Source: an uncultured Chloroflexia bacterium (GTDB lineage Bacteria; Chloroflexota; UBA6077; JACCZL01). From it: 64,000 nucleotides of DNA. The notes beneath the pieces were generated by a model that made no database searches, was not told the origin of the DNA, and saw nothing but the letters and a program-made list of their open reading frames with translations. The position numbers and the translations under genes were made by a program. Every line of letters begins with the position of its first letter. The first letter of the stretch is position 1. Below, one piece after another: positions 1 through 64,000 of the stretch. The stretch is taken from contig CAVXYC010000019.1 of assembly GCA_963765765.1 (NCBI GenBank), positions 160,001 to 224,000 on the forward strand, read 5' to 3'.

Positions 1-267
1 ATTCGATTCGCGGCGCGCGGTCGTGGCAGCTCTGAGACGAAGCACCGGCTGGCGGCAATATCCGAGATCATTGAGTGCTATCACGTTACCGGGGAAGACT
101 GCTTCGTTCTGCGGATCGCGGTGCCATCCACGGAACATCTTGAGTGTCTACTCGAGAGACTCACCGATTTTGGCGATACCACAACGTCCATCGTTCTCTC
201 CACTCCGTTTGCGGCGCGCGTCATTGAGAAGGAGATGGTTGCGGCACCGCGAGGATTGAGCGACTAG
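1..267 (+). CDS. Lrp/AsnC family transcriptional regulator, C-terminal part (5' end outside window)
   Basis: Frame +1 from base 1 reads IRFAARG...EIIECYHVTGEDCFVLRIAV...LTDFGDTTTSIVLSTP, a typical AsnC ligand-binding domain; TAG at 265-267. Not in the ORF track. Confidence 0.85.
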   Translation: MRFAARGRGSSETKHRLAAISEIIECYHVTGEDCFVLRIAVPSTEHLECLLERLTDFGDTTTSIVLSTPFAARVIEKEMVAAPRGLSD

Positions 268-598
268 CGCGCCCCGGGGCGGGAAATCTCCGCCGTCTGG
301 CTGTGGCGGTGCCAGAGTTGGCTTCGTACGGGAATGCATTCTGCACCGCCGGAACGAGCGTGGCGCCTTCCAACGCTGTGCCGGTTCCGAGATCCGCCGT
401 GGGCTCCAGGTGCCAGTTTCCGATGAGTGGGTTTGCGCCGTCGCTTGGCTTAAGGACGCGCATGAGGCGCGTGTAGTCTGAGCGGTCCTTTTGGTCCGGG
501 CCGACAGGATGTCGGATGTCCGGCGCGGGCGGCCGACCTTGTAAATGGCCCCGATCGTGTTCGATACCTCCCGGCGCTAACCAGGCTAGACTCTAGAG

Positions 599-1477
599 AT
601 GGACTTTCCCGCTCTGCGCTTCAGCAATGGCGTCTCTGATGCGAGCACCTGGGAGATGGCTGATGCCGCAGTCTCTCCGGCTTTCAGCACGGCGGTGAAC
701 CGCATGTGCGGGTTCGCGGAAGATGCCACCGAACCGGTTCGGCGAGATGAGCTGCCCGGACCAACCTGCGTGTTGATTTTCAGTTTCGGAGCGCCTTATC
801 GGTTGGAAGATGATCGGCCCGGCGCTGGTAGCTCGTTGACCCCACGCTTCGGCTTCGTGGCGGGGCTCAGCGAACACGTGACGGTTGATGTGGCGCACGG
901 CTCGGCGCGCTGTGTCCAGGTGGACCTCAATCCCATGGGCCTCTATCGACTGCTTGGAATTCCAATGAGCGAGCTAGCGAATCGGGTTATTCCACTCGAT
1001 GATGTGATGGGCCGGCTGGCCGAGCAAATGTCTGGTCGACTCGAGGGTGCTGGGACCTGGGAGAGGCGGCTGGAGATCGTTCAGTCGGAGCTTGCGTCTC
1101 GATTCCACAACGCGCCGGATGCGGATCCGCGTATCAACTGGGCCTGGCGCCAGCTCTCGCAAGCGCATGGCGCGCTCGAAATTGGTGCGCTCGCCGATGA
1201 GCTCGAGATCAGCCACAAGCACTTCATCGATCTATTCCACCGTCACGTTGGCCTGACGCCGAAGCGCGCCGCTCGACTTCTCCGCTTCCGCCGAGCGGTA
1301 AATCTTGTCAGTCGGAAGGCATGCAGCAACTGGGCGGATCTGGCACAGGCGGCCGGATATTTCGACCAGGCGCATTTCATCAACGATGTTCGTCGGTATA
1401 CGGGCCGGACGCCGTCGGATCTGTTTGTATCGGTGCTAGAGGGCGCGGACTCTGAATCACTCGTTGAGGTTCGGTAA
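599..1477 (+). CDS. AraC family transcriptional regulator
   Basis: C-terminal double HTH: FHRHVGLTPKRAARLLRF...WADLAQAAGYFDQAHFINDVRRYTGRTP. Confidence 0.92.
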   Translation: MDFPALRFSNGVSDASTWEMADAAVSPAFSTAVNRMCGFAEDATEPVRRDELPGPTCVLIFSFGAPYRLEDDRPGAGSSLTPRFGFVAGLSEHVTVDVAHGSARCVQVDLNPMGLYRLLGIPMSELANRVIPLDDVMGRLAEQMSGRLEGAGTWERRLEIVQSELASRFHNAPDADPRINWAWRQLSQAHGALEIGALADELEISHKHFIDLFHRHVGLTPKRAARLLRFRRAVNLVSRKACSNWADLAQAAGYFDQAHFINDVRRYTGRTPSDLFVSVLEGADSESLVEVR

Positions 1478-1658
1478 ACAATCGATTTGCTAGATGCTTG
1501 GATTCAATGTTGTGTCCTCGGACTCGTGATGAAGGGTAGCGATTTAACGCGCGAGGTCGATCCCGAGGTTAATTTCTTCCAATCTCAACGCATCGGTCCA
1601 GCCATACACTGATGAAGCCAGTGCTTGGCGACCATTCAACGCTAGGGAGAGAAGAATC

Positions 1659-2102
1659 ATGTCAGCGGATCCGGTGATGTCGGCTTACATTGTCGTCGCG
1701 GATGCGGCGGACGCGATTGAGTTTTATTCGAAGGTCTTCGGAGCGGTGGAGCGTATGCGCCTGGCCGAGCCGAGCGGTCGCATTGGCCACGCGGAGCTTG
1801 TCATTGGCGACAGCGTGCTCATGCTCGCCGATGAGCATCCCGAGCTCGGAGTCGTGGGCCCGCGCGCGATCGGCGGCTCGCCCGTGTCGCTCCATCTCCG
1901 TGTTGACGATGTGGATGCTGTCAGCACGGCCGCCGAACAGGCCGGTGCGACCATCGAGAGGGCCCCGGAGGAGCAGTTCTACGGGTCCCGGAGCGCGACA
2001 CTCATCGATCCATTCGGTCACCGATGGATGATTCAGACGCCTACCGAGGAGGTGTCGGCCGAGGAAGTTCAGCGACGCTATGACGCGATGATGACGACTT
2101 AG
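1659..2102 (+). CDS. VOC/glyoxalase (PhnB-like) protein
   Basis: AIEFYSKVFGA...HAELVIGDSVLMLADE...FYGSRSATLIDPFGHRW; RBS GGAGAG. Confidence 0.92.
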   Translation: MSADPVMSAYIVVADAADAIEFYSKVFGAVERMRLAEPSGRIGHAELVIGDSVLMLADEHPELGVVGPRAIGGSPVSLHLRVDDVDAVSTAAEQAGATIERAPEEQFYGSRSATLIDPFGHRWMIQTPTEEVSAEEVQRRYDAMMTT

Positions 2103-3400
2103 CTGGCCGCCCTCCCTGCGTCGCCGAGTCGACTCCTCCCGGCGTAAGCGTCTCGGCCGGCATTGAGCCGACTGAGGCAGACGACTCCCAGCAGTGCCAC
2201 GAGTCCTGCTTGACCGAATGCGAGCGGCCATCCGAGGTCCGCGCTGAAACTGTCCAGCACGATGCCCGCGACGACCGGAGCGACGACCGAGGCGCTAAAC
2301 GAGATCGAAGTCTGGGCCGCCTGCGTGGCGCCCAGCCTATTGGGCTCGGCAAGCTCGGTGATTGCCGTGGAGTACACCGCCGAGTCCGAGGCTACAAGAA
2401 GCCCGTAAATGAGAACGATTGCGACGAGCACCGGCCATGGCGCTCCTGAAAGCCAGCCGATGCAGAGTGAAGTTAGACCGCTGGTGAGTAGAAAGACGCC
2501 TGCGCCTCGGGCCCGGCCCAGACGGTCCGAGAGCGCACCGCCTGCGAGCACGCCCAACGCGGTGGGCAGCGATACGAGGCCAGACGTCGAAGCCGCTCTC
2601 GCGGTTGCTTCGACGGATTCAACACCTTGTTGAACAAGTGTCCAGGTCAGGTAGGGTGAGATCCAGGCGCGCGTCACGTACAACTCCCAGGTATGCGCGC
2701 TGTAAGCCAGAGTCACCAGCAGAATTCCCGGTGCTTTCAGTACGCTGAAGTCGGGCAGTCCACTTCGACGAGAAGTTGATATCGTGCGAGGACGAGTAAA
2801 CAAGCAGAGCGCGATCACTGGCGCCAGGCATGCGGCGCCGGCGACAGCGAGCATGGCTTCTCGCCATGCAGTGGCGCCGAGCAACACCCCCGTGATTACG
2901 AGCGATAGGCTGGAGCCAAGGTAAAACGCCGCCACGTACATTCCCACGGCGGCACCCCTGCGTTCTGAAAATTGCTCGGCAACGAGTCGTAATCCGGGCA
3001 TGTACACGCCGGCCAGACCCACTCCTGCGAGTGCACGTAGCACGGCCGCCGAGGGTATGTCATGACTCAGGATCGGAAAAAGCAGATTGGCCAGGCCCGC
3101 GGCCAGTGCCGATGCGGCGACAACGACGCGACTGTCCAGTCGATCCGTAAGCGACACCAGGAAGATTGTTGCCAGGACGTAGCCACATTGATGCGCTGAG
3201 AAGACTACGCCGGCTTGTGTACTCGAGATATCCCACTCACCCACGATGATGGGCTGAGCCGCCGAGAAGCTGGACGACGGCAGCAGGACCAGCATTAAGA
3301 CTGTGCTGATCGCGATCAGCCAGGGCAGATTCTTTGCGGGTCTGCGATGACATCGAAAGCGAGGGTACGAGTGGGTGCGCCGTTGATGCAATCGCACCAA
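2099..3400 (-). CDS. MFS transporter
   Basis: About 12 hydrophobic segments, loop motifs SLTDRLDSR and GALSDRLGR; true start may be ATG at 3353 with a frameshift. Confidence 0.88.
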   Translation of the reverse strand: MVRLHQRRTHSYPRFRCHRRPAKNLPWLIAISTVLMLVLLPSSSFSAAQPIIVGEWDISSTQAGVVFSAHQCGYVLATIFLVSLTDRLDSRVVVAASALAAGLANLLFPILSHDIPSAAVLRALAGVGLAGVYMPGLRLVAEQFSERRGAAVGMYVAAFYLGSSLSLVITGVLLGATAWREAMLAVAGAACLAPVIALCLFTRPRTISTSRRSGLPDFSVLKAPGILLVTLAYSAHTWELYVTRAWISPYLTWTLVQQGVESVEATARAASTSGLVSLPTALGVLAGGALSDRLGRARGAGVFLLTSGLTSLCIGWLSGAPWPVLVAIVLIYGLLVASDSAVYSTAITELAEPNRLGATQAAQTSISFSASVVAPVVAGIVLDSFSADLGWPLAFGQAGLVALLGVVCLSRLNAGRDAYAGRSRLGDAGRAAS

Positions 3401-3473
3401 GAACAGGTGCCCGCATCGAAGTCAATCCGTTGACGTATGATTCCAAACGACGAAACACGACGGTCGAAGTGGA

Positions 3474-4524
3474 ATGATGCTGAGATTTCGCCGACTCCTC
3501 GAAGCGCTCCCTCGCGGCGCACTTCTCCTATTAATACTCAGCATTGCCGTGGTCACGGCTTGTGCTCCAGCGACGAACACGCAGAGTGCCGCACAGAAGA
3601 ACGTTCACTTCATGGGCGGGTACAAGCCGCAAGCCAACCTGCCGTTCGTCGCAGCTTATGTGGCCCAGGCTCAAGGCTATTTCGCGGCTCAGAACCTCAA
3701 TGTCCAAATCTCACATTCGGCCGGTCAGGGAGAGCATCTCAAGCTCGTCCTCCAGGGCTCTGTCGACGTCACTACGGGCGCGGCGGACGCAGTGTTGGGG
3801 CGTCGCTCCGAGAATCTGCCAGTCACGGCATTTGCGCTATTCGGACAACGAGGCGACATCGCGTATGCCGTGTTGGAGTCATCGGAGATCCACTCACCGC
3901 GCGATTTCGAGAACCACACCGTTGGCTTCAAGGTCAATCCATCGCCGGAGTACCTGGCGCTACTCAAGACGACCGGCGTGGACCGCTCCAAGATCCAGGA
4001 AGTGCCCGTGGGGTTCGATCCGCGCTTGCTGGCCGCGGGCCGGGTTGACGTCTATCCGGTCTTCGAGTCAAACGAGCCGCATACGTTGCAAACCCTCGGC
4101 GTGCCGACACGATTGATCAAGGCATCCGACTACGGTGTGCCCGGGACTTGGCCTTACGTACATCACGCGACAGTCCCTCATCGATGACGACCCCGACGTA
4201 CTGGAGCGATTTCTCAAGGCCACGCTGCGCGGTGTTGAGTACGCTCGGGCCAATATCGACGCCGCAACAGATATCGTGATGCAGCACGCCCCCAACGAGG
4301 ATCGCGAGCATCAACGCAATATGCTTGAAGTCGAGCTGAACATGGCGGACGGTCCAGTCTCCCGTGCGAATGGGCTGGGCTGGTCAACGCAGGAGCAGTG
4401 GCAGGCGCTGAACAATTCGCTTCTGGAGTTCGGCGGACTGAAGCAATCGGTTGCTGCGGATACGGTGTTCAGTGATCGCATCATTCGGTCGGTCTACAAA
4501 AACGGGCAGCTCGTCTGGCCGTGA
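3474..4524 (+). CDS. ABC transporter substrate-binding lipoprotein, NMT1/THI5 (RibY-like) family; frameshift near 4140
   Basis: Lipobox VTAC, YKPQANLPFVAAYVAQAQGYF; continues in ORF 4135..4524 (GLTYITRQ...LERFLKATLRGVEYA). Confidence 0.85.
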
Positions 4525-5396
4525 CCTCTAGGGCAACTGTCTCCGCGTCTGAAGTGGGAATCGGCTCGGATACGGCGGAGACGCGCACAGAGCTTCCGGG
4601 GACCGGGTCCAGCATTCTGGCTCGTGGTGTCAGGCACGCATACGAGACCCGAAGTGGGACCGTGAGGGCGCTGGACGGCATCGATGTAGCCATTCGTCAC
4701 GGTGAGCTCGTGGCACTTCTGGGACCCAGCGGATGCGGGAAATCCACGTTTCTACGCATTCTCAGTGGATTGCTCGCCCCAACCGAGGGCCAGGTGCTTC
4801 TGGCCGGCGAAGCGCCCGCGTTGGCCAACCGCCGCTACGGGATGGGGTGGCTTGCTCAGGATGACGGTCTGCTTCCCTGGCGAAGTGTTGGCGCAAATGT
4901 CGCTCTGGCGCTGCAGCTTGGCGGACGTAATCCGGCTCGGGCTGACGATGAACAAGTCACTGCCATACTCGATCGTGTGGGATTGGCCGATAGCCTGAAC
5001 CGGTTTCCACACGAGCTGTCCGGGGGAATGCGCCAGCGTGCGGCCCTGGCCAGGGCCATCGTAAGCTCTCCGGCGTTTCTCTTTCTGGATGAACCGTTCG
5101 CCAATCTGGATGAGCTGATCCGCGAGCGGTTAGGTGAGCTGCTCATCGATGTTCGAAGGGCGACTCGGCCGACTACATTGCTGGTGACCCACTCTGTCAC
5201 GGAAGCCGTGCGCCTTGCGGACCGGGTGGTGGTGTTCTCACCCCGTCCCGGGCGCATCGTCTCCGAGATGGCAATCACCCTGAGTCAACCGCGCTCCTAC
5301 GATCAGCCGGGTTTTGGCGCCACCGCGGAACAGCTCAAACGAGCACTTCGAGATACCGACTCGTCGGTACAGGTGACGTCTGGCCAGGTGAAATGA
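4521..5396 (+). CDS. ABC transporter ATP-binding protein (NitT/TauT type)
   Basis: Walker A GPSGCGKS, signature LSGGMRQR, Walker B FLDEPF; GTGA overlap with upstream gene. Confidence 0.95.
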   Translation: MTSRATVSASEVGIGSDTAETRTELPGTGSSILARGVRHAYETRSGTVRALDGIDVAIRHGELVALLGPSGCGKSTFLRILSGLLAPTEGQVLLAGEAPALANRRYGMGWLAQDDGLLPWRSVGANVALALQLGGRNPARADDEQVTAILDRVGLADSLNRFPHELSGGMRQRAALARAIVSSPAFLFLDEPFANLDELIRERLGELLIDVRRATRPTTLLVTHSVTEAVRLADRVVVFSPRPGRIVSEMAITLSQPRSYDQPGFGATAEQLKRALRDTDSSVQVTSGQVK

Positions 5397-6160
5397 CGGC
5401 GAGCGGGATTCGTCAGTCAATTCCCACGATCGCGTTTTTAGTAGCGATCTTCGGTGCGTGGGAGGTCGTAACCTCGGTACTTCGGGTACCGAGTTATCTT
5501 CTCCCCGGCCCATCGCTCGTTCTTGGTCGCTGGATCTCCGACTTCCGCTTCTTCCTGTTCGAGGGTGGAATCACGCTCCTGGAAGCGCTTGCGGGACTGT
5601 TGCTTGGAGGGGGCGTTGCGCTTCTGGCAGCTTTGCTGATGGCGCGCTGGCCTTGGGTCGAGCGGGCCGTACTCCCGATCGCTATCGTGGCAAAGGTCAC
5701 GCCGGTCGTCATCGTGGCGCCGCTCTTTGCTCTGTGGTTCGGATTCGGACCGTTACCGCGCGTCTTGATCGCGGCCCTACTGACGTTTTTCCCCATCCTC
5801 ATTGGCGCTGTCTCCGGGCTTCGGGCCGCGCCTAGAGCAGCGCGCGATGTGTTTGCCACGTTGAATGCCACCCCCTTTGAAGACGCTTTCATGCTCCGTC
5901 TTCCCTACGCATTGCCTCAGCTCTTCGCCGCGATCAAGGTCTCCAGCACGCTTGCCTTGCTGGGCGCCGCGATTGCGGAGTGGGTAAGTGGTGACCGAGG
6001 CCTTGGTCGTGCGGTGCTCCTTGCCAACAGCAATCTGGATACACCAGGCGCGCTCGCCGGCGTGGCCACGATCGGCCTCTTCGGCATTGCTATGATCGGA
6101 CTGATCACCCTGCTCGAGCGGCGAGTTCTCTTCTGGGCGGGGGACGAGGTAGCCCGGTGA
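5393..6160 (+). CDS. ABC transporter permease (NitT/TauT, RibX-like)
   Basis: YLLPGPS...TPVVIVAPLFALWFGFG...LPYALPQLFAAIK...AEW..GLG; ATGA overlap. Confidence 0.93.
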   Translation: MTASGIRQSIPTIAFLVAIFGAWEVVTSVLRVPSYLLPGPSLVLGRWISDFRFFLFEGGITLLEALAGLLLGGGVALLAALLMARWPWVERAVLPIAIVAKVTPVVIVAPLFALWFGFGPLPRVLIAALLTFFPILIGAVSGLRAAPRAARDVFATLNATPFEDAFMLRLPYALPQLFAAIKVSSTLALLGAAIAEWVSGDRGLGRAVLLANSNLDTPGALAGVATIGLFGIAMIGLITLLERRVLFWAGDEVAR

Positions 6161-7083
6161 TCGTTGCACTGGCGGGCGGCGTCGGCGCTGCCCGCTTCCT
6201 GGAAGGGCTGGTTCGCGTTGCTCCACCCGAGACGGTAACCGTCATCGTGAACACTGGTGATGACGCCGAGTTCTATGGGCTTCATGTGTCGCCGGACGTC
6301 GATATTGTGGTCTACACCCTGGCCGGAATTGTGAATCCGGAGCACGGCTGGGGGATTAAGGGAGACTCGTTCAATGCGCTGGAGATGCTGGCGCGTCTGG
6401 GGCGCGAGACATGGTTCCAGCTTGGCGATCGCGATCTTGCCACGCTGATTCATCGCACCGACCTGCTACGTCGCGGCCTCAGTCTGTCAGAAGCGACCGC
6501 CCAGATCGCGACGGCGCTCGGTGTCCGCTCGCGCATCCTCCCAATGTCGGACCAACTGGTGCGGACCATGGTGCGGACCACTGCCGGCTGGCTCGCGTTT
6601 CAAGACTATTTCGTGAAGCTTCGGACGGAGCCCGATGTGGTGGAGATCGCCTATTCTGGCGCAGACATTTCCCAGCCGGCTCCGGGTGTCCTTGAAGCGA
6701 TCCACACGGCTGAAGCAATCGTTCTCTGCCCGAGCAATCCCCTGGTTAGTATCGGGACGACTCTGGCAGTCCCGGGAATTCGCGAAGCCCTTGGTGCCTC
6801 GAGCGCGCCCGTTGTTGCCATCAGTCCGATCGTCGGCGGCGGCACGATCAAGGGGCCGGCGGATCGCATGATGCGCGGACTGGGTATGGAAGTCTCGCCC
6901 GTGGGAGTCGCCCGGGCCTACCAGGACTTTCTCGACGTACTCGTTCTCGATGTGCAGGATGCTCACTACGCTCCTGAGATCGAGCGGTTGGGAATTCGGA
7001 CGCTTGTAACGGACACCATCATGCGGACCCTGGAGATCAAGGAGCAGTTGGCCAGTGAGACGCTTGCTACAGTGCTCGCATGA
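6157..7083 (+). CDS. cofD: 2-phospho-L-lactate transferase (F420 biosynthesis)
   Basis: ALAGGVGAARFLEGL, VNTGDD, VSPDVD, WFQLGDRDLAT, FQDYFV, PSNPLVSIG, KGPADRMM; GTGA overlap. Confidence 0.95.
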   Translation: MIVALAGGVGAARFLEGLVRVAPPETVTVIVNTGDDAEFYGLHVSPDVDIVVYTLAGIVNPEHGWGIKGDSFNALEMLARLGRETWFQLGDRDLATLIHRTDLLRRGLSLSEATAQIATALGVRSRILPMSDQLVRTMVRTTAGWLAFQDYFVKLRTEPDVVEIAYSGADISQPAPGVLEAIHTAEAIVLCPSNPLVSIGTTLAVPGIREALGASSAPVVAISPIVGGGTIKGPADRMMRGLGMEVSPVGVARAYQDFLDVLVLDVQDAHYAPEIERLGIRTLVTDTIMRTLEIKEQLASETLATVLA

Positions 7084-7727
7084 GTGGAATTTGGGCGCTC
7101 CTCCCCGTCAAGTCCCTCCAGCACGGTAAGTCGAGGCCTCTCGCCACGCCTTTCACTCGTGGAGCGGCAGGAGCTCTCCCTGGCGATGCTGCGAGACGTG
7201 CTAACCGCCGTAACGCAAGCCCCGAGCATCGTGGGCGGGCTTGTCATCCACTCCGATCCGATCATCGAGAGCCTGGCGACGGAGATGCTCGTGGAGGTCG
7301 AGTCGAGTCGCCCGAGGCAGGCGACCTCAATGGCGCGCTTCGTCAGGGCCTCGGGATCATCTCGAGCATGGGCGCCGACGGAGCGCTCATCATTCCGGGC
7401 GACGTGCCGCTCGTAGACGCCGCTGCCATCGAGCAGATCGTTTGGCTCTCGCCGGCATCACCCGGAATCACGATCTGCCCATCGCTGGACGAAGACGGAA
7501 CGAACGGCCTCTTGCTTTGCCCGGTGCAGGCAATCGGTCCGAAGTTTGGTCATCAGAGCTTTCACCGACACACCGAGCTGGCTCAATTCGCGGGTGTGCC
7601 GGTGGCGGTAAGCCGGATCGCATCTCTTGGGCTGGATATCGATGAGCCGAGAGATCTCGACGCCTTCCTTGCGGTGGACACTTTTACGCATGCAGGCGCG
7701 GTCTTGCGCGGTCTGGTCTCGCGTTAG
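7080..7727 (+). CDS. cofC: 2-phospho-L-lactate/PEP guanylyltransferase (F420 biosynthesis); compensating frameshifts about 7135-7310
   Basis: LLPVKSLQHGKSR, alternative-frame LSPRLSLVERQELSLAMLRDVL, DLNGAL, PGDVPLV, GTNGL, FGHQSFHRH, GLDIDEPRDL; ATGA overlap with cofD. Confidence 0.9.
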   Translation: MSGIWALLPVKSLQHGKSRPLATPFTRGAAGALPGDAARRANRRNASPEHRGRACHPLRSDHREPGDGDARGGRVESPEAGDLNGALRQGLGIISSMGADGALIIPGDVPLVDAAAIEQIVWLSPASPGITICPSLDEDGTNGLLLCPVQAIGPKFGHQSFHRHTELAQFAGVPVAVSRIASLGLDIDEPRDLDAFLAVDTFTHAGAVLRGLVSR

Positions 7728-7973
7728 AGCTTCCTTGAATCGCCACGGGCTGGTGGAACAGAATAAGCGTCCGTTCGGGTTGAAGGAAGCTCGAGGCGAC
7801 ACGCGCGTCGCGGGTTACCGATTAGGGCTCAGCGGCTGTGGGCACATCGCGTAGGCCCTCCACGGTCGTCGGTCATACGATCGTTCAATCGCCCTTGCAG
7901 CCCTGCGCAATGACCAGTTGGATTCGAAAGATTTCGTGCTCTATGCCATTTGCGTCACAGTGGCGGATCGGAC

Positions 7974-9543
7974 ATGATGACGGTGAGTGGCGAAATGCGG
8001 CGAAGCGAACTGATCTTTCTGGTACCGCTTGTGGTACTGACCGTTGCTCTGCGCCTGGTCGTCCTGGAGAGCTCAGAGTGGATGACCGAGGGGGATGAGG
8101 CCCTGACAGGCCTGATGGCCCTTCACATTCTGCACGGAGACAGGCCTGTATACCTCAACGGCCAGGCTTACATGGGTGCGTATCAAGCGTATGTCGCGGC
8201 GGGGCTCTTCGCGATTCTGGGAGTCTCGACGATTGCGCTCAAGATTGTCCCGTTGATCGGATCAGTCGCGTTCGTTCTCAGCATCTACATGCTTGCTCGA
8301 CGACTCATTTCTCCGTGGGGTGCATGCGCAGCGGGGTTGATCGCGGCGGTCCCCCCCGTGTACATCCTGGCCAACATGTCCAAGGCCTGGGCGCCACACG
8401 CCGAAGTCATGGCTCTCGGCAATGTGCTGATCCTGCTCGCCATTCGCCAGCACACCCGCGATGCCCGTGGTGCGGAGCCAGTACTGTTTGGAGCGTTGGC
8501 AGGCTTTGCCTTCTGGCTCCACCCTTTCGTTGCTTACTATCTCGTCGTTTGCGGATGCATCCTGGTGCTCGGCCAGCCGATCCGGACACTGACCCGCTTG
8601 CCTCTTCTATTGGCCGGAATTGTGGTGGGCACGATGCCGGTCTGGATGGCCAACGTCGCCTACGCCTCGGACACTTTCCGTTTCCTGACGGTGCCGACGG
8701 GCTCTCACCAGGATATAGGGGCGATCGCCTCGTACCTTGTGTATTCTGGACTGCCTCGAGCGATGGGCTGGTGGCAGCCCTGGGGCGTCCTTCCTCAGCC
8801 GGCCGCCTGGATGCTGATAGGTACCACGGGCCTCGGCCTGCTCGTACTGTTTGTGCGGGGCCGGGCAGACTCACGGCTTCAGGATCGCTCCGACCGATGC
8901 GCCGATCCTGCTGGCGATCAGTGTGCCGGCCATGTTTGTCATGAGCGGCTTCGGTGGGCCCAGCCAGAACCCCTGGGGATTCGACGCTACCGGCCGCTAT
9001 CTAATGCCTCTGTGGGGTGTGGTGCCATTGGCAGTGGCGGCATTTGCTCAATTCCTCCTGAAATCACATTGGCTTGCGGTGAGCGCGGTGACCCTGGTAG
9101 TAGGCGCCCAGGCCCTCGGTTATGCCACGGCGGATCCCTTGCAGATTTTTCAATCACCGTACTGGAATAGACTCCCAGCACAGAGCACAGCCCTCGAGAA
9201 CTATCTGCTGGAGCACGGGGTGACCCGCGTCTGGATGAACCACTGGGCCGGATTTCCGCTCATGTTGCGGACGGGAGAGCGGGTGATCGCCACGGACTAC
9301 TATGACGTCGTAAAAGGGGGCGGGATCAGCCGATTCCCCGAGCATTTCGATGCCATGGAGCATGCCGAGCAAACCGCGTATATTCTCGTGACCACGGAGT
9401 ACAGTCCTCCGTTGCTCGGAGAGCTTCACGAATTAGGTGTGGACTATCGCGCTGAAAGGTTCGATCAGTACCTGGTAGTCCAGCCTCTATCCAGGCGCGT
9501 TGAGCCCTGGGAAGTGGCAGATTCCATTGGCTACAAGTATTGA
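7974..9543 (+). CDS. GT-C fold membrane glycosyltransferase (GT39/ArnT-like); frameshift near 8870
   Basis: EGDEALTGLMALHIL..GQAYMG after first TM helix, many TM segments; continues in ORF 8851..9543. Confidence 0.8.
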
Positions 9544-11389
9544 CTCACATCCGCATGGTGCCTCCATCGCGGATGACCACGCGCTCGTTACGCACCAAGC
9601 AGCGCCACACTCGCTCGCGCGGATCGCTCCGTGGTGTGTTCTACTTGTCTGCGCCCTTTTAAGTCTTGTCCTTTACGCACTGCTACTGGACACTATTCCG
9701 GGGCTGATTCACGCGCAGCGGAGCTTTGCAGAGCAAGTCATAGCCGTCGCCGCCATTCCACTTCGTGGCTCCTGTCTCGAGATTTGCGGATCCATGCCTC
9801 TGGCGCAGTCGGTGGTTCTCCACGCTGCCGCCTCGGTTCGCTTCATATCAATTCTGCTGGGGCTCTTCCTCACCTATGGAGTAGCGCTTCGAGCGGTGGC
9901 CGGTCGGCGATCGAATGGGCTTGCCATTACTGCCATGGTGGCCGGTGCGTCGTTCCTGCTTCTCATGCTATTGAGTCCGGCGCTCCTGTCGAGTGACATC
10001 TTTAGCTATATCTTCTATGGCCGCATCGCCGGTATCTACGGGGATGACCCGTACACCGAGGTTCCAGCGAGCTATCCCAATGATCCGTATCTTCGGTATG
10101 TATTCTGGGCTCGGGACCCGACCTATTACGGTCCTATCTGGACGCTCGTCTCACGCGCTCTTGCGGTGTTGGGCGGGGATTATGTCGGTCTTACGACGCT
10201 TCTGTTTCGATTACTGGCCATCGCTTCCGTAATCGTCACGTCCGGACTGATCTGGTGGTCACTGGCCAAGACGCGGCCCGAACGGGCGATTCAGGGACTG
10301 GTGTTTTTTCTGTGGAACCCATTAATCGTGATCGAGTTCGGCCTCAGTGCTCACAACGATTCGCTCATGTTGGTGTTCGTGCTCCTGGCCGTTGCCCTGC
10401 ACATCTCGCGTCGATATGCCATAGCCACCACGATGCTGGTGCTCTCAATGCTGGTAAAGGTTGTGGCCGCGCCGCTCATCCCACTCTACGTGGTGATGGC
10501 GCTGCGGCAGATTCCGGGAATCTGGCCCAAAGCCCGTTATCTGCTGGTTAGCGGACTCCTCGTAGTTTCGGTCGCAAGTCTTACATTGGCAGCGGCTCGA
10601 GTAGGGCCTGAGGTTCTAACCGTTGGCTCATTGGGCGTGAGCGCAAACCGGTACGAGAACAGCCTGCATGAGCTGGCGTTCGATTGGCTGCGCGGGGACC
10701 TGGGTAAGGAGTCTGAATGGAATGACGTCCCCGTGAGCTTCGAGCCGCACTGGCTGGGAGCCCACGCGGACGCGGAGTTGTGGTCGGACACAGAGCCGAT
10801 TGGGATGGTCCGGCAGTGGAATACCCTCCTGGCGTTGGCACCTCAGAAGGGTGATTGGATACGAGTGTTTGAATACGCGACCGGTCGAGTGGGCTACGTA
10901 AGGGCCACATCGCTCGGTCCCGTTGGTCGCCCGGGGGACGTTACTGGAGCGGAAATTACGCGCCTGGAAGCGGGTCCGGCAGGAAGCGCGTCAACGAGGG
11001 AAGCCAACACAAGAGTGCGAATTGTGAGCTGGGTGGGGTTCGGCCTGGTCGGGCTCGTTGCCGCGTGGCGTGTACGTGACCTTAGGTCGTTCCTGATCTG
11101 GTCCACAGGAGTCATGCTTGCCTACTATTGGCTTGCGGCCGCGTGGATCTGGCCCTGGTATGTGACATGGGCCTTTGTTCTTGCAGCGCTCGTCCCGAAT
11201 ACTCGCATCGCTGGTCTGGCCGCGATTCTTTCAGCAGCGGTGCTCACGCTCTACGCGAGCCTCGGGTTTGAGGGCACGGTCGATGATTGGATCTTCGTCT
11301 ATCGAGCGTTGCCAGCATTCGCGCTGCCGCTGGTGGCCTGGGTATTGTGGCTGGGGTTGAGGCGGATGCTGCCACAAGGAGTGCGATAA
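9500..11389 (+). CDS. GT-C polyprenol-phosphomannose-dependent mannosyltransferase (MptA/MptB-like) with inserted SH3-like domain
   Basis: LSSDIFSYIFYGRI..DPY, YGPIW, WNPLIVIEFGLSAHNDSLM, WPWY motifs. Confidence 0.82.
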   Translation: MSPGKWQIPLATSIDSHPHGASIADDHALVTHQAAPHSLARIAPWCVLLVCALLSLVLYALLLDTIPGLIHAQRSFAEQVIAVAAIPLRGSCLEICGSMPLAQSVVLHAAASVRFISILLGLFLTYGVALRAVAGRRSNGLAITAMVAGASFLLLMLLSPALLSSDIFSYIFYGRIAGIYGDDPYTEVPASYPNDPYLRYVFWARDPTYYGPIWTLVSRALAVLGGDYVGLTTLLFRLLAIASVIVTSGLIWWSLAKTRPERAIQGLVFFLWNPLIVIEFGLSAHNDSLMLVFVLLAVALHISRRYAIATTMLVLSMLVKVVAAPLIPLYVVMALRQIPGIWPKARYLLVSGLLVVSVASLTLAAARVGPEVLTVGSLGVSANRYENSLHELAFDWLRGDLGKESEWNDVPVSFEPHWLGAHADAELWSDTEPIGMVRQWNTLLALAPQKGDWIRVFEYATGRVGYVRATSLGPVGRPGDVTGAEITRLEAGPAGSASTREANTRVRIVSWVGFGLVGLVAAWRVRDLRSFLIWSTGVMLAYYWLAAAWIWPWYVTWAFVLAALVPNTRIAGLAAILSAAVLTLYASLGFEGTVDDWIFVYRALPAFALPLVAWVLWLGLRRMLPQGVR

Positions 11390-11448
11390 CCGGCTCATGG
11401 TGGTGCAGTAGCGCCTCGCTCACTATCGAGCTTCGCCTGGTTCGCGGA

Positions 11449-11802
11449 TCAATCGCCCTGCAGGCTGGGAATCTCGATCCTCCCGTCTGGGCCAGTTGCG
11501 AGCGGCGTCACTTGGGTTGCCGCGTCCACATTGAGCGGACCATAGATGTGCGGATACTGTTCGTTTCCAACCGGATCGAACCTCAGGGGCGATCCAATAC
11601 GATCCGTCTCGAGCGTAATGAGTACCAGATCGGTCAGTCCGCGATAGAACGTATCAGCCACTCGCTGAACCTGCCTGTCCGTACTGCAGTGAATGAACCC
11701 TACCTCATCGAGCGTCCGTCCGAGCGTCGAGACACGATACTCTCCGTCCTCGACCGCCGCGGTCCAACCCTCGCGCCTTGCAATATGAAAGACTCGGCTC
11801 AT
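11449..11802 (-). CDS. DUF952 family protein
   Basis: VFHIA...LDEVGFIHCST..QV..VA..FY...YPHIYGPLN. Confidence 0.9.
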   Translation of the reverse strand: MSRVFHIARREGWTAAVEDGEYRVSTLGRTLDEVGFIHCSTDRQVQRVADTFYRGLTDLVLITLETDRIGSPLRFDPVGNEQYPHIYGPLNVDAATQVTPLATGPDGRIEIPSLQGD

Positions 11803-12594
11803 TGTTGGTTCTCGGCTGAGTAATCGCAATCGCGTCCGCACCACCGCGGAGTGGAGCCTATCCCTGAATTGTGCCCAGTTATAAAGCCGACATTCAGAGA
11901 GCGATCGCTGCGAGCCCGATGAAGAGAGCTGAGGATTGCGATTAGGCTCCAGTGGATCGAAGATCGCGGGCGACGACCACCGGCCGCGGCTTTCCTAGAC
12001 GGATGCCGCGCGCATATCGACTGGGATTAGCGGTAGCGCATGGTACAGTGGCGGGGCGTCTTCGGGGTCTTCAGGCGGGTCCAAGATTTCCAGCTGACGA
12101 CACGCCGGATGCAGGTGAGCGATCGCTGGATCAACCAGCACTCTGGGCTCTGCGAGCGGATACAGTCAAATAGTAAGTCGTGGCCGCACGAGATATGCGC
12201 GCTCGACCTTCACTTAAGAACCGTCGATTCGCGTCGCCCACGGTCTCCAGTAATCATTCCGCGTCTCAGGCGCAATGGTTAAGCAATCGGAGGTTCGGGC
12301 TCCGCAGGCTCCGGTTCAGGCTCGCTGGGCGGTGGAAGAGGACCCGGTTCTGGGGCCTCGACTTCGCCTGAATCCATCATCCTGTGCCGTATGAATGTAC
12401 TCAACATCATGATCGGCCTCCCCATAACATACACGAGTAGTTTGACCCCGAAGAAGCGGTTTTCAACACATCGCACACATCGCACCGGAGTGGAACGTGC
12501 ACACCGATTGCCCTATGGCTCGCTCGCACGGGTAGGATGTCGACGGTCTCCATCTGAACGCCGCTCGTTGAGTGGATCACACGTGGAGGACCGC

Positions 12595-12623
12595 TTGACA
12601 TTGAGAAACCAGGCCCGTACGGT
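12595..12623 (+). promoter_or_regulatory. sigma70-type promoter for the amidohydrolase-SDR genes
   Basis: TTGACA-17 bp-TACGGT, 38 bp upstream of ATG 12662. Confidence 0.55.
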
Positions 12624-12661
12624 CTCCTCAAACCTCCATTCACTGACAACGGAGCTAGTAT

Positions 12662-13840
12662 ATGAGCGACATCAACGCGTGGGACGGCGATGGCCACGTT
12701 GAAGAGTGGGAAGAGACGTTCTCAGACAAATACCTGGAGCCGGAATTTCGCGATAGACGTCCTGTTGTTGTCGAGACGGGTGAGTTCGAGCACGACTACA
12801 TCTGGGAGATCGATGGACAGCGCATCCGTATAGGCGGATCGCCATCGAGCCGCGGTGGGGTGGTCTCGACCGAGTACGAGATGATGGCCCGGTGGCGCGG
12901 CCCGCACGAGAGCGGCGAGTTTCACAGTGCAAAAGACCGCCTCGCGGTGATGGACGCGGAGGACACCTGGCTCTCGGTCAACTACCCGACGCTCTTTCTG
13001 CGCTGGCCGGTGGCTGCCGATCCGAAGCTCAATCAGGCGCTCACGCGGTCCTACAACAACTGGGTCGCGGATATCTCGAACCAGTGTGCGGAGCGGCTCA
13101 AATGGGCCACGGTCATCGATGCGCATGATCCAAAGGAAGCGGCTCGTGAGATGGAACGCACGCTGGAGATGGGCTCCGTGGGTGTGATGGTGCTGGGCGA
13201 CTACTCGACGAAGTCGCTGGACCATCCGGACTTCATTCCCATCTGGGACACGGCCAATCAGACTGGCATGTCGATCAACGTCCACCCGGGAACTGGAGCG
13301 ATCGACGCTGCTCGAGCATTTCCAAGCGTGGCCGCCGATCAGTTCCTGATGTCGGTGGTGCGTGGATTCAAATCGATCTGCAGCTCTGGCCTGCTGGATC
13401 GTTATCCGAATGTCAAGGTCTCCTTCCTGGAGACTGGCTGCACCTGGGTGGATTTCGCGGTAGAAGTCATGGACTTCTCGCTCGATAACATTCGTGATCG
13501 CATGAAGATCGGAACCTTGCGCTCGGAGCACAAGCCGATCATCGAACGGGGCCTACCCCAGATGACGCCCCTGGAGTACATCCAGGCTGGGCGCATCTTC
13601 ATTGGCTACGAAGTGGACGATCAGCTTCTGCCGTACATGGTGGACAAATACGGGACCGATTGTTGGGTGTACGCCAGCGACATTCCCCACGCGCATCGCA
13701 AGCCCGACTCGGCCAAGCACATTCTCAATCGGGCGGATTTATCCGACTCAGCCAAGCAGCGCATCCTCTGGGAGGGCACGGCTCGGTTGTATGGGCTGGA
13801 GTCGCCGCTGACTCAGCCCGTAGGTGCGGGGCGATCGTAG
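12662..13840 (+). CDS. Amidohydrolase_2 family metal-dependent hydrolase/decarboxylase
   Basis: DGDGHVEE, RSYNNWVAD, VHP, LDRYPNVKVSFLETGCTW, ASDIPH. Confidence 0.9.
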   Translation: MSDINAWDGDGHVEEWEETFSDKYLEPEFRDRRPVVVETGEFEHDYIWEIDGQRIRIGGSPSSRGGVVSTEYEMMARWRGPHESGEFHSAKDRLAVMDAEDTWLSVNYPTLFLRWPVAADPKLNQALTRSYNNWVADISNQCAERLKWATVIDAHDPKEAAREMERTLEMGSVGVMVLGDYSTKSLDHPDFIPIWDTANQTGMSINVHPGTGAIDAARAFPSVAADQFLMSVVRGFKSICSSGLLDRYPNVKVSFLETGCTWVDFAVEVMDFSLDNIRDRMKIGTLRSEHKPIIERGLPQMTPLEYIQAGRIFIGYEVDDQLLPYMVDKYGTDCWVYASDIPHAHRKPDSAKHILNRADLSDSAKQRILWEGTARLYGLESPLTQPVGAGRS

Positions 13841-13868
13841 TCAGCGACCTGACATGCGTTAGGAGAAC

Positions 13869-14630
13869 TTGATGGGAAAGTTGGACGGCAAGTCCATCAT
13901 CGTAACCGGGGCGGCGCAGGGTCTTGGCCGTGAGTACGGCATTCGGCTGGCGCAAGACGGGGCTCGGCTCGCTATTGCGGACATCAAGGATTGTGGCGAG
14001 ACGGCTGAGCGCATCCAGATGGCCGGCGGCGAAGTGATGGACCTCAATATCGACGTGAGCAGCGAAGAGCAGATGCTGGAGCTGGCTCGGCGAACGCATG
14101 AGCGATATGGTCGAATCGACGGTCTGCTAAATAACGCCGGCATCACCAGAGTCACCGCCACGAAATCCATCATGGACGTTGACATGGATGCCTGGGACCG
14201 CATCTACTCGGTGCATGCGCGCGGCACGTTCCTAGGCATCCGCGCCGTGTTTCCGTACATGAAAGAGGCCGGCGGCGGGACAATCGTGAACGTGTCTTCG
14301 GGCAGCATCTTGAGGATCGCCCGCGCCGTGGACGAGCTCAATGTTGCCTACGTCTCTTCTAAGGCCGCGATCATGGGCATCACCCGCGCAGTGGCCCGTG
14401 AGCTCGGGGCCTACAACATCAATGTCATCACGATCGCGCCGGGCAGCACGACCGCGGATCGTGACGATCCGCTGTCTCCCGATGATGCCATCGATGAGCC
14501 CGACGCCTCGCTCCGTCGACGCGGCGTGCCCTCTGACCTCTCCGGAGTCATGGCGTTCCTATTCAGTGAAGATGCTCGCTTTATCAGCGGTCAGATGATC
14601 GTGGTGAATGGTGGGCGTGAGGTCTACTAG
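13869..14630 (+). CDS. SDR family NAD(P)-dependent oxidoreductase
   Basis: TGAAQGLG, NNAG, YVSSK catalytic motif, ISGQMIVVNGG. Confidence 0.95.
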   Translation: MMGKLDGKSIIVTGAAQGLGREYGIRLAQDGARLAIADIKDCGETAERIQMAGGEVMDLNIDVSSEEQMLELARRTHERYGRIDGLLNNAGITRVTATKSIMDVDMDAWDRIYSVHARGTFLGIRAVFPYMKEAGGGTIVNVSSGSILRIARAVDELNVAYVSSKAAIMGITRAVARELGAYNINVITIAPGSTTADRDDPLSPDDAIDEPDASLRRRGVPSDLSGVMAFLFSEDARFISGQMIVVNGGREVY

Positions 14631-14653
14631 TCCTGCATCCTTCACCATCGGCC

Positions 14654-14745
14654 CCCTCGCCCATTGGGAAAGGGCTGGGGTGAGTGGCTAGAGCGATGAG
14701 TCTCGTCGCTCTGCCCTCACCCCAACCTCTCCTAATGGGCGAGGG
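14654..14745. repeat. REP-like inverted repeat, family B (CCCTCNCCC..GGGNGAGGG)
   Basis: ccctcgcccattgggaaagggctggggtgag paired with ctcaccccaacctctcctaatgggcgaggg; related copy at 32059. Confidence 0.8.
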
Positions 14746-14770
14746 AGCTAATCACCAGGAAGCCGCCACG

Positions 14771-15683
14771 ATGCAGCGCCTGACACGCGACCACAAGATC
14801 TACTTCCTGGATCCGGACATTCCCTCCTGCCATCTCCATTGAGTCAGGCGAGGAGATGGTCGTGGAGACGTGGGATGCGTTCGAGGGTACGCGCGATGCG
14901 CTCGAGTTTCAGTCTCGGGCGCAAATCGGACCGGCAATCGGACCTATTCACGTGGCGGGGGCCGAGCCGGGCGACGCTCTCAAGGTTGAGTTTCTGAGCG
15001 TCACACCGAAGGCGCATGAGAACGCCGCTCACATGATGATGGCAGGAAGAGGCTTCCTCAACACCGATTTCCCGGATGGTCACTGCACGCCGCTCACTAT
15101 CGAAGGCAATGACATCATCTTTCCAGGTGGCCTGCGAATTCCCATGCGACCGTCCATGGGGTTTGTGGCTACCACTCCCACCTATCGGCAAAGTACAGCC
15201 AGCGATAGCGGTGCGTACGGTGGCGATATCGATATGCAGGAGCTTGTCGCCGGCAGTACGCTCTGGCTACCGGTGTTCGTCCCGGGCGGCATGCTGGCGA
15301 TGGGCGATTGCCACGCGTTGGCGTGCGACGGCGCGGTTGCTGGTACGGCCGCGGAGTGCGCCTCCAACGCGCACATCCGAGTAACGGTGGAGCGCGGCAT
15401 TGACCTGCCCGCGCCCCGCGCACTGACGCCTACCTCTTTCGCTACCCTGGCCTACGGGCCGGATCTCGGTTCCGCCATGCGCCAGGCGGTTCGATACATG
15501 GTGGATTTCCTGGTGCAGGAGCACGGCATGGATCCGCTGGACGCCTACACGCTGCTAAGTCTGGCGGCGGACATCCGACTCTCGCGCACGTTCCGCGAGG
15601 TAAGCTCGGTAAAGCTGCTGCTGAAGCGGTCGGTGCTGGAGCAGATTGAGAAACGAGGCACTACGAGCATTGGGACCACATGA
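14771..15683 (+). CDS. Acetamidase/formamidase family protein; frameshift near 14825
   Basis: MQRLTRDHKIYF...IESGEEMVVETWDA, GPIHVAGAEPGDALKV, GGDIDMQEL..GSTLWLPVFVPG..LAMGDCHA. Confidence 0.88.
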
Positions 15684-16159
15684 CAGATTCAGGTTCTCGC
15701 GGATCGAGTACGCGCGTTTCGCGCGTCATCAGAGCGTCGCGGCCCATTGTTTACCAGGCGTTTGTCGATGCAGATTCAGTGCTGGCGTGGTTGCCACCTG
15801 ATGGGATGCGTGGGGAAATCATCGACTTCGACCCCCGCCCGAATGGGGCGTTCAGCATGTCGTTGGTGTATCTGGAAGCAGAGCACCGAGTTGCCGGTAA
15901 GACAGCGGAGGACCGCGATACATTCCAGGGGCGATTCGTCGAGCTTGTACCGGATGAGAAGATCGTTCAGACCGTCGACTTCGAGTCGCCTGATCCGGAC
16001 TTCGCCGGAACGATGCGCATCACCTGGAGCCTTCTGGATGTAATCTCGGGAACGGAAGTTACGTGCTTGTGCGAGAACATCCCGTCCGGAATTCGGCCCG
16101 AGGACAATGAGGAGGGCTGTAAGTCCTCTCTTGCAAAGCTGGCGGTGTTGGTGGAATAG
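15680..16159 (+). CDS. SRPBCC/AHSA1 domain protein
   Basis: VSRVIRASRPIVYQAFVD..WLPPDGM...GRFVELVPDEKIVQ. Confidence 0.88.
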   Translation: MTDSGSRGSSTRVSRVIRASRPIVYQAFVDADSVLAWLPPDGMRGEIIDFDPRPNGAFSMSLVYLEAEHRVAGKTAEDRDTFQGRFVELVPDEKIVQTVDFESPDPDFAGTMRITWSLLDVISGTEVTCLCENIPSGIRPEDNEEGCKSSLAKLAVLVE

Positions 16160-16219
16160 CATTTGGCGATATTCCCCATGTCTAACTAGGTCTGGTCGTT
16201 CTTTGAGGCTCTAGGGCTC

Positions 16220-16340
16220 CTTGTGATGCCGAGGGACGAGGCATCTCCCGGGCATCGTGTCACTTACTGATGGAATGAGTGGATGTTCCGAGTCGGCGAT
16301 TCCGATGCCCGGGAGATGCCTCGGCCCTCGGCATCACAAG
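16220..16340. repeat. Long inverted repeat (38-bp arms, 1 mismatch), REP-like, related to family A
   Basis: cttgtgatgccgagggacgaggcatctcccgggcatcg ... cgatgcccgggagatgcctcggccctcggcatcacaag. Confidence 0.85.
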
Positions 16341-16446
16341 AAAATTGAAGGAAGGAAAGTCATCGGGGGAGCGGATCTCGGTCATCGGGCGGGCTGGCGC
16401 GCCGGCCACATCATTTATTCGACACTGACCGGTATCCTAGGGGCAC

Positions 16447-17715
16447 ATGCGCTCCACCCCTGAGCCCGCCTTAGCCACCGGACAGCCAAAGACCTGGCGT
16501 CTTAACGGGCGACAGCAGGCACTCTTCTTTCTGGCCTGCGGATTTCCGATCAACTTCCTATCTATGGTGGGATTCCTCATCCCGCTGAGAGCGCACGAGC
16601 TTGGCGCGCCGGTGGCGCTAGTCGGCGTGATCGTCGGCGCGGGAGCCATTCTCGGAATGATCCTCGCTGTGCCCGCTGGAGCAATGGCGGACCGCATGGG
16701 CCCGCGCCAGGCGTTCATCATCGGAACGCTTCTCAATGGTTTAGCTGCACTGGGTTTCTGGCTGGCGGACAGCTACTGGATCATTCTCGTACTCCAGATC
16801 GTGCGAGGACTGCCGCACAGCATGTCGTGGGTGGCGTCACAGTCCTACCTTTCGACGATGGGCGCGCCGAACGAGCGGGCCATGCTGGCGGGGCGGTTCA
16901 GCTTTGCCAGCGGACTGGGCGGATTGGTCTCACCGCTCACCATCGGCGCCGTGGCGACCTGGCTTGGATTTCAGCAGAGCTTCTTATTCGTGGCACTCTA
17001 CAGTTTGCTCAGCGTGCTCATGGCTGTGGCGCTTCCGGATATCCGCGCACCCAAGGCGCAGACGCAGGCAAGTACGGGCGGTTTTGCCGAGGCCGCCGCG
17101 CTTCTTCGCCAGCGTGGCCCGCAGGTGGCGGTGCTGCTTACCTTCGTCCGACTTTGGGTAGGTACGGGTTGGAACGCGTTCTTTCCGATTTATCTCGCTG
17201 AGCGCGGATTTAGTCCGTTTCTGATTGGAACTGTGGTTTCGGGCAGCGGTCTGATATCGTCGTTCACCGGGCTGATCGCTCACCGGCTCACTCGCCGAAC
17301 GTCAAATCAGGTGGTCACGGCTGCCGCGTTGGCGCTGGGCGCACTCGGCACGGCAATCTCGCCGTACGTCGCATTCGTTCCGCTGGTCTACGCACCGGCC
17401 ATGTTTCAGGGTGTGGGCGCGGGCTTTAGCATGCCATTGGTGCTGGCGATGCTTTCTGCCGAGGTGCCAGCGAGTCAGCGGGGTATCGCCATGGGCTTGC
17501 GCACTGGTGCAAACCAGGCCGGAAATATGGTGGCGCCGGTGGTGACCGGCCTTCTCATCAGCGCGTTTGGCCTTCCGCTCGGGTTTCTCGGGAGCGCGGT
17601 GTTGTGCTGGTCCGTGCTCGGCTTCGCACTCTGGCTGCACTTCGGCGGTGCGAATCCACAGGCTGCTTCGGCTTCTTCAGCCGCGATTGGGGCTTCTGCG
17701 GAATCTGACGGGTAA
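16447..17715 (+). CDS. MFS transporter
   Basis: GAMADRMGPR motif A, about 12 TM segments. Confidence 0.9.
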   Translation: MRSTPEPALATGQPKTWRLNGRQQALFFLACGFPINFLSMVGFLIPLRAHELGAPVALVGVIVGAGAILGMILAVPAGAMADRMGPRQAFIIGTLLNGLAALGFWLADSYWIILVLQIVRGLPHSMSWVASQSYLSTMGAPNERAMLAGRFSFASGLGGLVSPLTIGAVATWLGFQQSFLFVALYSLLSVLMAVALPDIRAPKAQTQASTGGFAEAAALLRQRGPQVAVLLTFVRLWVGTGWNAFFPIYLAERGFSPFLIGTVVSGSGLISSFTGLIAHRLTRRTSNQVVTAAALALGALGTAISPYVAFVPLVYAPAMFQGVGAGFSMPLVLAMLSAEVPASQRGIAMGLRTGANQAGNMVAPVVTGLLISAFGLPLGFLGSAVLCWSVLGFALWLHFGGANPQAASASSAAIGASAESDG

Positions 17716-17889
17716 CAGCCCCATGTGCATGGGCCACAGGCGAAGCCCGCCAAAGTGTAGGATCGAGTCAGTAGGAGCTGCTCCGGACTGGGAATGCGGA
17801 GCGACTGTTTAGTCACTAGTTCCCGCGCATTACTGACGGACGGAGCATATCTGACAATATCAACTGATCGCATCATCTCCAGGACGAGC

Positions 17890-19138
17890 GTGCCGAGAGT
17901 CATTCGTCGTCACACGATTATTCTCGCTAGCACGCAGGCGCTCGTTGGAATTGGCAGCCAGATGGTGCCTACCCTTGGCGCCCTCATGGTGATGCAGCTT
18001 GCTGGGGAATGCGTCGCTGGCGGGCCTGGCTACGAGCATGTTGAACATCAGTCGCTTCGCCGTGTCCTACCCCACTGGTTGGGTTGCGGATACATACGGT
18101 CGGCGGCTGGCAATGACCATGGGCATGGTGCTGAGCCTCACTGGCTCCATCATCATCGGTCTAGCGATGACATGGACATCGTTTCCGATATTCGTGCTCG
18201 GTATGCTTGCATTCGGCCTGGGGGTAGGCGCCGCGCAACAGCTACGTCTGGCCGCGGCCGACCTGTATCCGCGGTCCCGCCGGGCTGAAGGCTTGGGCTA
18301 CGTGCTCACGGGGTCGCTCGTAGGCGCGCTGGGCGGGCCGATCCTGATCTCCGTGGCACAAGGCGCCGCCCCGGGATGGGGCCTGGATCCGACGGCTCTG
18401 GCCTGGCTACTTGTGCCGGTGCTGCTGATCCCGAGCATGGGCCTCGTCTGGCTGATTCGCCCAGACCCTCGGGAGATAGCTGCCAACATTCGCGACTACT
18501 TTCCGGATGAAGAGCAAGAGTCTGAGCGCGACGACAGCGCACCGCTCAAATCCGGGATCCGGGCATGGCTGGGACACTATCCGATGCGCGTGGCGTTCAC
18601 TTCATCGTTCGCTGCGCAGGGTGTCATGACGATGATGATGGCCATGACGCCGCTGGCCCTGGCGCACCATGGCCACGAGCTTCCGATGATCTCACTGGCC
18701 GTGGCCCTTCACGTGTTTGGAATGTTCGGCCTGTCCCTCCCAATTGGACGTCTCACCGATCGAATCGGTCGACGCAGTGTCCTTCAGCTCGGCGTGATCC
18801 TGAGCGCGTTCGGCTCCGTCATGGTGGTGGTGACCGAGGCGTACTGGCTCATGACCCTGGGCATCATTCTGGTGGGCATCGGTTGGTCGTGTAGCAACGT
18901 GGCCGGATCAGCGCTCATTGCCGACCTCACCGATCCGCGAGAGCGGGGCCGCGCGCTTGGAACCAATGACATGCTCAGCGGCGCTGGCTCAATCGCCCTC
19001 CCGCTGCTCGGCGGACCGCTCGTCGCGCTAGCGGGGCTTCCGGCCCTCGCCCTGATCGCCTGCGGCATCCTGGCCATACCCATGGTGATGTTGATACGGC
19101 TGGGTGATACGCGCGCAATGCAATCTGCACAGGTTTAG
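17890..19138 (+). CDS. MFS transporter; frameshift near 18005
   Basis: N-terminus RRHTIILASTQAL in ORF 17794..18288, remainder in 17999..19138 (GWVADTYGRR, GRLTDRIGRR). Confidence 0.85.
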
Positions 19139-19174
19139 CGAGGTGGCGTAGCGTTCGACGTCGGCTCGGGCTCC

Positions 19175-19208
19175 TTGGGACCGCCGACAGGATGTCGGCG
19201 CTCCCCAA
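19175..19208. repeat. Short REP-like hairpin (GGGACCGCCGACAGGATGTCGG family)
   Basis: Related copies at about 496-523 and 45568-45600. Confidence 0.65.
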
Positions 19209-19324
19209 GAGCGGCGGCCGCTGAACGCCGCTCAGCGGGCCGTTCTTGGGGACCGCTTTCGCGCTATCCTAGGGACCGTCACTAGTGCCTCGCGACGATG
19301 GCTTGGCATGTGGAGAAATGACTC

Positions 19325-20281
19325 ATGGCCCAAGAATTGATCACCGTTGCCATCGAGACCTATGATCGGCACGCACCGCTCCTTGAGGGCGCCGTAACGT
19401 CGTCCGAGGTAAACCTCCAGTTCCTCCAGGTTGAGCAGAGCGGAGATGCCGGGCGGCACGAGCAGTTTCTTCAGCACGGACAGTGGGACGCTGCCGAGCT
19501 GTCATTCTCGTCGTATCTCGTGGCGGTGGATCAAGGCTTGCCCATTCACGCAGTGCCGATCTTTCCGCGGCGACTCTTCAGCCAGTCACAGCTCTATGTG
19601 AATGTGCAGGCTGGGATCCGTGGGCCGGAGGACCTACCGGGCAAGCGCGTAGGACTGAGCACGTACCAGACGACCCTTTCCGTTTTGGCGAAGGGAGACC
19701 TGGCGCACTATTACGGCGTGCCGTGGAAAGAGATTACGTACGTAACCTCTCGGCCCGAGACGGTCGATGTGCCGTTGCCCGCGGATGTCAAGATCGAGCG
19801 TGCCGATGGCATGCGGCAGATTGAGGCGGAGCTGTTGAACGGTACGATCCAGGCATTCTTCAACCCGAGACCACCACGCTCGTTTCTTGATGGGAATCCC
19901 AACGTCGCGCGCTTGTTTGCCGACCCGCAAGCCGAGGAGCAGCGCCATCTCCACGAGCCGGGTTACTTCCCGATCATGCATGTGGCGGCCTATCGACGGG
20001 CCGTTGCCGATCAGCATCCGGAGCTTCCGGAAACGTTATTCGATACATTTGAGCGAGCTCGTCAGCTTGCGCGGCAGCGCTGGAACGATCCGAACTGGTC
20101 GCTGTTACTCTGGGGCAAGCAGGAGCTGGAGCGAGAAGCCGAGCTGCAACCGCATGACCCCTGGCGCAATGGACTCGAAGCCAACAGGAAGAATATCGAA
20201 GACTTTGTGGCCTATAGCCATGAACAAGGATTGATACACAGATTGCTCACACCCGAAGAGCTATTTGCCGCGATCGATTGA
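19325..20281 (+). CDS. 4,5-dihydroxyphthalate decarboxylase-like protein (periplasmic-binding-protein II fold)
   Basis: YDRHAPLLEG, WDAAELSFSSY, PIFPRRLF, YFPIMH, GLEANRK..YSHEQGL; no signal peptide. Confidence 0.8.
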   Translation: MAQELITVAIETYDRHAPLLEGAVTSSEVNLQFLQVEQSGDAGRHEQFLQHGQWDAAELSFSSYLVAVDQGLPIHAVPIFPRRLFSQSQLYVNVQAGIRGPEDLPGKRVGLSTYQTTLSVLAKGDLAHYYGVPWKEITYVTSRPETVDVPLPADVKIERADGMRQIEAELLNGTIQAFFNPRPPRSFLDGNPNVARLFADPQAEEQRHLHEPGYFPIMHVAAYRRAVADQHPELPETLFDTFERARQLARQRWNDPNWSLLLWGKQELEREAELQPHDPWRNGLEANRKNIEDFVAYSHEQGLIHRLLTPEELFAAID

Positions 20282-20322
20282 GCAAACGCAACATGACGTG
20301 CTCGCCAGGAAAGGGCTGATGG

Positions 20323-21438
20323 ATGCTATTCATTGACAACCCAACGGTGGAGAAAGTTCTGAGGATGGAGGACTGCATCGATGCGATCGAGGAAGCCTTC
20401 AAGGGGCTGCTCACTCGCGAGTCGGTGCATCGCACGCGGATCGACATCTACGTTCCGTGCGATAGAGACGATGGATACTTCCGCTGGGGCACCATGGAAG
20501 GCGCCAGTAAGACGCTGGGCGTGCACGCGATCCGCATGAAGTCAGACATTGTGCACTGGCCAAAAGATGAGCAGGGCAACTGGACAGAAGAGAAATACTG
20601 TATGGAGCCCGGCACGTTTTGCGGGCTTATCTTTCTGGTGAGCACGCGCAATGGCGAGCCGCTTGCGCTCATCAACGACGGCATCCTGCAGCATATTCGG
20701 GTCGGTGCAACCGCGGGGCTCGGCGCCAAGTACCTCTCGCGCCCAGATTCGAAAGTCGTGGGTATGCTGGGGTCGGGCGGTATGGCACGGACCTATCTGA
20801 AGGCGTTCTGCACCGTTCGCCCCATTGAGAAGGTGCGTGTCTACAGCCCGACCAAGGCGAATCGGGAAGCCTACGCAGATGAGATGTCCGAGGCGCTAGG
20901 GCTTGAGATTCAGGTCGTGGATAACCCGCAGGACGCAGTGCGAAGCGCGGACATCGTCTCAGCTGCTACCGACGCTATGACGCCGGTTGTGCTCGGCGAG
21001 TGGCTAGAGCCGGGCATGCACGTCACAAACCTTGGAAACTACGAGCTCGATGACGCCGTGTTCAGTCGCGGCGACATGGTGATCAAGGGCGGCCTCTCAG
21101 GCCTGATTCCGAACGATCCGGCTCAGCGTGTGGAGATCGGGCGTGGGCACAGTCCCGTCGCGTACATCGCGGGAACCGATGAAGAGGTCAATCGCTTGCC
21201 TCCAGCTCGCGCGAACGCCCAGCATTTCAATCAGGGCGCGTTCCCCTCATTCATCGATCTGGCAAGTGGAGCGCATCCCGGCCGCACCTCGGATGACCAA
21301 ATATCCGTGTACTTGAACGGCGGTAACCAGGGTCTGCAATTTGCCGCCGCAAGCTCAATTACCTATCAGCGCGCCAAGGAGCAGGGCCTCGGTCGCGTTC
21401 TACCGACGGAGTGGTTTCTGCAGGATATTCGCGACTAG
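20323..21438 (+). CDS. Ornithine cyclodeaminase/mu-crystallin family protein
   Basis: NGEPLALINDG..RVGATAGLGAKYLSR, GSGGMAR, WLEPGMHV. Confidence 0.9.
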   Translation: MLFIDNPTVEKVLRMEDCIDAIEEAFKGLLTRESVHRTRIDIYVPCDRDDGYFRWGTMEGASKTLGVHAIRMKSDIVHWPKDEQGNWTEEKYCMEPGTFCGLIFLVSTRNGEPLALINDGILQHIRVGATAGLGAKYLSRPDSKVVGMLGSGGMARTYLKAFCTVRPIEKVRVYSPTKANREAYADEMSEALGLEIQVVDNPQDAVRSADIVSAATDAMTPVVLGEWLEPGMHVTNLGNYELDDAVFSRGDMVIKGGLSGLIPNDPAQRVEIGRGHSPVAYIAGTDEEVNRLPPARANAQHFNQGAFPSFIDLASGAHPGRTSDDQISVYLNGGNQGLQFAAASSITYQRAKEQGLGRVLPTEWFLQDIRD

Positions 21439-21515
21439 GGGGCGTCCGGACTCCCGCGCCCCTAGCTGGGCAGCCAGCCTGGGCCACGATCGTTGCCCGT
21501 GGTCCGCACTCCTTT

Positions 21516-21596
21516 ATCCTGAGTCGCAGCGAAGGATCTTCGGGCCGGTTTCCTGAATGCCAATGGGGAAGACCCTTCGCTGCGACTCAGGATGAC
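21516..21596. repeat. REP-like inverted repeat, family A (GTCATCCTGAG..CGAAGGATCT)
   Basis: atcctgagtcgcagcgaagg ... ccttcgctgcgactcaggatgac, between convergent genes. Confidence 0.85.
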
Positions 21597-21698
21597 GGGG
21601 AAGCAGTGGTGCGCTTGACACCCTGTCGCGTCGGCGCAGCGTAGATCTCAGAGCCACTAGGACACCGGCACCAGGTGAGCGTGGCCTGTGAATCCTGA

Positions 21699-22832
21699 CT
21701 AGCTCGCCTCCGTAACGAATCGTATGCAGTTGATCGGCGGCAGGTAGGTGGACAGGCAGCGCCAGGTATCGCCCTGGTTTTCAGAGATCCAGGCTGATCC
21801 CGTCGTTGACCCGAAGGCAAGGCGCTCGCCCGTCTCGTCAACGGCCATCCCGTGGCGATAGATGAGATCGTACGCGTGCTCCTGCGGTAGTCCCTCGCGC
21901 AAGACGTCAAAGGTCTTGCCGCCGTCGCGCGTGCGTGTGACGACGAGCTCGCCGTTCACCGGTACGCGGAGCTCATCCTTTACAGCGGGTACGAACCACG
22001 CCGTCTCTGGGTCCAACGGATGAACGGCAACTGCGAAGCCGAACACGGACGGCGAGACGTTCTTCACATCTTCCCATGATCGGGCGCCGTCAGAGGACCG
22101 AAAGATGCCATTGTGATGCTGCGCCCAGAGGGTGTCCGGAGCCGCCTGACAGCGGACGATGTGATGTGGGTCCTGGACGTTCTGGTCGCCGGCCTGGTCA
22201 GGCGGCATGTAGGCCGCCCACATGCCTTTTGCACGAAGCTCCCAGGTTCGCGCGCCATCCGAAGTGTGCCAGACTCCGCCGCATGAGATACCAATGGTCA
22301 TCTGCTTGCTATCGCTCGGGTGGACACAGACGGAATGGAGCGCCGTAAGGTCGGTGCCGCCGCCGAACCAGCCCTCGCGCTCGGGGCGGTCCCACAGGCT
22401 CTGTGCCAGCGTCCACGAAGTGCCTCGGTCGTCAGAGCGGAACAGTGCGGCCGGAGCCGTGCCGGCCCAGATTGTCCCCGGCTCATCGGTCCCTCCGGTC
22501 TCCAACGACCAGATCTCGTGAACTGAGTCGCCATTCGCTTCGGCTGCGGACTCCTCGCCAGGTGGGATCGGAGGTTGCTGGTTCGGGAAAGCCGGAGCGG
22601 TGCATTCATCCCACGTCTCACCACCGTCGCTTGATCGATGCAGTTTGACGCCGAAATGCCCGAGGGCAACGGCGGCGTAAAGTGAGCCGTCGCGTGGATC
22701 GTGGAGCGCGACCGAGATCGGGTCCCCAATAAAAGACGCGCGGGTGATCTTCCAGTCGCCCTGCGAAGTTTTTTTGTCTCTCTCGACAGTAAAGAGACCC
22801 TTCTTGGTCCCGATCAGTAACCGACTACTCAC
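21699..22832 (-). CDS. BNR/Asp-box beta-propeller protein (sialidase-like fold)
   Basis: Repeated Asp boxes SSDGGETW, SDDRGTSW, TSDGARTW, SSDGARSW, TRDGGKTF, SENQGDTW; no signal peptide. Confidence 0.9.
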   Translation of the reverse strand: MSSRLLIGTKKGLFTVERDKKTSQGDWKITRASFIGDPISVALHDPRDGSLYAAVALGHFGVKLHRSSDGGETWDECTAPAFPNQQPPIPPGEESAAEANGDSVHEIWSLETGGTDEPGTIWAGTAPAALFRSDDRGTSWTLAQSLWDRPEREGWFGGGTDLTALHSVCVHPSDSKQMTIGISCGGVWHTSDGARTWELRAKGMWAAYMPPDQAGDQNVQDPHHIVRCQAAPDTLWAQHHNGIFRSSDGARSWEDVKNVSPSVFGFAVAVHPLDPETAWFVPAVKDELRVPVNGELVVTRTRDGGKTFDVLREGLPQEHAYDLIYRHGMAVDETGERLAFGSTTGSAWISENQGDTWRCLSTYLPPINCIRFVTEAS

Positions 22833-22870
22833 GGGCGTAACTCCAGGTTAAAGGCTTGATGAACGCGGGC

Positions 22871-23140
22871 TCAACCGCCGGAAAGAGCTTGCATGACGTA
22901 AATCTCATCGTCCGGTTCCACCGCGTCGCTGAGCGTCACCGGGTCCTTTATTCGCTGCCCGGAGACGAAGATGACAACGTGATGTCTGACGCGCGACTGA
23001 TCGTCGAGGATGTAGCTCCGTAGGCGCGGGTTTTCGGCAAACACCTGCTCGAGCGCCTCGCGGACGGAAGCCGCCGGTGTGTTCACCGGAGGCGCGGAGA
23101 CGTGCCGCTGGAGATTGGAAGTGAAGATCACGCGCGCCAT
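22871..23140 (-). CDS. MoaD/ThiS family ubiquitin-like protein
   Basis: 89 aa, beta-grasp pattern, ends ALSGG. Confidence 0.92.
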   Translation of the reverse strand: MARVIFTSNLQRHVSAPPVNTPAASVREALEQVFAENPRLRSYILDDQSRVRHHVVIFVSGQRIKDPVTLSDAVEPDDEIYVMQALSGG

Positions 23141-23312
23141 GATCCATCCTCGCGCATAGACTCGACGCCGCTGGTGATGATCGGATGGCGCCGCGTCGCT
23201 TCGATTATAGGCCTGGCTCTGCAAGTCGGCCGGTCACAGTTTCGGTACACTTTGCTTGCATAGCTGCCGGCTGGCTCGGCTCCATGCGATGCACTCGGGA
23301 GGCACGAGAACT

Positions 23313-24065
23313 GTGACGGTCGCGACGCGCGTTGGGCTCATCGTCCCAAGCTCGAACACAACCATGGAGACCGAGATTCCGGCTATGCTGCATCGGCGCG
23401 CCGAATGCTCGGATGAGCGTTACACGTTCCATTCAAGCCGTATGCGGATGAAGCAGGTCACCAAAGAAGAGCTTGCTCGGATGGACGCGGAGAGCGATCG
23501 TTGCGCGGCTGAGCTGGCGGACGCGCGTTGCGACGTGCTGGCGTATGCTTGCCTGGTGGCAATCATGGCGCAGGGCGCCGGTTATCACTGCCAGTCGCAG
23601 GATCGGCTCAGCGCGGTGGTCAAGGAGAACGGTGCTGATGCTTCCGTGGTAACCAGCGCGGGGGCGCTGCTCGCAGGCATCCATGCTCTCGGGGCAAAGA
23701 AAGTCGCCGTTGTCGCGCCGTACATGAAGCCGCTAACACAGCTCGTGGTCGGCTACATCGAGGCCGATAATATCGAGGTCGTGGACGTTATCAGCCTCGA
23801 AGTCCCAGACAATCTCGCGGTCGGCCGGCTCGATCCTTCGAAACTGCCCGAGATCGCGTCGCGCCTCGATATCAGCAATGCCGACGCTGTCGTGCTTTCG
23901 GCGTGCGTCCAGATGCCATCGTTGCCTGCCATTCAGATAACAGAGGACAAGCTCGATCGTCCGGTCCTCTCCGCCGGTACAGCCACGGTGTACGAGCTCT
24001 TGAGAACGCTCGGTCGGTCGCCGGCGGTGAAGGATGCCGGGCACTTGCTAAGCGGAGCGGTCTAG
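23313..24065 (+). CDS. maiA: Maleate cis-trans isomerase
   Basis: RVGLIVPSSNTTMETEIPAML, two catalytic Cys in AYACLVAIM and LSACVQMPS; RBS GGAGG before GTG. Confidence 0.88.
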   Translation: MTVATRVGLIVPSSNTTMETEIPAMLHRRAECSDERYTFHSSRMRMKQVTKEELARMDAESDRCAAELADARCDVLAYACLVAIMAQGAGYHCQSQDRLSAVVKENGADASVVTSAGALLAGIHALGAKKVAVVAPYMKPLTQLVVGYIEADNIEVVDVISLEVPDNLAVGRLDPSKLPEIASRLDISNADAVVLSACVQMPSLPAIQITEDKLDRPVLSAGTATVYELLRTLGRSPAVKDAGHLLSGAV

Positions 24066-24076
24066 TACAACATTCG

Positions 24077-24196
24077 GTGGTGGCGGGCATCTTGCCCGCC
24101 GGTCTTGGCCCGAAGACCGTCCTACATTTCGTAGCCGCGGCATCGTGAACGAGCGCCGCGAGAAACCGAGAGGTCGGGCAAGATGCCCGACACTAC
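24077..24196. repeat. Pair of inverted REP-like hairpins (CGGGCATCTTGCCCG)
   Basis: gtggtggcgggcatcttgcccgcc and ggtcgggcaagatgcccgacactac between convergent genes. Confidence 0.75.
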
Positions 24197-24206
24197 TGAG
24201 GCCTGA

Positions 24207-24473
24207 CTACAGCTCAGCGAACCAGATAGACGGTTCGCTGGATACGCCGCTCGGCGACTTCGCTTCCCTTAGATGCCGGGGACTGACAAACCGCTCGGCG
24301 GCGGCCAGGGTCTCAAAATCATGCGTCACTGTGACTTCATGCTCGTCTTCTGCATTCCTGAAGACGTTGTCATTTACCACACCCATGGCGCGGCGCTCCG
24401 CATCAAAAGTGTCGTACTGACTTCTCCAGACCGAATAGTCCGCCACCTCGTGGCGCAGGAACACGCGCACCAT
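24207..24473 (-). CDS. Small dimeric alpha/beta barrel ('cyclase'-like) protein
   Basis: VFLRHEVADYSVWRSQYDTFD...VTVTHDFETLAAAERF...PSIWF. Confidence 0.75.
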   Translation of the reverse strand: MVRVFLRHEVADYSVWRSQYDTFDAERRAMGVVNDNVFRNAEDEHEVTVTHDFETLAAAERFVSPRHLREAKSPSGVSSEPSIWFAEL

Positions 24474-24598
24474 TTGCGACTCCAGCGCGCAGACTCATTA
24501 TGCTGGCGCTCGACCACCGATCTCGTCGGGCTGCCTTCATTCTGACATCCCCGGCGGATCTCTGCCATGGTCCACGGCTCTAATGCGCATGGATTTGA

Positions 24599-25138
24599 CT
24601 ATCTCCTATCGATCTGTGAGAGCAACGTGACCAGGTCGTCAGCGTGCTCTTCCTCGACCGCCAGAATCTGCTCCAGCAACCGGCGGGTCGTCGGATCCCC
24701 TTCCCCGATGAACCGAGCCATCTCACTATAGGACTCGATGGCGATGCGCTCGGCCACCGCGTCCTCGCGGATCATCTCGGACAGTGTGGACCCTTCTACG
24801 TACTCCGCGTGACTGCGGGTAGAAAGTCCCTCGGGAGAGAAATTCGGCTCGCCGCCGAGCTGGACGATCCGAGCCGCGAGCTGATCGGCGTGGCCTTGCT
24901 CATCAGTGGCATGCTGCTGAAATTCTGCCGCCGCCGCGGGGGCGTTGATTCCCGATGCCATGTAGAAGTGCCGTTTGTAGCGCAGGACGCATACTAGCTC
25001 GGTCGCTAGCGCCTCGTTCAAGAGCCGGATCACTGTGTCGAGATCGGATCCGTAGCTGGCGGTGACCGCACCTTTCTCAATGTGCTCACGAGCACGTGCG
25101 CGGAGTGTCTGGATATCCGTAAGAAACTCACCACTCAT
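24599..25138 (-). CDS. Bacterioferritin-like ferritin-fold protein
   Basis: LNEALATELVCVLRYKRH, EQGHAD, AERIAIESY, EEEHADD di-iron motifs. Confidence 0.9.
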   Translation of the reverse strand: MSGEFLTDIQTLRARAREHIEKGAVTASYGSDLDTVIRLLNEALATELVCVLRYKRHFYMASGINAPAAAAEFQQHATDEQGHADQLAARIVQLGGEPNFSPEGLSTRSHAEYVEGSTLSEMIREDAVAERIAIESYSEMARFIGEGDPTTRRLLEQILAVEEEHADDLVTLLSQIDRR

Positions 25139-25461
25139 GACAGTCTCCTTATGCTTCCTTGAATTTCGACAGTGGCCCTGCGATGACGGTGAATGTCAAC
25201 CGTCGTTGAATGCGCATTGATGTCGCAGTGACCGTCATAATGCTGCTAGCCACACGCAATTGAAGTGCCGAAGTGAGTAGTCGGGACACTTATAGGTCGA
25301 CCGGATTGAGAGGAGTTGGTGATCGGCTCCTCGGAAGCCTATATTCCGGTCCTGATTTTGTTTCACGATAATGAACAAAATCTACCATTCGAGGGTCGTG
25401 GTCTTTGCATGAGCTGCGGGGCGGATGCCCGCTCCTCGGCGTATTAGAAGAAAGGATTAAC

Positions 25462-26295
25462 GTGAACCGTCATGCTCTAAGGGTCATCGCCTTTGTCCTC
25501 GTGGCCGTCACGGTATCCCACTGGGCGTCGCCGCCGGTGAGCGCTGCCCCACTTGCCGATGATTGCCAGCCGACTTCGCGTATTTGGGAGCCCACGCCTG
25601 GGCGAGCAATCACAGTTGATCGCGGTCTTCCAAGCTGTAATACGGTTTCACTCACCTTTGACGCGGGCGCCGATCGCGGCTACGCTGAGCAGATCCTCGA
25701 CATTCTGCGTGACACAGGCGTGAAAGCCTCCTTTGGCATGACCGGGCTCTGGGCCCAGCAGAATTCGGATCTCATCGTCCGCATGGCAAACGAGGGACAT
25801 GAATTCATCAATCACAGTTGGCGACATGGCTCGTTCACCGGTTTTTCCACGAATAGTCGCCCGCTCAGCGTGGACGTTCGTGCGTCTGAGCTAGAACGAA
25901 CGGAGGAACTCATCAAATCCCTGACGGGACGCTCAACGCTGCCCATGTTCCGCCCACCCTATGGGGACTACAACGATGGGGTGCTCAGGGACGTTTCCGA
26001 TCAGGGCTACGACTACAGCATCATGTGGACGGTAGACTCGCGTGGTTGGATGCATTATCCGGCCAGTCGGATCGTCGACCTCTGCCTGAACGCGGCCCAA
26101 CCGGGCGCTATCTACCTTTTCCATGTCGGAATAGAGTCGGAGGATGCCTTCGCGCTTTCCCCCATCATCGAAGGGCTGCGGGACCGGGGCCTGCGAGCGG
26201 TGATGATGTCTGAAATGCTTGGGCTCAAGCCGCAAGTGCAAACTCCCGCGCCGGTAGACCCTGTGCCCGCCGAAGACGCGCAACCAGCGTCCTAG
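25462..26295 (+). CDS. Secreted polysaccharide deacetylase (CE4/NodB)
   Basis: Signal peptide, LTFDAG, NHSWRH, FRPPYG, WTVDSRGW, IYLFH. Confidence 0.9.
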   Translation: MNRHALRVIAFVLVAVTVSHWASPPVSAAPLADDCQPTSRIWEPTPGRAITVDRGLPSCNTVSLTFDAGADRGYAEQILDILRDTGVKASFGMTGLWAQQNSDLIVRMANEGHEFINHSWRHGSFTGFSTNSRPLSVDVRASELERTEELIKSLTGRSTLPMFRPPYGDYNDGVLRDVSDQGYDYSIMWTVDSRGWMHYPASRIVDLCLNAAQPGAIYLFHVGIESEDAFALSPIIEGLRDRGLRAVMMSEMLGLKPQVQTPAPVDPVPAEDAQPAS

Positions 26296-26391
26296 TACCT
26301 TGTCAGCCCTGATCTGACGAGTTCGCGTGCGGTGTGCGGCTGTGACCCGGATCACAGCAGTCACCGCCTGGGCATCTATACTGGGGGCAGC

Positions 26392-27407
26392 ATGCGCATC
26401 GCGGTGGGCTTCGGACGACGCTCTCTGCTCCGGGCTGGCCTGGCCATGGCCGGGCTTGGTCTACTCTCAGGCTGCGGAGTGATTTCGATCCCGTCGCGGG
26501 GATCCACCCGAGTCCGCCGGATCGGAATCCTCTGCCCGGGCCGCGTGATGACGTGGCGACGATGATGATCGCGCCACTCCTGGATGGCCTGCGCGAGCTG
26601 GGATATGCCGAGGGCCGCGATGTCGCCATCGAGGACCGTTTGAGCGACCGTGGCGACCAGTTCCCCGATCTCGCGGCCGAGCTGGTCAGCGTCGGGGTCG
26701 ACGTTATCGTCACGCGCGGGATTTCGCCGGCAATCGCCGCCAAGGAAGCCACGGCGACGATCCCCATCGTCGCCGCCGCGCTCGGGGACCCGATCGGGGG
26801 TGGGGTGGTCACCAGTCTGCAGCGGCCAGAGGGGAACGTGACGGGCCTGAGTACCCTGAGTACCGGGATCGTGGCGAAGCGGCTGCAGCTCCTCAAGGAG
26901 ATCGCCCCTTCGACGACTCGCGTGGGCGTCCTGACGACGAACCCCGAGAGCCGAAGCGCGGCATCACGGTTGGCGGAGCTCGATGCGGCCCAGCCGCTGA
27001 ACATCCGGGTCCACGTGCTGGCAGTGCGGACGCCTGACGATCACCGGTGCCTTCGCCACAGCCATCGGCGAGCATGTCGATGCGCTGCTGGTGCCATCCG
27101 GCGCATTGACGCTCAACTACCGGTCCTCGTGGTGGAGTTGGCTGCGCACCACAGGCTACCGGCGTTCTACGAGCACCGCGAGTTCGCGGACATCGGTGGC
27201 CTCGTGAGCTACGGGCCGAACTTACCGGCGCTGTACCGTCGCGCCGCGAGCTACGTCGACAAGATCTTCAAAGGGGCCAGGCCTGCCGATCTGCCGATTG
27301 AGCAGCCGGTGACCTTCGACTTCATCGTCAACGTTGCGACCGCTCGGACGCTCGGGCTGACCGTTCCGCAGCCGGCCCTCATCCAGGCAACCGAGATCAT
27401 CGAGTAA
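26392..27407 (+). CDS. Orphan ABC substrate-binding lipoprotein (putative Trp/Tyr-type ABC_sub_bind family); several frameshifts
   Basis: Tat-like GRRSLL + LSGC, RIGIL, GLRELGYAEG, NVTG, SYGPNL..RRAASYVDKIFKGARPADLPIEQP. Confidence 0.85.
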
Positions 27408-27678
27408 ATGGGTCCGCACGAGCACCCCCGGCACTCCGTCTTGCGCAACCCGTCAATCGACGGCTGACGGGGTACTAGGCAAACAATTCGACGAGCCGTG
27501 CAAACCGCCCAGGTGACTCTGGCGCCGCGGTCCAACTACCTCGCTCGTGACATAACTAAAAGATTGCCGCCGCCCGAACTGAATTGGATGGCGATGTGCT
27601 TGCCCAGCCCTATCGAGGACCTTATGATGGCTATGTTGACGTAAGCGCGACATGCGCCTTGACCCCGGCTAACCATTA

Positions 27679-28074
27679 TTGGAAGTAATGATTTCGCGGT
27701 TCAGCTCCAGGCCGTTTCTGCAATTGCGCGGAATTAATGCGGTCCTTCTGGTAATTCTGGCGATGTCCGCGTTTCTGTGTCTTTCACCGCTCGTTGGACG
27801 AGCACTGGACTTTGATGCTCACTGCGTGGTGATGGGGGAGCCGATTGCATTCGTCGGCACAGGCGAGGCGGAGCAGGACCTGGCACTGTCCGATTCAGCA
27901 CGCGCTTTCCAGATCATCGCTCCGTCCAGTGTAACTGTCATTCTTGTGGTCATTCAGGTTCTCGCTTGGCGAAAGTCCGTTGGTCGAGAACGGGGCTCTG
28001 GTTGGAGAATGCTCGTCTTGCAACCGCCGCCCGGCCGGCATTCACGTCCCATTCTCACGGCCTTCCGCAACTGA
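27679..28074 (+). CDS. Hypothetical membrane protein, possible leader/regulatory ORF
   Basis: N-terminal hydrophobic segment, C-terminal QPPPGRHSRPILTAFRN; same strand as downstream antiporter. Confidence 0.45.
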   Translation: MEVMISRFSSRPFLQLRGINAVLLVILAMSAFLCLSPLVGRALDFDAHCVVMGEPIAFVGTGEAEQDLALSDSARAFQIIAPSSVTVILVVIQVLAWRKSVGRERGSGWRMLVLQPPPGRHSRPILTAFRN

Positions 28075-28361
28075 GTGTCTCGCGGCGCCTCGACGGTGGT
28101 CGAGCGCGTTGTCGATTCGGCTGAGCGGAGCCGCCTACTCGCTGATTCGCTCAGTTGTTGAGAGGCAACAAGGTTCGATCCGCGCAGCACCCATTGGAGG
28201 TGGCCCGTGCGCGAACGGCTCTGAGTGACCATCGGTCGCATGAGGGATCGCGCCGTCGGCCAGCAGTGCCTTTATTTCTCCGCCACTCTGGTGACGTCAG
28301 CTACGCACAGAGTGTTCGTTGTTCGACTCAACCATGAAGATTGGTATTCCACCGGGGGTAC

Positions 28362-30104
28362 ATGATCCAAACCGATGGATTGATCATCACGATAGCTGTT
28401 GGGCTTGCTGCTGCATTTGCCGGTGGGTTCATCGCGACGCGCCTCAAGTTATCGCCTATCGTCGGCTACCTCTTGAGTGGCGTTTTTCTCGGTCCGTTTA
28501 CCCCGGGATTTGTCGCCAACAAAGAGATTGCACACGAGCTAGCCGAGATCGGCGTCATTCTTCTCATGTTCGGCGTTGGCATTCACTTTTCGCTGCGCGA
28601 TCTGATGAGCGTCCGAGCTGTCGCAATACCGGGAGCCATCGTTCAGATCGCGGTAACGACGCTGCTGGGCATCGGCGCTGCGTTAGCCTGGGGCTGGGGC
28701 ATTGGGAACGGACTGGTGCTCGGTCTGGCTCTGTCGATTGCGAGCACCGTGGTCCTTCTGCGATCGCTGGGTGAGGCGCAGCTTCTAGCGTCCGCTACCG
28801 GTCGTGTGGCGATCGGCTGGCTCATCGTCCAGGATCTGATCACCGTATTGGTGCTGGTGCTTTTGCCGGGGATTGCCCCCCTCCTGGGTGGAAGCGCACC
28901 CGCGAGTGGCGATCAGCCGTTGATCGCGATCGGAATTGCCCTCGTCAAAGTGGTGATTCTAGGCGTCCTCATGCTCGTTGTGGGGGCACGCGTCATCCCC
29001 CTCCTACTCGTCCAGGTGATCAGGACCGGATCACGAGAGCTATTCACACTGGCCGTTCTGGCCATTGCGCTGGGCATTGCGGTGTTCTCAGCCACGGTGT
29101 TTGGAGTCTCACTGGCACTGGGCGCATTTCTGGCCGGCGTGGTGGTGGCTGAGTCTGATCTGAGCCATCAAGCGGCCGCGGACGCTCTACCGCTACGCGA
29201 TGCATTCGCCGTGCTCTTCTTCGTTTCGGTCGGCATGCTTTTCGATCCATCGTTCCTGCTGGCAGAACCGCTAAAGATCGTCAGCGCTCTGGTGCTGGTT
29301 GCACTTGGAAATGGGCTGACGTCGTTCGTTTTGGTGACCGTGTTGGGATACCCGTTGCGGACTGCGCTGACAGTGGGATTGGGCCTGGTGCAGATCGGAG
29401 AGTTCTCATTCATTCTGGCTGAGCTGGGTCGCAACCTTGGGCTGTTTTCCGACGCTGGCTACAATCTGATTCTCGCTACATCCATTCTCTCCATCACACT
29501 GAACCCGGGGATCTTTGGATTGATCCAGCCCGCGGAGCGCTTCATACGCGGGCGTCCGCGGCTCGTCAAACTGCTGGACCGACGCTCTGACAAACTAACC
29601 GTCCTGGACGATTCGGAGCATCCACCACTGCGTGGGCACGCGGTTCTCTGCGGTTATGGGCGCGTGGGTCGAATCGTGGCAGACGCTCTCGATCGACGGA
29701 ATTTCAGCTACGTCATCATCGAGCAGGACTATCGCAGGGTGGAGGACCTTCGCGAGCGCGGCATCCCGACTCTTGCTGGGGATTGCGCCAACCCGGTCCT
29801 GCTGGAGCACGCCGGAGTTGCCCAGGCGCGCGTACTGGTGATTGCGTTCGATGACCTGGCGGTAACGCGCATGGTGGTGGATGAGGCGCGGCGGCTCAAT
29901 CCAAGAATCGTCATTGTGGCACGCGCTCATGGCCGAAACGAATGGCTGCACTTGCGCGAGCATGGGGTGGACGATGTCGTGTTGGGCGAGCTGGAGCTTG
30001 CCACAGAGATGGTCCGTTTCACATTGCATCGATTTGGCGTGGGCGGCCCGGAGCTGAATGCTGCGATTCAGGGCCTGCGTCGGCGCGGCGTGGAGTCGGA
30101 ATGA
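28362..30104 (+). CDS. ybaL: CPA2 family cation:proton antiporter with TrkA-N domain (YbaL/RosB-like)
   Basis: LAEIGVILLMFGVGIHFS, STVVLLR, ALPLRDAFAVLFFVSVGMLFDP, QIGEFSF, GHAVLCGYGRVG. Confidence 0.92.
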   Translation: MIQTDGLIITIAVGLAAAFAGGFIATRLKLSPIVGYLLSGVFLGPFTPGFVANKEIAHELAEIGVILLMFGVGIHFSLRDLMSVRAVAIPGAIVQIAVTTLLGIGAALAWGWGIGNGLVLGLALSIASTVVLLRSLGEAQLLASATGRVAIGWLIVQDLITVLVLVLLPGIAPLLGGSAPASGDQPLIAIGIALVKVVILGVLMLVVGARVIPLLLVQVIRTGSRELFTLAVLAIALGIAVFSATVFGVSLALGAFLAGVVVAESDLSHQAAADALPLRDAFAVLFFVSVGMLFDPSFLLAEPLKIVSALVLVALGNGLTSFVLVTVLGYPLRTALTVGLGLVQIGEFSFILAELGRNLGLFSDAGYNLILATSILSITLNPGIFGLIQPAERFIRGRPRLVKLLDRRSDKLTVLDDSEHPPLRGHAVLCGYGRVGRIVADALDRRNFSYVIIEQDYRRVEDLRERGIPTLAGDCANPVLLEHAGVAQARVLVIAFDDLAVTRMVVDEARRLNPRIVIVARAHGRNEWLHLREHGVDDVVLGELELATEMVRFTLHRFGVGGPELNAAIQGLRRRGVESE

Positions 30105-30220
30105 TGATGCCAGCGTCCGGACGGATCAACTCCAGAGTGAGTGCTGAGCTGGTGCGCTCGACCGGGCTTCTGTTCGCGCTACGGAAAACCGGGCTCTTCT
30201 CCCGTCGAGTGTGGGAGTCA

Positions 30221-30598
30221 ATGCGACTCATGCTCTTCATGTCCGCGCTCCTGACGCTTGTAACTGCGTGCAGCACGATGCAAGTCGTACCCACTCCGCG
30301 AGAGCGCGCCGAGCTCATGCAAGTCCGCTTGAGCTGCCGGGGAGCGGGACTCGGCGGAGGCGCTGCGAAGGGGAGCATTGGCTCTGGCCAGTTTGCGGTG
30401 ACCTGCGGACGCGGACAATCGATGGCACAGACGGAAGTTTTCGTTGGCAACGAGCCGAGCTTTGAGATCTCCTTGTTCATGGAGACGGAAGGTGAGGCAG
30501 TCACCTGTGGCCCTGTCGTGGGCGACATTCTTCCACCGTCCTTGCATTGTGCACGAGGTTCAGACGCGGTGATCCTCGATTTTCGCGGGAAGCCGTGA
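30221..30598 (+). CDS. Hypothetical Cys-containing lipoprotein
   Basis: MRLMLFMSALLTLVTAC lipobox, four further Cys; RBS GGGAG. Confidence 0.55.
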   Translation: MRLMLFMSALLTLVTACSTMQVVPTPRERAELMQVRLSCRGAGLGGGAAKGSIGSGQFAVTCGRGQSMAQTEVFVGNEPSFEISLFMETEGEAVTCGPVVGDILPPSLHCARGSDAVILDFRGKP

Positions 30599-30799
30599 AG
30601 CACGTAATGAGCACCTGCTCCGCTAAATTAGCTCTGACCGTCGCAGGAGCGAATGAGAGCCTCGCCCCCGGTAGCGCGGTGGTCTTGCGCTGCGCCGCGA
30701 GATCCAGCGGTCCATCGAACGAGTTCCAACAGCGAGATCTCGCGGCCGCAGGGCACAAGACCACCGCGCTACCGGGAGCGGCGGAGGCAGTCCGCTGGC

Positions 30800-32034
30800 T
30801 TACGCGGGGATGGCTCCGAGCTCAGCGACGATTTCGGCCGCTGGCCGAACGTCGCACCAGGCTTTGAGCATCTCGCGACCGGTGGGCTCAGCCGGATATG
30901 TGGCATCGCCAACAACCGTAATGTCATAGCCCAGTGCCACGCCGTCGAGGACGGTGGCCCAGACGCAACCGGTCGTTGCGCCCCGGTGACCAGTAATCGG
31001 CGTACGTTGAGATTTCGCAGGATCCTGTGCAGTGGCGTGTAACCGAATGAGCTTCCGCCCTTTTTCTCGATGATGAAGTCGCCGTAGCTCGGCTCGAGCT
31101 CGGCGACGATCTCCGCGCCCTGCGTGCCCTCCACGCAATGCGTCAGTCCAGTTGGCACGGTGCGCAGACGCCGATGCGTCCGCGTATGGACATCATCAAG
31201 ATTGTCACCACGGCGTACCACGCGGACGTAGAGCACCGGCCAGCCCCGCTCACGAACTGCGCGCATCACATCCAGCGTGGCGTTGATAATGCCGGAGCGT
31301 GCCTCATCCGGCATCGGTTTGGTGAGTCCCATTTTCACGTGCGCGCTATCGTTGTTCATGAAGTCGTTCTGCATGTCAACCAGAACCATGGCGAAGTCCG
31401 GCCCTGGCTCGTCGGCGGCGAGGCTCGAATCTCTGATGGCACTGCGGAAATCGTTGGTCGAGATGAGCTCCGCGGTGCTGCGCACGATCCGAAGGTTTGC
31501 ATCGCGGGCAGGGTAGAGTGCGTCTTCAATGACAAACTGCTCGTATGCGAGCCGACCGCCGGTGCGCGACGTTTCGGAGATGGAATCCTCTGCACCGCCG
31601 CCGGCAACGATGCACTGCTCAACACCGAGATTGCTGAGCAACCGGTCAAGTGGGGTGTCGGTGTAAGCGCTGTGGCCCTTTTTCACGATGACATAATCGT
31701 CGGCTTCAGCGCCGATGCCGTCTATGATCTCGGCGCCACGGCTTCCCTCGACGAGGAACGGTCCGGCGGCCTCTCGGCGCGGCCGGAGCCATGAGTCCGC
31801 GAGCGAGCTATCGGCCGCATCGGCGCGAAGCACGGTCGTGACCCAGACGATAGGCCGACCTGCCGCGCGCACGAGCTGAACGATCTCTTGCCACCTGGCG
31901 ATGAGGCTGACGCGATCCTCGTCAGTGAGCTCCGAGAATCGTGTCCGAGCCAGCGCACCATCGCTGTCGATGAAGTCGCGCTGCTGGTCCACCATGAGCA
32001 GCGCTGCCCGCGAGATGTCGAGTCGGCTCGTCAT
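30800..32034 (-). CDS. Tandem two-domain isochorismatase-family cysteine hydrolase; frameshift near 30985
   Basis: VDQQRDF..KKGHSAY and VDMQNDF..KKGGSSF; C-terminus ATTGCVWATVLDGVALGY is in the frame of ORF 30800..31138. Confidence 0.85.
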
Positions 32035-32058
32035 TGAGAGTTCTCCTTAGAGGGAAGG

Positions 32059-32154
32059 CTCCCTCGCTCTTCGGAGAGAGGGTTGGGGTGAGGGTCTCGC
32101 GATGGGGGATATCGACCACCCTTCACCCTAACCCTCTCCCAAAGGGCGAGGGAG
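32059..32154. repeat. REP-like inverted repeat, family B
   Basis: ctccctcgctcttcggagagagggttggggtgaggg paired with cccttcaccctaaccctctcccaaagggcgagggag. Confidence 0.8.
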
Positions 32155-32159
32155 GATTC

Positions 32160-33238
32160 CTAAAGTTTCAGTGCCCTTGCCAGATTGCCACCGAGGATAT
32201 TCATCTTGTCCTGCTCGCTCAGGCGAGGCTTATCGGTGATGTCCGTCGTCGCATTGGGCAGGTACTGAAACTCTGGGTGCGGGAAGTCAGTACCGATGAT
32301 GAAGTTCTCGCTGCCATAGGCCGAGACCAGATCCTCCAGCGGCTCCAGACTCTCAACGGCTGTCATGCAATGCTTTTTGATGAGCTCGCTCGGGCGGTTT
32401 TTGTTCGCGCGCAGTTGGGCTCGATGTAGAAAGCCCGATCCGCCCCGAGCATGGCGTACGTCATCCAGGTAGCGCCGGCCTCGTAGAACACGAAGCGCAG
32501 ATTAGGGAACTCATCCAGGACGCCGCCCAGGCTGAGCGCCGTAGCCGCCACCGTGTAGTCGATACCGAATCCGACATACGTCCCGATGTGCAGTCGGTGA
32601 TACCGCTCATGTCCGACCATTGGGTAGCTCGTGTCGTGATCGGCAATCGTCGCGTTGCAGCCCTGGGTCGTATTGTGCACCAGACACGTCAGATCAAGTG
32701 CGTTGACCGCCTCCCAGAACGGATACAGGTCGGGATCGTCATAGCTTCGATCCATGTAGCTGCCTTTGATCTGCACGGCTTTCAGGCCCAGACCCTTGAC
32801 CCGCTCCAGCTCTTTCACCGACGCGTCGATGTCATCCCAGGCTACCGTGGCCATGGGGATGTAACGGCCGGCGTACTGGTTCTGAATCCTGACGGCCTCA
32901 TTGTTGTAGAGCACGGCCAGCGCTTTGCGAAGCCAGAGCGGCTTGCCAAGCTCCGGCAGGAGCGGCGACGGCATCGCGTCCTGCGTCATGAGCACCTGGG
33001 TATCGAAGCCCAGACGGTCCATCTCTTCGAGCCGCGCGTCTGCATTGTTCTCGGGATCGGCTTTTTCGCTCTTCTTCGGCTGAGCTCGGCTGGAGCGCAC
33101 GGTGGTCGTCCGCCGCAGGATATCTCGCGCCTCGTGAAGCTGAGCGCGCGTAAGCATGTCTTTTAGCTCTTCGGAATCAATGGTGTGATTGAAATGCGTA
33201 TCGCCATCGATTTTTCTGATGGCTGTCGCGATAGCCAT
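32160..33238 (-). CDS. Amidohydrolase_2 family protein; frameshift near 32395
   Basis: DGDTH, LDEFPNLRFVFYEAGATW; C-terminus IGTDFPH..ILGGNLARAL in ORF 32160..32366. Confidence 0.87.
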
Positions 33239-33271
33239 TGTTCTGGCTCCTTCTGTGTGCGCGCTTCTTCG

Positions 33272-34297
33272 TTAAACAGAGATGCGATAGATCCTCGCCG
33301 CCGTATCGTGGAACATCGCCGCGCGCTCGGTAGGCGAATAGTCACGCGAGAGGCGCTTGAAGGCGTTGTACAGCACGTTATACGAGTAGGACACCTTATC
33401 CACCGGGAAGTTGCTCTCGAACATGCAGCGGTCCGGACCGAACTGCTCGATGCAGTAGCTCATGAGCGGTGACATCGACTCCGCGAGCTCTTCCGAGCCG
33501 ATCGGCTCCTTGCGGGTGTGCCAATCGAATCCGGTGCGCGGCATGCCAATGCCGCCGAGCTTTACCACCACATTCGGGCACGCCGCCGCGGCGGCAATGC
33601 CATTGCGCCAGGTGGTCATGACCTCATCGTCACGGTTCGCGTACGGGCCGTCGCGCAGGAGTCCACCAATGTGGTTCAGGATGATCTGGAGATCGGGCAC
33701 GGCTTTAGCAAATTCCACGAGCTCCGGTAGCTGCGGAAAGAACAGCCAGGCGTCGTACGAAAGCCCCATTCTTGCAAGAACACGGGCACCAGCCTGGAAT
33801 TCTCTGCTCACCAGCTGGTGAGGAATCTTGTGCGCCGCCGTGTTCTCCACCTCCGGATTTGGGTCCCAGGTGCACGAATGGCGGATCCCGTGAAATCGAT
33901 TCGGGCTGGCCGCCTGGAGCGCTTCCAGCACCGGCTCCACGCGCTCGCCCAGATTCAAATTGGCGTGGCCGATAATCGTGGCGGCGGCTCGGCCAGGTCC
34001 GTAAAGGCCGCTGGCACTTGCCGCGGCAAGACCCTGGACGAATTCCACTTCACCCACGGGACGCATCTCTTCGGAAGCGCCGGCTCGGTACATTGAGCGC
34101 GCTTCGATGAAAACGGTGGATCGTACGTTGTGGCCGCTGCCGATGTCAGCGACCAACTCATGGAGCAGATATCGCTGATAGGGCAGTCGCTCGGTACGGA
34201 AGTCCCAGAAATGGTGATGCGGATCGCAGATCGGCAGATCCGGCTCGAGGCTCGGCTCTTGAGTCAGCGCGAGCCAGTCATTGCCTCCGAACGGCAT
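33272..34297 (-). CDS. Amidohydrolase family protein (L-fuconolactonase-like)
   Basis: PICDPHHHFWD, ILNHIGG, VVVKLGG, FGPDRCMFESNFPVD. Confidence 0.92.
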   Translation of the reverse strand: MPFGGNDWLALTQEPSLEPDLPICDPHHHFWDFRTERLPYQRYLLHELVADIGSGHNVRSTVFIEARSMYRAGASEEMRPVGEVEFVQGLAAASASGLYGPGRAAATIIGHANLNLGERVEPVLEALQAASPNRFHGIRHSCTWDPNPEVENTAAHKIPHQLVSREFQAGARVLARMGLSYDAWLFFPQLPELVEFAKAVPDLQIILNHIGGLLRDGPYANRDDEVMTTWRNGIAAAAACPNVVVKLGGIGMPRTGFDWHTRKEPIGSEELAESMSPLMSYCIEQFGPDRCMFESNFPVDKVSYSYNVLYNAFKRLSRDYSPTERAAMFHDTAARIYRISV

Positions 34298-34443
34298 GGC
34301 ACTCCCCTTACGGTGTGATGGCTCGGAGTGACTCCGCGTGTGGGCTGACCGCCGCTGCCCGGCGCACTGCCAGAACCGATCGCAGCCTACAAGGTGGGCG
34401 TAGCGGTGTCAATCGGGGTTAAGCTCGACCACCACTTTTAGAG

Positions 34444-34537
34444 TGCGGCGGTCTTCGCCGCTTTCGTACCGAGCGGAGCGTCACAGCGATAGTGAGCTCG
34501 GCTTCCAGCCGGCGTGAAAGCGGCGAAGACCGCCGCA
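34444..34537. repeat. Inverted repeat with perfect 22-bp arms (REP-like)
   Basis: tgcggcggtcttcgccgctttc ... gaaagcggcgaagaccgccgca; a related half copy lies near 53451-53477. Confidence 0.8.
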
Positions 34538-34555
34538 GTCCAAAGTTGGCCAACG

Positions 34556-36007
34556 CTACGCTTCGACGCCAGCAGCAACCGGTTGAGCTGAGTGTCTGGG
34601 ACGCGGGCTGGGACTCGAACGAAACGTCCAGTACACACCGGCCGCCTGCATTCCGCCGAAGACTACGAACGAGAGCGCGATCACAATACTGAGCGATCCC
34701 AGTCCACCGCCGAGGACACTCACGACAATCGTGCCGCCGACCACAGCGACAATCAATCGAGCAAACCCTGCGCCAAGCGGCGCCCAGAGTCGGCCGGCTC
34801 CCTGCGAAGCAAAGTAGAGTGCCAGGCCGAATCCGAAGAGCACATAGGTGGGACCGACGTTGTGGAGATACGTCGCGCCATAGCTCAGCACCTCGGGCTG
34901 ATCGCTAAACATCCCCAGCCAGAGATTAGGGGCCAGCGCGGCGACCAGACCGACCGTTCCGGTCACTCCTCCTGCCAGGAGCGCGCCGGTCCAGGCGATG
35001 CGGCGCGCTCGATCGATCTGCCCAGCGCCAACATTAGTACCCACCATCGTGACTAACGCCGACCCGAGACCGAAGACCAGTGGTATGAGCAAATATTCCA
35101 AACGGCTTGCCAGACCATAGCCAGCGAGCGCGTAGATTCCAAACGAGCCGACCAGTCCGGTGACCGCCGCGACGTTTGCGTTTGTCAGGATGGTGTTGAT
35201 GGACCCCAGAAAACCGACCCGCAGGATGTCCGCAAAGTGGTGGCGCTGAAGTGACGTCCAGCCGATACTCAGTCCGCCTTTCGATCGTCGGCTGGACGCG
35301 TACCAGGTGAGTACGACCGCCCGAAGAACGTTTGAGATCACCAGTGAAATCGCCGCGCCGGAGACACCGAGGCCTTGAAGCGGTCCGAAACCGAAGATGA
35401 GAGCCGGAGCAAGGCTGATATGCACTAGCTCGCCGAACACGACAACCATCGCGGGGACATTCATGTCGCCCGATCCGCGCAGAATGCTGGCCCACGTGTT
35501 GACCAGCCAGAGCGCGGCCGAGCCACTAAAGAGAATGGCTGAATAAGTGATAGCTGCATCAAGCGAGGCGCCCGCGCCGCCCATGGTGCGATAGAGCGAC
35601 GGTCCGGCAAGGAGTCCACCCGCTGTGAACAACACGGACAGTCCCAGGCCGATGACCAACGCGTGTGTCACAAGGGCGTTTGCATCGGCGCGCCGACCCG
35701 CGCCCAGGGCGCGAGCGATGGCGGAGGAGATACCCCCGCCGATGCCCCCCGCGGACATCGTGACCATGAGCATCCAGGCGGGCAGCACCAGCGACACGCC
35801 GGCCAGCGCATCAGGTCCCAGCCGTCCCACAAACCACGCGTCGAACGTGCTGGATGCTGCCAACACCATCACGACCACGATGTTGGGTGCGGCGAGCCGC
35901 AGCAGACGAGGCAAAATCGGCCCCTCCAACAGAATTCGCGTCTGAGCGCCAACCTGTTTCGGCTGGCGCTGGACGTTGGGTGGCACTTCTAGCGTGGATG
36001 ATGGCAC
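34556..36007 (-). CDS. MATE family efflux transporter
   Basis: LLEGPILPRLLRLAAPN, VGRLGPDALAG, ILRGSGDM..P, LAGYGLASRLE, VGTNVGAGQIDRA. Confidence 0.93.
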   Translation of the reverse strand: MPSSTLEVPPNVQRQPKQVGAQTRILLEGPILPRLLRLAAPNIVVVMVLAASSTFDAWFVGRLGPDALAGVSLVLPAWMLMVTMSAGGIGGGISSAIARALGAGRRADANALVTHALVIGLGLSVLFTAGGLLAGPSLYRTMGGAGASLDAAITYSAILFSGSAALWLVNTWASILRGSGDMNVPAMVVVFGELVHISLAPALIFGFGPLQGLGVSGAAISLVISNVLRAVVLTWYASSRRSKGGLSIGWTSLQRHHFADILRVGFLGSINTILTNANVAAVTGLVGSFGIYALAGYGLASRLEYLLIPLVFGLGSALVTMVGTNVGAGQIDRARRIAWTGALLAGGVTGTVGLVAALAPNLWLGMFSDQPEVLSYGATYLHNVGPTYVLFGFGLALYFASQGAGRLWAPLGAGFARLIVAVVGGTIVVSVLGGGLGSLSIVIALSFVVFGGMQAAGVYWTFRSSPSPRPRHSAQPVAAGVEA

Positions 36008-36039
36008 GAGCGACTCCGCAGGCCTTGACGATGGACGTG

Positions 36040-36093
36040 ACTTGCGATATGCAAGTTAGTGACAGATTAGCAGTGTACCTTGTAAAATGCAAG
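36040..36093. promoter_or_regulatory. Two palindromic operator sites between MATE and HxlR genes
   Basis: ACTTGC-gatat-GCAAGT (36040-36056) and CTTGT-aaaat-GCAAG (36079-36093). Confidence 0.65.
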
Positions 36094-36263
36094 TGACTTC
36101 GTTGAGCGGTGTCCCTGCAAGTGACGGAGTTGATGACAGGGCGGCCACGACTGAGAGCATGGAGTTTTGAGCGGAGATGCTCAGGCCGGAAATTTGGTGC
36201 GCCTCGACGCGCCCGACGCGCGGCGAGATAGGAAAGGCTATATCCAAAGAAAGGACCAAGCCA

Positions 36264-36683
36264 TTGCCACTGTCCCGATCCAATCTCAAACACCAGACTG
36301 AGGAGCAAGCAACAACTCGTTCGAACTGTCCCATTGCCTGCACGCTTGACCTCGTTGGGGATCGTTGGACGCTGCTTGTCATCCGCGACTTGATGCGGCA
36401 GCGCAGTCGCTTCGGCGAGCTGCTCAATTCGCCTGAGCGCATCCCGACCAACATCCTGGCTGATCGGCTCAAACGGCTCGAGCGCGCAGGAGTCATCTCC
36501 AGTTCGCGGTACAACGAGCATCCTCCGCGTTACGAATACGCGCTTACGGAAAAGGGGCTGGAGCTCGGCCGGGCCATCAATGCGCTCGCATCCTGGGGCC
36601 TGAAGTACGTTCCGGGCACGAGAGTCGGTGAAGGCCTGGTGCATCACGATGAACACGAGCGCCACCTGGATCACCAATCCTGA
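36264..36683 (+). CDS. HxlR family winged-helix regulator
   Basis: RSNCPIACTLDLVGDRWTLLVIRDL..RFGEL..LADRLKRL..RYEYALTEKG; start estimated (TTG after AAGGA). Confidence 0.92.
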   Translation: MPLSRSNLKHQTEEQATTRSNCPIACTLDLVGDRWTLLVIRDLMRQRSRFGELLNSPERIPTNILADRLKRLERAGVISSSRYNEHPPRYEYALTEKGLELGRAINALASWGLKYVPGTRVGEGLVHHDEHERHLDHQS

Positions 36684-36697
36684 CAGGAATTGTCAGG
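36679..36697. promoter_or_regulatory. Palindromic operator upstream of VOC gene
   Basis: CCTGACA-ggaat-TGTCAGG. Confidence 0.55.
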
Positions 36698-36762
36698 ACC
36701 ACCTCCTAGCCTAGAAATTGACCGTCTCGTGTCGCGGTCAGATCAAAGGAGGCATCTATAAC

Positions 36763-37278
36763 ATGGCCGAGACAGATGAGAAGCGCCCGGAGGAAGCCGC
36801 TCAATCAGCACCCGACGGCTATGCGACGGTTACCCCATGGATCATTTCGCGCGATACGTCGGCCCTCATCGATTTCATGAAGAAGGCCTTTGGCGCCGAA
36901 GAGATCGCTCGAGTGGTGGATGAACGCGGCGTCATTGGCCATGCTGAAGTGCGGATCGGCGACTCCGTAGTATTGGGATTCGATGCCCGTCCCGATTGGC
37001 CGGATACGCCTGCCTTTCTACGCTTGTATGTAGCCGATTGCGACGCGGTGTACGAGCGTGCCCTCGCAGTTGGCGGCACATCAGTGACCAGGCCGACCAC
37101 GCTTTTCTTTGGGGATCGAGTAGCGCGAGTGCGGGATCCGCTCGGCAACCTATGGTGGATCCAGACGCGTCTCGAAAATTTGACGATGGAAGAGATGGAG
37201 CGTCGCGCCACGCTGCCTGAGTACGTCGAGGCGATGGAGTACGTCACCGGAGCGGAGTTCTTCCCAGCAACCAAGTGA
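36763..37278 (+). CDS. VOC/glyoxalase (PhnB-like) protein
   Basis: GYATVTPWII..LIDFMKKAFGAEE..HAEVRIGDSVV..FGDRVARVRDPLGNLWWI; RBS AGGAGG. Confidence 0.92.
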   Translation: MAETDEKRPEEAAQSAPDGYATVTPWIISRDTSALIDFMKKAFGAEEIARVVDERGVIGHAEVRIGDSVVLGFDARPDWPDTPAFLRLYVADCDAVYERALAVGGTSVTRPTTLFFGDRVARVRDPLGNLWWIQTRLENLTMEEMERRATLPEYVEAMEYVTGAEFFPATK

Positions 37279-37333
37279 TGCTCCGCGTGCCATGATGGTG
37301 TAGATTCAATAGGTCCAGTCCGCGGAGGGATCT

Positions 37334-38251
37334 ATGCCTATTTCGATCATGTCCGGCAATCGCTACGCCACCAAGCAGCTCGTGAACGGCAACGTAAAGG
37401 TCCAGGGCTTTGACGTGGACTTTCCGGATTGGGGCACCGTGGCGCCGCTGTTCAATAGCTTCTATCACAACCTCGACCAGGACGCGGTCGACCTGCCACT
37501 CAGCAACTACATCATCGCGCGCGATCTCGGGAAGCCGATTACGGCCGTTCCGACTTTTCCGACTCGCTTCCAGCCGCTGATGGGCCCGATGGTGAATCGT
37601 AAGTCGGGCATCAAGACGGTCAACGACCTCATCGGCAAGAAGGTCGGCGTTCAGGGCTTTGCTTTCAACCCGGCTGTCTATCTCCGCGGGATGCTGACGC
37701 AGATGTACAACTTTCCTGTCGAAGAGATCATCTGGGTGGAAGGGGAGCCGAACTCGACCAGCAATATTGCTTACGGGCGCGATAGCAGATTCAAGATCGA
37801 GAAGGCGCCGCGCAGCATCATGGACATGGTCAACGATGGTGAGCTCGACGCGGTATTCATGTCTGATGGCGGTCTCGATCCGACCGACAAGTTGGATCGG
37901 TTGTTCGAGGACCCGTGGGTCGAGATCCGCAAGTTTTACGAGAAGACCGGCGTCTTCCCGGTGAACGCGGCCGTGGTCTTCCGCAACGAGATACTCGAGG
38001 CCAACCCCGGTCTGGATAAGGCTCTGGTGAAAGCCTACCAGGAAGCCTGGGACCGCTACGTCGCGGAAGAGCCCGACAGCAAGCACATGATGCTGGCGCT
38101 ATCGGAGATGAAGAAGCTGGGCGTTATGCCGCTCAAAGAAGGCTTCAGCGCCAACCGGAAGAACATTGCCTGGATCGCCAAAGCCTGCCACGACCAGGGC
38201 CTTACGAAGCGCCTCTGGGAGCCCGAGGAGCTGTTTCCGCAAATCGACTAG
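37334..38251 (+). CDS. Second 4,5-dihydroxyphthalate decarboxylase-like (PBP II fold) protein
   Basis: PLSNYIIARD..AVPTFPTRF, LIGKKVGV, RGML, FYEKTGVFPVN, GFSANRK..DQGL; paralog of 19325..20281. Confidence 0.75.
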   Translation: MPISIMSGNRYATKQLVNGNVKVQGFDVDFPDWGTVAPLFNSFYHNLDQDAVDLPLSNYIIARDLGKPITAVPTFPTRFQPLMGPMVNRKSGIKTVNDLIGKKVGVQGFAFNPAVYLRGMLTQMYNFPVEEIIWVEGEPNSTSNIAYGRDSRFKIEKAPRSIMDMVNDGELDAVFMSDGGLDPTDKLDRLFEDPWVEIRKFYEKTGVFPVNAAVVFRNEILEANPGLDKALVKAYQEAWDRYVAEEPDSKHMMLALSEMKKLGVMPLKEGFSANRKNIAWIAKACHDQGLTKRLWEPEELFPQID

Positions 38252-38254
38252 GAG

Positions 38255-38290
38255 TGGGTGGGACAGGCAGGTACCTGCCTGTCCCACCCA
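38255..38290. terminator. Perfect 36-bp palindrome between convergent genes (likely bidirectional terminator or REP)
   Basis: tgggtgggacaggcaggtacctgcctgtcccaccca is its own reverse complement. Confidence 0.65.
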
Positions 38291-38298
38291 GGAAGGTC

Positions 38299-39102
38299 TT
38301 ACTGCGGGAATGGGAAGTGCTCGGACATCCAGGCTTGCCAGCTTGCTTCAGCATCGGCCGTGCCATTGGCTCCATCCGGGCCATAGAGAAACAGCCGCAC
38401 GGACACGTAGACCTGGTCCATTTGGATCGGAAAGAAGTGAGCTAGCCCAGGCGCCGGCTGAGTAAGTCGGAGCAGGGCGGACGGAAATTCAGCCGGGCCA
38501 AGCTCCTCCACGATTCCGCTCAAGACGGGTGCACCGCTCGCTGATGCTACGGGCTGGCCATTGGCGACGTCCGCTATCCCGAGTGCCGCGGTGAATGTCC
38601 GCCAGGTTGTCGGAACGTCTTCTGGGCTCACGCCCATGACCTGGAACGCTGAGCACTGTTGCCCCGAGAAGTGCTGAAGGTAGAGCCGCAGTATCTTGAA
38701 GAATCCGATCCAGCCCCATTCGTGCCCCTCGAACTGACTGTCCCAGTCGTCCGTGTCGGCGAACCAGCTATGGACGACCCGAACAACGCACGTTCCACCT
38801 GAGTGCGCTTCCACGCTCCATTCGGTCGCAACGGTGGGCGAGCCAGGGCCCATGTCATCCGTGTTTTCAGCGACGAATCGATGTGGCGGGTTCCATGTGG
38901 TGATGACTGACGCCGAGTCCATGCCCGGTCCAAAGCTGGACGTCGTGATCCCTCCTTCACGTTGCTCCACGGTTGAAGGCACGAACCACGATGAGATCCC
39001 TGGCCCCGATGCGATTGCGTTCCAGACGTCTTCCGGAGAGCCGGGGACTTCCACCTCCGCTTGAACAAACCGACGACCTGACTCGTCTTTCCTCACAGGC
39101 AT
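38299..39102 (-). CDS. SRPBCC domain protein
   Basis: EVEVPGSPEDVWNAIASGPGISSWFVP..WNPPHRF..GTCVVRVVHS. Confidence 0.87.
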   Translation of the reverse strand: MPVRKDESGRRFVQAEVEVPGSPEDVWNAIASGPGISSWFVPSTVEQREGGITTSSFGPGMDSASVITTWNPPHRFVAENTDDMGPGSPTVATEWSVEAHSGGTCVVRVVHSWFADTDDWDSQFEGHEWGWIGFFKILRLYLQHFSGQQCSAFQVMGVSPEDVPTTWRTFTAALGIADVANGQPVASASGAPVLSGIVEELGPAEFPSALLRLTQPAPGLAHFFPIQMDQVYVSVRLFLYGPDGANGTADAEASWQAWMSEHFPFPQ

Positions 39103-39108
39103 GCGCGT

Positions 39109-39702
39109 CTACTCCTCTCCCTCTTCAATAAGTAGGGGGTGAGCCACCAGCACGATGCGATGCGGCCGCCCGCCGGGCGCCGATTCGTCGTGATACTTGG
39201 CGGCGAGTGTTGTAATCGATTGGGTTAGCTCGCGACTGAACGCAGCGCGCTCTGCGGCCGAACGAAATCGAATCTCCGTATCGATCGAGAGCGTGGCCAG
39301 ATACTTGCCCGCGGCTTCCGAGCGGTGGATGAGATTGCTCACCTCGCGGACAATTCGGGCGCCGAGTGCGATGAGATAGCTTGCGGAGAGCCGATCACGC
39401 GCGCGGGCCGGATCGCTAGCCACAGGTCCCAGAGCCCCGGGAGAGACGACGTACGACGTCGCTGTGGCAACTAGCTTGCGCTCGGTAAGGCCCCCCCAGC
39501 GGCGCTCTTCCGCCACGTGAACGAGTCCACTCGATTCCAGCGCCCGCAGATGATAGTTGAGCTTTTGCCGGGCAATTCCCAACCTCGCCGAGAGCGCCGC
39601 CGCGGAAGCCGGCTCGGACAGCTCGGCCAGGAGCCGGCTCCGAATCGAGTCCAGCGCAACCGTCGCCACGGCCGGGTTCTCGATGACTTCCACGTCAAGC
39701 AT
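39109..39702 (-). CDS. ArsR-like helix-turn-helix regulator
   Basis: RSRLLAELSEPASAAALSARLGIARQKLNYHLRALE..GLV. Confidence 0.88.
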   Translation of the reverse strand: MLDVEVIENPAVATVALDSIRSRLLAELSEPASAAALSARLGIARQKLNYHLRALESSGLVHVAEERRWGGLTERKLVATATSYVVSPGALGPVASDPARARDRLSASYLIALGARIVREVSNLIHRSEAAGKYLATLSIDTEIRFRSAAERAAFSRELTQSITTLAAKYHDESAPGGRPHRIVLVAHPLLIEEGEE

Positions 39703-39717
39703 GGTGTGATTCTAGCC

Positions 39718-39737
39718 TTGACAAGAAATATTGTCAA
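39718..39737. promoter_or_regulatory. Palindromic operator directly upstream of the HTH regulator (autoregulation)
   Basis: TTGACAA-gaaata-TTGTCAA, 15 bp from the start codon. Confidence 0.65.
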
Positions 39738-40019
39738 TGCCACGAAACGGCAGTGCGCGGTGGGCATCATGCAACTGACCAAACACCACGACGTACTGAC
39801 CATCCTGGCATGTCAATGGAAGATCTGTCAAGACCTTCGCTGCACTCAGGATGACAGCAGCCGGGGACGATGCCTGATACCTGGCAATCGTCTAACAGCC
39901 CGCCGGCCTGCGGCATCTAGTTGAACAACCACCCGTCCGCTGCTAGGATAGGTTGCAATCACCCCGTAGCAAGTGGCCCTGTGAACGTGGACCGGGCGAG
40001 AGCCCGGCAGGAGCGAACG

Positions 40020-41724
40020 ATGCAATACGACCTGCTCATTCGGAATGGCCTGGTAGTGGATGGCTCCGGAATGCCGGGCTTCCGCGCTGACGTCGGTATC
40101 AAGGACGGCAAAGTCGTTGAGATTGGCCGATTAGCCGGCTTCGCGACGCGCGTCATCGATGCCGACGGCATGGTCGTGTCGCCCGGCTTCATCGACCACC
40201 ACACTCACCTGGATGCGCAGATGCTCTGGGACCCCTACGGGACGTCCGAGCCGCAGCACGGCGTGACCACCGTGGTGATGGGTAATTGCGGTCTCACGCT
40301 GGCCCCAACTCGAGACCAGGATCACGATGCACTTGTGGGCTGTTTCGTGCGGGTCGAGGCGATTCCAAGAATCGCATTTAATGAGGGCGTGCCGTGGAAC
40401 TGGCACACCTTCGGTGAGTACCTCGACGCGTTCGAGGGCAAAGTTGGCATCAACGTCTCGGGCATGGTGGGCCACATGGCGCTCCGCCAGATCGTAATGG
40501 ACGAGGAGTCCGTTGAGCGCGCCGCTCGTCCAGACGAAGTCGAGAAAATGCAGGAGCTGCTGCGCGAATCGATGCGCGGCGGAGCTCTCGGGCTTTCCAC
40601 AAATCGGAACCCTCAGCATATGCGCGAGGACGGCAAGCCCGTTCCCAGTCGCCTCGCTGATGATGATGAGATGTTCGCCCTTGCCGACGTCCTTGGTGAG
40701 ATGAACGCCGGTATCGTGGAGACGGTCGGTCTAGCCGACCCGTCGTATGTACCGTGGCACGGCGAGATCGCCCGTCGAACCGGTCGAGCCGGTGTGCTGG
40801 CAGAGCGTTCAGACGCGCTGGTCCGAAGGCGATAAGTGGCAGCGTCAGCTCGACGCGATGGCCGCCGAGTTCTCCGAGGGGCGGCGCACGTTTGCATTAG
40901 CCAACTCCATCCCGCTCATGCGCTACTTCAACCTCGACAATACGCAGTTCTTTGATGAGCTACCCACCTGGAAGACCCTGACCTTCCTGCCGCCGATGGT
41001 GCGCAAGCAAGCGCTCAAGGATCCTGAGACGCGGGCGAAGATGCGCGCAGATTGGGACGAGCCGCGCCAGATCCAGATGCATCGTCGCTGGGATCTCATT
41101 GTGATCGACAAGGTGGCGCTGCCCGAGAACGAGAAGTACGTCGGCAAGAGCGTGGCCGAGATGGCGGCAATGCGCGGCCAGGATCCCATGGATGCGTTCC
41201 TGGATCTCTCACTCGAGGAAGATCTTCGTACAGAGTTCAAGACTTCCAACGCGCGTGACGACGCCGAAGCCATGGGCGCGGTGCTCAACAGTCCATACAT
41301 CCTGATCGGAGTTTCGGACGCGGGGGCGCACGTTCAGTTTGGCGTTGACTTCGGCTATGCCACCAGCTTGCTGGGCATCTGGGTACGGGACCGCGGCGTG
41401 GTGGCGCTGGAGCAGGCCATCCATAAGCTCACTTTCCAGGTGGCATCGGTCTACGGCATGCAGGAGCGGGGACTATTGCGTCCGGGCTATGCGGCGGACG
41501 TGACAATTTTTGATCTCAATACTGTGCGCGCCCTGCCCGCGGAATGGGCACAGGATTACCCCGCGGGCACCAAGCGACTCATTCAGCGGTCCGAGGGCAT
41601 TCACTACACGATCGTCAACGGCCAGGTGATCTATGAGAACGGCGAGTTGAGTGGCGCCCTCCCCGGATCGGTAATCCGTGGCGCGGCCTACTCGGGTGCT
41701 CGTGAGCTCGTGGGGGCGCGGTAA
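40020..41724 (+). CDS. N-acyl-D-amino-acid deacylase family amidohydrolase; frameshift near 40785
   Basis: YDLLIRNGLVVDGSG, PGFIDHHTHLD, GVTTVVMGNCG; second half SDAGAH, ERGLLRPGYAADVTIFD. Confidence 0.9.
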
Positions 41725-41730
41725 CTTTCT

Positions 41731-42048
41731 ATGGGTGTTGCCTACGTTCCGGTTGGCCGACCGGATGAGATTCAAGAAGGCAAGATGAAATCCGCCGACC
41801 TCGGAGGTCGGCGGATTCTTGTCACGTCAGTGGACGGCGAGTACTTCGCATTCTCCAGTCAGTGCCCGCACGAAGGCACCGACCTCGACACAGGCGAGAT
41901 CAATGGCAAGCGCATTGTGTGTGAGGCTCACAACTACTGGTTTGAGCTCCAAACCGGTGAGTGCGTGATGCCCCGCGGCGGTCCAGCCCTGGCCGTTCTG
42001 CCGCTCGAGCTGCGCGACGGTGAGCTGTGCGTGCGGTTGGAGTGGTAG
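41731..42048 (+). CDS. Rieske [2Fe-2S] ferredoxin
   Basis: CPH...CEAH, 105 aa. Confidence 0.92.
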   Translation: MGVAYVPVGRPDEIQEGKMKSADLGGRRILVTSVDGEYFAFSSQCPHEGTDLDTGEINGKRIVCEAHNYWFELQTGECVMPRGGPALAVLPLELRDGELCVRLEW

Positions 42049-42097
42049 CCGAACTGCGGAAACTTAGCGCCACGTACATGGCGTATCAACCCTGCCA

Positions 42098-42577
42098 ATG
42101 ATCCAGGACGGAACAAAGTGGCTACGGGCCAGGCTGCGAAGCACACCTTCGCGCACGTTCGTTCTCTATCCGATTGTCGCCTGCGTGTTAAGCGCTCTGA
42201 CTCATCGCGGCGGACCGCGCTTCGATCTCCGCTTTCTGCCAATTCTCATCTGGGGCTACCTGCAGTACCGTTTCTGCGGCGACTACCGGCAGCGCTTGCA
42301 CGCGGGCAGCCGTGGTATGGAGAACCTGCCGAATCACATCATTCGATCGGGCCCGTACGCCCTCACCCGCAATCCAATGTACCTCGGCCACCTGGTCTTT
42401 CTGTTCGGCCTGGCACCATTCACAAGATCGAAGCTAGCCTGGGTGCTATTGGCTGCCAATGCGCCATGGTTTCACATGCGGGTGCTTCAGGATGAAGCAC
42501 GTCTGCGAGAGCAATTCGGCGCCGAGTACGAGGCGTATTGCACCGACGTCAAGCGCTGGATCCCGTTCGTAGCGTGA
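42098..42577 (+). CDS. Isoprenylcysteine carboxyl methyltransferase/PEMT family membrane protein
   Basis: SGPYALTRNPMYLG, DEARLREQFGAEYEAYC..VKRW. Confidence 0.9.
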   Translation: MIQDGTKWLRARLRSTPSRTFVLYPIVACVLSALTHRGGPRFDLRFLPILIWGYLQYRFCGDYRQRLHAGSRGMENLPNHIIRSGPYALTRNPMYLGHLVFLFGLAPFTRSKLAWVLLAANAPWFHMRVLQDEARLREQFGAEYEAYCTDVKRWIPFVA

Positions 42578-42608
42578 TTTGGCTGCTCATGTGGCGATCG
42601 AGAGCCTT

Positions 42609-42697
42609 GTCATCCTGAGCCCGCAGGCGAAGGATCTTCCCCGCCGGTGACATGGATGCCGGCGGGGAAGATCCTTCGCCTGCGGGCTCAGGATGAC
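42609..42697. repeat. REP-like inverted repeat family A, perfect 39-bp arms with 11-nt loop
   Basis: gtcatcctgagcccgcaggcgaaggatcttccccgccgg and its exact reverse complement; between convergent genes. Confidence 0.9.
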
Positions 42698-42836
42698 CGG
42701 GAGGCGATGTTCCGGAACTGTTGTGGGCTGCTCAGGATGACAGGGACGGAGGTGCCCGGGAACTGTTATCCCTGATCAAGGCCACCATTGCGGCAACGGT
42801 ACCGCCCGCCACTACGCCGGCGGCAGTATTTGCACC

Positions 42837-44174
42837 TCACGCCGCTTGGAGAGATCGATCTCGTACTCCGGTGCCTCTAAGCGGTGGCAGGATCTCGCCG
42901 TGCCCGGTGGCCACTCTTCGCTCCGCTTCCGCAAATAGCTCCTGGACTTCATCGAAGATCGGGCTGAAATGCGCCTCGGCTTGTTCGCGACGATAGCCAC
43001 CGCCGGTGCCGCGGATGCGCCGCTTCATGCGCGCGTCGTAGGAGATGCCTTCCTGGGGTAAGCGGATGCATCTGTTCTGGGCCGGGTCGCGATAGACCTC
43101 CATCGGCTCCTCGCCGCGCTCCAGCTTCTCGAGCTGTTCGGCAAGCAGCTCGCGATACATGATGACACCGACGTCTGACTGCCCCAGCTTCTCCAGATCG
43201 CGTCGAGCGACATCTCCTTGCGTGGACCAGGCCCAGAAATCCTGAACCAGGCTTACTTCAGTCAGGTATTCGCCGGTCTCGTCCTTCAGCGGAATCTCGT
43301 ACATCGGGATAGACTGCTGTCGCGGGATTGGCACGCCAGGTCGATAACAGGAATAGACCACGTGCATCGTGTGGGTATCGTCCACAGGGACGCGATATTG
43401 AAACTGAAAGCCGCCATTGCCGCCCACGCGCAGGATGTTCGGGAAGACGACGGGGTGGCCCTCACGCCAGGGATCGTCCGCTTCTGAGCCGCCTTCAACG
43501 ACTCGACGCTTGATCATCCCGTGCTCAAATCGGTCGAATCCGATCTTGGCGTGGCGACCGCGACGGATGGGCTCGGTATTCACGCCACCGTCCTTCTGCG
43601 TCCAGATGTGATCCATGAAGTACCCGTGCAGCCATTCCACGTGTACCGGGTCCAGCGAGTTCTCCATGCATTGCATCCAGTTACACGGCAGCAAGGTGAC
43701 GCCGATGTGGCGGATGAAATCGTCGAGGACGAAGAGATCGTAGTTCGGTAGCAGTGGAATCGGCTCAGGGCCAAGGTAAGTAAAGATCAGGCCTGTAAGC
43801 TCCTGGACCGGGTAATGCTTGACCTGGATGCGGTCTTTGAATGTTGAATCCCAGGGCTCGCCCGGCTGTTCCAGGCATCGGCCTTCATGATTCATGACCC
43901 AGCCGTGGTAGGGACAACGAATGCCCTCTTCCTCGGGAATGCCCCACAGCATCGAGACGCGGCGGTGCGGGCAAGGAACGTCGATCAACCCCAACGTCCC
44001 TGAGCGGTCGCGGAAGAGGACCATGTCTTCACCCAGGATGCGCACCAGCTTCGTGGGTTTCTTGTCCAGCTCCACAGAGGCGGCAATGGGATGCCAATAG
44101 CGCCGCATGAGATCGCCCATGGGCGTACCGGCGCCCACGCGCGTCAGTTTCTCGTTCAGCTCTGCACTTAGCAT
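42837..44174 (-). CDS. Rieske non-heme iron oxygenase alpha subunit (LigXa / phthalate 4,5-dioxygenase-like)
   Basis: LTRVGAGTPMGDLMRRYW, CPHR..CPYHGW, CNWMQCMENSLDPVHVEWLH, LGQSDVGVIMYR. Confidence 0.93.
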   Translation of the reverse strand: MLSAELNEKLTRVGAGTPMGDLMRRYWHPIAASVELDKKPTKLVRILGEDMVLFRDRSGTLGLIDVPCPHRRVSMLWGIPEEEGIRCPYHGWVMNHEGRCLEQPGEPWDSTFKDRIQVKHYPVQELTGLIFTYLGPEPIPLLPNYDLFVLDDFIRHIGVTLLPCNWMQCMENSLDPVHVEWLHGYFMDHIWTQKDGGVNTEPIRRGRHAKIGFDRFEHGMIKRRVVEGGSEADDPWREGHPVVFPNILRVGGNGGFQFQYRVPVDDTHTMHVVYSCYRPGVPIPRQQSIPMYEIPLKDETGEYLTEVSLVQDFWAWSTQGDVARRDLEKLGQSDVGVIMYRELLAEQLEKLERGEEPMEVYRDPAQNRCIRLPQEGISYDARMKRRIRGTGGGYRREQAEAHFSPIFDEVQELFAEAERRVATGHGEILPPLRGTGVRDRSLQAA

Positions 44175-44230
44175 GGTGACCTCCGAACCGCGCCGACGGG
44201 CTTGGCGGAATCCAGTATACGACCGAGCGG

Positions 44231-44329
44231 CGAGAGGTCGGAGGTCAGAGGCGAGAGGCCAGGGGTAGTCGTGGAGATCGGAGCCTCACCTTGACCTCTA
44301 GCCTCTGACCTTTGACCTCTGGCCCCTCG
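44231..44329. repeat. Two inverted arrays of 7-nt tandem repeats (YCAGAGG-like)
   Basis: cgagagg tcggagg tcagagg cgagagg ccagggg ... cctctag cctctga cctttga cctctgg cccctcg. Confidence 0.8.
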
Positions 44330-44383
44330 TCTGTGGCCCTTTTCGGGCGCTATGATGCGCGCCATAAACGTAGGGAGTAGATC

Positions 44384-44698
44384 ATGGCGAGTTATATCTA
44401 CCTGGTTCAGATGGACGTGCCGGCGGACAAAGAGGCGGAGTTCAACCGCATCTACGACACCCAACATGTCCCGGAGCTGTCGAAGGTCCCGGGTGTGCGC
44501 GGAGTGAGCCGATATCGATTAGTTGCCAGTGACGTAGATGGCACGGCGAAATACGCCGCAATCTACGAGCTAGACGCGCCTGACATCCCGGACGGCGACG
44601 CTTGGAAGGCCGCCGCGGATCTCGGCGACTGGGTGACTCAAATCCGCCCGCACACCACGAACCGGCAGCACCATACGTTTGAGAAGATCGGCGGGTAG
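44384..44698 (+). CDS. EthD/DUF4286-like dimeric alpha/beta barrel protein
   Basis: VPADKEAEFNRIYDTQHVPELSKVPGV..RY..KYAAIYEL. Confidence 0.8.
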   Translation: MASYIYLVQMDVPADKEAEFNRIYDTQHVPELSKVPGVRGVSRYRLVASDVDGTAKYAAIYELDAPDIPDGDAWKAAADLGDWVTQIRPHTTNRQHHTFEKIGG

Positions 44699-44741
44699 TG
44701 GGAGAGCGGCTGCTGCCGGAAGAGTAAGGACTCTGGCGAAC

Positions 44742-45527
44742 TCAGTCCCCGCCACCACCACCATCTCCGCCGCCGCTGCCACCACCATCGCTGAACCCGC
44801 CGGAGTCCCCGCTGCCGAAGCTCGAATCTAAAGCTTCGGTGGCGCTGCTAAAGGCGTCCCAGTCCAGACTTGCCAGGCCGGTGTCGTCTAACCCCGAGAC
44901 ACCACCCGCGCCGGAGGTATCACCAGTGCTGTACTGACGAAGCTCCGGCCACAGGTCGTCCATAAGAAGCAGCATGATGCCCAGGCCCGCGATGGTAGCC
45001 ACGGCGCCGGCCGGATTGCGGGCGAGCACGTCGGGCAGCAATCGCGCTTCCTCGACCTGTGATTCGAGCCGCTGTCGCTCGACCAGCCCGGCATCGGTGA
45101 GTCGATAGCGCATTGGGCCAAGCAGGCCGAACAATTGACGGCCACGCTCTTCGATGAGCCCGCGCTCCATGAGCGAAGGGATGATCCGTTGGCTTTTGTA
45201 GCCTTCAAGGTTGGCGCCGAAATGAGCGTGGAACGAGCTCATCAGATCCTTCATGGACCTTTCACCGATGCTGCAAGCGTCCTGGATCACACGATAGACC
45301 TCGCGCGTGTGGTCGGTGACCTCGGCGAGCTGCTCTGGCTTCTGGTGACATGTCACCATGGTGACGTTGCCACCAAAGACGCCGAGAAAAGCGGATTGGC
45401 GTTTCTGTTCCATGGATACGAGTCCGCGCCAGACAAGCTCGAGGAGTGTCCGCCTTAGGGCTTCCTGGCCGGTGGAATTGTCCAGGTCCAGCAGCGTGGC
45501 GGCTTCAGCGGCGGATAAGTCGGGCAT
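44742..45527 (-). CDS. Hypothetical membrane protein with Gly/Ser/Asp-rich C-terminal tail
   Basis: TLLELVWRGLV, YRLTDAG, one hydrophobic segment, tail GSGDSGGFSDGGGSGGGDGGGGGD. Confidence 0.7.
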   Translation of the reverse strand: MPDLSAAEAATLLDLDNSTGQEALRRTLLELVWRGLVSMEQKRQSAFLGVFGGNVTMVTCHQKPEQLAEVTDHTREVYRVIQDACSIGERSMKDLMSSFHAHFGANLEGYKSQRIIPSLMERGLIEERGRQLFGLLGPMRYRLTDAGLVERQRLESQVEEARLLPDVLARNPAGAVATIAGLGIMLLLMDDLWPELRQYSTGDTSGAGGVSGLDDTGLASLDWDAFSSATEALDSSFGSGDSGGFSDGGGSGGGDGGGGGD

Positions 45528-45721
45528 TGGGCACCCCCTGCGCCATGATGGTACAGCGCCAAGCCGTTCGGGACCGCCGATAGGATATCGGTGGTCCCGA
45601 CTCTCAGGACATCGAATTTAGTTTGGGGAGGCCTCACTATGTTAGGCTGGTTTAGAGGGCTTTCACAGCCCAGGTGCCGGCCGTACGATGGTGTTTGAGT
45701 CGCGCCACGGAGAACTTTTCA

Positions 45722-47300
45722 GTGCAGCGATCCACCATAGCGACGGAACAATCTCCGCCGGTCCTGAGTTGACCGGCCAGAATATCTCAGCCACCAGCAG
45801 ATTCTTGTAGTGCTGGCGGGCTTGCTTGCGGGCATGCTGTTGGCCGCCCTGGATCAGAGCATCGTCGGCGTGGCGCTGCCGCAGATAGTCAGTGAACTGG
45901 GGGGCCTGGATCAACTCTCCTGGGTGGTCATCGCGTATCTGCTGGCTACCACTGCCACCACGCCGCTCTGGGGGAAGATTTCCGACCTCTACGGTCGAAG
46001 GCTCATTTTCCAGGTAGCCATTGGTCTGTTCCTCGTGGGCTCGGCCTTGTCCGGTCTCAGCCAGAACATGCCGCAGCTTATTGCCTTTCGGGCGATTCAA
46101 GGGATTGGTGGCGGCGGCCTATTCGCCATTGCGTTCGCCATCCTCGGTGACGTGATCCCGCCGCGGGATCGCGGTCGATACCAGGGCTACTTTGGCGGAA
46201 TGTTCGGCATGGCAAGTGTCGCCGGCCCTCTACTGGGTGGCTGGCTTACTGATGGGCCGGGCTGGCGTTGGATATTCCTCATCAACATCCCGGTGGGGCT
46301 CGTTGCGCTCATTGTGACCTCCTGGGCGCTGCGGTTGCCGGTGGTGAGACGCGAGCACCGAATCGATTACCTGGGCGCTGCCCTCATCGTTCTGTCTTCG
46401 TGCGCGCTCATCCTCTACCTGGACTGGGCCGGGCGGGACTATGGTTGGACGGCGCCCGTGGCGCTTGGTTTGCTCGCTACGTCAGTAGTCCTGGCGGTGT
46501 GGTTCATCATGGTTGAGGCGCGTGCGGCCGAACCGATCATTCCGCTCGGCCTGTTCCGCAACGCCGTCTTCAGGATGGGCAACATCTTCGGATTTCTGGC
46601 CGGCGTCACGATGTTCGGCGCATTGATTTTCCTGCCGCTGTACTTCCAGGGCGTGATGGGCTTTTCGCCCACGATGTCCGGCCTCGCCATGCTGCCCACG
46701 GTCGTCGGTATCTTTGGGGCGTCCATCGGTTCTGGTCAGCTCATCTCGAAAAATGGCCGCTATAAAATCTATCCGATCCTGGGCGCTGGCACTATAGTGA
46801 TTGGATTGCTCCTATTGGCGCGACTCGAGCCAACTACGCCGTACTGGCAGATTGCGCTTTTCACATTCATGTTCGGCGCAGGCCTGGGTCTCACCATGCA
46901 GACGATCCTCACGGCCGTTCAGAATGCTGTTGACGTGCGTGACATGGGCACGGCAACCGCGTCTACCACGTTCTTCCGTCAGCTCGGTGCGGCTATTGGC
47001 GCGGCGGTGTTCGGGAGCGTGCTGGCTTCGCGGCTCAACCACTACCTGACGGACGTGACTGGTGGCGCGCTTGGCGGCGGACTCACCAGTGGCATCAATA
47101 CCAACAACATCGAGTCCATCCGGGCGCTGAGCGGCCCGGTGCGCGACTTCGTACTCGCCGCTCTGACGCACGCGCTGAACGATGTGTTCCTCACTGGCGT
47201 GCCCTTCGCCGCGTTAGCGTTGGTAGTCGCGTTCTTCATTCCCGAGGTGCCGCTGGCGTCGCGGCGTCCTGGTGCGGCGCCACCGCCATCCGCGGATTGA
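45722..47300 (+). CDS. DHA2 (EmrB/QacA) family MFS drug efflux transporter; N-terminal frameshift
   Basis: LAALDQSIVGVALP, WGKISDLYGRR, GPLLGGWLTD..WRWIFLINIP; about 14 TM; probable GTG start after GGAGA. Confidence 0.92.
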
Positions 47301-47350
47301 GTTTCCGGTAGAGCTGGACTCGTCCCGCCCGGCCGTCGAGGCCGCCCTTA

Positions 47351-47432
47351 TCATTCTGGAGCGCAGCGAAGGTCTTTCCCACTGGAGGTATTGATTCCGG
47401 CGGGAGAGGGCCTTCGCTGCGCTCCAGAATGA
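47351..47432. repeat. REP-like inverted repeat family A
   Basis: tcattctggagcgcagcgaagg ... ccttcgctgcgctccagaatga; between convergent genes. Confidence 0.88.
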
Positions 47433-47477
47433 CAGAGGATTTCGCGGCGTGTCTAGATGTTCTGTATTTGACTTCCG

Positions 47478-48740
47478 CTAGTCCAATAGCGCCTTGGCGA
47501 TATCTTGCGTCTTCTGGATCTCCTCCAGCACTTCCTCGAGATCGATCCGCACGTAATCCACGCCCTTCTGCGGTAGGCTCTCTGGGTCAACCACGGGCAC
47601 GTCCGTGCGTCGACTGTCGAAGCCGATGTTTTTGGAGAATATGGTGCTGCCCTCTTTGGTGAGCACCCAGTTGACGAAGAGCTTGGCGGCGTTAGGGTGC
47701 GGCGCCTTCGTCACCAGCCACAGCATGGTGGAGCCGGCATTCAGGTACTCAGTCTCCTTAACGGTGTTCACCTGAATGTTCTGGCCCATGCCCTGAGAAC
47801 GGAAGTCCTCGATGATGACGCGGTCCACCGCGCCAAAGCCGATGGGGAAGCGCCCGCGCACCATGAACTCCGTGAGCTGGCGCGCGTCCGTGCTGATGGT
47901 GGGCTCCTGGTCCTTGAAGAGTTGCCGCACCACGTCATCGCTCTTCGTGTGGATGCGCGCCGCCGTGAGCGGCAGGAAGCCCGAGCCCTTGGTGCGTGGA
48001 TCGCCGGCGATGATCTTGCCCTTCCACTTGGGGTCGAGCATGTCCTTCAGCGTGGTGAGCTCGCCGTCCTTGATCACGTCCCGGTTCACCCACACCGGCG
48101 TATCCCGCTGGCGACCTATGGCGTAGCCCCACTTCTTCTCCGTGTCGTTGAAGCCACCATCGAATGCCCCGTCCAACCAGACGGCGTCGTCCAGCACGTC
48201 CGGCCGAATGATGAGCGGCCGAATGGGATCCAGCCCGCCGGCTACGCGCACCTGTCGGAGCTGTTCCTGGGTGGGCATGATGGACAAATCCCAGGTGTAG
48301 ATGCCGGCCTTCAGCTCAGGCAGCAGCCGCGGCACGAAGTCGCGCGACGACGACTGGAACTGCTGGTGCTCCACCTGCATGCCGGGGAACGCCTCCATGA
48401 AGGCTTCCATGACTTTGCGGTAACCGGTGCCGGCGTAGGTGGCAATGCTCAGGGTCTTCTCTTGTTTGGCAGACTCAACCAACTTGTCCCATTCCGCCTG
48501 GAATCCCGAGTTTGGGACGGCCGCTGGTGCAGGGGCGGCTGGCGCAGCGGGTTTGGCAGGCGCCGCGGCGGCTGCGGCTGTTGGTGGCGGCGCTGCGGGG
48601 GCTTGAGTGGGCTTGGCGGGCGCGGCCGTTGGTGCCGCTGCTTGCTGGCTGCAGGCCGCTAGTAAAGCTGCAGCGCCGGTAATGCCCGCGGTGAGCAGTA
48701 GCTGACGCCGCGTCCATAGCTGAGGTCGATCGGACTCCAC
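47478..48740 (-). CDS. Orphan ABC extracellular solute-binding lipoprotein (Fe3+/thiamine-type), Tat-exported
   Basis: TRRQLL + LAAC, Ala/Pro linker, WDKLVESAKQE, DPKWKGKI, APHPNAAKLFVNW. Confidence 0.9.
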   Translation of the reverse strand: MESDRPQLWTRRQLLLTAGITGAAALLAACSQQAAAPTAAPAKPTQAPAAPPPTAAAAAAPAKPAAPAAPAPAAVPNSGFQAEWDKLVESAKQEKTLSIATYAGTGYRKVMEAFMEAFPGMQVEHQQFQSSSRDFVPRLLPELKAGIYTWDLSIMPTQEQLRQVRVAGGLDPIRPLIIRPDVLDDAVWLDGAFDGGFNDTEKKWGYAIGRQRDTPVWVNRDVIKDGELTTLKDMLDPKWKGKIIAGDPRTKGSGFLPLTAARIHTKSDDVVRQLFKDQEPTISTDARQLTEFMVRGRFPIGFGAVDRVIIEDFRSQGMGQNIQVNTVKETEYLNAGSTMLWLVTKAPHPNAAKLFVNWVLTKEGSTIFSKNIGFDSRRTDVPVVDPESLPQKGVDYVRIDLEEVLEEIQKTQDIAKALLD

Positions 48741-49004
48741 GGTGACCTCCTCCTGCGACGGTGCTTGCGTCGCATCTGTCGGGTCATGCGGGCGTTACGG
48801 ATCCTCGATTCGGAGAACATAACACTCTGTCAAGTTGTCCACAACAAAATATCGCGGCATTTCCCTGGTGCCCGCTCTACGGACTTGTTAATGGTTGCCA
48901 GACGTATCACGTCGTTCCTTGTGTCCGCGCCCTTTTACAGGCAATCTGGCGTTTCAATGTTCGGACAGATCGGCCGGTGGTGGCTGATAGCCATGGAGGA
49001 TCAA

Positions 49005-50544
49005 ATGACGCGGACTGTGGAGCGGCTTGGTCGGGTCGTGGGCGTGTTGTTGGGACTGGCCGTGCTTGTTGGCGTCCCCCGGACTTTTCAGTCCGCATGC
49101 AGCGCAGGCGGCGGACGAGGCGGAGCAGCGCACGGCGGCCTATTTCGATACTTCCCGAGGGAATCCGCTTCTGCTCTACGCGTTTCTGCGCGCCATGCCA
49201 AAGGGCAGCGATCTTCACAATCATCCCAGTGGCTCCGAGTACGCGGAGCAGCTTATTTCCTATGCGGCGGAAGACGGGGCGTGCCTGCTGCGGGAGACCA
49301 TGACACTCGTTCCGCCGCCATGTGACGCTGGTGCTGGCAAGCCGCCGGTTAGCGATGCGCTGCGTCAGCCGATGCTGTACAGCCAGATCGTGGACGCCTG
49401 GTCGGTGCGTGGAGTCTTGCCTGGCAGCGATGTCTCCGGCCATGACCAGTTCTTTGCATCGTTCGATCGCTTTGGTCTCACATCATCACGTCGAATCGCT
49501 GACATCATCGCTTCCATCCGCTCGCGGGCCGCGGCCGAGGGGCTCACCTACCTGGAGCTGATGTTTGGCGTGGATCGCGGCGCGGCTAGCGACCTGGGTA
49601 CGCGGATTGGTTGGAACGACGATCTGGCAGCGCTGTACGCCCGTTACGAGTCGGAAGGCCTGAGCGACGTCGTTGCCCAGACGCGCACCGGCCTTGATTC
49701 GATCGAAGTGCGGGTGAGCGAAGTGCTGGCCTGCGGCACCCCCAACGCGGACGCCGGCTGCGCCGTGACCACACGGTATATCCAGACCGGCACGCGGGTG
49801 ATTCCGCCAGAGCGAGTCTTTGCTCAGCTCGCCGCCGGATTTGCGCTCGTCCAATCAGATCCACGCGTCGTCGGCGTAAATCTCGTGGCGCCCGAAGATG
49901 CATATCCGGCACGGCGCGACTACAAGCTGCACATGAGCATGTTCGGCTTCCTGCACGATAGAGCTCCGGGCGTGCCCATTGCGCTCCACGCCGGAGAGCT
50001 AGCTCCGGGTCTGGTACCGCCCGAGGATCTGCGATTTCACATTCGAGACGCCGTGCAGGTGGCGCACGCGCGGCGGATCGGCCACGGAGTAGACGTGTTT
50101 TACGAGGACGATCCGTTTGCACTTATTGCTGACATGGCCCATCGGAAGGTCGCCGTAGAGATCGCCCTCATGAGCAATAAGCAGATCCTCAACGTGGAGG
50201 GCGAGCGCCATCCGTTTCCGCTGTATCGATCGCTGGGCGTGCCCGTCACGCTGGTGACGGACGACATGGGCGTCTCCCGCTCCAACATGACCGAGCAATA
50301 TCAGCTTGCCGTGGAGCAGCACGGATTGGATTACCCCGCGCTCAAGCAGATTGCCCGGGCGAGCCTGGAGTACGCGTTTCTCCCGGGTCCCAGCCTCTGG
50401 CAGGACTTTGGCTCGGCAATGCCGGTGTCCGGATGCTCCGTGCTGGCATCAGCCGAATGTGAGGCATTTCTGCAAGCGAGCGAGCGTGCCCGCGAGCAGT
50501 CGCGACTCGAGCGCGCCATCGAGACATTTGAGCGGCAGTTCTAG
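49005..50544 (+). CDS. Secreted adenosine deaminase (ADGF/ADA2-like); frameshift near 49078
   Basis: MPKGSDLHNH, NLVAPED, ALHAGE, RIGHG, TDD; signal peptide MTRTVERLGRVVGVLLGLAVLVG after RBS GGAGG. Confidence 0.88.
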
Positions 50545-50549
50545 CCACC

Positions 50550-50584
50550 CCTGGGAGCGCGGGCGGGACGCCCGCGCTCCCAGG
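50550..50584. terminator. GC-rich hairpin between convergent genes
   Basis: cctgggagcgcgggc-gggac-gcccgcgctcccagg. Confidence 0.6.
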
Positions 50585-51923
50585 CTAATCCCGGCCGCGC
50601 TTGGCCTTTGACTCGGCTTCCGCCTTCCTTTCCTGACCGGGCGGCTCCTTCTCCTTTTCCGCCTTTTTCTCATCTTGCGCCTGGGCCGGCTTGGCTTGCG
50701 GCGGAGGCCCGGGGTTGGACAGGCCCGCCGGCGGGTCGTTCCTCGGTGGGACTGGGGGAGGCGCAACCGGAGCTGCCGGCTCGACGGCCGGCGCTGGCCG
50801 CGGCGTGGCAGTAGGCTCCGGCGCTGCCGAGGACACGGTTGGTTCAGACGGAGCCGTTGATTCAGTTGCTGCCTCATCCGGCGCCGCATCCGAAGCGCCT
50901 CGATTTGGCCATGCCCCCGCCGATACGAGGCCAATCAGCGCGGCGGTCAAGATCCCGGCGAGCGCTAATGCCAGAAGTGGTACAGGTGCTCGCCCACGTT
51001 TCGCGGGCGGAACCCGGCGCACCGTGGCAACATCTTCGCGCACCGGGTCTGACATAACGCTGCGTCAGTGCTTCGTTGCCGGCTGACGGAGCAATTGAGT
51101 TACGGAGCGCGTCGCGAAATGCGCCGGCGGTCTGGAAGCGATCTGAAGCATGCGTGGCCAGCGCCGTGAGCGTCACCGACTCGAGCGCGGCGGGAACATG
51201 CGGATTCAGCGAACGAGGCGACGGTGGGCTGGAGGTAAGCCGCTTGCGTAGCGATTCGTCCGGGTCGTCAGCCTTGAATGGTGTCTCGCCCGTGAGCAGC
51301 TCGAATAGCACCACGCCAAGGGCATACACGTCCGCTCGCCCATCGATGGGCTCTCCCCGAACCTGCTCCGGAGCGACGTATGGGATGGAGCCCAAAAACT
51401 CTGCCGCCCCGTTGCCCTGTGCCGCGGCCGAGAATCGCTGGGCGATTCCGAAATCAAGCAGCTTCGGAACGCCGTCGTCGGTCAGCATGACGTTTTGCGG
51501 TTTTACGTCGCAGTGAATCACGCCCGCACGATGAGCATGCTCTAGCGCGTCTGCAAGCTGCGCCACGATCTCCACAATGCCGTCTGTCGATCCCGTCCGT
51601 CCCGGCGATTGGCTCAGCAGCGCGCCGGAAACGAGCTCCATCACGACAAAATCGACGCCACCGTCCGTGCCCACGTCATAGACACGCACGATATTGGGAT
51701 GCACGAGCCGCGCGGCCATGCGCGCCTCGTCTATCGCGGCAGAGACCTCACTAAGCTGGCCGCTCTCGGCGTGCAGGAGCTTGATTGCAACATCGCGCTC
51801 GAGCTGTTCATCGCGCGCTCGCCAGACCTCGGCCATGCCACCCGAGCCAAGAAGGCCCAGGAGTTGGTATCGATCGGCGATAAGCCGGCCATTGACGAGG
51901 GGCGCGTTGGTAGTGCTGGCCAT
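50585..51923 (-). CDS. Hanks-type Ser/Thr protein kinase with TM helix and Pro/Ala-rich tail; frameshift near 51040
   Basis: LGSGGMAEVW, VAIK, HCDVKPQN, DFGIA, YVAPEQ, DVYALG; TM and tail in ORF 50585..51055. Confidence 0.92.
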
Positions 51924-52058
51924 GATTCTCCGATCGTTCATGGGGGCAAGATCGGGGCCGATCGCAGTCGAGCGTACCAAAACGCCATAAACGCAGGCTG
52001 CAATTCCTACCTCGGGATGACCGGGTCGTTGGGTGAGTAAACGAACTCAGTGAGCGGT

Positions 52059-52146
52059 TGTCAATCCTGGAGCGCAGCGAAGGATCTTACCCACCGGGGC
52101 CCTGGACCCCATCGGGTAAGATCCTTCGCTGCGCTCCAGGATGACA
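52059..52146. repeat. REP-like inverted repeat family A
   Basis: atcctggagcgcagcgaaggatcttaccc ... gggtaagatccttcgctgcgctccaggat. Confidence 0.9.
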
Positions 52147-52236
52147 GGGAGGCCGGCGTTGACGACAGGGAGACCAGCGTTGCGTTAATGATTCGTGGAA
52201 GGTCAAAAGTGCTGCACGGGGATTCCCGTCAACCGC

Positions 52237-53343
52237 CTACTTCACCAACCGATACACCCTGAAGAAATCATGCTCGATCGGCAAAATCTTCACATCGCTG
52301 AAGCCTGCCTCCTGGGCGTAGCGACGAAGCGTGTCTGGTCGCATGACTGTGCCGGTGCCGGCGGAGGGCGATTCGGAGAGCCCCGCGGGTAGGCAGCACA
52401 GCACGCTGTAGGCGTACATGAGTCGCTCGATCTCGTCGCCGGGTGCTGTGAAGGTCTCGGCCACACGCTCGTCCATGACCAGAACCGTCCCGCCCTCGGC
52501 GCTGAGCAGATGCATAGTGTGGAGCACCTCCACCGGCTGGGAGAGATCGTGAATCATCTCGAAGGCACACACCAGATCGTACCGGCCGGCCAGATCAGGA
52601 TCGGCGGCGTCATGGATGTGGAACTTCACACGGTCGCTGAGTCCCTGGGCCTCGGCGTTACTCCGCGCGAGCTCGACGGACGGCTCGTCCACGTCAAACC
52701 CATCCACCAGCACGTTTGGATACGCCTGTGCGATGCCAATACTCGCCCAGCCGCCGCCGCAGCCGATATCGGCTATGCGCGCTGGGGGATTCGACTGAAG
52801 TCGGGCATGTAGCTCCGGCAGCGAAGGCAGCCACTCCTTTCCTAGGAGGTTCAGGAAGACCGGCCGGTTCATATCCGATTGTGCCTCGCGGCCATCCTCG
52901 CCGTAAGCTGACCACGGCACGCCGCCGCCAGATCGATACGCTGCCAGGAGTATCGGTAGCACCGAAGCCATCGATCCGCCGAAGCGAGACAGCGGCATGA
53001 TGAAATTTAGGCTCTGTGTATCCAGTAATGCCTCGCGATGAGCCATCGGCAGGCGATATTGGCGCGAATCCGGCGCCGCGGCCACATCGTGCACGTCGAT
53101 GATCGCCGCGGCGGCTTGCTGCTCCAGCCACTCACGCGCGTACCGCGGTGCGACGCCGGCGCGTCCGCCAATCTCGGGAGGTGTGGACCACTCCTGCTCG
53201 GCCAGCGCGCGATAGAGTCCCAGACGATCGCCCAAGTAGATCGTCATCATCTCGAACATCCCAATGCCGGACTGGAAAAGCCGACCCACGAACGCGTCGC
53301 GCTGCTCTTCAATGCTCTGAGCTGGTGTCTCTTCTATAGCCAT
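52237..53343 (-). CDS. Class I SAM-dependent methyltransferase with N-terminal winged helix
   Basis: LGDRLGLYRAL, RYAREWL, IADIGCGGGW, FEMIHDLSQPV, GTGTVM. Confidence 0.92.
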   Translation of the reverse strand: MAIEETPAQSIEEQRDAFVGRLFQSGIGMFEMMTIYLGDRLGLYRALAEQEWSTPPEIGGRAGVAPRYAREWLEQQAAAAIIDVHDVAAAPDSRQYRLPMAHREALLDTQSLNFIMPLSRFGGSMASVLPILLAAYRSGGGVPWSAYGEDGREAQSDMNRPVFLNLLGKEWLPSLPELHARLQSNPPARIADIGCGGGWASIGIAQAYPNVLVDGFDVDEPSVELARSNAEAQGLSDRVKFHIHDAADPDLAGRYDLVCAFEMIHDLSQPVEVLHTMHLLSAEGGTVLVMDERVAETFTAPGDEIERLMYAYSVLCCLPAGLSESPSAGTGTVMRPDTLRRYAQEAGFSDVKILPIEHDFFRVYRLVK

Positions 53344-53553
53344 GGTTTGAGGCGCTCCTTCATGCTCTGACGGGCTGTCCAAAGAAGTCCCCCTACGATA
53401 TCGCACATCGCCGCTCGGAGAGCATTCGGAAGGTTGCGCCGTCCCCTGTTGGACTGTGGCGGTCCTTCGCCACTTTCAACAAGCGCGGAGCGCGTTCTGC
53501 TCGGTTCGCCTTGACCATGGACCCGCATTCCAAACGCAGCCACCAAAGTACCC

Positions 53554-53582
53554 TTGACGGACGACTCAACGCGCGCTACTAT
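53554..53582 (+). promoter_or_regulatory. sigma70-type promoter of arsR-SRPBCC operon
   Basis: TTGACG-17 bp-TACTAT followed by an AT-rich operator-like stretch. Confidence 0.65.
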
Positions 53583-53617
53583 ACCAACAAGTTAATTAAC
53601 CCAGTGGAATAATGCCG

Positions 53618-53955
53618 ATGGAACAAGACCACCTCAGCACTGTGTTCTCGGCCCTAGCCGACCCACGAGGAGAGCCATCATCGCCCGCCTGACCTCCGGT
53701 GAGGCCACGGTGAATGAGCTGGCTCAGCCTTTTGCCATGACCCTGCCGGCCGTCTCCAAGCACCTCAAGGTGCTTCAGCGCGCCGGTCTGATCGAGCAAG
53801 GACGCCAGGCCCAGTGGCGGCCCTGTCGATTGAAAGCCGCCCCGCTCAAGGACGCGGCCGAGTGGATAGGGAGCTATCGAGAGTTCTGGGAAGAGAGCTA
53901 CGACCGCCTGGACGAACTGCTCCAGGAGCTAAAAGGAAAGGAAATCGAACGATGA
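53618..53955 (+). CDS. ArsR/SmtB family regulator; frameshift near 53663
   Basis: LSTVFSALAD(P)TRRAIIARL..EATVNELAQPFAMTLPAVSKHLKVLQRAGLI..RQAQWRPCRL. Confidence 0.9.
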
Positions 53956-54439
53956 CTCAGAGTGACGCCAGCAAATTGACCATCGACCACGCTGTCTGAT
54001 CGCGAGATTCAGATGACGCGCACGTTCAATGCGCCCCGCGAGCTCGTGTTTCGAGCCATGACCGAACCCGATCTCATGGCCCGCTGGTGGGGATCCCGCC
54101 GATCCACCACGGTAATCGAGAAGCTCGAGCTACGACCTGGTGGCCCGTACCGATTCCTCAGTCGCGGCGAAGACGGGACCGAGTACGCATTCCGCGGCGA
54201 GTTCCGGGAGGTCGTCCCGCCCGAGCGCTTCGTCTGGACATTTGAGTTCGAGGGCATGCCCGGCCACGTCTGCCGTGGACACGCATGACACTGAAGGAGC
54301 ATGACGGCCAGACCACCATCACCACCACAAGCCCTTCGACAGCAAGGAAGATCGCGACGGCATGCTCAGCTCCGGCATGGAAGAAGGCGCCGCCGAGTCC
54401 TACGACAAGCTGGACGAGCTGCTGGCCGAGCTGGGCTGA
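53952..54439 (+). CDS. SRPBCC/AHSA1 domain protein; several frameshifts
   Basis: [37 protein letters not shown]; C-terminus [24 protein letters not shown]. Confidence 0.85.
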
Positions 54440-54485
54440 CGCTACAGAGCCCTAGCCACAATTGCTGAGTGCAGCTCTCGAAAGC

Positions 54486-54571
54486 TGTCATCCGGAGCGC
54501 AGCGAAGGATCTTCCCGCCGGTGTCATGGGATCCCGGTGGGGAAGATCCTTCGCTGCGCTCCAGGATGACA
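54486..54571. repeat. REP-like inverted repeat family A
   Basis: tgtcatccggagcgcagcgaaggatcttccc ... gggaagatccttcgctgcgctccaggatgaca. Confidence 0.9.
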
Positions 54572-54794
54572 ATCGCTGTCCTCGGGATGACAATGCCGTC
54601 TAAAACAGGCATGCCGCTAACGGGTATCGCCGATGGCATGTCCTGGCGTCCAACGCATGCGCATCTCAGGGTGGCCAGGATCTACATCGTAAGAGCTCAT
54701 TCGAGCTCGGCGGACGCCTGAAGCTGGGCACTCTCTCTAGGCCGCTGGCTACAATGCCGCCACCTCGTAGCGACACAAACCCGGGAGTGGACGC

Positions 54795-56210
54795 ATGTCA
54801 GACGCGGATCCCAAGGTCCCAGCCGTCGAGCTGGATGAGGAAGCCAGGCAGCTTCAGCTTGACCGGATTAAGGCTGAAGCGCGCAAGACGATCGCCGAGG
54901 CAAGCGATCACCACGGCAAGGCCATCACTCCCACTGTCGGCGACGATGCGCTCAGGAGCACCGTGGACTTAGGCGAAGGGACTGGCTCCACCCTCACCAC
55001 CATCGTTGCCTCCGAGCAGCTTTCCAGAGTGGCTCGCCGAATCGCCGAGGGCGTTGCGGCTGATGCTCGTGACGCACGCGTATTCATCATCGATGATCTG
55101 TCCATCGCGGATGACGATACCGTGTACCTCCTGGTCACCGATCGACCTCGAGTCTTTTCGGGAGGCCCTGGAGAAGGCCCGATCTCCGTTCGCAACACAT
55201 GAGGAGCGCCATGGATGCCTACGCACTTCCATGCCCCTGGCTGCGCTTCCTACCGTCATCCCCGGAAACCTCGTCATTGGTCTCCAGCATGGGCGGGTTC
55301 CTCAAGTCCGAAATATTCAGTGTCATCCACCAGGGTGGCAATAAGCCGCACCGCCTTGCTCGCCACGCTGTTGACGCAGCTTCGCAGGCAGGGAATCCAT
55401 GCGGAGCTTCCCGGACTGCGATTGATCAAAGCTTCCAAGCTCGTCGAATCTCTGCACACCCTGATTCGGATGCGATACGAGCTGGATAACTTGGTCGCGC
55501 GAGCGGAAGCCTATGAGCTCCAGCCGCGAGATCCAGGAGAGCGAGGCGCTCATCAAGTACATCGGCGACCTGCGCACCGCCCACGTCAAGCTGCTCTCTG
55601 AAGGCAAGCTCACCGAAGCCGAGAAGGTGAAAGAGATCATTGATAGGGAAGCAGTCGAGCTCGCGAATCTCACCGGGCAAGAGTCCTTCCAGAAGACTCG
55701 CGCGGCGGCGACCGCCAGGTCGCTCATCACCGCATTCGACGCCTTTCTCACCAGCATCAATACGGCGCCCCAGGGCGGTGGATTTACGCCCGCTCATGGG
55801 CGCCGTACTCGGAGAGCAGCTCCATCCCGGCGGTGACGAGACGTATCTGCTCTATGTGGAGGTGACAGCTGCGGGCGGTGAGGTGATCAATAAGCCCGGC
55901 CTCCGCGGGGAACGAGCCATTCACATCGTTCCTGGGCGCCGTGGAAGCGAGCTACATCCTGGCGTCACCCGACGGAACGATCAAATCGAGCGCACGAGTG
56001 ACCAGGTATGGCTCGGCCACATTCGACTTCAAGAAATGCGAGCTGGACCTGAAAGACCAGGCACGGCGGCCAACGTCGCCCGCAGGGCCCGCCACCCGCG
56101 TGATTCTCGCCTGTCGAAGGCGAAGACGGGACAGGCTGAGACGCCGTCCCACTGGAAGGCTCAGGACGACTCTTCCGCAAAATCAATCGGGGGCACCACC
56201 AATCCCGTAA
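54795..56210 (+). CDS. Hypothetical coiled-coil-rich protein, broken by multiple frameshifts
   Basis: Protein-like segments pass through ORFs 54795, 55006, 55215, 55513, 55640 and 55941; 3' end uncertain. Confidence 0.55.
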
Positions 56211-57036
56211 TCGCTCCGCCGCTGATTGTCATGCACGCCTGTACCTCGGGAATTGTCGCGAAGAAGCGCACTTGGACTTCGCTCGCGGACACGGTGCTGG
56301 CACTGTAGCCCGAGTTGGTTAGTTCCAGCACAATGTTGGCAATGCGCGTCACCGCGACATCGAGCTGATGCTCCACGGCTTCCTTGATCATTCGATCCAG
56401 CACCGCCGCGTGTAAGAGCACGTTGGCGCCGATATTCTGGGGTGGTCCTTGAAACTGCGCCAGCACAGGCAGCGCCGGCCGTCCGGGATCCAGGTTGCCA
56501 ACCAGACGCACGGCTCGTCGATAGGCGAAGGGCCTCCTCAGGAAGAAGAATACGCGTAGATTCCCGCGCACCGTGATGACGTAGTTACCGGCGTTGTCGC
56601 CAGACAGGTCCACGCGCGTGAACTCCAGCGGTGGGGCAGGTCCTGCAGGTGCTGCCCCACCAGCTCGGGCACGCCATCACTCCCGAGTCTGGTTCAGGCT
56701 GAAGCACGCGCCGCTGGCGAGCAATGACACTCGGCCCGTCGGCACAATCGGTGACGGCGGTGGAAACAGCTTCTCCCGCGGTCCCGATCGGAATACCGCG
56801 CCCGGCACGCTGGACTTCTGAATTCGAAATGCCCAGCGGAGCTGCGTTGGCAATGGCGGTACATCAAAGTGCGCCACGCCATTCACCACCGGAGCCCGCC
56901 CCAGGTCTTTGGCAATCCGCCCGTCCGTCTGGACCTGGAATAAATCGACGATCAAATCGTTCAACGGCACCGGCGGATCGCCCAGCGGCACGCTCGGATC
57001 CACCTGCTTCGCGGAAACCGGAATTTGGACGTTCAT
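56161..57036 (-). CDS. Hypothetical protein (probably one gene split near 56650-56680)
   Basis: ORFs 56677..57036 and 56161..56613 are adjacent, same strand and protein-like; no family recognised. Confidence 0.55.
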
Positions 57037-57216
57037 CGGACAGATCCAGTGGAGAGGATTAGCTGCCGATTGCTCGGGACAAGCGGTCTACGGTCAAGTG
57101 TAGTCCCGAGCCTCGCGGGACGCGCGACACCAGAATGGACCGCTGTCGCACACTTCTTTCATTGTATCCGTTGACCCTTCTCTCGACGGCAGCGCTGTCC
57201 GAGATGATCAATCTAA

Positions 57217-57324
57217 TCTCTGTCGTCTTGTCATCCTGAGCCGCGAAGGATCTTCCGGCCGGCTCCATCAGACGCCGGTGGGAAAGATCCTTCGCCGCGG
57301 TTCAGGATGACAAGACGACAGAGA
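57217..57324. repeat. REP-like inverted repeat family A with extended arms
   Basis: tctctgtcgtcttgtcatcctga ... tcaggatgacaagacgacagaga. Confidence 0.88.
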
Positions 57325-57499
57325 ATGTGACCGGAGCCACAGTCTCTAAAGCCCTGCCCCTTAGAACGACAGCCCCGGTGATCGGGAGCCCCCGCCGCGG
57401 CATAAACACCCCAGCGCGAAAAAATTCCCCGGTCTCCACAGGCCGACTGTTATGCTCAACTCTAATCGCGATCCCTCAACAGAAGGCAGCAACAGATAT

Positions 57500-57916
57500 A
57501 TGGCCGCACAAGCCGCCTACCACATCCAGCCCAACGCTCCCAACCTGCTCATCCGGACTCTCTGGTTCGTCTTAATCGGCTGGTGGCTCGGCGGAGTTCT
57601 CACCGCCATCGCCTGGTTTCTCTTCGTCACCATTATCGGTCTGCCGCTGGGCCTGTACATCGTCAATCGATTGCCCACCGCCATGACCCTCCGCCCTCAA
57701 GAACAGCAGTTCCGAGTGGAGAATGGCATCGCGGTCCAGGGCCAGGAGCAGTTGCCGTTTCTGTTGCGTGCCCTCTACTTCTTCCTGATCGGCTGGTGGC
57801 TCACGGGCGTATGGATGGCCGCCGCCTATGCCTGCCTGACCACCATCATCCTTCTCCCGGTCAGCTTCTGGATGTACAACCGCATCGGCGCGGTGACGAC
57901 GCTGTACCGGTCATAG
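57500..57916 (+). CDS. yccF: YccF domain inner membrane protein (copy 1)
   Basis: Two internal repeats IRTLWFVLIGWWL..TIIGLPLG and LRALYFFLIGWWL..TIILLP. Confidence 0.85.
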   Translation: MAAQAAYHIQPNAPNLLIRTLWFVLIGWWLGGVLTAIAWFLFVTIIGLPLGLYIVNRLPTAMTLRPQEQQFRVENGIAVQGQEQLPFLLRALYFFLIGWWLTGVWMAAAYACLTTIILLPVSFWMYNRIGAVTTLYRS

Positions 57917-58016
57917 CCCGAACGGGGTCCAGAGTGATCCCGGTCAGGCCCGGGACTGGACAGGCAGAGATGCCTCTCCCACCGGATCCGGATGACAAGC
58001 TACGAGCATCGCGGCG

Positions 58017-58445
58017 CTATTCAGACGGAAAGCGTCGCCTAAATTCCTGCGCCAGCGTTTCGCCGGCTGCCTCTACGAGCTTGCCTACTATTGGGTTGAC
58101 GATCACTCCCGTTACGGCTCCCGCGAGCGCGGGGACATTCTTGGCAAACCAGTTCCGCACGTACTCCATTGTGGTGAGGTCGGGCTTCTCCTCCGCCACG
58201 GCCTGCTGTAGCTCGTTCACTCGCTCCAGCGCCGCCCCCTGGAGCTCCGGTGGAGCCTCGACAGCGATCCGAGCACGGACGCCCTCGATGGCGCCGAGCA
58301 GCTCGTTCAACTCACTCTCGGTGACGCCGCTTGACGTCACCGTGGTCTGACTTTGACTGATGCCCTTGCCGATCGCTACCTGGCCACTGATGTCTCCGGT
58401 CACGGTTCCGTGGATGACATCGCCTTCTCGAGATTGTTCGCTCAT
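58017..58445 (-). CDS. Small protein with N-terminal amyloid-like motif and C-terminal helical domain; putative effector partner of the upstream NLR
   Basis: 142 aa, RBS AGGAGG, starts 16 bp after the NLR stop; motif GDISGQVAIGKGISQSQT shared with NLR N-terminus. Confidence 0.8.
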   Translation of the reverse strand: MSEQSREGDVIHGTVTGDISGQVAIGKGISQSQTTVTSSGVTESELNELLGAIEGVRARIAVEAPPELQGAALERVNELQQAVAEEKPDLTTMEYVRNWFAKNVPALAGAVTGVIVNPIVGKLVEAAGETLAQEFRRRFPSE

Positions 58446-58461
58446 GAGTCCTCCTGATGGG

Positions 58462-60863
58462 CTAGTTGATGATGACTCGACCGGGGGTTGGAGTGCGTGT
58501 CGGCGTCGGCTGAAGTACGCGTGTTGGTGTCGGCGTCGTCTGAGGTACGCGTGTTGGTGTTGGCGTCATCGTCCGCGTTGGTGTCGCCGTCGCCGCGGCG
58601 GGAAGCTCCACCTGGAGCGCCGCCGAGGTGTTGTTGGACTCGTCTCCTTCCTGCACGCGGCAGGTCGGCGGCTGAAACTCCTCGCCGGCACAGCTATCCG
58701 CGGTGATCTGGAGCGCAACCGATTGACCCGCCAGCGAGAGCGGCAGTACGATGGTGCCGGCAAACGAGACGGCGCTGCCGGCTGCCAGGGGGCCATCGGT
58801 GAACGGGTAGCTGGGGGAGCGCTGTCCGGGAACCACAAACGGCGCCTCGAAGGTATCGCGGCCGACGCTTCCGATCCGCCCGGTGAAGCTGGCTGAGAGC
58901 TTGAAGATTGGAGCGGGCTGTCCCCCCTGATTTCGAACATCGACACGAACCGGCACGAGGAGACGTTCATCCTGCTGCGTAAATCCGGGCGCCGCGCCAG
59001 ATGTAGGCCTGCCCGTGAGCTCGAATCGCTGGGCGATCACGTCAGGCGCCGCAACGCTGCTCGGCGAGACCGTCGGGCCCGCTCCGTCCCGCGTCGGTGA
59101 GGCCGTGGGCGTGCGTGGGGCTACGGCCGTAGTAGGTGTAGGGGTGGTGAGGCCGACCACAACGGCTACGGGCGTGCTGGAGGCGACGAGCGCCACGGCG
59201 CTGGGCGTTGTGGGCGGGGTTGGAGTGGGCACTATCGGATCAACGGGCGCGTCCGAAACGCCAGAGCGCCAGCGCCCCCACTCCGACGATGGCGGCCAGC
59301 CCGAGCAGCAGTTTGCTGGTGGTCCAATGCGCTTGCTGGCCGTTGGTCGGCGCCTGCGCTGGCGGGACGTCCAGTGCCAGCGTAAGGTTGTGGCGCGTGG
59401 CGGCCGCGCCGGCATCGTCACCCAGAGCCTCGCGCAGTCGAAGCGCGCTATCGAGGCTTGACTGCGCGGTGCCAACATCGTTCAGACAGAGCGCACGGGT
59501 GCCAAGCTGGTGCAGCGCCCAGGCTTCGGCCGCCTGATCGCCCACGGCGCGCGCCGACTCAAGCTGCCACCCCAGCACGCGGCTCCAGGCCCCCCAGGAG
59601 CCGGACAGCGCAAATGCTGCCTCGGCGTGGCGCGCAAGATCGAGCGTTTCGCTCGGCATATTCGCACCGGCGCCCCATTCCAGCATGCGCAGGATCGCAT
59701 CGCCGTTCGCCTGGATGTCAGATGGGGTGCGCGTCTCGTCTCTGGCCCAGCCGGTGATCTGGCTGAGTGTCTCCTGGGGCTGCGTGCTCGACGCAAGCAC
59801 GGCCGTCTCATACTCGGAGAAGCTGCCGGCCTGGCGATAGCCTCCCGCGTCCGCCTCCACCAGCCCGCGAGCGACAAGGGAGTCCAGCGCGGCCTGGGGT
59901 TCCAGGCCGGTCAACGGGCCCAGCATGTCTGCCGTGAGACGTATCCCCGCGGGAGCGGACAGCGCGCTCAGGACGCGGCGCTCGTCGGGCGGCAGCGCGG
60001 CCATTGCCAGCCCCGCCGGTGTCGTCGCGGAGCCGGCCGCCTGCATGCGCTGGAGCATCGCGGCCGCGGTGGTTTGCTCATCGCGCATCATCGCGGCCGC
60101 CTGCAGGATGCGCAGCGGGTGGCCGTCAAGCGCCAGGCACAGATCCCGCGCTGACGGGAGCTCATCGTCGCGCAGCTCGCGTCCCAGGCCGCGCTCCAGC
60201 AAGCGTAGTGCCGCGTCGATCGGCAGCCCATGAATGGGAATGGAACGACCTTCCCCCAGGAGCCTCGGGGCGGTGCCGGACAGGACTATCGAGCACGCTG
60301 GCGCCGCGTCCAGGAGCGCGTTCACGTCATCGTGCTCCAGCTCGCAATCGTCGATGACTAGTAGGAAGCGCTTTTCCTGGAGGGCCGAGCCGGAGCTCCG
60401 CAGCGCTCGGCTTGTACGGATTCGGAGACTCGTAGAACCCGTCGAACACCGTCTGGAGAAGATCGTCCACCGATCGCCCGGCCACCAGCGCCTGGCCCAG
60501 GCAGATGACGCCGTCCGAGTACGCGGGCAGCCCGGTCGCGTTTGCCAGGTGGCGCAGCAGGGCGCTCTTCCCGATCCCGGCCTCGCCAGTGAGCTCCACG
60601 GGCGCCAGCTCGCCCAGGCCCTCCAGAGCGCCCGCGAGCTCCGCCTCTCGATCCAGCAGGTCGCGGAACGGTCGGAACCGGAACGGCACCGGCGTGACGC
60701 GTGGCTTGGGTCGAGGCGCCTCAGCCGCCGGCCCCAGGTTCACCACGCCACCATGATTGGTGAGCTGCAGCGTCTGGACCTGGAAGATGTCTTTCCCGAC
60801 CGCGATCTGCCCGCTAACATCGCCGCGGATAACGGCATCGATCGTGTCAGATGTTCCTGACAT
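58462..60863 (-). CDS. Membrane-anchored NLR/STAND ATPase: amyloid-like motif, NB-ARC-like ATPase, TPR, TM, Pro/Thr stalk, CARDB (Ig-like) domain; frameshifts near 60389 and 59257
   Basis: LLDREAEL, Walker A GEAGIGKS, Walker B RFLLVIDDCE, DGHPLRI, TPR EAWALHQLGTRAL..ALRLREALGD..TRHNL, TM LLLGLAAIVGVGALALW, CARDB PDVI..VRNQG..ADS..VQEGDESNN. 2402 nt minus two inserted bases gives 799 aa. Confidence 0.8.
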
Positions 60864-61157
60864 GGGCAGCGCCCTCTCATTGATCGGGGGAACTGTGCGA
60901 ATTCAGCCCCCGTAGTGCGCCGCGGATCGCTCAATGTGCGTCAGGATGCCGGGGGAGTCGCGCTAGCTCCAGTCTACGCGGCGCGTGGAATGACGTGAAG
61001 CCCCGTGTGGGTGAGCGCCAAGGGGCCGACTGCCTTCCGCTCTGACCCAGACGGAAATCATTGAAGCATCGATCAGGCAATTACGATTCCTTGCAGGCAC
61101 GAAGGCGCTACTATGCTCACTGAGTCCCCCGAAACAATTATTCGCAGGTGGCCAGAA

Positions 61158-61575
61158 ATGTCCGATCAGCCCTCCGTACGATATTCAACCCAGTGCCCCC
61201 AACATCATCATCCGCATCCTATGGTTCGTTCTCATTGGATGGTGGCTCGGGGCCATCGTCTCGGCGATCGCCTGGTTCCTGAACATCACGATCATCGGGC
61301 TCCCGCCGGGCCTCTATCTGATAAACCGACTCCCCACCATCATCACACTCCGCCCGCAAGAGCAGAACATCCGAGTGGAGCACGGTGTGGTCAAGCACGG
61401 CCAGGACCAGCAACCGTTCATGTTGCGCGCGCTCTACTTTGCGCTCGTCGGCTGGTGGCTCTCCGGCCTCTGGCTGGTCGCCGCCTACGCCGCCCTGATG
61501 ACCGTCATTTTGATCCCCGCCAGCTTCTGGATGTACAACCGCATCGGCGCGGTGACGACGCTCTATCGGTCGTAG
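61158..61575 (+). CDS. yccF: YccF domain inner membrane protein (copy 2); N-terminal frameshift
   Basis: IQPSAPNIIIRILWFVLIGWWLG..LINRLPT..TLRPQEQ..SFWMYNRIGAVTTLYRS, collinear with copy 1. Confidence 0.83.
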
Positions 61576-61624
61576 CCTGACTATGGTGAGACCTGCCGCT
61601 CACCATCTGGAACGGCAACGAAGG

Positions 61625-62810
61625 TCAGCTCACGTGAGCCGCTTGACCCTGGAGGAACTTCCAGCATCAGGCGGCTGACGGCCTCGGGCTGTTCCTGCTG
61701 GACCCAGTGCCCGGCTCCTTCCAGCAGGTGGATGCCCCGCAGATCGGTGCAGATCTGTGTCGCGCATCGCCTCCAGACGCCCGGCCCGCTGGTAGACGCC
61801 CCAGTCGCTCGTACCGCTGATGAACAACGAGGGCACGTCGATGGTGCGGTCGGAGTACACCCGCAGCTCAGCCGAATAGGCGGGGTCCGTTTGCAGGCGG
61901 TACGAATTGAGACCGCCCTGGAAGCCCGTGCGCGTGTACTCATCCGAGCACACGCGCAGCTCCTCCTCCGTGAGCCACTGATTCGCCGCGATCTCCTCGG
62001 GCGTGGGCATGTCCAGGGCCACGTTCTCCGGCATCGTCTTGTCGAGGTCCATGACGTAGTAGCGCGGCATCTTGGCGAGCTCGGTTGCGCTGAACGCCGT
62101 CAGCGGGTGCGGCGCGTTTCCCTTCCAGTCGGCGCTCTTCACGTGGTAGTAGGCGCGCAGGAAATCGTGGATGCCCTGCTTCGCACCCATCCACTCGTCG
62201 TTCGCTTCGCGTCGCGCGTTGTACCAGTGGTAGTGCTTGCGCGGTTGGGGCAGCGCCGCCAGGTCGTCGTGGACGCTCGGGCCCGCCGGGGCTGGGGCTT
62301 CGGCGGCTCGTTCGCGGTGTTGAACGGGAACGCTGGCGCGCCCTCGAACGGCGCCGTCATCAGCACCATCGAGCGAAACACGTCCGGTCGGATCAGCGTG
62401 GACCAGCCCGTGACTCCCGCGCCGAAGTCATGCCCCACAATCATCGCCACGTTGCGATACCCGAGCGCGTAGACCAGCCCGAGGGTATCGCGCACGCGCT
62501 CCATGGGCCGCCACGGCCAGAGGCTATCGTCAAAGGTGACGTCGGTGCCGCCCGAGCGACCGTAGCCGCGATGATCCGGTGCCACCACGTGGTAGCCGGC
62601 CTCGGCCAGCGGCAGCATCACCTTGCGCCAGCTATACGCCAGCTCCGGATAGCCGTGCATCAGGAGCACCAGTGGCCGCCCGGGCTCCTCGAAGCCGGCC
62701 TCCAGGATGTGCATGGTGATGCCGTTGTTGTTGTCCACGAAGCGGGAGCGAATCCCGACGGGGATGGTGGTCTGGCCGTAGGCGACGTCGCGGTTGATGG
62801 TTCCTGACAT
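61625..62810 (-). CDS. Alpha/beta hydrolase (epoxide hydrolase-like); several frameshifts
   Basis: HGYPELAYSWR, APDHRGYG, nucleophile GHDFG, GFQGGLNSYR, GAGHWVQQEQPE. Confidence 0.9.
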
Positions 62811-63401
62811 GGTCCCCTCGTCGCGCGTAGAGCGTCCTGAAGATGCGCTCCCGATTATGGTGGCTACAGGTGTCTCCTGCACCGTGAGTGCGACGTACCG
62901 CCGCTCATTCGGTCCGACGATATCGAGCCGGCAACTCGTAGAGCGGGCATCCCTGCCCGCTGCGGCCGTCTCTCCCAATCTGCCCAGGCCAACGGTCTCG
63001 CGCCATCAACCAACACTGGGAGCGCCGCCGTTTCGGCGGCCCGGCCGTGGAGGCCGCGCTCTCAAAGACTCCTCATGACAGTTGCGGCTTCCGTGAAGGT
63101 GCGGCCTCGACGGCCGGGCCCGCCGGGGACAGCGGCGGTCCCAGTCTCAAGCAGGCGCACCCTCGGTCGCATTGCTATGCTCGATCATCGGTTCCTAGAG
63201 CAAATCGGATCTAGCACTCAGTCCGCCTACGTCCTTGAGCCGCGCGCCAAGATAGCCGCCACTTACGCCGGCCTCATGACCGTCGACCACATTCCAGTTG
63301 GCTTCAGTGCGATCGTCGCAAGACAAAGGCTGGCCCGTCGAATGAGTACAATCGCCACGGTCTTCTTAACTTATTGGCATTGAAACCGTCTGATTACATC
63401 C

Positions 63402-63929
63402 GTGGCTATTGAATATGCGGTTCTCCGCAAGGATAACCCTCGCTCGCCTGAGACTCTCGCCATAGTTGAACAGTTGGCGCAGCAGTTCCATGCATACTTA
63501 GCAGGTACCGAGATTCTAGCTGGAATAGCATCTGTACACAGGCTCGGCGCATCCAGTGTCGAGGTGCAGACCATCATCCAACCCGGCGCTGAAGCGCTGG
63601 GCTTTGTGTCAGAGAAGAGGGGGCTGTTTCTAGACTATCCCGTCGCTGCACTTAGACCTGACTACTTCCTGGCCGTACGGGACTCGGGAATAATCCTAGA
63701 GGTGGAGCGTGGGAAAACCACGATCAACAACATGGATATTCTCGATTTCTGGAAGTGTCATATTTGTGAGAGCGCGGACTACTTGTTTCTTCTCGTTCCC
63801 CAGCTTAGGACAACGCTGAATGGCCGAGTTGTCATGCGCCCATTCAACCACGTTTACAATCGGTTGAGCACTTTTTTCGCACCCAGGAACTACGTCAATG
63901 TTGAAGCAGTCTTCTTGTTCGGCTACTGA
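63402..63929 (+). CDS. Putative PD-(D/E)XK restriction-endonuclease-fold protein
   Basis: LRPDYF...IILEVERGK..NN..DFWK; locally lower GC. Confidence 0.6.
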   Translation: MAIEYAVLRKDNPRSPETLAIVEQLAQQFHAYLAGTEILAGIASVHRLGASSVEVQTIIQPGAEALGFVSEKRGLFLDYPVAALRPDYFLAVRDSGIILEVERGKTTINNMDILDFWKCHICESADYLFLLVPQLRTTLNGRVVMRPFNHVYNRLSTFFAPRNYVNVEAVFLFGY

Positions 63930-64000
63930 TGGGCCGAGTGACACTCGCTTTGCGAGACTGCGGGGCGCAGCTTCGCCGCCGAGCACTCTCACGCTGGTAG

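Follow-up and report, generated by a model that had tools for sequence, protein, structure and literature searches.

A candidate deazaflavin salvage importer encoded in one operon with cofD and cofC in a soil Chloroflexota genome

A five-gene operon in a soil Chloroflexota genome (91.84% complete) appears, on balance, to encode a type I, SBP-dependent ABC importer reserved for a deazaflavin, with FO (7,8-didemethyl-8-hydroxy-5-deazariboflavin) as the most likely cargo and F420-0 or F420 as a possible one. We also somewhat favor the view that translation of this importer is coupled to that of CofD and CofC, the first two enzymes to use the proposed cargo. A genome without FO synthase genes that carries an importer-cofD-cofC operon points to a first candidate importer for an F420 precursor. 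The literature found by our searches described no importer of FO or F420, as an earlier note on this DNA had stated. That note proposed import of FO or an F420 fragment for cofactor salvage. The FO synthase genes, the gene linkage and the SBP tree described below supported this proposal, and we lean toward it; what is carried, in which direction, and what each enzyme does are predictions.

The window, the whole stretch of 64,000 nucleotides that was analyzed, carries the SBP, ABC ATPase, permease, cofD and cofC genes as a same-strand block at 3474..7727, based on ORF coordinates and Pfam assignments (NMT1, ABC_tran, BPD_transp_1, CofD and CofC, in gene order). Four 4-bp stop/start overlaps join them: GTGA at 4521, ATGA at 5393, GTGA at 6157 and ATGA at 7080. 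A 73-bp leader (3401..3473, plus strand) separates the SBP start from a divergent MFS gene (2099..3400, minus strand), and 0 promoter-like sites of the sigma-70 kind were found in it. The SBP (3474..4524, plus strand) is a lipoprotein of NMT1/THI5-like fold with the lipobox VTAC in its signal peptide, and it belongs to a Chloroflexota clade defined by alignment A1. Its two pieces, ORFs 3474..4187 and 4135..4524, scored 103.3 and 23.2 bits with Pfam NMT1 and 364.8 and 202.3 bits with the A1 profile, respectively. The ATPase (4521..5396, plus strand, ABC_tran 117.6 bits) has a GTG start within the SBP stop overlap, the Walker A motif GPSGCGKS and the signature LSGGMRQR; its top NCBIfam matches were taurine/sulfonate/nitrate-type ATPases, each under its cut-off. 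The permease (5393..6160, plus strand, BPD_transp_1 80.4 bits), whose start overlaps the ATPase stop, was 54–73% identical to permeases adjoining SBP orthologues in relatives. A separate NMT1 ABC system on contig C23 scored better with Pfam NMT1 (208 bits).

CofD is the transferase that joins FO to an activated lactyl or enolpyruvyl arm. Its gene, cofD/fbiA (6157..7083, plus strand), starts within the permease stop overlap, scored 321.9 bits with TIGR01819 (cut-off 257.45) and 172.9 bits with Pfam CofD, and encodes the sole F420-type CofD of the genome. A second CofD-Pfam match, on contig C15, was rejected as YvcK (TIGR01826, 348.7 bits) and is not an F420-type CofD. The guanylyltransferase gene cofC/fbiD (7080..7727, plus strand), overlapping the cofD stop, is the only copy in the genome; Pfam CofC gave 42.1 bits on ORF residues 79–209 and 18.6 bits on the alternative frame 7084..7416. 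The five genes, the four overlaps and the Pfam identities therefore stand as originally described, while the SBP as a single frame and cofC as an intact frame had to be given up.

Three frameshifts lie within these 4.25 kb, one in the SBP and two in cofC. The SBP is split by one extra base in a ccc/ggg run near 4140, where the window reads DYGVPGTWPYVHH versus DYGVP.LGLTY in 10/10 intact relatives. The cofC ORF is open throughout only by chance: in a three-frame reading its conserved middle, from about 7137 to 7260–7317, lies in another frame. The frame shifts by +1 near 7137 and is regained within 7260–7317, the site of a GTCGA tandem. The tblastn pieces of cofC at 7162–7260 and 7317–7715 also fell in different frames. 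Logan contigs of a soil metagenome (run X3, depth 2–2.9), representing a near-identical soil strain, covered two of the sites. A 151-nt contig over 4016–4167 has one base fewer at 4140 and 1 other mismatch, and a contig over 7091–7242 has one base fewer at 7137 and 0 mismatches. Read support at 4140 and 7137 is a single low-depth contig each, and the third shift falls outside the coverage of all runs. In the same assembly, an internal segment of the essential rpoB (model positions 599–724) lies in another frame, and rpoC is intact. With two of the three sites one base shorter in the X3 contigs and the frame of rpoB broken as well, the frameshifts are most likely assembly errors. Three shifts in so short a stretch, one of them beyond read coverage, and the failure to find fno in the genome could instead mean that the operon is a decaying relic, with the SBP and cofC as true pseudogenes and F420 salvage lost. 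We consider this very unlikely. Besides the contigs, which show only 0–1 other differences per 151 nt, and the broken rpoB, the two shifts in cofC cancel each other, the pattern expected of paired errors, and the coding sequence is otherwise well conserved, the SBP sharing 86% (N part) and 74% (C part) identity with its intact counterpart from the same genus.

The earlier note had reported no FO synthase gene or cofE in the window. Genome-wide, cofG and cofH had no match anywhere, and a single cofE was located, on contig C14 (TIGR01916 257 bits, over the cut-off). An FbiB-C-like nitroreductase lies ~1.1 kb from this cofE, and potential F420 users are present, with 6 FDOR-A (PF04075) matches and 2/10 FDOR-B (TIGR03618) matches over their cut-offs. 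Among same-family relatives, cofH was not found in 7/9. This gene set suggests a route in which the lipid-anchored SBP would capture FO that F420-producing soil organisms release, and the permease and ATPase would bring it into the cell. CofC, using GTP, would activate phosphoenolpyruvate or 2-phospholactate, and CofD would move the activated arm onto FO. The unlinked FbiB-C-like nitroreductase would then reduce dehydro-F420-0 and CofE would add glutamates, and the resulting F420 would be used by the FDOR-type reductases, whose genes lie outside the operon.

The distribution of the SBP clade was surveyed in 401 Chloroflexota genomes, with membership set at ≥326 bits. The clade was carried by 24/401 genomes, of which 23 had cofE, 21 had cofD and 0 had cofH over the cut-off. 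Among the 48 genomes holding both cofE and cofH, none carried the clade. It occurred in just 23/216 cofE-positive, cofH-negative genomes of the sample and is therefore not the usual solution among FO auxotrophs. Genes for salvage and for synthesis can occur together: G006 (an unpublished record) has the SBP plus cofH over the cut-off, and G007 has the SBP, an intact cofG and a cofH that is broken into two ORFs.

Linkage of the transporter to F420 genes recurred outside this genome. The clade comprises 405 confirmed loci in Chloroflexota, and the best 80 of these were examined in the fetched flanks within 8 kb of the SBP. At 15 of the best 80 of 405 loci, cofC, cofD or cofE lay near the SBP in varied gene orders; per gene, cofD was found at 9, cofC at 8, cofE at 11 and fno at 9. 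The full ATPase-permease-SBP-cofD-cofC-fno-cofE order occurred at L034, L035, L038 and L040, and L037, whose contig begins at the SBP, has SBP-cofD-cofC-fno-cofE. Other arrangements in relatives included cofC divergent from SBP-cofD (G036), cofD-cofC convergent on SBP-nitroreductase (G007), SBP-ATPase-(permease)-cofE (G011 and G029) and PPOX-fno-SBP (G015). At 22/80 (best 80 of 405), an IclR-HTH regulator with a fused PPOX domain lies directly 5' of the SBP; the top NCBIfam match of this domain was the F420-dependent TIGR03618 (57.5 bits, under the cut-off). On the tree, the label "F420-gene neighbor" required 8 changes across all three subclades, and well-supported branches leave no fewer than 6 of these unavoidable. 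The linkage thus bears out the conservation expected under the salvage proposal, arising in at least six separate events.

Some of these loci point to a larger cargo. The importer could take F420-0 or short-tailed F420 instead of bare FO, with CofE adjusting the glutamate tail and the cofD/cofC linkage reflecting a broader "deazaflavin economy" operon. At six of the best 80 of 405 loci (L033, L048, L051, L058, L071 and L103), the transporter is linked to cofE, often with fno, and no cofD or cofC lies in the fetched span. Three carriers, G029 (99% complete), G220 (97%) and G004 (80%), hold the SBP and cofE with only YvcK-like CofD matches. The cofE-only loci and these carriers fit F420-0/F420 better than FO, and because of the three carriers the cargo in some lineages may be F420-0 or F420. 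As the explanation for the present operon, this remains rather unlikely: the permease is coupled to cofD and cofC, enzymes useless for an arm-bearing cargo, and cofD was present at 9/80 loci (best 80 of 405), directly after the SBP in 7 of them. In addition, the pocket of a ThiY-like SBP is predicted to be small, and an oligoglutamyl tail would need to protrude.

A flavin cargo was weighed against the tree and the riboswitches. The clade (78 rows) split from 13 second-tier SBPs with 99% SH-aLRT support, and its members are 25–29% identical to the FMN-riboswitch RibY and TPP-riboswitch ThiY types. The SBP clade is distinct from both types, and the "RibXY-type" label given earlier survives at the superfamily level only. 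An FMN riboswitch precedes permease-SBP at 4/13 second-tier loci, at which F420 genes numbered 0/13. The FMN model (R1) matched 0/80 clade loci (best 80 of 405) and found nothing in the window; no Rfam match at E ≤ 1 was obtained in window positions 1–12000, hence neither an FMN nor a TPP riboswitch lies upstream, as noted before. A RibXY-like importer of riboflavin or flavins with incidental F420 neighbors would accord with the Pfam family and fold shared with RibY-type SBPs and with the resemblance of FO to riboflavin. For Chloroflexus aurantiacus, rescue of an E. coli ribB mutant by RibXY and flavin binding by RibY have been reported (PMC4418817), and a yeast study suggested shared FO/riboflavin uptake routes (PMC8859854). 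We nevertheless regard this cargo as quite unlikely. Along with the riboswitch pattern and the well-supported split, riboflavin uptake would not predict recurrent linkage to cofC, cofD, cofE and fno, and the source genome is predicted to make riboflavin in-house from a riboswitch-controlled operon, its single FMN riboswitch preceding ribD-ribE-ribBA-ribH.

Another small heteroaromatic or sulfonate-like compound without relation to F420 (for example a sulfonate, PQQ or the pyrimidine of thiamine), whose F420 neighbors would reflect only the action of F420-dependent enzymes on it, is an unlikely cargo too. Ligands of the closest solved structures are FAMP, thiamin, PLP-derived intermediates, taurine and PQQ, and F420-using LLM and PPOX oxidoreductases lie near some clade loci. 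No F420-related neighbor was seen at 43/80 loci (best 80 of 405), many on short contigs, and no common theme was found among the neighbors of these 43. Against such a cargo, the neighbors include the biosynthesis genes cofC, cofD, cofE and FbiB-C-like and the F420 reductase gene fno, not users alone. There is no TPP riboswitch, tenA was near the SBP at 1/80 loci (best 80 of 405), and the SBP scored 48.8 bits with SsuA_fam (cut-off 163.5). A deazaflavin, most likely FO, is the cargo we retain.

Among known systems, the sole transporter tied to an F420 gene cluster in the searched literature is an ABC transporter of Mycetohabitans (Paraburkholderia) rhizoxinica that adjoins its 3PG-F420 cluster, as presented in the consulted sections of a review (PMC8498797). 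Unlike our genome, that organism is a producer with fbiC, and the same sections propose the transporter as an exporter and describe no SBP-dependent importer. A later paper assigns it a part in heavy-metal resistance (PMC11104420). PqqT (PDB 9b1u, 9ooz), the PQQ-binding SBP of a cofactor-scavenging ABC importer, has the same fold class, and there too a user organism imports a finished redox-cofactor headgroup; the match is weaker (TM 0.63/0.72, 17–18% identity), and the cofactor and gene context are different. The top sequence and fold matches among solved structures were ThiY (FAMP-binding, 3ix1) and the thiamin-bound SBP 4nmy (E about 1e-28, TM 0.75–0.88). These bind pyrimidines or thiamin, not flavins, but together with PqqT they are SBPs for heteroaromatic pieces of cofactors, and this fold kinship counts in favor of the deazaflavin reading. 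ThiXYZ resembles our candidate as a salvage importer for a cofactor fragment, but identity is only 23%, the operon has no TPP riboswitch and tenA is nearby at one of the 80 clade loci. RibXY(Z) of C. aurantiacus (Caur_0816-0817) shares the architecture of NMT1/COG0715 SBP, COG0600-type permease and ABC ATPase (PMC4418817). The candidate SBP is no orthologue (25–29% identity to FMN-riboswitch-linked SBPs, split at 99%), and its clade is linked to cofC, cofD, cofE and fno, not to rib genes, with no FMN riboswitch in 80/80 loci (best 80 of 405). Both systems come from the same phylum and serve salvage, a role predicted for the candidate, whose predicted cargo is likewise a tricyclic (iso)alloxazine-like vitamin.

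The operon occupies 3474..7727 on the plus strand and encodes, in order, a substrate-binding protein (SBP), an ABC ATPase, a permease, cofD and cofC, with matches to the Pfam families NMT1/THI5-like, ABC_tran, BPD_transp_1, CofD and CofC, respectively. Neighbouring genes overlap by 4 bp at every one of the stop/start junctions (GTGA at 4521, ATGA at 5393, GTGA at 6157, and ATGA at 7080). In translation, the SBP begins with a signal peptide that ends in the lipobox VTAC, and the ATPase carries the Walker A motif GPSGCGKS and the signature LSGGMRQR. A lipoprotein SBP, a BPD_transp_1 permease and an ABC ATPase are thus encoded together, as in type I SBP-dependent ABC importers. The cofD gene scored 321.9 bits with the equivalog model TIGR01819, above the cut-off of 257.45, and its product is distinct from YvcK, with only 50 bits to TIGR01826. 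CofC matched PF01983 at 42.1 bits (cut-off 22) in its C-terminal two-thirds only, the N-terminal part matching in another frame because of frameshifts; the intact CofC homologue of G007, a genome of the same family, passed TIGR03552 (132.1 against 105). The entire gap between the SBP start and the divergent upstream MFS gene is 73 bp. No promoter-like match was found upstream of the SBP, and promoter and terminator scans did not exceed shuffled expectation. No Rfam family matched window positions 1-12000 at E ≤ 1, in agreement with the earlier note, which had recognized no FMN or TPP riboswitch upstream. A contig from the soil run X4 is shorter by 4 bases in the leader (window 3459), immediately before the SBP start, and has further differences at 3533-3534; both are strain variation within a putative regulatory stretch. 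Downstream of the operon, three long plus-strand ORFs (7950..9170, 8851..9543, and 9500..11389) overlap one another in different frames, with a Pfam match only in the first (PMT_2 glycosyltransferase), and may represent one more gene disrupted by indels.

The earlier note described the five genes and their four overlaps correctly and overlooked three frameshifts. The SBP is split over two frames, 3474..4187 and 4135..4524, with one surplus base in a ccc/ggg run near 4140; the window protein reads DYGVPGTWPYVHH where 10 of 10 intact relatives read DYGVP.LGLTY. In cofC, chance alone keeps the frame open from 7080 to 7727. The conserved N-terminal third of the gene sits in another frame, from about 7137 to 7260-7317, and cofC therefore holds two frameshifts, the second coinciding with a GTCGA tandem. 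Metagenome run X3 (soil) was the sole run with near-identical contigs over frameshift sites; X1, X2, and X4 covered other short parts and yielded many contigs from other organisms. One X3 contig over 4016-4167 lacks one base at 4140 and another over 7091-7242 lacks one base at 7137, each being a single contig at a depth of 2-2.9. The third shift, the second in cofC, was covered by no run. The broken frames could mean that the SBP gene and cofC are true pseudogenes, a minor rival that is weakened by the X3 contigs lacking the extra bases and by a frame-broken rpoB in the same assembly. In this essential gene (G000:C20:326017-329370, G000 being the genome of the window), an internal segment at model positions 599-724 lies in a different frame and the main frame is open for 1187 aa. 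The paired-indel pattern resembles that in cofC and points to indel errors in the assembly; rpoC is intact. Since the X3 contigs lack the extra bases and rpoB is also broken, the three operon frameshifts are probably assembly errors. A count of long ORFs (25 of at least 1000 aa in the assembly) was uninformative on the error rate.

The G000 assembly comprises 6.49 Mb in 33 contigs and is 91.84% complete with 6.85% contamination. Neither cofG nor cofH, the FO synthase genes, had a match in any of its contigs, so the absence seen earlier within the window extends to the assembled genome. Given the completeness of 91.84%, this absence is further backed by the same-family relatives, 7 of 9 of which showed no cofH. 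Of the other two, G006 (an unpublished record) has cofH over the cut-off, and G007 has an intact cofG and a cofH split into ORFs of 296 aa and 125 aa (L130, G007:C73:349000-353500), about 38 kb from its SBP/cofD/cofC locus on the same contig. The split cofH is either a decaying FO synthase or another assembly error. The later F420 steps are present in G000. Its cofD and cofC are the window copies only; a second CofD-Pfam match on contig C15, considered as a spare cofD, was rejected as YvcK. The single cofE, located on contig C14, matched TIGR01916 at 257 bits, and a stand-alone nitroreductase follows about 1.1 kb downstream (the pair at G000:C14:179153-179932 and 181049-181645). The best models for this nitroreductase describe the C-terminal domain of FbiB (TIGR03553 at 155.8 bits, short of its cut-off). 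Similar genes directly follow the SBP in G007 and in locus L036 (L024:6510-7127; L036:4848-5456), and the two FbiB-C-like nitroreductases scanned scored 149-156 bits, both below the TIGR03553 cut-off. The stand-alone nitroreductase is a candidate for a separate dehydro-F420-0 reductase. F420H2-dependent enzymes are represented by 6 PF04075 matches over the cut-off and by 2 of 10 TIGR03618 matches over theirs; fno was not found in the genome. With no FO synthase gene found, and with the later F420 steps and F420-using enzymes encoded, G000 has the gene content proposed for an FO-salvage host. Riboflavin synthesis is complete, its rib operon following the only FMN riboswitch of the genome. A further NMT1-type ABC system of G000, a paralogue, is made up of an ATPase gene, a small ORF, a permease gene and an SBP gene (C23:163493-166527, L114). 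Its SBP matched Pfam NMT1 at 208 bits, much above the window SBP, and profile A1, built from ten intact orthologues of the window SBP, at only 103.6 bits.

Searching one-genome-per-species contigs with A1 gave 405 confirmed loci, nearly all in Chloroflexota MAGs. Among 401 Chloroflexota genomes the scores were bimodal, with 24 genomes at or above 326 bits and 39 at 140-183 bits. The 405 loci span Limnocylindria, Dehalococcoidia (SAR202 among them), and Anaerolineae (with isolates of Ornatilinea and Bellilinea). Four members (L049, L058, L063, and L103) lie on MAGs labelled Udaeobacter, Dormiibacterota, Bathyarchaeia, and Spirochaetaceae and nest among Chloroflexota in the tree; these are probably mis-binned, or else laterally transferred. 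The same 401 genomes were used to compare the clade with the F420 genes. Because these genomes are related, raw counts are given and no formal test is claimed; unpublished records enter as one clade carrier (G075) and in the tallies (G174, G199, G251, and G363). All 24 clade carriers were without cofH over the cut-off. Among them, cofE was found in 23, the exception being the 76% complete G219, and cofD in 21; the carriers lacking an F420-type cofD were G029 (99% complete), G220 (97%), and G004 (80%). The clade was absent from all 48 genomes in which cofE and cofH both occur, and was present in 23 of 216 with cofE but without cofH. Across the sample, cofD was over the cut-off in 257 genomes and cofE matched in 264, against only 49 with cofH over the cut-off. 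Sub-cut-off "cofH" pairs of 250-330 bits were rejected as a hidden FO synthase, the pair in G015 being MqnE/MqnC over their own cut-offs. A 2021 F420 review (PMC8498797), in its available text, describes the genes for FO synthesis and those for the later steps as generally occurring together. Contrary to that statement, the tail pathway was far commoner than FO synthase in our sample, which suggests a different picture for Chloroflexota, with the tail pathway common and FO synthase rare.

Conservation of the linkage between transporter and F420 genes, a check proposed in the earlier note, was assessed in the best 80 of the 405 loci by tblastn (coverage ≥50%, E ≤ 1e-8) within up to 8 kb of the SBP. 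In these best 80, a permease was present in 71 and an ATPase in 68. At least one of cofC, cofD, and cofE was found in 15, so the linkage recurs, in varied orders. Individually, cofD was present in 9/80, cofC in 8/80, cofE in 11/80, fno in 9/80, and the FbiB-C-like nitroreductase in 3/80; six of the 80 tie the transporter to cofE alone. The compact order ATPase-permease-SBP-cofD-cofC-fno-cofE occurs in loci L034, L035, L038, and L040, and L037 reads SBP-cofD-cofC-fno-cofE from the contig start. In relatives of the window's genome, cofC is divergent from SBP-cofD (G036), cofD-cofC is convergent on SBP-nitroreductase (G007), cofE follows SBP-ATPase (G011) or SBP-ATPase-permease (G029), and the SBP follows PPOX-fno (G015, whose fno passed TIGR01915). 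Mapped on the SBP tree, an F420 neighbour is present in all three subclades and changes state 8 times, at least 6 of which are forced by well-supported branches. No F420 neighbour was found in 43 of the 80 best loci, and a Pfam scan of 54 ORFs from 11 such loci gave no common alternative theme.

A second recurrent neighbour is an HTH-PPOX fusion of about 390 aa, encoded directly upstream of the transporter in 22 of the best 80 of 405 loci (for example L020:1877-3040, L021:1642-2853, and L018:8341-9516) and the rule in the Anaerolineae subclade. Its HTH is IclR/BhcR-like, and the best NCBIfam match of its PPOX domain is the F420-dependent TIGR03618 (57.5 bits, below the cut-off of 79). We regard the fusion as a candidate deazaflavin-sensing regulator; tblastn at E ≤ 1e-10 gave no match to it in the genome of the window.

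The simplest account of the gene content and linkage is that the operon encodes a salvage importer for a deazaflavin. FO, a compound that F420 producers release, would be the likeliest cargo, because translational coupling joins the permease in this window to cofD and cofC, whose products act on FO. Since three carriers lack an F420-type cofD and six loci have cofE alone, F420-0 or F420 may be the cargo in some lineages. Comparative genomics lends support to the earlier proposal that FO or an F420 fragment would be imported. The clade cannot be the only deazaflavin route in the phylum, because about nine-tenths of the sampled cofE-positive, cofH-negative genomes are without it, and the clade and FO synthase genes are not mutually exclusive (G006 and G007). 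In line with the earlier note, no FO or F420 importer was found described in the full-text literature searched. The available text of the 2021 review (PMC8498797) has no match for uptake or scavenging; its one mention of a transporter concerns an ABC system adjoining the 3PG-F420 cluster of P. rhizoxinica, a proposed exporter, which the later PMC11104420, in its available text, labels as heavy-metal resistance. FO uptake in yeast is treated in PMC8859854. Chloroflexota are a dominant soil, sediment, and ocean phylum. If the importer is truly dedicated, it would explain how organisms without FO synthase obtain F420, make FO a public good in microbial communities, offer FO supplementation as a handle for cultivating uncultured Chloroflexota, and provide a part for F420-dependent biocatalysis in FO-fed hosts. 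In the broadest picture, judging from the cofD, cofE and cofH counts, the phylum would rely in large part on deazaflavin released by other microbes, FO (perhaps F420) would be a traded "vitamin" for most Chloroflexota, the clade the first dedicated deazaflavin uptake system, and the IclR-HTH/F420-type-PPOX fusion the first deazaflavin-sensing transcription factor; we advance this wider picture tentatively, rating its chances slightly below even.

The window system was compared with the named transporters of related fold and family. The earlier RibXY-type label applies at superfamily level only. An FMN riboswitch upstream of the permease/SBP genes is the orthologue criterion for RibXY in the available text of PMC4418817. 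The FMN riboswitch model R1 had no match in the window or the 80 clade loci, its sole matches being its 5 training sequences, with no independent positive control. Thirteen loci of the lower-scoring second tier were fetched, of which 4 have an FMN riboswitch before permease-SBP (RibXY type), 1 (L128) a TPP riboswitch, 1 a purine riboswitch, and 7 none. None of the 13 has F420 genes near the SBP, and their SBPs are 25-29% identical to the clade. In a tree of 91 rows (IQ-TREE "quick"; 78 clade members with two clade rows left out, and the 13 second-tier SBPs), a branch with 99% SH-aLRT separated the clade from every one of the 13 second-tier rows; the second-tier branches are long, and the FMN-linked SBPs group together (99%). 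The tree proposed earlier thus sets the clade apart from the SBPs linked to FMN and TPP riboswitches, and the window SBP is not placed as a RibY orthologue, judged against the second-tier SBPs rather than Caur_0817 itself. In the RibXY-like second tier, four loci (L116, L117, L119, and L120; family f27) hold permease-SBP pairs without any riboswitch; cofD and cofE were present in 25/25 sampled genomes of this family, and cofH was over the cut-off in none.

Membership in the SsuA/TauA group was likewise not found: TIGR01728 (SsuA_fam) scored 48.8 bits, short of its 163.5-bit cut-off, and the SBP matched nothing else in NCBIfam. ThiXYZ importers are marked by a TPP riboswitch or by linkage to thiamine salvage genes (tenA, ylmB); no TPP match was found in window positions 1-12000. 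A thiamine-salvage reading, raised by two TenA genes in G011, was rejected, as tenA lies near the SBP in only 1 of the 80 loci, with three opposite-strand genes between. For the AlphaFold model of the SBP (pLDDT 87.5), the nearest structures are FAMP-bound ThiY (3ix1; Foldseek E 4e-26, TM 0.77/0.88, rmsd 2.2) and a thiamin-bound SBP (4nmy), followed by THI5, TauA/SsuA, and the PQQ-binding PqqT. The SBP thus has a ThiY-like fold, and the same fold need not mean the same ligand.

Follow-up and report, generated by a model that had tools for sequence, protein, structure and literature searches.

The window, that is, the whole 64,000-nt stretch of DNA that was analysed, carries on its minus strand an NLR-like gene and, immediately downstream of it, a gene for a small protein, and both products begin with the same short beta-prone motif. 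This pairing recurs in related loci of seven bacterial phyla, the two motif copies vary together, and the order of domains points to a two-gene STAND ('NLR-like') signalling module. According to the model that we favour, and to which we give somewhat better than an even chance, a sensor outside the cell would pass its signal by amyloid-like templating to a membrane-acting partner.

The original prediction had placed the motif at residues 6-31 of the NLR (positions 60771..60848, minus strand; DTIDAVIRGDVSGQIAVGKDIFQVQT) and at residues 9-34 of the 142-aa small protein (58344..58421, minus strand; DVIHGTVTGDISGQVAIGKGISQSQT). BLASTP and a profile match returned the same coordinates and residues. 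The two segments align without gaps, with 14/26 identical and 18/26 positive positions (E 2e-7 in a single two-protein comparison), and BLASTP reported no similarity beyond the motif, in line with the earlier remark that the rest of both proteins looks unrelated. For a search at the genome level, 21 small-protein homologues supplied a 32-column motif profile, from which the NLR was kept out, and this was run against the 130,564 stop-to-stop ORFs (at least 30 aa) of the 6.49-Mb genome. It matched two of them, the small gene (E 4.1e-15) and the N-terminus of the NLR (E 6.5e-11), and the best match after these had an E value of 0.85. The match between NLR and partner motif is far above chance. 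When 28 N-termini of homologous NLRs were aligned, the conserved block extended to approximately residue 43 (GGVVN). Q22 and G26 are invariant positions of the motif.

The composition of the motif was measured on 1,077 residues from 41 motif copies and compared with the long ORFs of the genome. Within the core, G, V, I, Q and N were enriched 1.75-3.0x, whereas L (0.15x), P (0.05x) and K (0.74x) were depleted. A G/V/I/Q/S-rich composition, as in beta-arch amyloids, had been noted, and the bias found matches that of the BASS motifs, which are characterized in Dyrka et al. 2020 (bioRxiv 10.1101/2020.01.06.895854) as segments of ~20-25 aa rich in Q, N, G, V and I and poor in K, P and L. The core was also correctly predicted to be distinct from the canonical RHIM, as the window copies read G-Q-I-A-V-G and G-Q-V-A-I-G and not G-phi-Q-phi-G. 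RHIM and other amyloid families of Pfam gave no match in the 28 NLR N-termini at E<=10, and the motif profile found no PDB sequence at the same threshold. Many homologous NLRs contain a downstream (I/L)-Q-I-G, which resembles an RHIM-type signature and is a resemblance only. A complex of two copies of NLR residues 1-52 and two copies of partner residues 1-45, predicted with alignments for both and run without controls, scored 0.11 against a mark of 0.32.

The small partner is encoded by an ORF at 58017..58445 (minus strand). It is separated from the NLR by a spacer of 16 nt (58446..58461, minus strand), exactly the gap that had been claimed; an AGGAGG ribosome-binding site lies within it. Of 789 candidates, 511 were homologues of the small protein at E<=0.01. 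The 120 matches listed span 88-100% of the query and are 52-97% identical to it, the two closest among them being 97% and 79% identical. The motif, which had been described as N-terminal in the window protein, is N-terminal in 45/45 aligned small proteins. Residues 43-138 (58032..58319, minus strand) form a bundle of six helices in the AlphaFold2 monomer model based on 45 sequences. The mean pLDDT of this model is 81, with values of 86-95 in the helical domain, while the motif appears as a low-confidence, unstructured coil. Five residues (W99, F100, P105, P118 and G128) are invariant in the 45 partner sequences, which come from seven phyla. The domain further includes a conserved Gly/Pro/Val-rich hydrophobic stretch, ALAGAVTGVIVNPIVGKLV, which scores 1.69 and is buried within the predicted bundle.

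Comparison of this domain with known families gave little. DUF4404 (PF14357) weakly matched 16 of 21 family members at E<=1 (best E value 5.5e-6), the window protein not being among those matched, and a literature search for this domain by name gave no papers. Foldseek returned nothing at E<=0.001 for the partner model against the PDB, the best hits of VIA-align (Z up to 7.8) were generic helical bundles only, and the full partner family found nothing under E 0.18 among PDB sequences. Nothing specific to the module proteins was present in the NCBIfam and PADLOC libraries. The nearest named ESM Atlas cluster, TCAD2 (score 0.91), was discarded, as its model PF19971 fails to match the small gene. 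The partner is a conserved helical bundle with a possible weak likeness to DUF4404, and it is not a Bell domain.

For the NLR gene, the predicted motif-bearing N-terminus is present, but the gene is not a single open frame and has to be read in three frames (60863-60327, 60325-59240 and ~59232-58462, minus strand). The first piece (60327..60863, minus strand) is a 178-aa frame with the motif, a Pro/Arg-rich linker and the start of a P-loop NTPase, and homologous NLRs are colinear with it over 60860-60390. Translation of this frame places the Walker A sequence GEAGIGKS at residues 93-100 (60564..60587, minus strand); most homologous NLRs likewise contain G-x4-GK[ST], ~90-130 residues after the start. 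Between Walker A and Walker B the frame changes from -3 to -1 at 60386..60390 (minus strand), and homologues align residue-to-residue through this site. The second piece (59243..60385, minus strand) comprises Walker B (FLLVIDD), the rest of an NB-ARC-like module, a helical/TPR-like region and a terminal transmembrane segment. In tblastn with 43 homologous NLRs it was matched best by residues 160-535 of the NLR from locus L006, at 42% identity. Directly past the transmembrane segment lies the second frame change (59249..59252, minus strand), where ORF2 ends at 59240 and the third frame remains open.

As regards the ATPase, the P-loop matches of the first piece to Pfam (AAA_16, E 6.7e-5; NACHT, E 0.003) all lie under the cut-off, and the second piece alone had no Pfam match at E<=0.1. 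The assignment to the STAND NB-ARC type relies on GEAGIGKS and FLLVIDD in the window, colinear with homologues that pass NB-ARC; the L006 protein, which aligns colinearly with the window NLR, reaches 31.0 bits at a cut-off of 23.5. P-loop/STAND matches were obtained for 13/15 NLRs examined and NB-ARC matches for 7/15, 5 of which exceed the Pfam cut-off.

With two interruptions in its NLR, the module is possibly dead in the window strain; the two genes could be a decaying pseudogene pair, made up of a genuinely defective NLR and a small gene left behind. The reading in three frames favours decay, as does the extra base at 60387, which is no obvious extension of a homopolymer. This base is, however, absent from the contigs of 3/3 covering runs (X1, X2 and X3), and at the second site the X2 contig is one base shorter at 59249 and the X3 contig one base shorter at 59252. 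Near-identical contigs from soil (92-99%) thus have neither frameshift (3/3 runs at site 1, 2/2 at site 2). Furthermore, all three NLR pieces are open and align to homologues without loss of residues, and the related long-contig MAG locus L009 has a similarly split NLR, which suggests assembly error. The probable source of the two frameshifts is faulty assembly or a lesion specific to the strain, and decay of the pair in the window genome seems to us a minority possibility, albeit the strongest among the alternatives.

The intact reading of the NLR predicts a membrane protein. A single transmembrane helix, TSKLLLGLAAIVGVGALAL, is predicted at 59264..59320 (minus strand; Kyte-Doolittle 19-mer score 1.91), and a similar segment was found in 40/43 homologous NLRs. 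Flanking K+R counts averaged 2.35 on the N-terminal side vs 1.13 on the C-terminal side of this segment, being higher ahead of it in 28 pairs and lower in 6. The third piece (58462..59232, minus strand), presumed to be extracytoplasmic, has a linker and a tail that are both rich in Pro/Thr and, between them, a beta-rich domain of no recognised family; a tandem repeat of 30 nt (58497-58556) lies in the tail. No Pfam family matched this piece at E<=0.1. At the same position homologues carry Ig-like, fn3, CARDB, PASTA, cadherin, PAN or LysM domains; C-terminal PASTA, fn3, Ig-like, CARDB or cadherin domains were present in 7/15 NLRs, and LysM, PAN and DUF1080 domains on other motif-bearing NB-ARC proteins. 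Altogether, we infer from these sequence features a single-pass membrane protein of ~800 aa with its C-terminal domain outside the cell. The original prediction had overlooked the double frameshift of the NLR, its transmembrane helix and outside domain, and the fact that the partner is not of the Bell type.

Related loci (66) were found under record titles of Chloroflexota, Gemmatimonadota, Acidobacteriota (Pyrinomonadaceae), Cyanobacteria, Planctomycetota (Pirellulaceae), Actinomycetota and Ca. Dadabacteria. In the 44 loci having >2.5 kb upstream of the small gene the pairing was counted, and a motif-bearing NB-ARC-type gene lies directly upstream in 43 of them, which bears out the proposed two-gene module. 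The distance from the end of this gene to the small gene is 0-50 nt, and somewhat more in a few loci. In the 44th locus the partner is of another kind and carries the motif C-terminally. Beyond genus-level synteny no third conserved gene was found around the pairs, and a scan of the locus for promoters and terminators gave nothing decisive. A suspected frameshift in a second yccF-like copy was not borne out over residues 23-154. Matches to the module were absent from plasmids (tblastn) and viral contigs, and six proteins run against PADLOC-DB 2.0 yielded only one weak generic TPR match (E 0.0023). Because the module was not found in PADLOC, on plasmids or on viral contigs, a role in defence is drawn by analogy only.

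Co-variation of the motif, which had been put forward as a check on the pair, was observed: variants and indels shift jointly within pairs. For instance, a 2-aa insertion is common to both partners in the Pyrinomonadaceae and Gemmatimonadaceae pairs, GQVVVG..N.V occurs on both partners in Streptomyces and Nocardia, the NN..VG..N.QI form on both partners in Elainellaceae, and 'IGDGA' is confined to the pair at locus L040, whose partner carries its motif at the C-terminus. The mean motif alignment score was 62.0 for cognate and 46.8 for non-cognate combinations, vs 27.5 +/- 4.6 for shuffled motif sequences. None of 10,000 permutations reached the cognate score sum. These co-variation statistics are confounded by relatedness, and of the 41 small proteins only 6 had their cognate NLR in first place, 18 within the top 3 and 23 within the top 5.

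The motif is not restricted to such pairs. Its profile matches 408 cluster representatives at E<=1e-3; among the 150 matches listed, the motif starts in the first 60 residues in 141, and 72 proteins are at least 600 aa long. Fusions to TIR_2, CHAT, EAD7 and DUF4062 domains were observed, and in protein P0125 the EAD7 is a separate domain adjoining the motif. In 13 longer homologues the whole cassette of motif and helical domain sits on caspase (9), CHAT (1) or kinase+EAD7 (3) proteins. The motif is thus reused in a modular manner on TIR, CHAT, caspase and EAD7 proteins. One protein, P0264, has three tandem motif copies, which AlphaFold2 (single sequence, mean pLDDT 37.5) draws as beta strands at weak pLDDT of 55-69.

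As a rival to templating, the motif might serve as a homotypic adaptor with a defined stoichiometry, in the EAD sense of Kaur et al. 2020, and not as an amyloid. Docking of the small protein on the NLR would then take the form of a folded beta hetero-oligomer, and the helical domain of the small protein would be an adaptor, scaffold or regulator that acts e.g. through induced proximity, in the way known of CARD and caspases. The fusions of the cassette to caspase, CHAT and kinase+EAD7, and of the motif to EAD7, are consistent with such a role, and the layout fits the EAD rule given in PMC7159879, by which one copy resides on the NTPase and another, at either terminus, on the product of an adjacent gene. 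Yet the EADs of that paper are small and globular, with an alpha or alpha+beta fold, whereas the motif comprises ~25-40 aa, is rich in G, V, I, Q and N, nearly devoid of L and P, and unstructured in the monomer model. The Pfam EAD families give no match to it either, and the triple tandem motif of P0264 is reminiscent of HET-s-type and some BASS motifs, as described in Dyrka et al. 2020. We regard the adaptor explanation as unlikely, and marginally less probable than decay of the pair. Recognition of both N-termini not by each other but by some third factor, be it a protease, a chaperone or a system for modification or targeting, would agree with the position of the motif in the first 60 residues of 141/150 matches listed, but is highly improbable given the variants and indels that are confined to the two partners, the C-terminal motif of the L040 partner and internal motifs of fused forms, the lack of a third gene conserved at the loci and the presence of just two motif copies in the window's genome.

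Under the templating model, the cytoplasmic part of the NLR would consist of the N-terminal beta-prone motif, the Pro/Arg-rich linker, the NB-ARC-like ATPase and the helical/TPR-like region. Its outside domain would sense a cell-envelope or extracellular cue, upon which the ATPase would oligomerise in a nucleotide-dependent manner and cluster the N-terminal motifs. The clustered motifs may then recruit the motif of the partner, probably by in-register beta stacking, in an amyloid-like templating as modelled on BASS/Bell and HET-S/NWD2. Finally, the helical bundle of the partner would be switched on; the likeliest site of action is the membrane, via the Gly/Pro/Val-rich hydrophobic helices, leading to cell death or growth arrest. 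The amyloid nature of the contact, the kind of signal and the partner's action at the membrane are, like the topology, inferred. A pore-forming role is a guess, because the partner has neither an N-terminal hydrophobic helix nor a detectable link to Bell or HeLo and its fold is that of a generic bundle. Likewise, the helical domain could be an adaptor or regulator and not a killer, since the cassette is also found on caspase, CHAT and kinase proteins.

More tentatively, the pair may represent an outside-in NLR, i.e. a transmembrane NB-ARC receptor with swappable PASTA/LysM/PAN/Ig-like ectodomains, a cytoplasmic amyloid-like switch and a new helical death or arrest effector. This fuller picture we hold to be possible, though clearly less probable than the templating model as such. 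If true, bacteria would have their first NLR signalosome for surface sensing, together with a new effector family under amyloid control, whose layout, motif first and hydrophobic helices last, mirrors that of HET-S and Bell. Definitions of bacterial amyloid signalling have until now centred on the Bell-type C-terminal motif and cytoplasmic receptors, and published screens were shaped accordingly. The module follows an identical coupling logic in an arrangement invisible to such screens, with a motif-led effector, a different and highly conserved helical domain and a receptor predicted to span the membrane, the predicted exterior of which bears peptidoglycan- or glycan-binding domains in homologues. 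Should the mechanism hold, NLR-like immunity or signalling of bacteria would reach from cytoplasmic phage proteins to events at the envelope, and the culturable Streptomyces pairs would offer tests of the mechanism. Through its occurrence on NB-ARC receptors and likewise on proteins with TIR, CHAT, caspase or EAD7, the motif also joins the 'amyloid signalling' and 'effector-associated domain' views.

By analogy, the module looks like a variant of bacterial amyloid-type immune signalling. Among the cytosolic NLR-like defence proteins of bacteria, Avs and bNACHT (as cited in PMC10907252) share the STAND ATPase, the variable C-terminal sensor and the N-terminal output. Their sensors are cytoplasmic and their effectors fused, whereas in the window pair the predicted location of the sensor is outside the membrane, with the output on a protein of its own. 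Membrane-linked STANDs have a precedent, since PMC10907252 predicts a periplasmic NACHT/C-type-lectin target. With EAD1-EAD11 (Kaur et al. 2020, PMC7159879) the module shares the occurrence of one unit both on a core NTPase and on effectors encoded next to it, adjacent copies being most alike; EADs are folded domains, in contrast to the short low-complexity beta-prone motif of the window, and Pfam EAD models had no matches on the small protein or the NLR N-termini.

In HET-S/NWD2 of Podospora, an N-terminal NLR motif templates the motif of a neighbouring small helical cell-death protein, and templating in the window pair is proposed by this analogy. In HET-S the motif is doubled and sits at the C-terminus, and HeLo has an N-terminal membrane helix, in both of which respects the window partner differs; sequence similarity to HET-S/NWD2 was not found, the motif profile giving no PDB match at E<=10. 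BASS11/Bab/Agp (Ibarlosa et al. 2024, bioRxiv 10.1101/2024.11.07.622273) likewise consists of adjacent gene products with a common amyloid motif, and BASS11 has the same domain associations as the window motif. Judged by eye from residue names, I87-G88-S89-V90 and D99-N100 of BASS11 fit the 'IGDV'/'DN' spacing of some variants, whereas Q92 is one position out of register with variants of the window motif. The chances that the window motif belongs to the BASS11 family are about even, as compared by residue names in the text. Bab of E. coli carries its motif C-terminally, after the Babybell domain, unlike the window partner, and neither E. coli nor Bab-like proteins occurred among the 150 and 120 motif-profile matches listed.

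The closest parallel is with the Bell/BASS-NLR pairs (Dyrka et al. 2020). Both have adjacent collinear genes at very short intergenic distance, an NB-ARC/TPR-type protein with an N-terminal ~25-aa G/Q/N/V/I-rich motif and a small helical protein that carries the same motif; both show a patchy spread centred on Actinobacteria, Cyanobacteria and Chloroflexota, and motif pseudo-repeats occur in both. In Bell/BASS effectors, however, the motif is C-terminal, while in the window partner it is N-terminal. Bell is described as a domain of ~100 aa that has a hydrophobic helix at the N-terminus with an acidic residue in position 2-3, and forms a bundle of five helices. Set against this description, the window partner starts with a hydrophilic motif, forms a six-helix bundle and has its hydrophobic helices near the C-terminus. 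A layout with the motif first and a membrane-spanning NLR was not found in the literature searched on bacterial amyloid signalling, and the screen of Dyrka et al. covered only the C-termini of Bell proteins, so that a motif-first layout was out of its reach. The window NLR, with a transmembrane helix and an outside domain that are both predicted, likewise sets the pair apart from the NLRs of the Bell/BASS type.

The NLR-like gene and the small partner gene, an ORF of 142 aa at 58445-58017, both lie on the minus strand and are separated by a spacer of 16 nt, from the upstream NLR stop to the small-gene ATG, that contains AGGAGG. When the first NLR piece was compared with the 142-aa protein by BLASTP, NLR residues 6-31 aligned without gaps to partner residues 9-34 (14/26 identities, 18/26 positives, E 2e-7), and no similarity was detected between the two beyond this 26-residue motif. 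The alignment, the unrelatedness of the remaining parts and the 16-bp gap were thus found as the original prediction had described them. The window NLR carries GKDIFQVQT, resembling GKGISQSQT of the partner, at a position where most NLRs have G..I(L/V)QIGS. A motif profile built from 21 small-protein homologues only was searched against every stop-to-stop ORF of the genome (6.49 Mb; 130,564 ORFs). Only two scored, the small gene at E 4.1e-15 and the N-terminus of the NLR at E 6.5e-11, both clearly separated from the next best match (E 0.85). The motif similarity between NLR and partner is not due to chance.

The NLR had been treated as a single gene frame, which did not hold for the window, where the gene is read in three frames from overlapping or abutting minus-strand ORFs. 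The first (60863-60327) covers Walker A (GEAGIGKS) as well as the motif and a linker rich in Pro and Arg; the second (60325-59240), read from upstream of its listed start, contains Walker B (FLLVIDD) and a long helical region and ends in a hydrophobic 19-mer; the third, within 59478-58462, has a beta-rich domain between a linker and a tail that are both rich in Pro and Thr. Full-length homologues were colinear residue for residue across the first frame change, e.g. the NLR of the related locus L006, in which residues 9-158 correspond to 60860-60390 and residues 160-535 to 60385-59267. Contigs from four soil-metagenome runs, 92-99% identical to the window, were used to check the frame. One base fewer was present at 60387 in all three runs spanning this site, and one base fewer at 59249 or 59252 in both runs spanning the second. 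Since these contigs do not have the extra bases, the gene is intact in very close relatives, with about 800 codons; the two extra bases of the window probably reflect either misassembly or a lesion specific to this strain.

The NLR of L009, a locus from a long-contig MAG, is likewise in two frames near the same ATPase region, suggesting that assemblies of this type often contain frameshift errors. In one soil contig, from run X2 at a depth of 4.3, positions 58587 and 59092 are directly joined and 504 nt are missing. The beta-rich outside domain, which lies between the two Pro/Thr-rich stretches, would be largely deleted; this may be a natural sensor-domain variant or recombination between repeats. 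The Pro/Thr-rich tail is encoded by a 30-nt tandem repeat (58497-58556, copies 93% identical). The G+C content is 0.68-0.71 over the NLR gene (58500-60500) vs about 0.60-0.62 in the flanks, which fits foreign origin or Ala/Pro/Gly-rich coding. Two plus-strand genes for YccF-like membrane proteins (57452-57916 and 61177-61572) lie on either side of the module. They are direct repeats that have diverged, with 71% nucleotide identity across 300 nt and 72% amino-acid identity across residues 23-154; in the ORF list, the second copy lacks a canonical in-frame start upstream of 61375. The arrangement may be the trace of an old insertion or duplication event around this pair of genes. A 29-nt inverted repeat (57217-57324), 97% complementary with a 50-nt loop, lies immediately upstream of the first copy.

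Scanning one genome per species gave 66 loci, in records labelled as Chloroflexota, Gemmatimonadota, Pyrinomonadaceae, several cyanobacterial orders, Pirellulaceae, Streptomyces, Nocardia, Solirubrobacterales and Ca. Dadabacteria. Pairing was counted at the 44 loci where the sequence extended more than 2,500 nt upstream of the small gene, three of them (L009, L015, L057) being settled by individual inspection. At 43 of the 44, an NB-ARC-type gene with the N-terminal motif was located directly upstream of the small gene, so that the claimed two-gene module and the co-occurrence of the motif in neighbouring pairs were borne out. The remaining locus, L040, has a variant module (1164-3192) with a 525-aa non-NLR protein, which contains Cys-rich (zinc-ribbon-like) stretches, bears the motif at its C-terminus and ends 2 nt before the small gene. 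In a Pyrinomonadaceae MAG (L041), two inverted small-gene copies (8001-8420 and 8681-9100) adjoin one NLR. No further conserved neighbour gene was found at the module loci beyond genus-level synteny. The NLR N-terminal region was single-copy in each of five module-bearing genomes; of 400 further genomes drawn from the window's phylum, two had the small gene, and the NLR middle piece was not found in 40 relatives, save for one weak TPR-only match. The module is rare and patchy in distribution.

The motif also varied in a pair-matched manner, including indels. Chloroflexota-type pairs have I.A.I.GDVSGQVAVG in both partners, those of Pyrinomonadaceae and Gemmatimonadaceae share a two-residue insertion (IGDVS..SQVAVG), those of Streptomyces and Nocardia share GQVVVG..N.V, those of Elainellaceae NN..VG..N.QI..HG, and both proteins of L040 have an ‘IGDGA’ form found in no other pair. 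Over 41 pairs the mean local-alignment score was 62.0 for cognate vs 46.8 for non-cognate combinations, a difference confounded by kinship, and the observed cognate sum was attained in 0 of 10,000 permutations, a figure that overstates independence because kin share motif types. Shuffled controls scored 27.5 ± 4.6 (lowest cognate score 46). The cognate NLR ranked first for only 6 and among the top five for 23 of the 41 small proteins.

The small protein had 511 homologues at E ≤ 0.01 among 789 candidates, and the 120 listed shared 52-97% identity with the query, of which they covered 88-100%. Alignment of 45 sequences from seven phyla revealed G26, P88, W99, F100, P105, P118 and G128 as invariant; with this alignment, AlphaFold2 confidently modelled residues 43-138 as a bundle of six helices (pLDDT blocks 86-95) and gave a low-confidence coil for residues 1-42. 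The fold search returned generic helical bundles and no other match. Pfam gave weak DUF4404 matches in 16 of 21 family members and none for the window's own protein, and NCBIfam and PADLOC had no match for the family. The small protein represents a widespread, strongly conserved family. About one-sixth of the homologues listed (e.g. P0011, P0024, P0127, P0198) are 211 aa long, with a conserved 68-aa coiled-coil-like extension ahead of the motif that matches no Pfam family and is either real or a mis-called start.

Among 15 upstream proteins, Pfam detected P-loop/STAND families in 13, NB-ARC in seven (five above cut-off) and TPR_12 in four; seven had C-terminal Ig-like (ASH, Cep192_D4, HYDIN, DUF1573, CARDB), fn3, PASTA or Big_9/cadherin domains, including six PASTA repeats in L021 and Big_9/cadherin repeats in L049. 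PAN_1/PAN_4, LysM, CARDB and DUF1080 domains were found in further motif-bearing NB-ARC/NACHT proteins. A hydrophobic segment lies about 420-450 residues past Walker A in 40 of 43 NLRs, followed by a median of 282 aa. The 15 residues preceding it contain on average 2.35 K+R vs 1.13 in the 15 following (higher before in 28 NLRs, after in 6, equal in 6), which fits the positive-inside rule and N-in/C-out topology. The receptor is thus predicted to span the membrane in this orientation. In a subset of the motif-bearing NB-ARC proteins (P0317, P0321, P0194 and others), zinc ribbons and MarR/IclR-like DNA-binding families occupy the N-terminus ahead of the motif, which therefore need not be the first element of the receptor.

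When 1.84 billion cluster representatives were searched with a motif profile (41 sequences, 43 positions), 408 matched at E ≤ 1e-3. Among the 150 matches listed, the motif started within the first 60 residues in 141, and 72 were at least 600 aa long. It was combined with TIR_2 (P0153, P0240, P0272), EAD7 (P0125, E 3.7e-19) or DUF4062 (P0212), was internal in a CHAT protein (P0190), and occurred twice in a zinc-ribbon protein (P0123) and as three tandem C-terminal copies in P0264. Motif and helical domain together formed a C-terminal cassette in 13 longer small-protein homologues: nine caspase-family, one CHAT and three kinase+EAD7 proteins. The motif is a reusable module. As originally claimed, its core is rich in G, V, I and Q, which together with N were 1.75-3.0x enriched (L 0.15x, P 0.05x, K 0.74x), the same compositional bias as described for BASS (bacterial amyloid signalling) motifs in the available text of Dyrka et al. 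2020 (bioRxiv 10.1101/2020.01.06.895854). An amyloid motif would also be consistent with its occurrence in tandem and with its lack of structure in the monomer model; a sequence search of the PDB found no solved structure with the motif sequence. We infer, with good motivation, that the pair may act by an amyloid mechanism, with the partner acting on the membrane and the receptor sensing outside.

In the same preprint, as far as its available text goes, G-phi-Q-phi-G is the signature of RHIM/PP/BASS3; it is absent from the motifs of the window pair, in line with the claim of a core differing from canonical RHIM. BASS11, in the available text of Ibarlosa et al. 2024 (bioRxiv 10.1101/2024.11.07.622273), has the same unusual partner set as the motif here. 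The few BASS11 residues named in that text agree with some of the present variants only if the glutamine is shifted by one residue. The listed motif-profile matches included neither Bab-like nor E. coli proteins. Whether the motif here would be classed as BASS11 is about an even call. The window module departs from the BASS/Bell family in two defining features: the effector motif is N-terminal (residues 9-34 of 142), as had been claimed in contrast to HET-S and Bell, and the effector is not Bell-like. In the portions available, the 2020 screen covered C-termini of Bell proteins only, and a 2025 methods paper places such motifs at NLR N-termini or effector C-termini (PMC12261475). Altogether, the pair is a real, conserved two-gene module in which a common, co-varying BASS-like motif couples a small helical protein to an NB-ARC receptor predicted to be anchored in the membrane. 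The coupling logic is the same as in BASS/Bell-NLR pairs and HET-S/NWD2 and, for folded domains, in the effector-associated domain (EAD) rule as given in the available text of Kaur et al. 2020 (PMC7159879).
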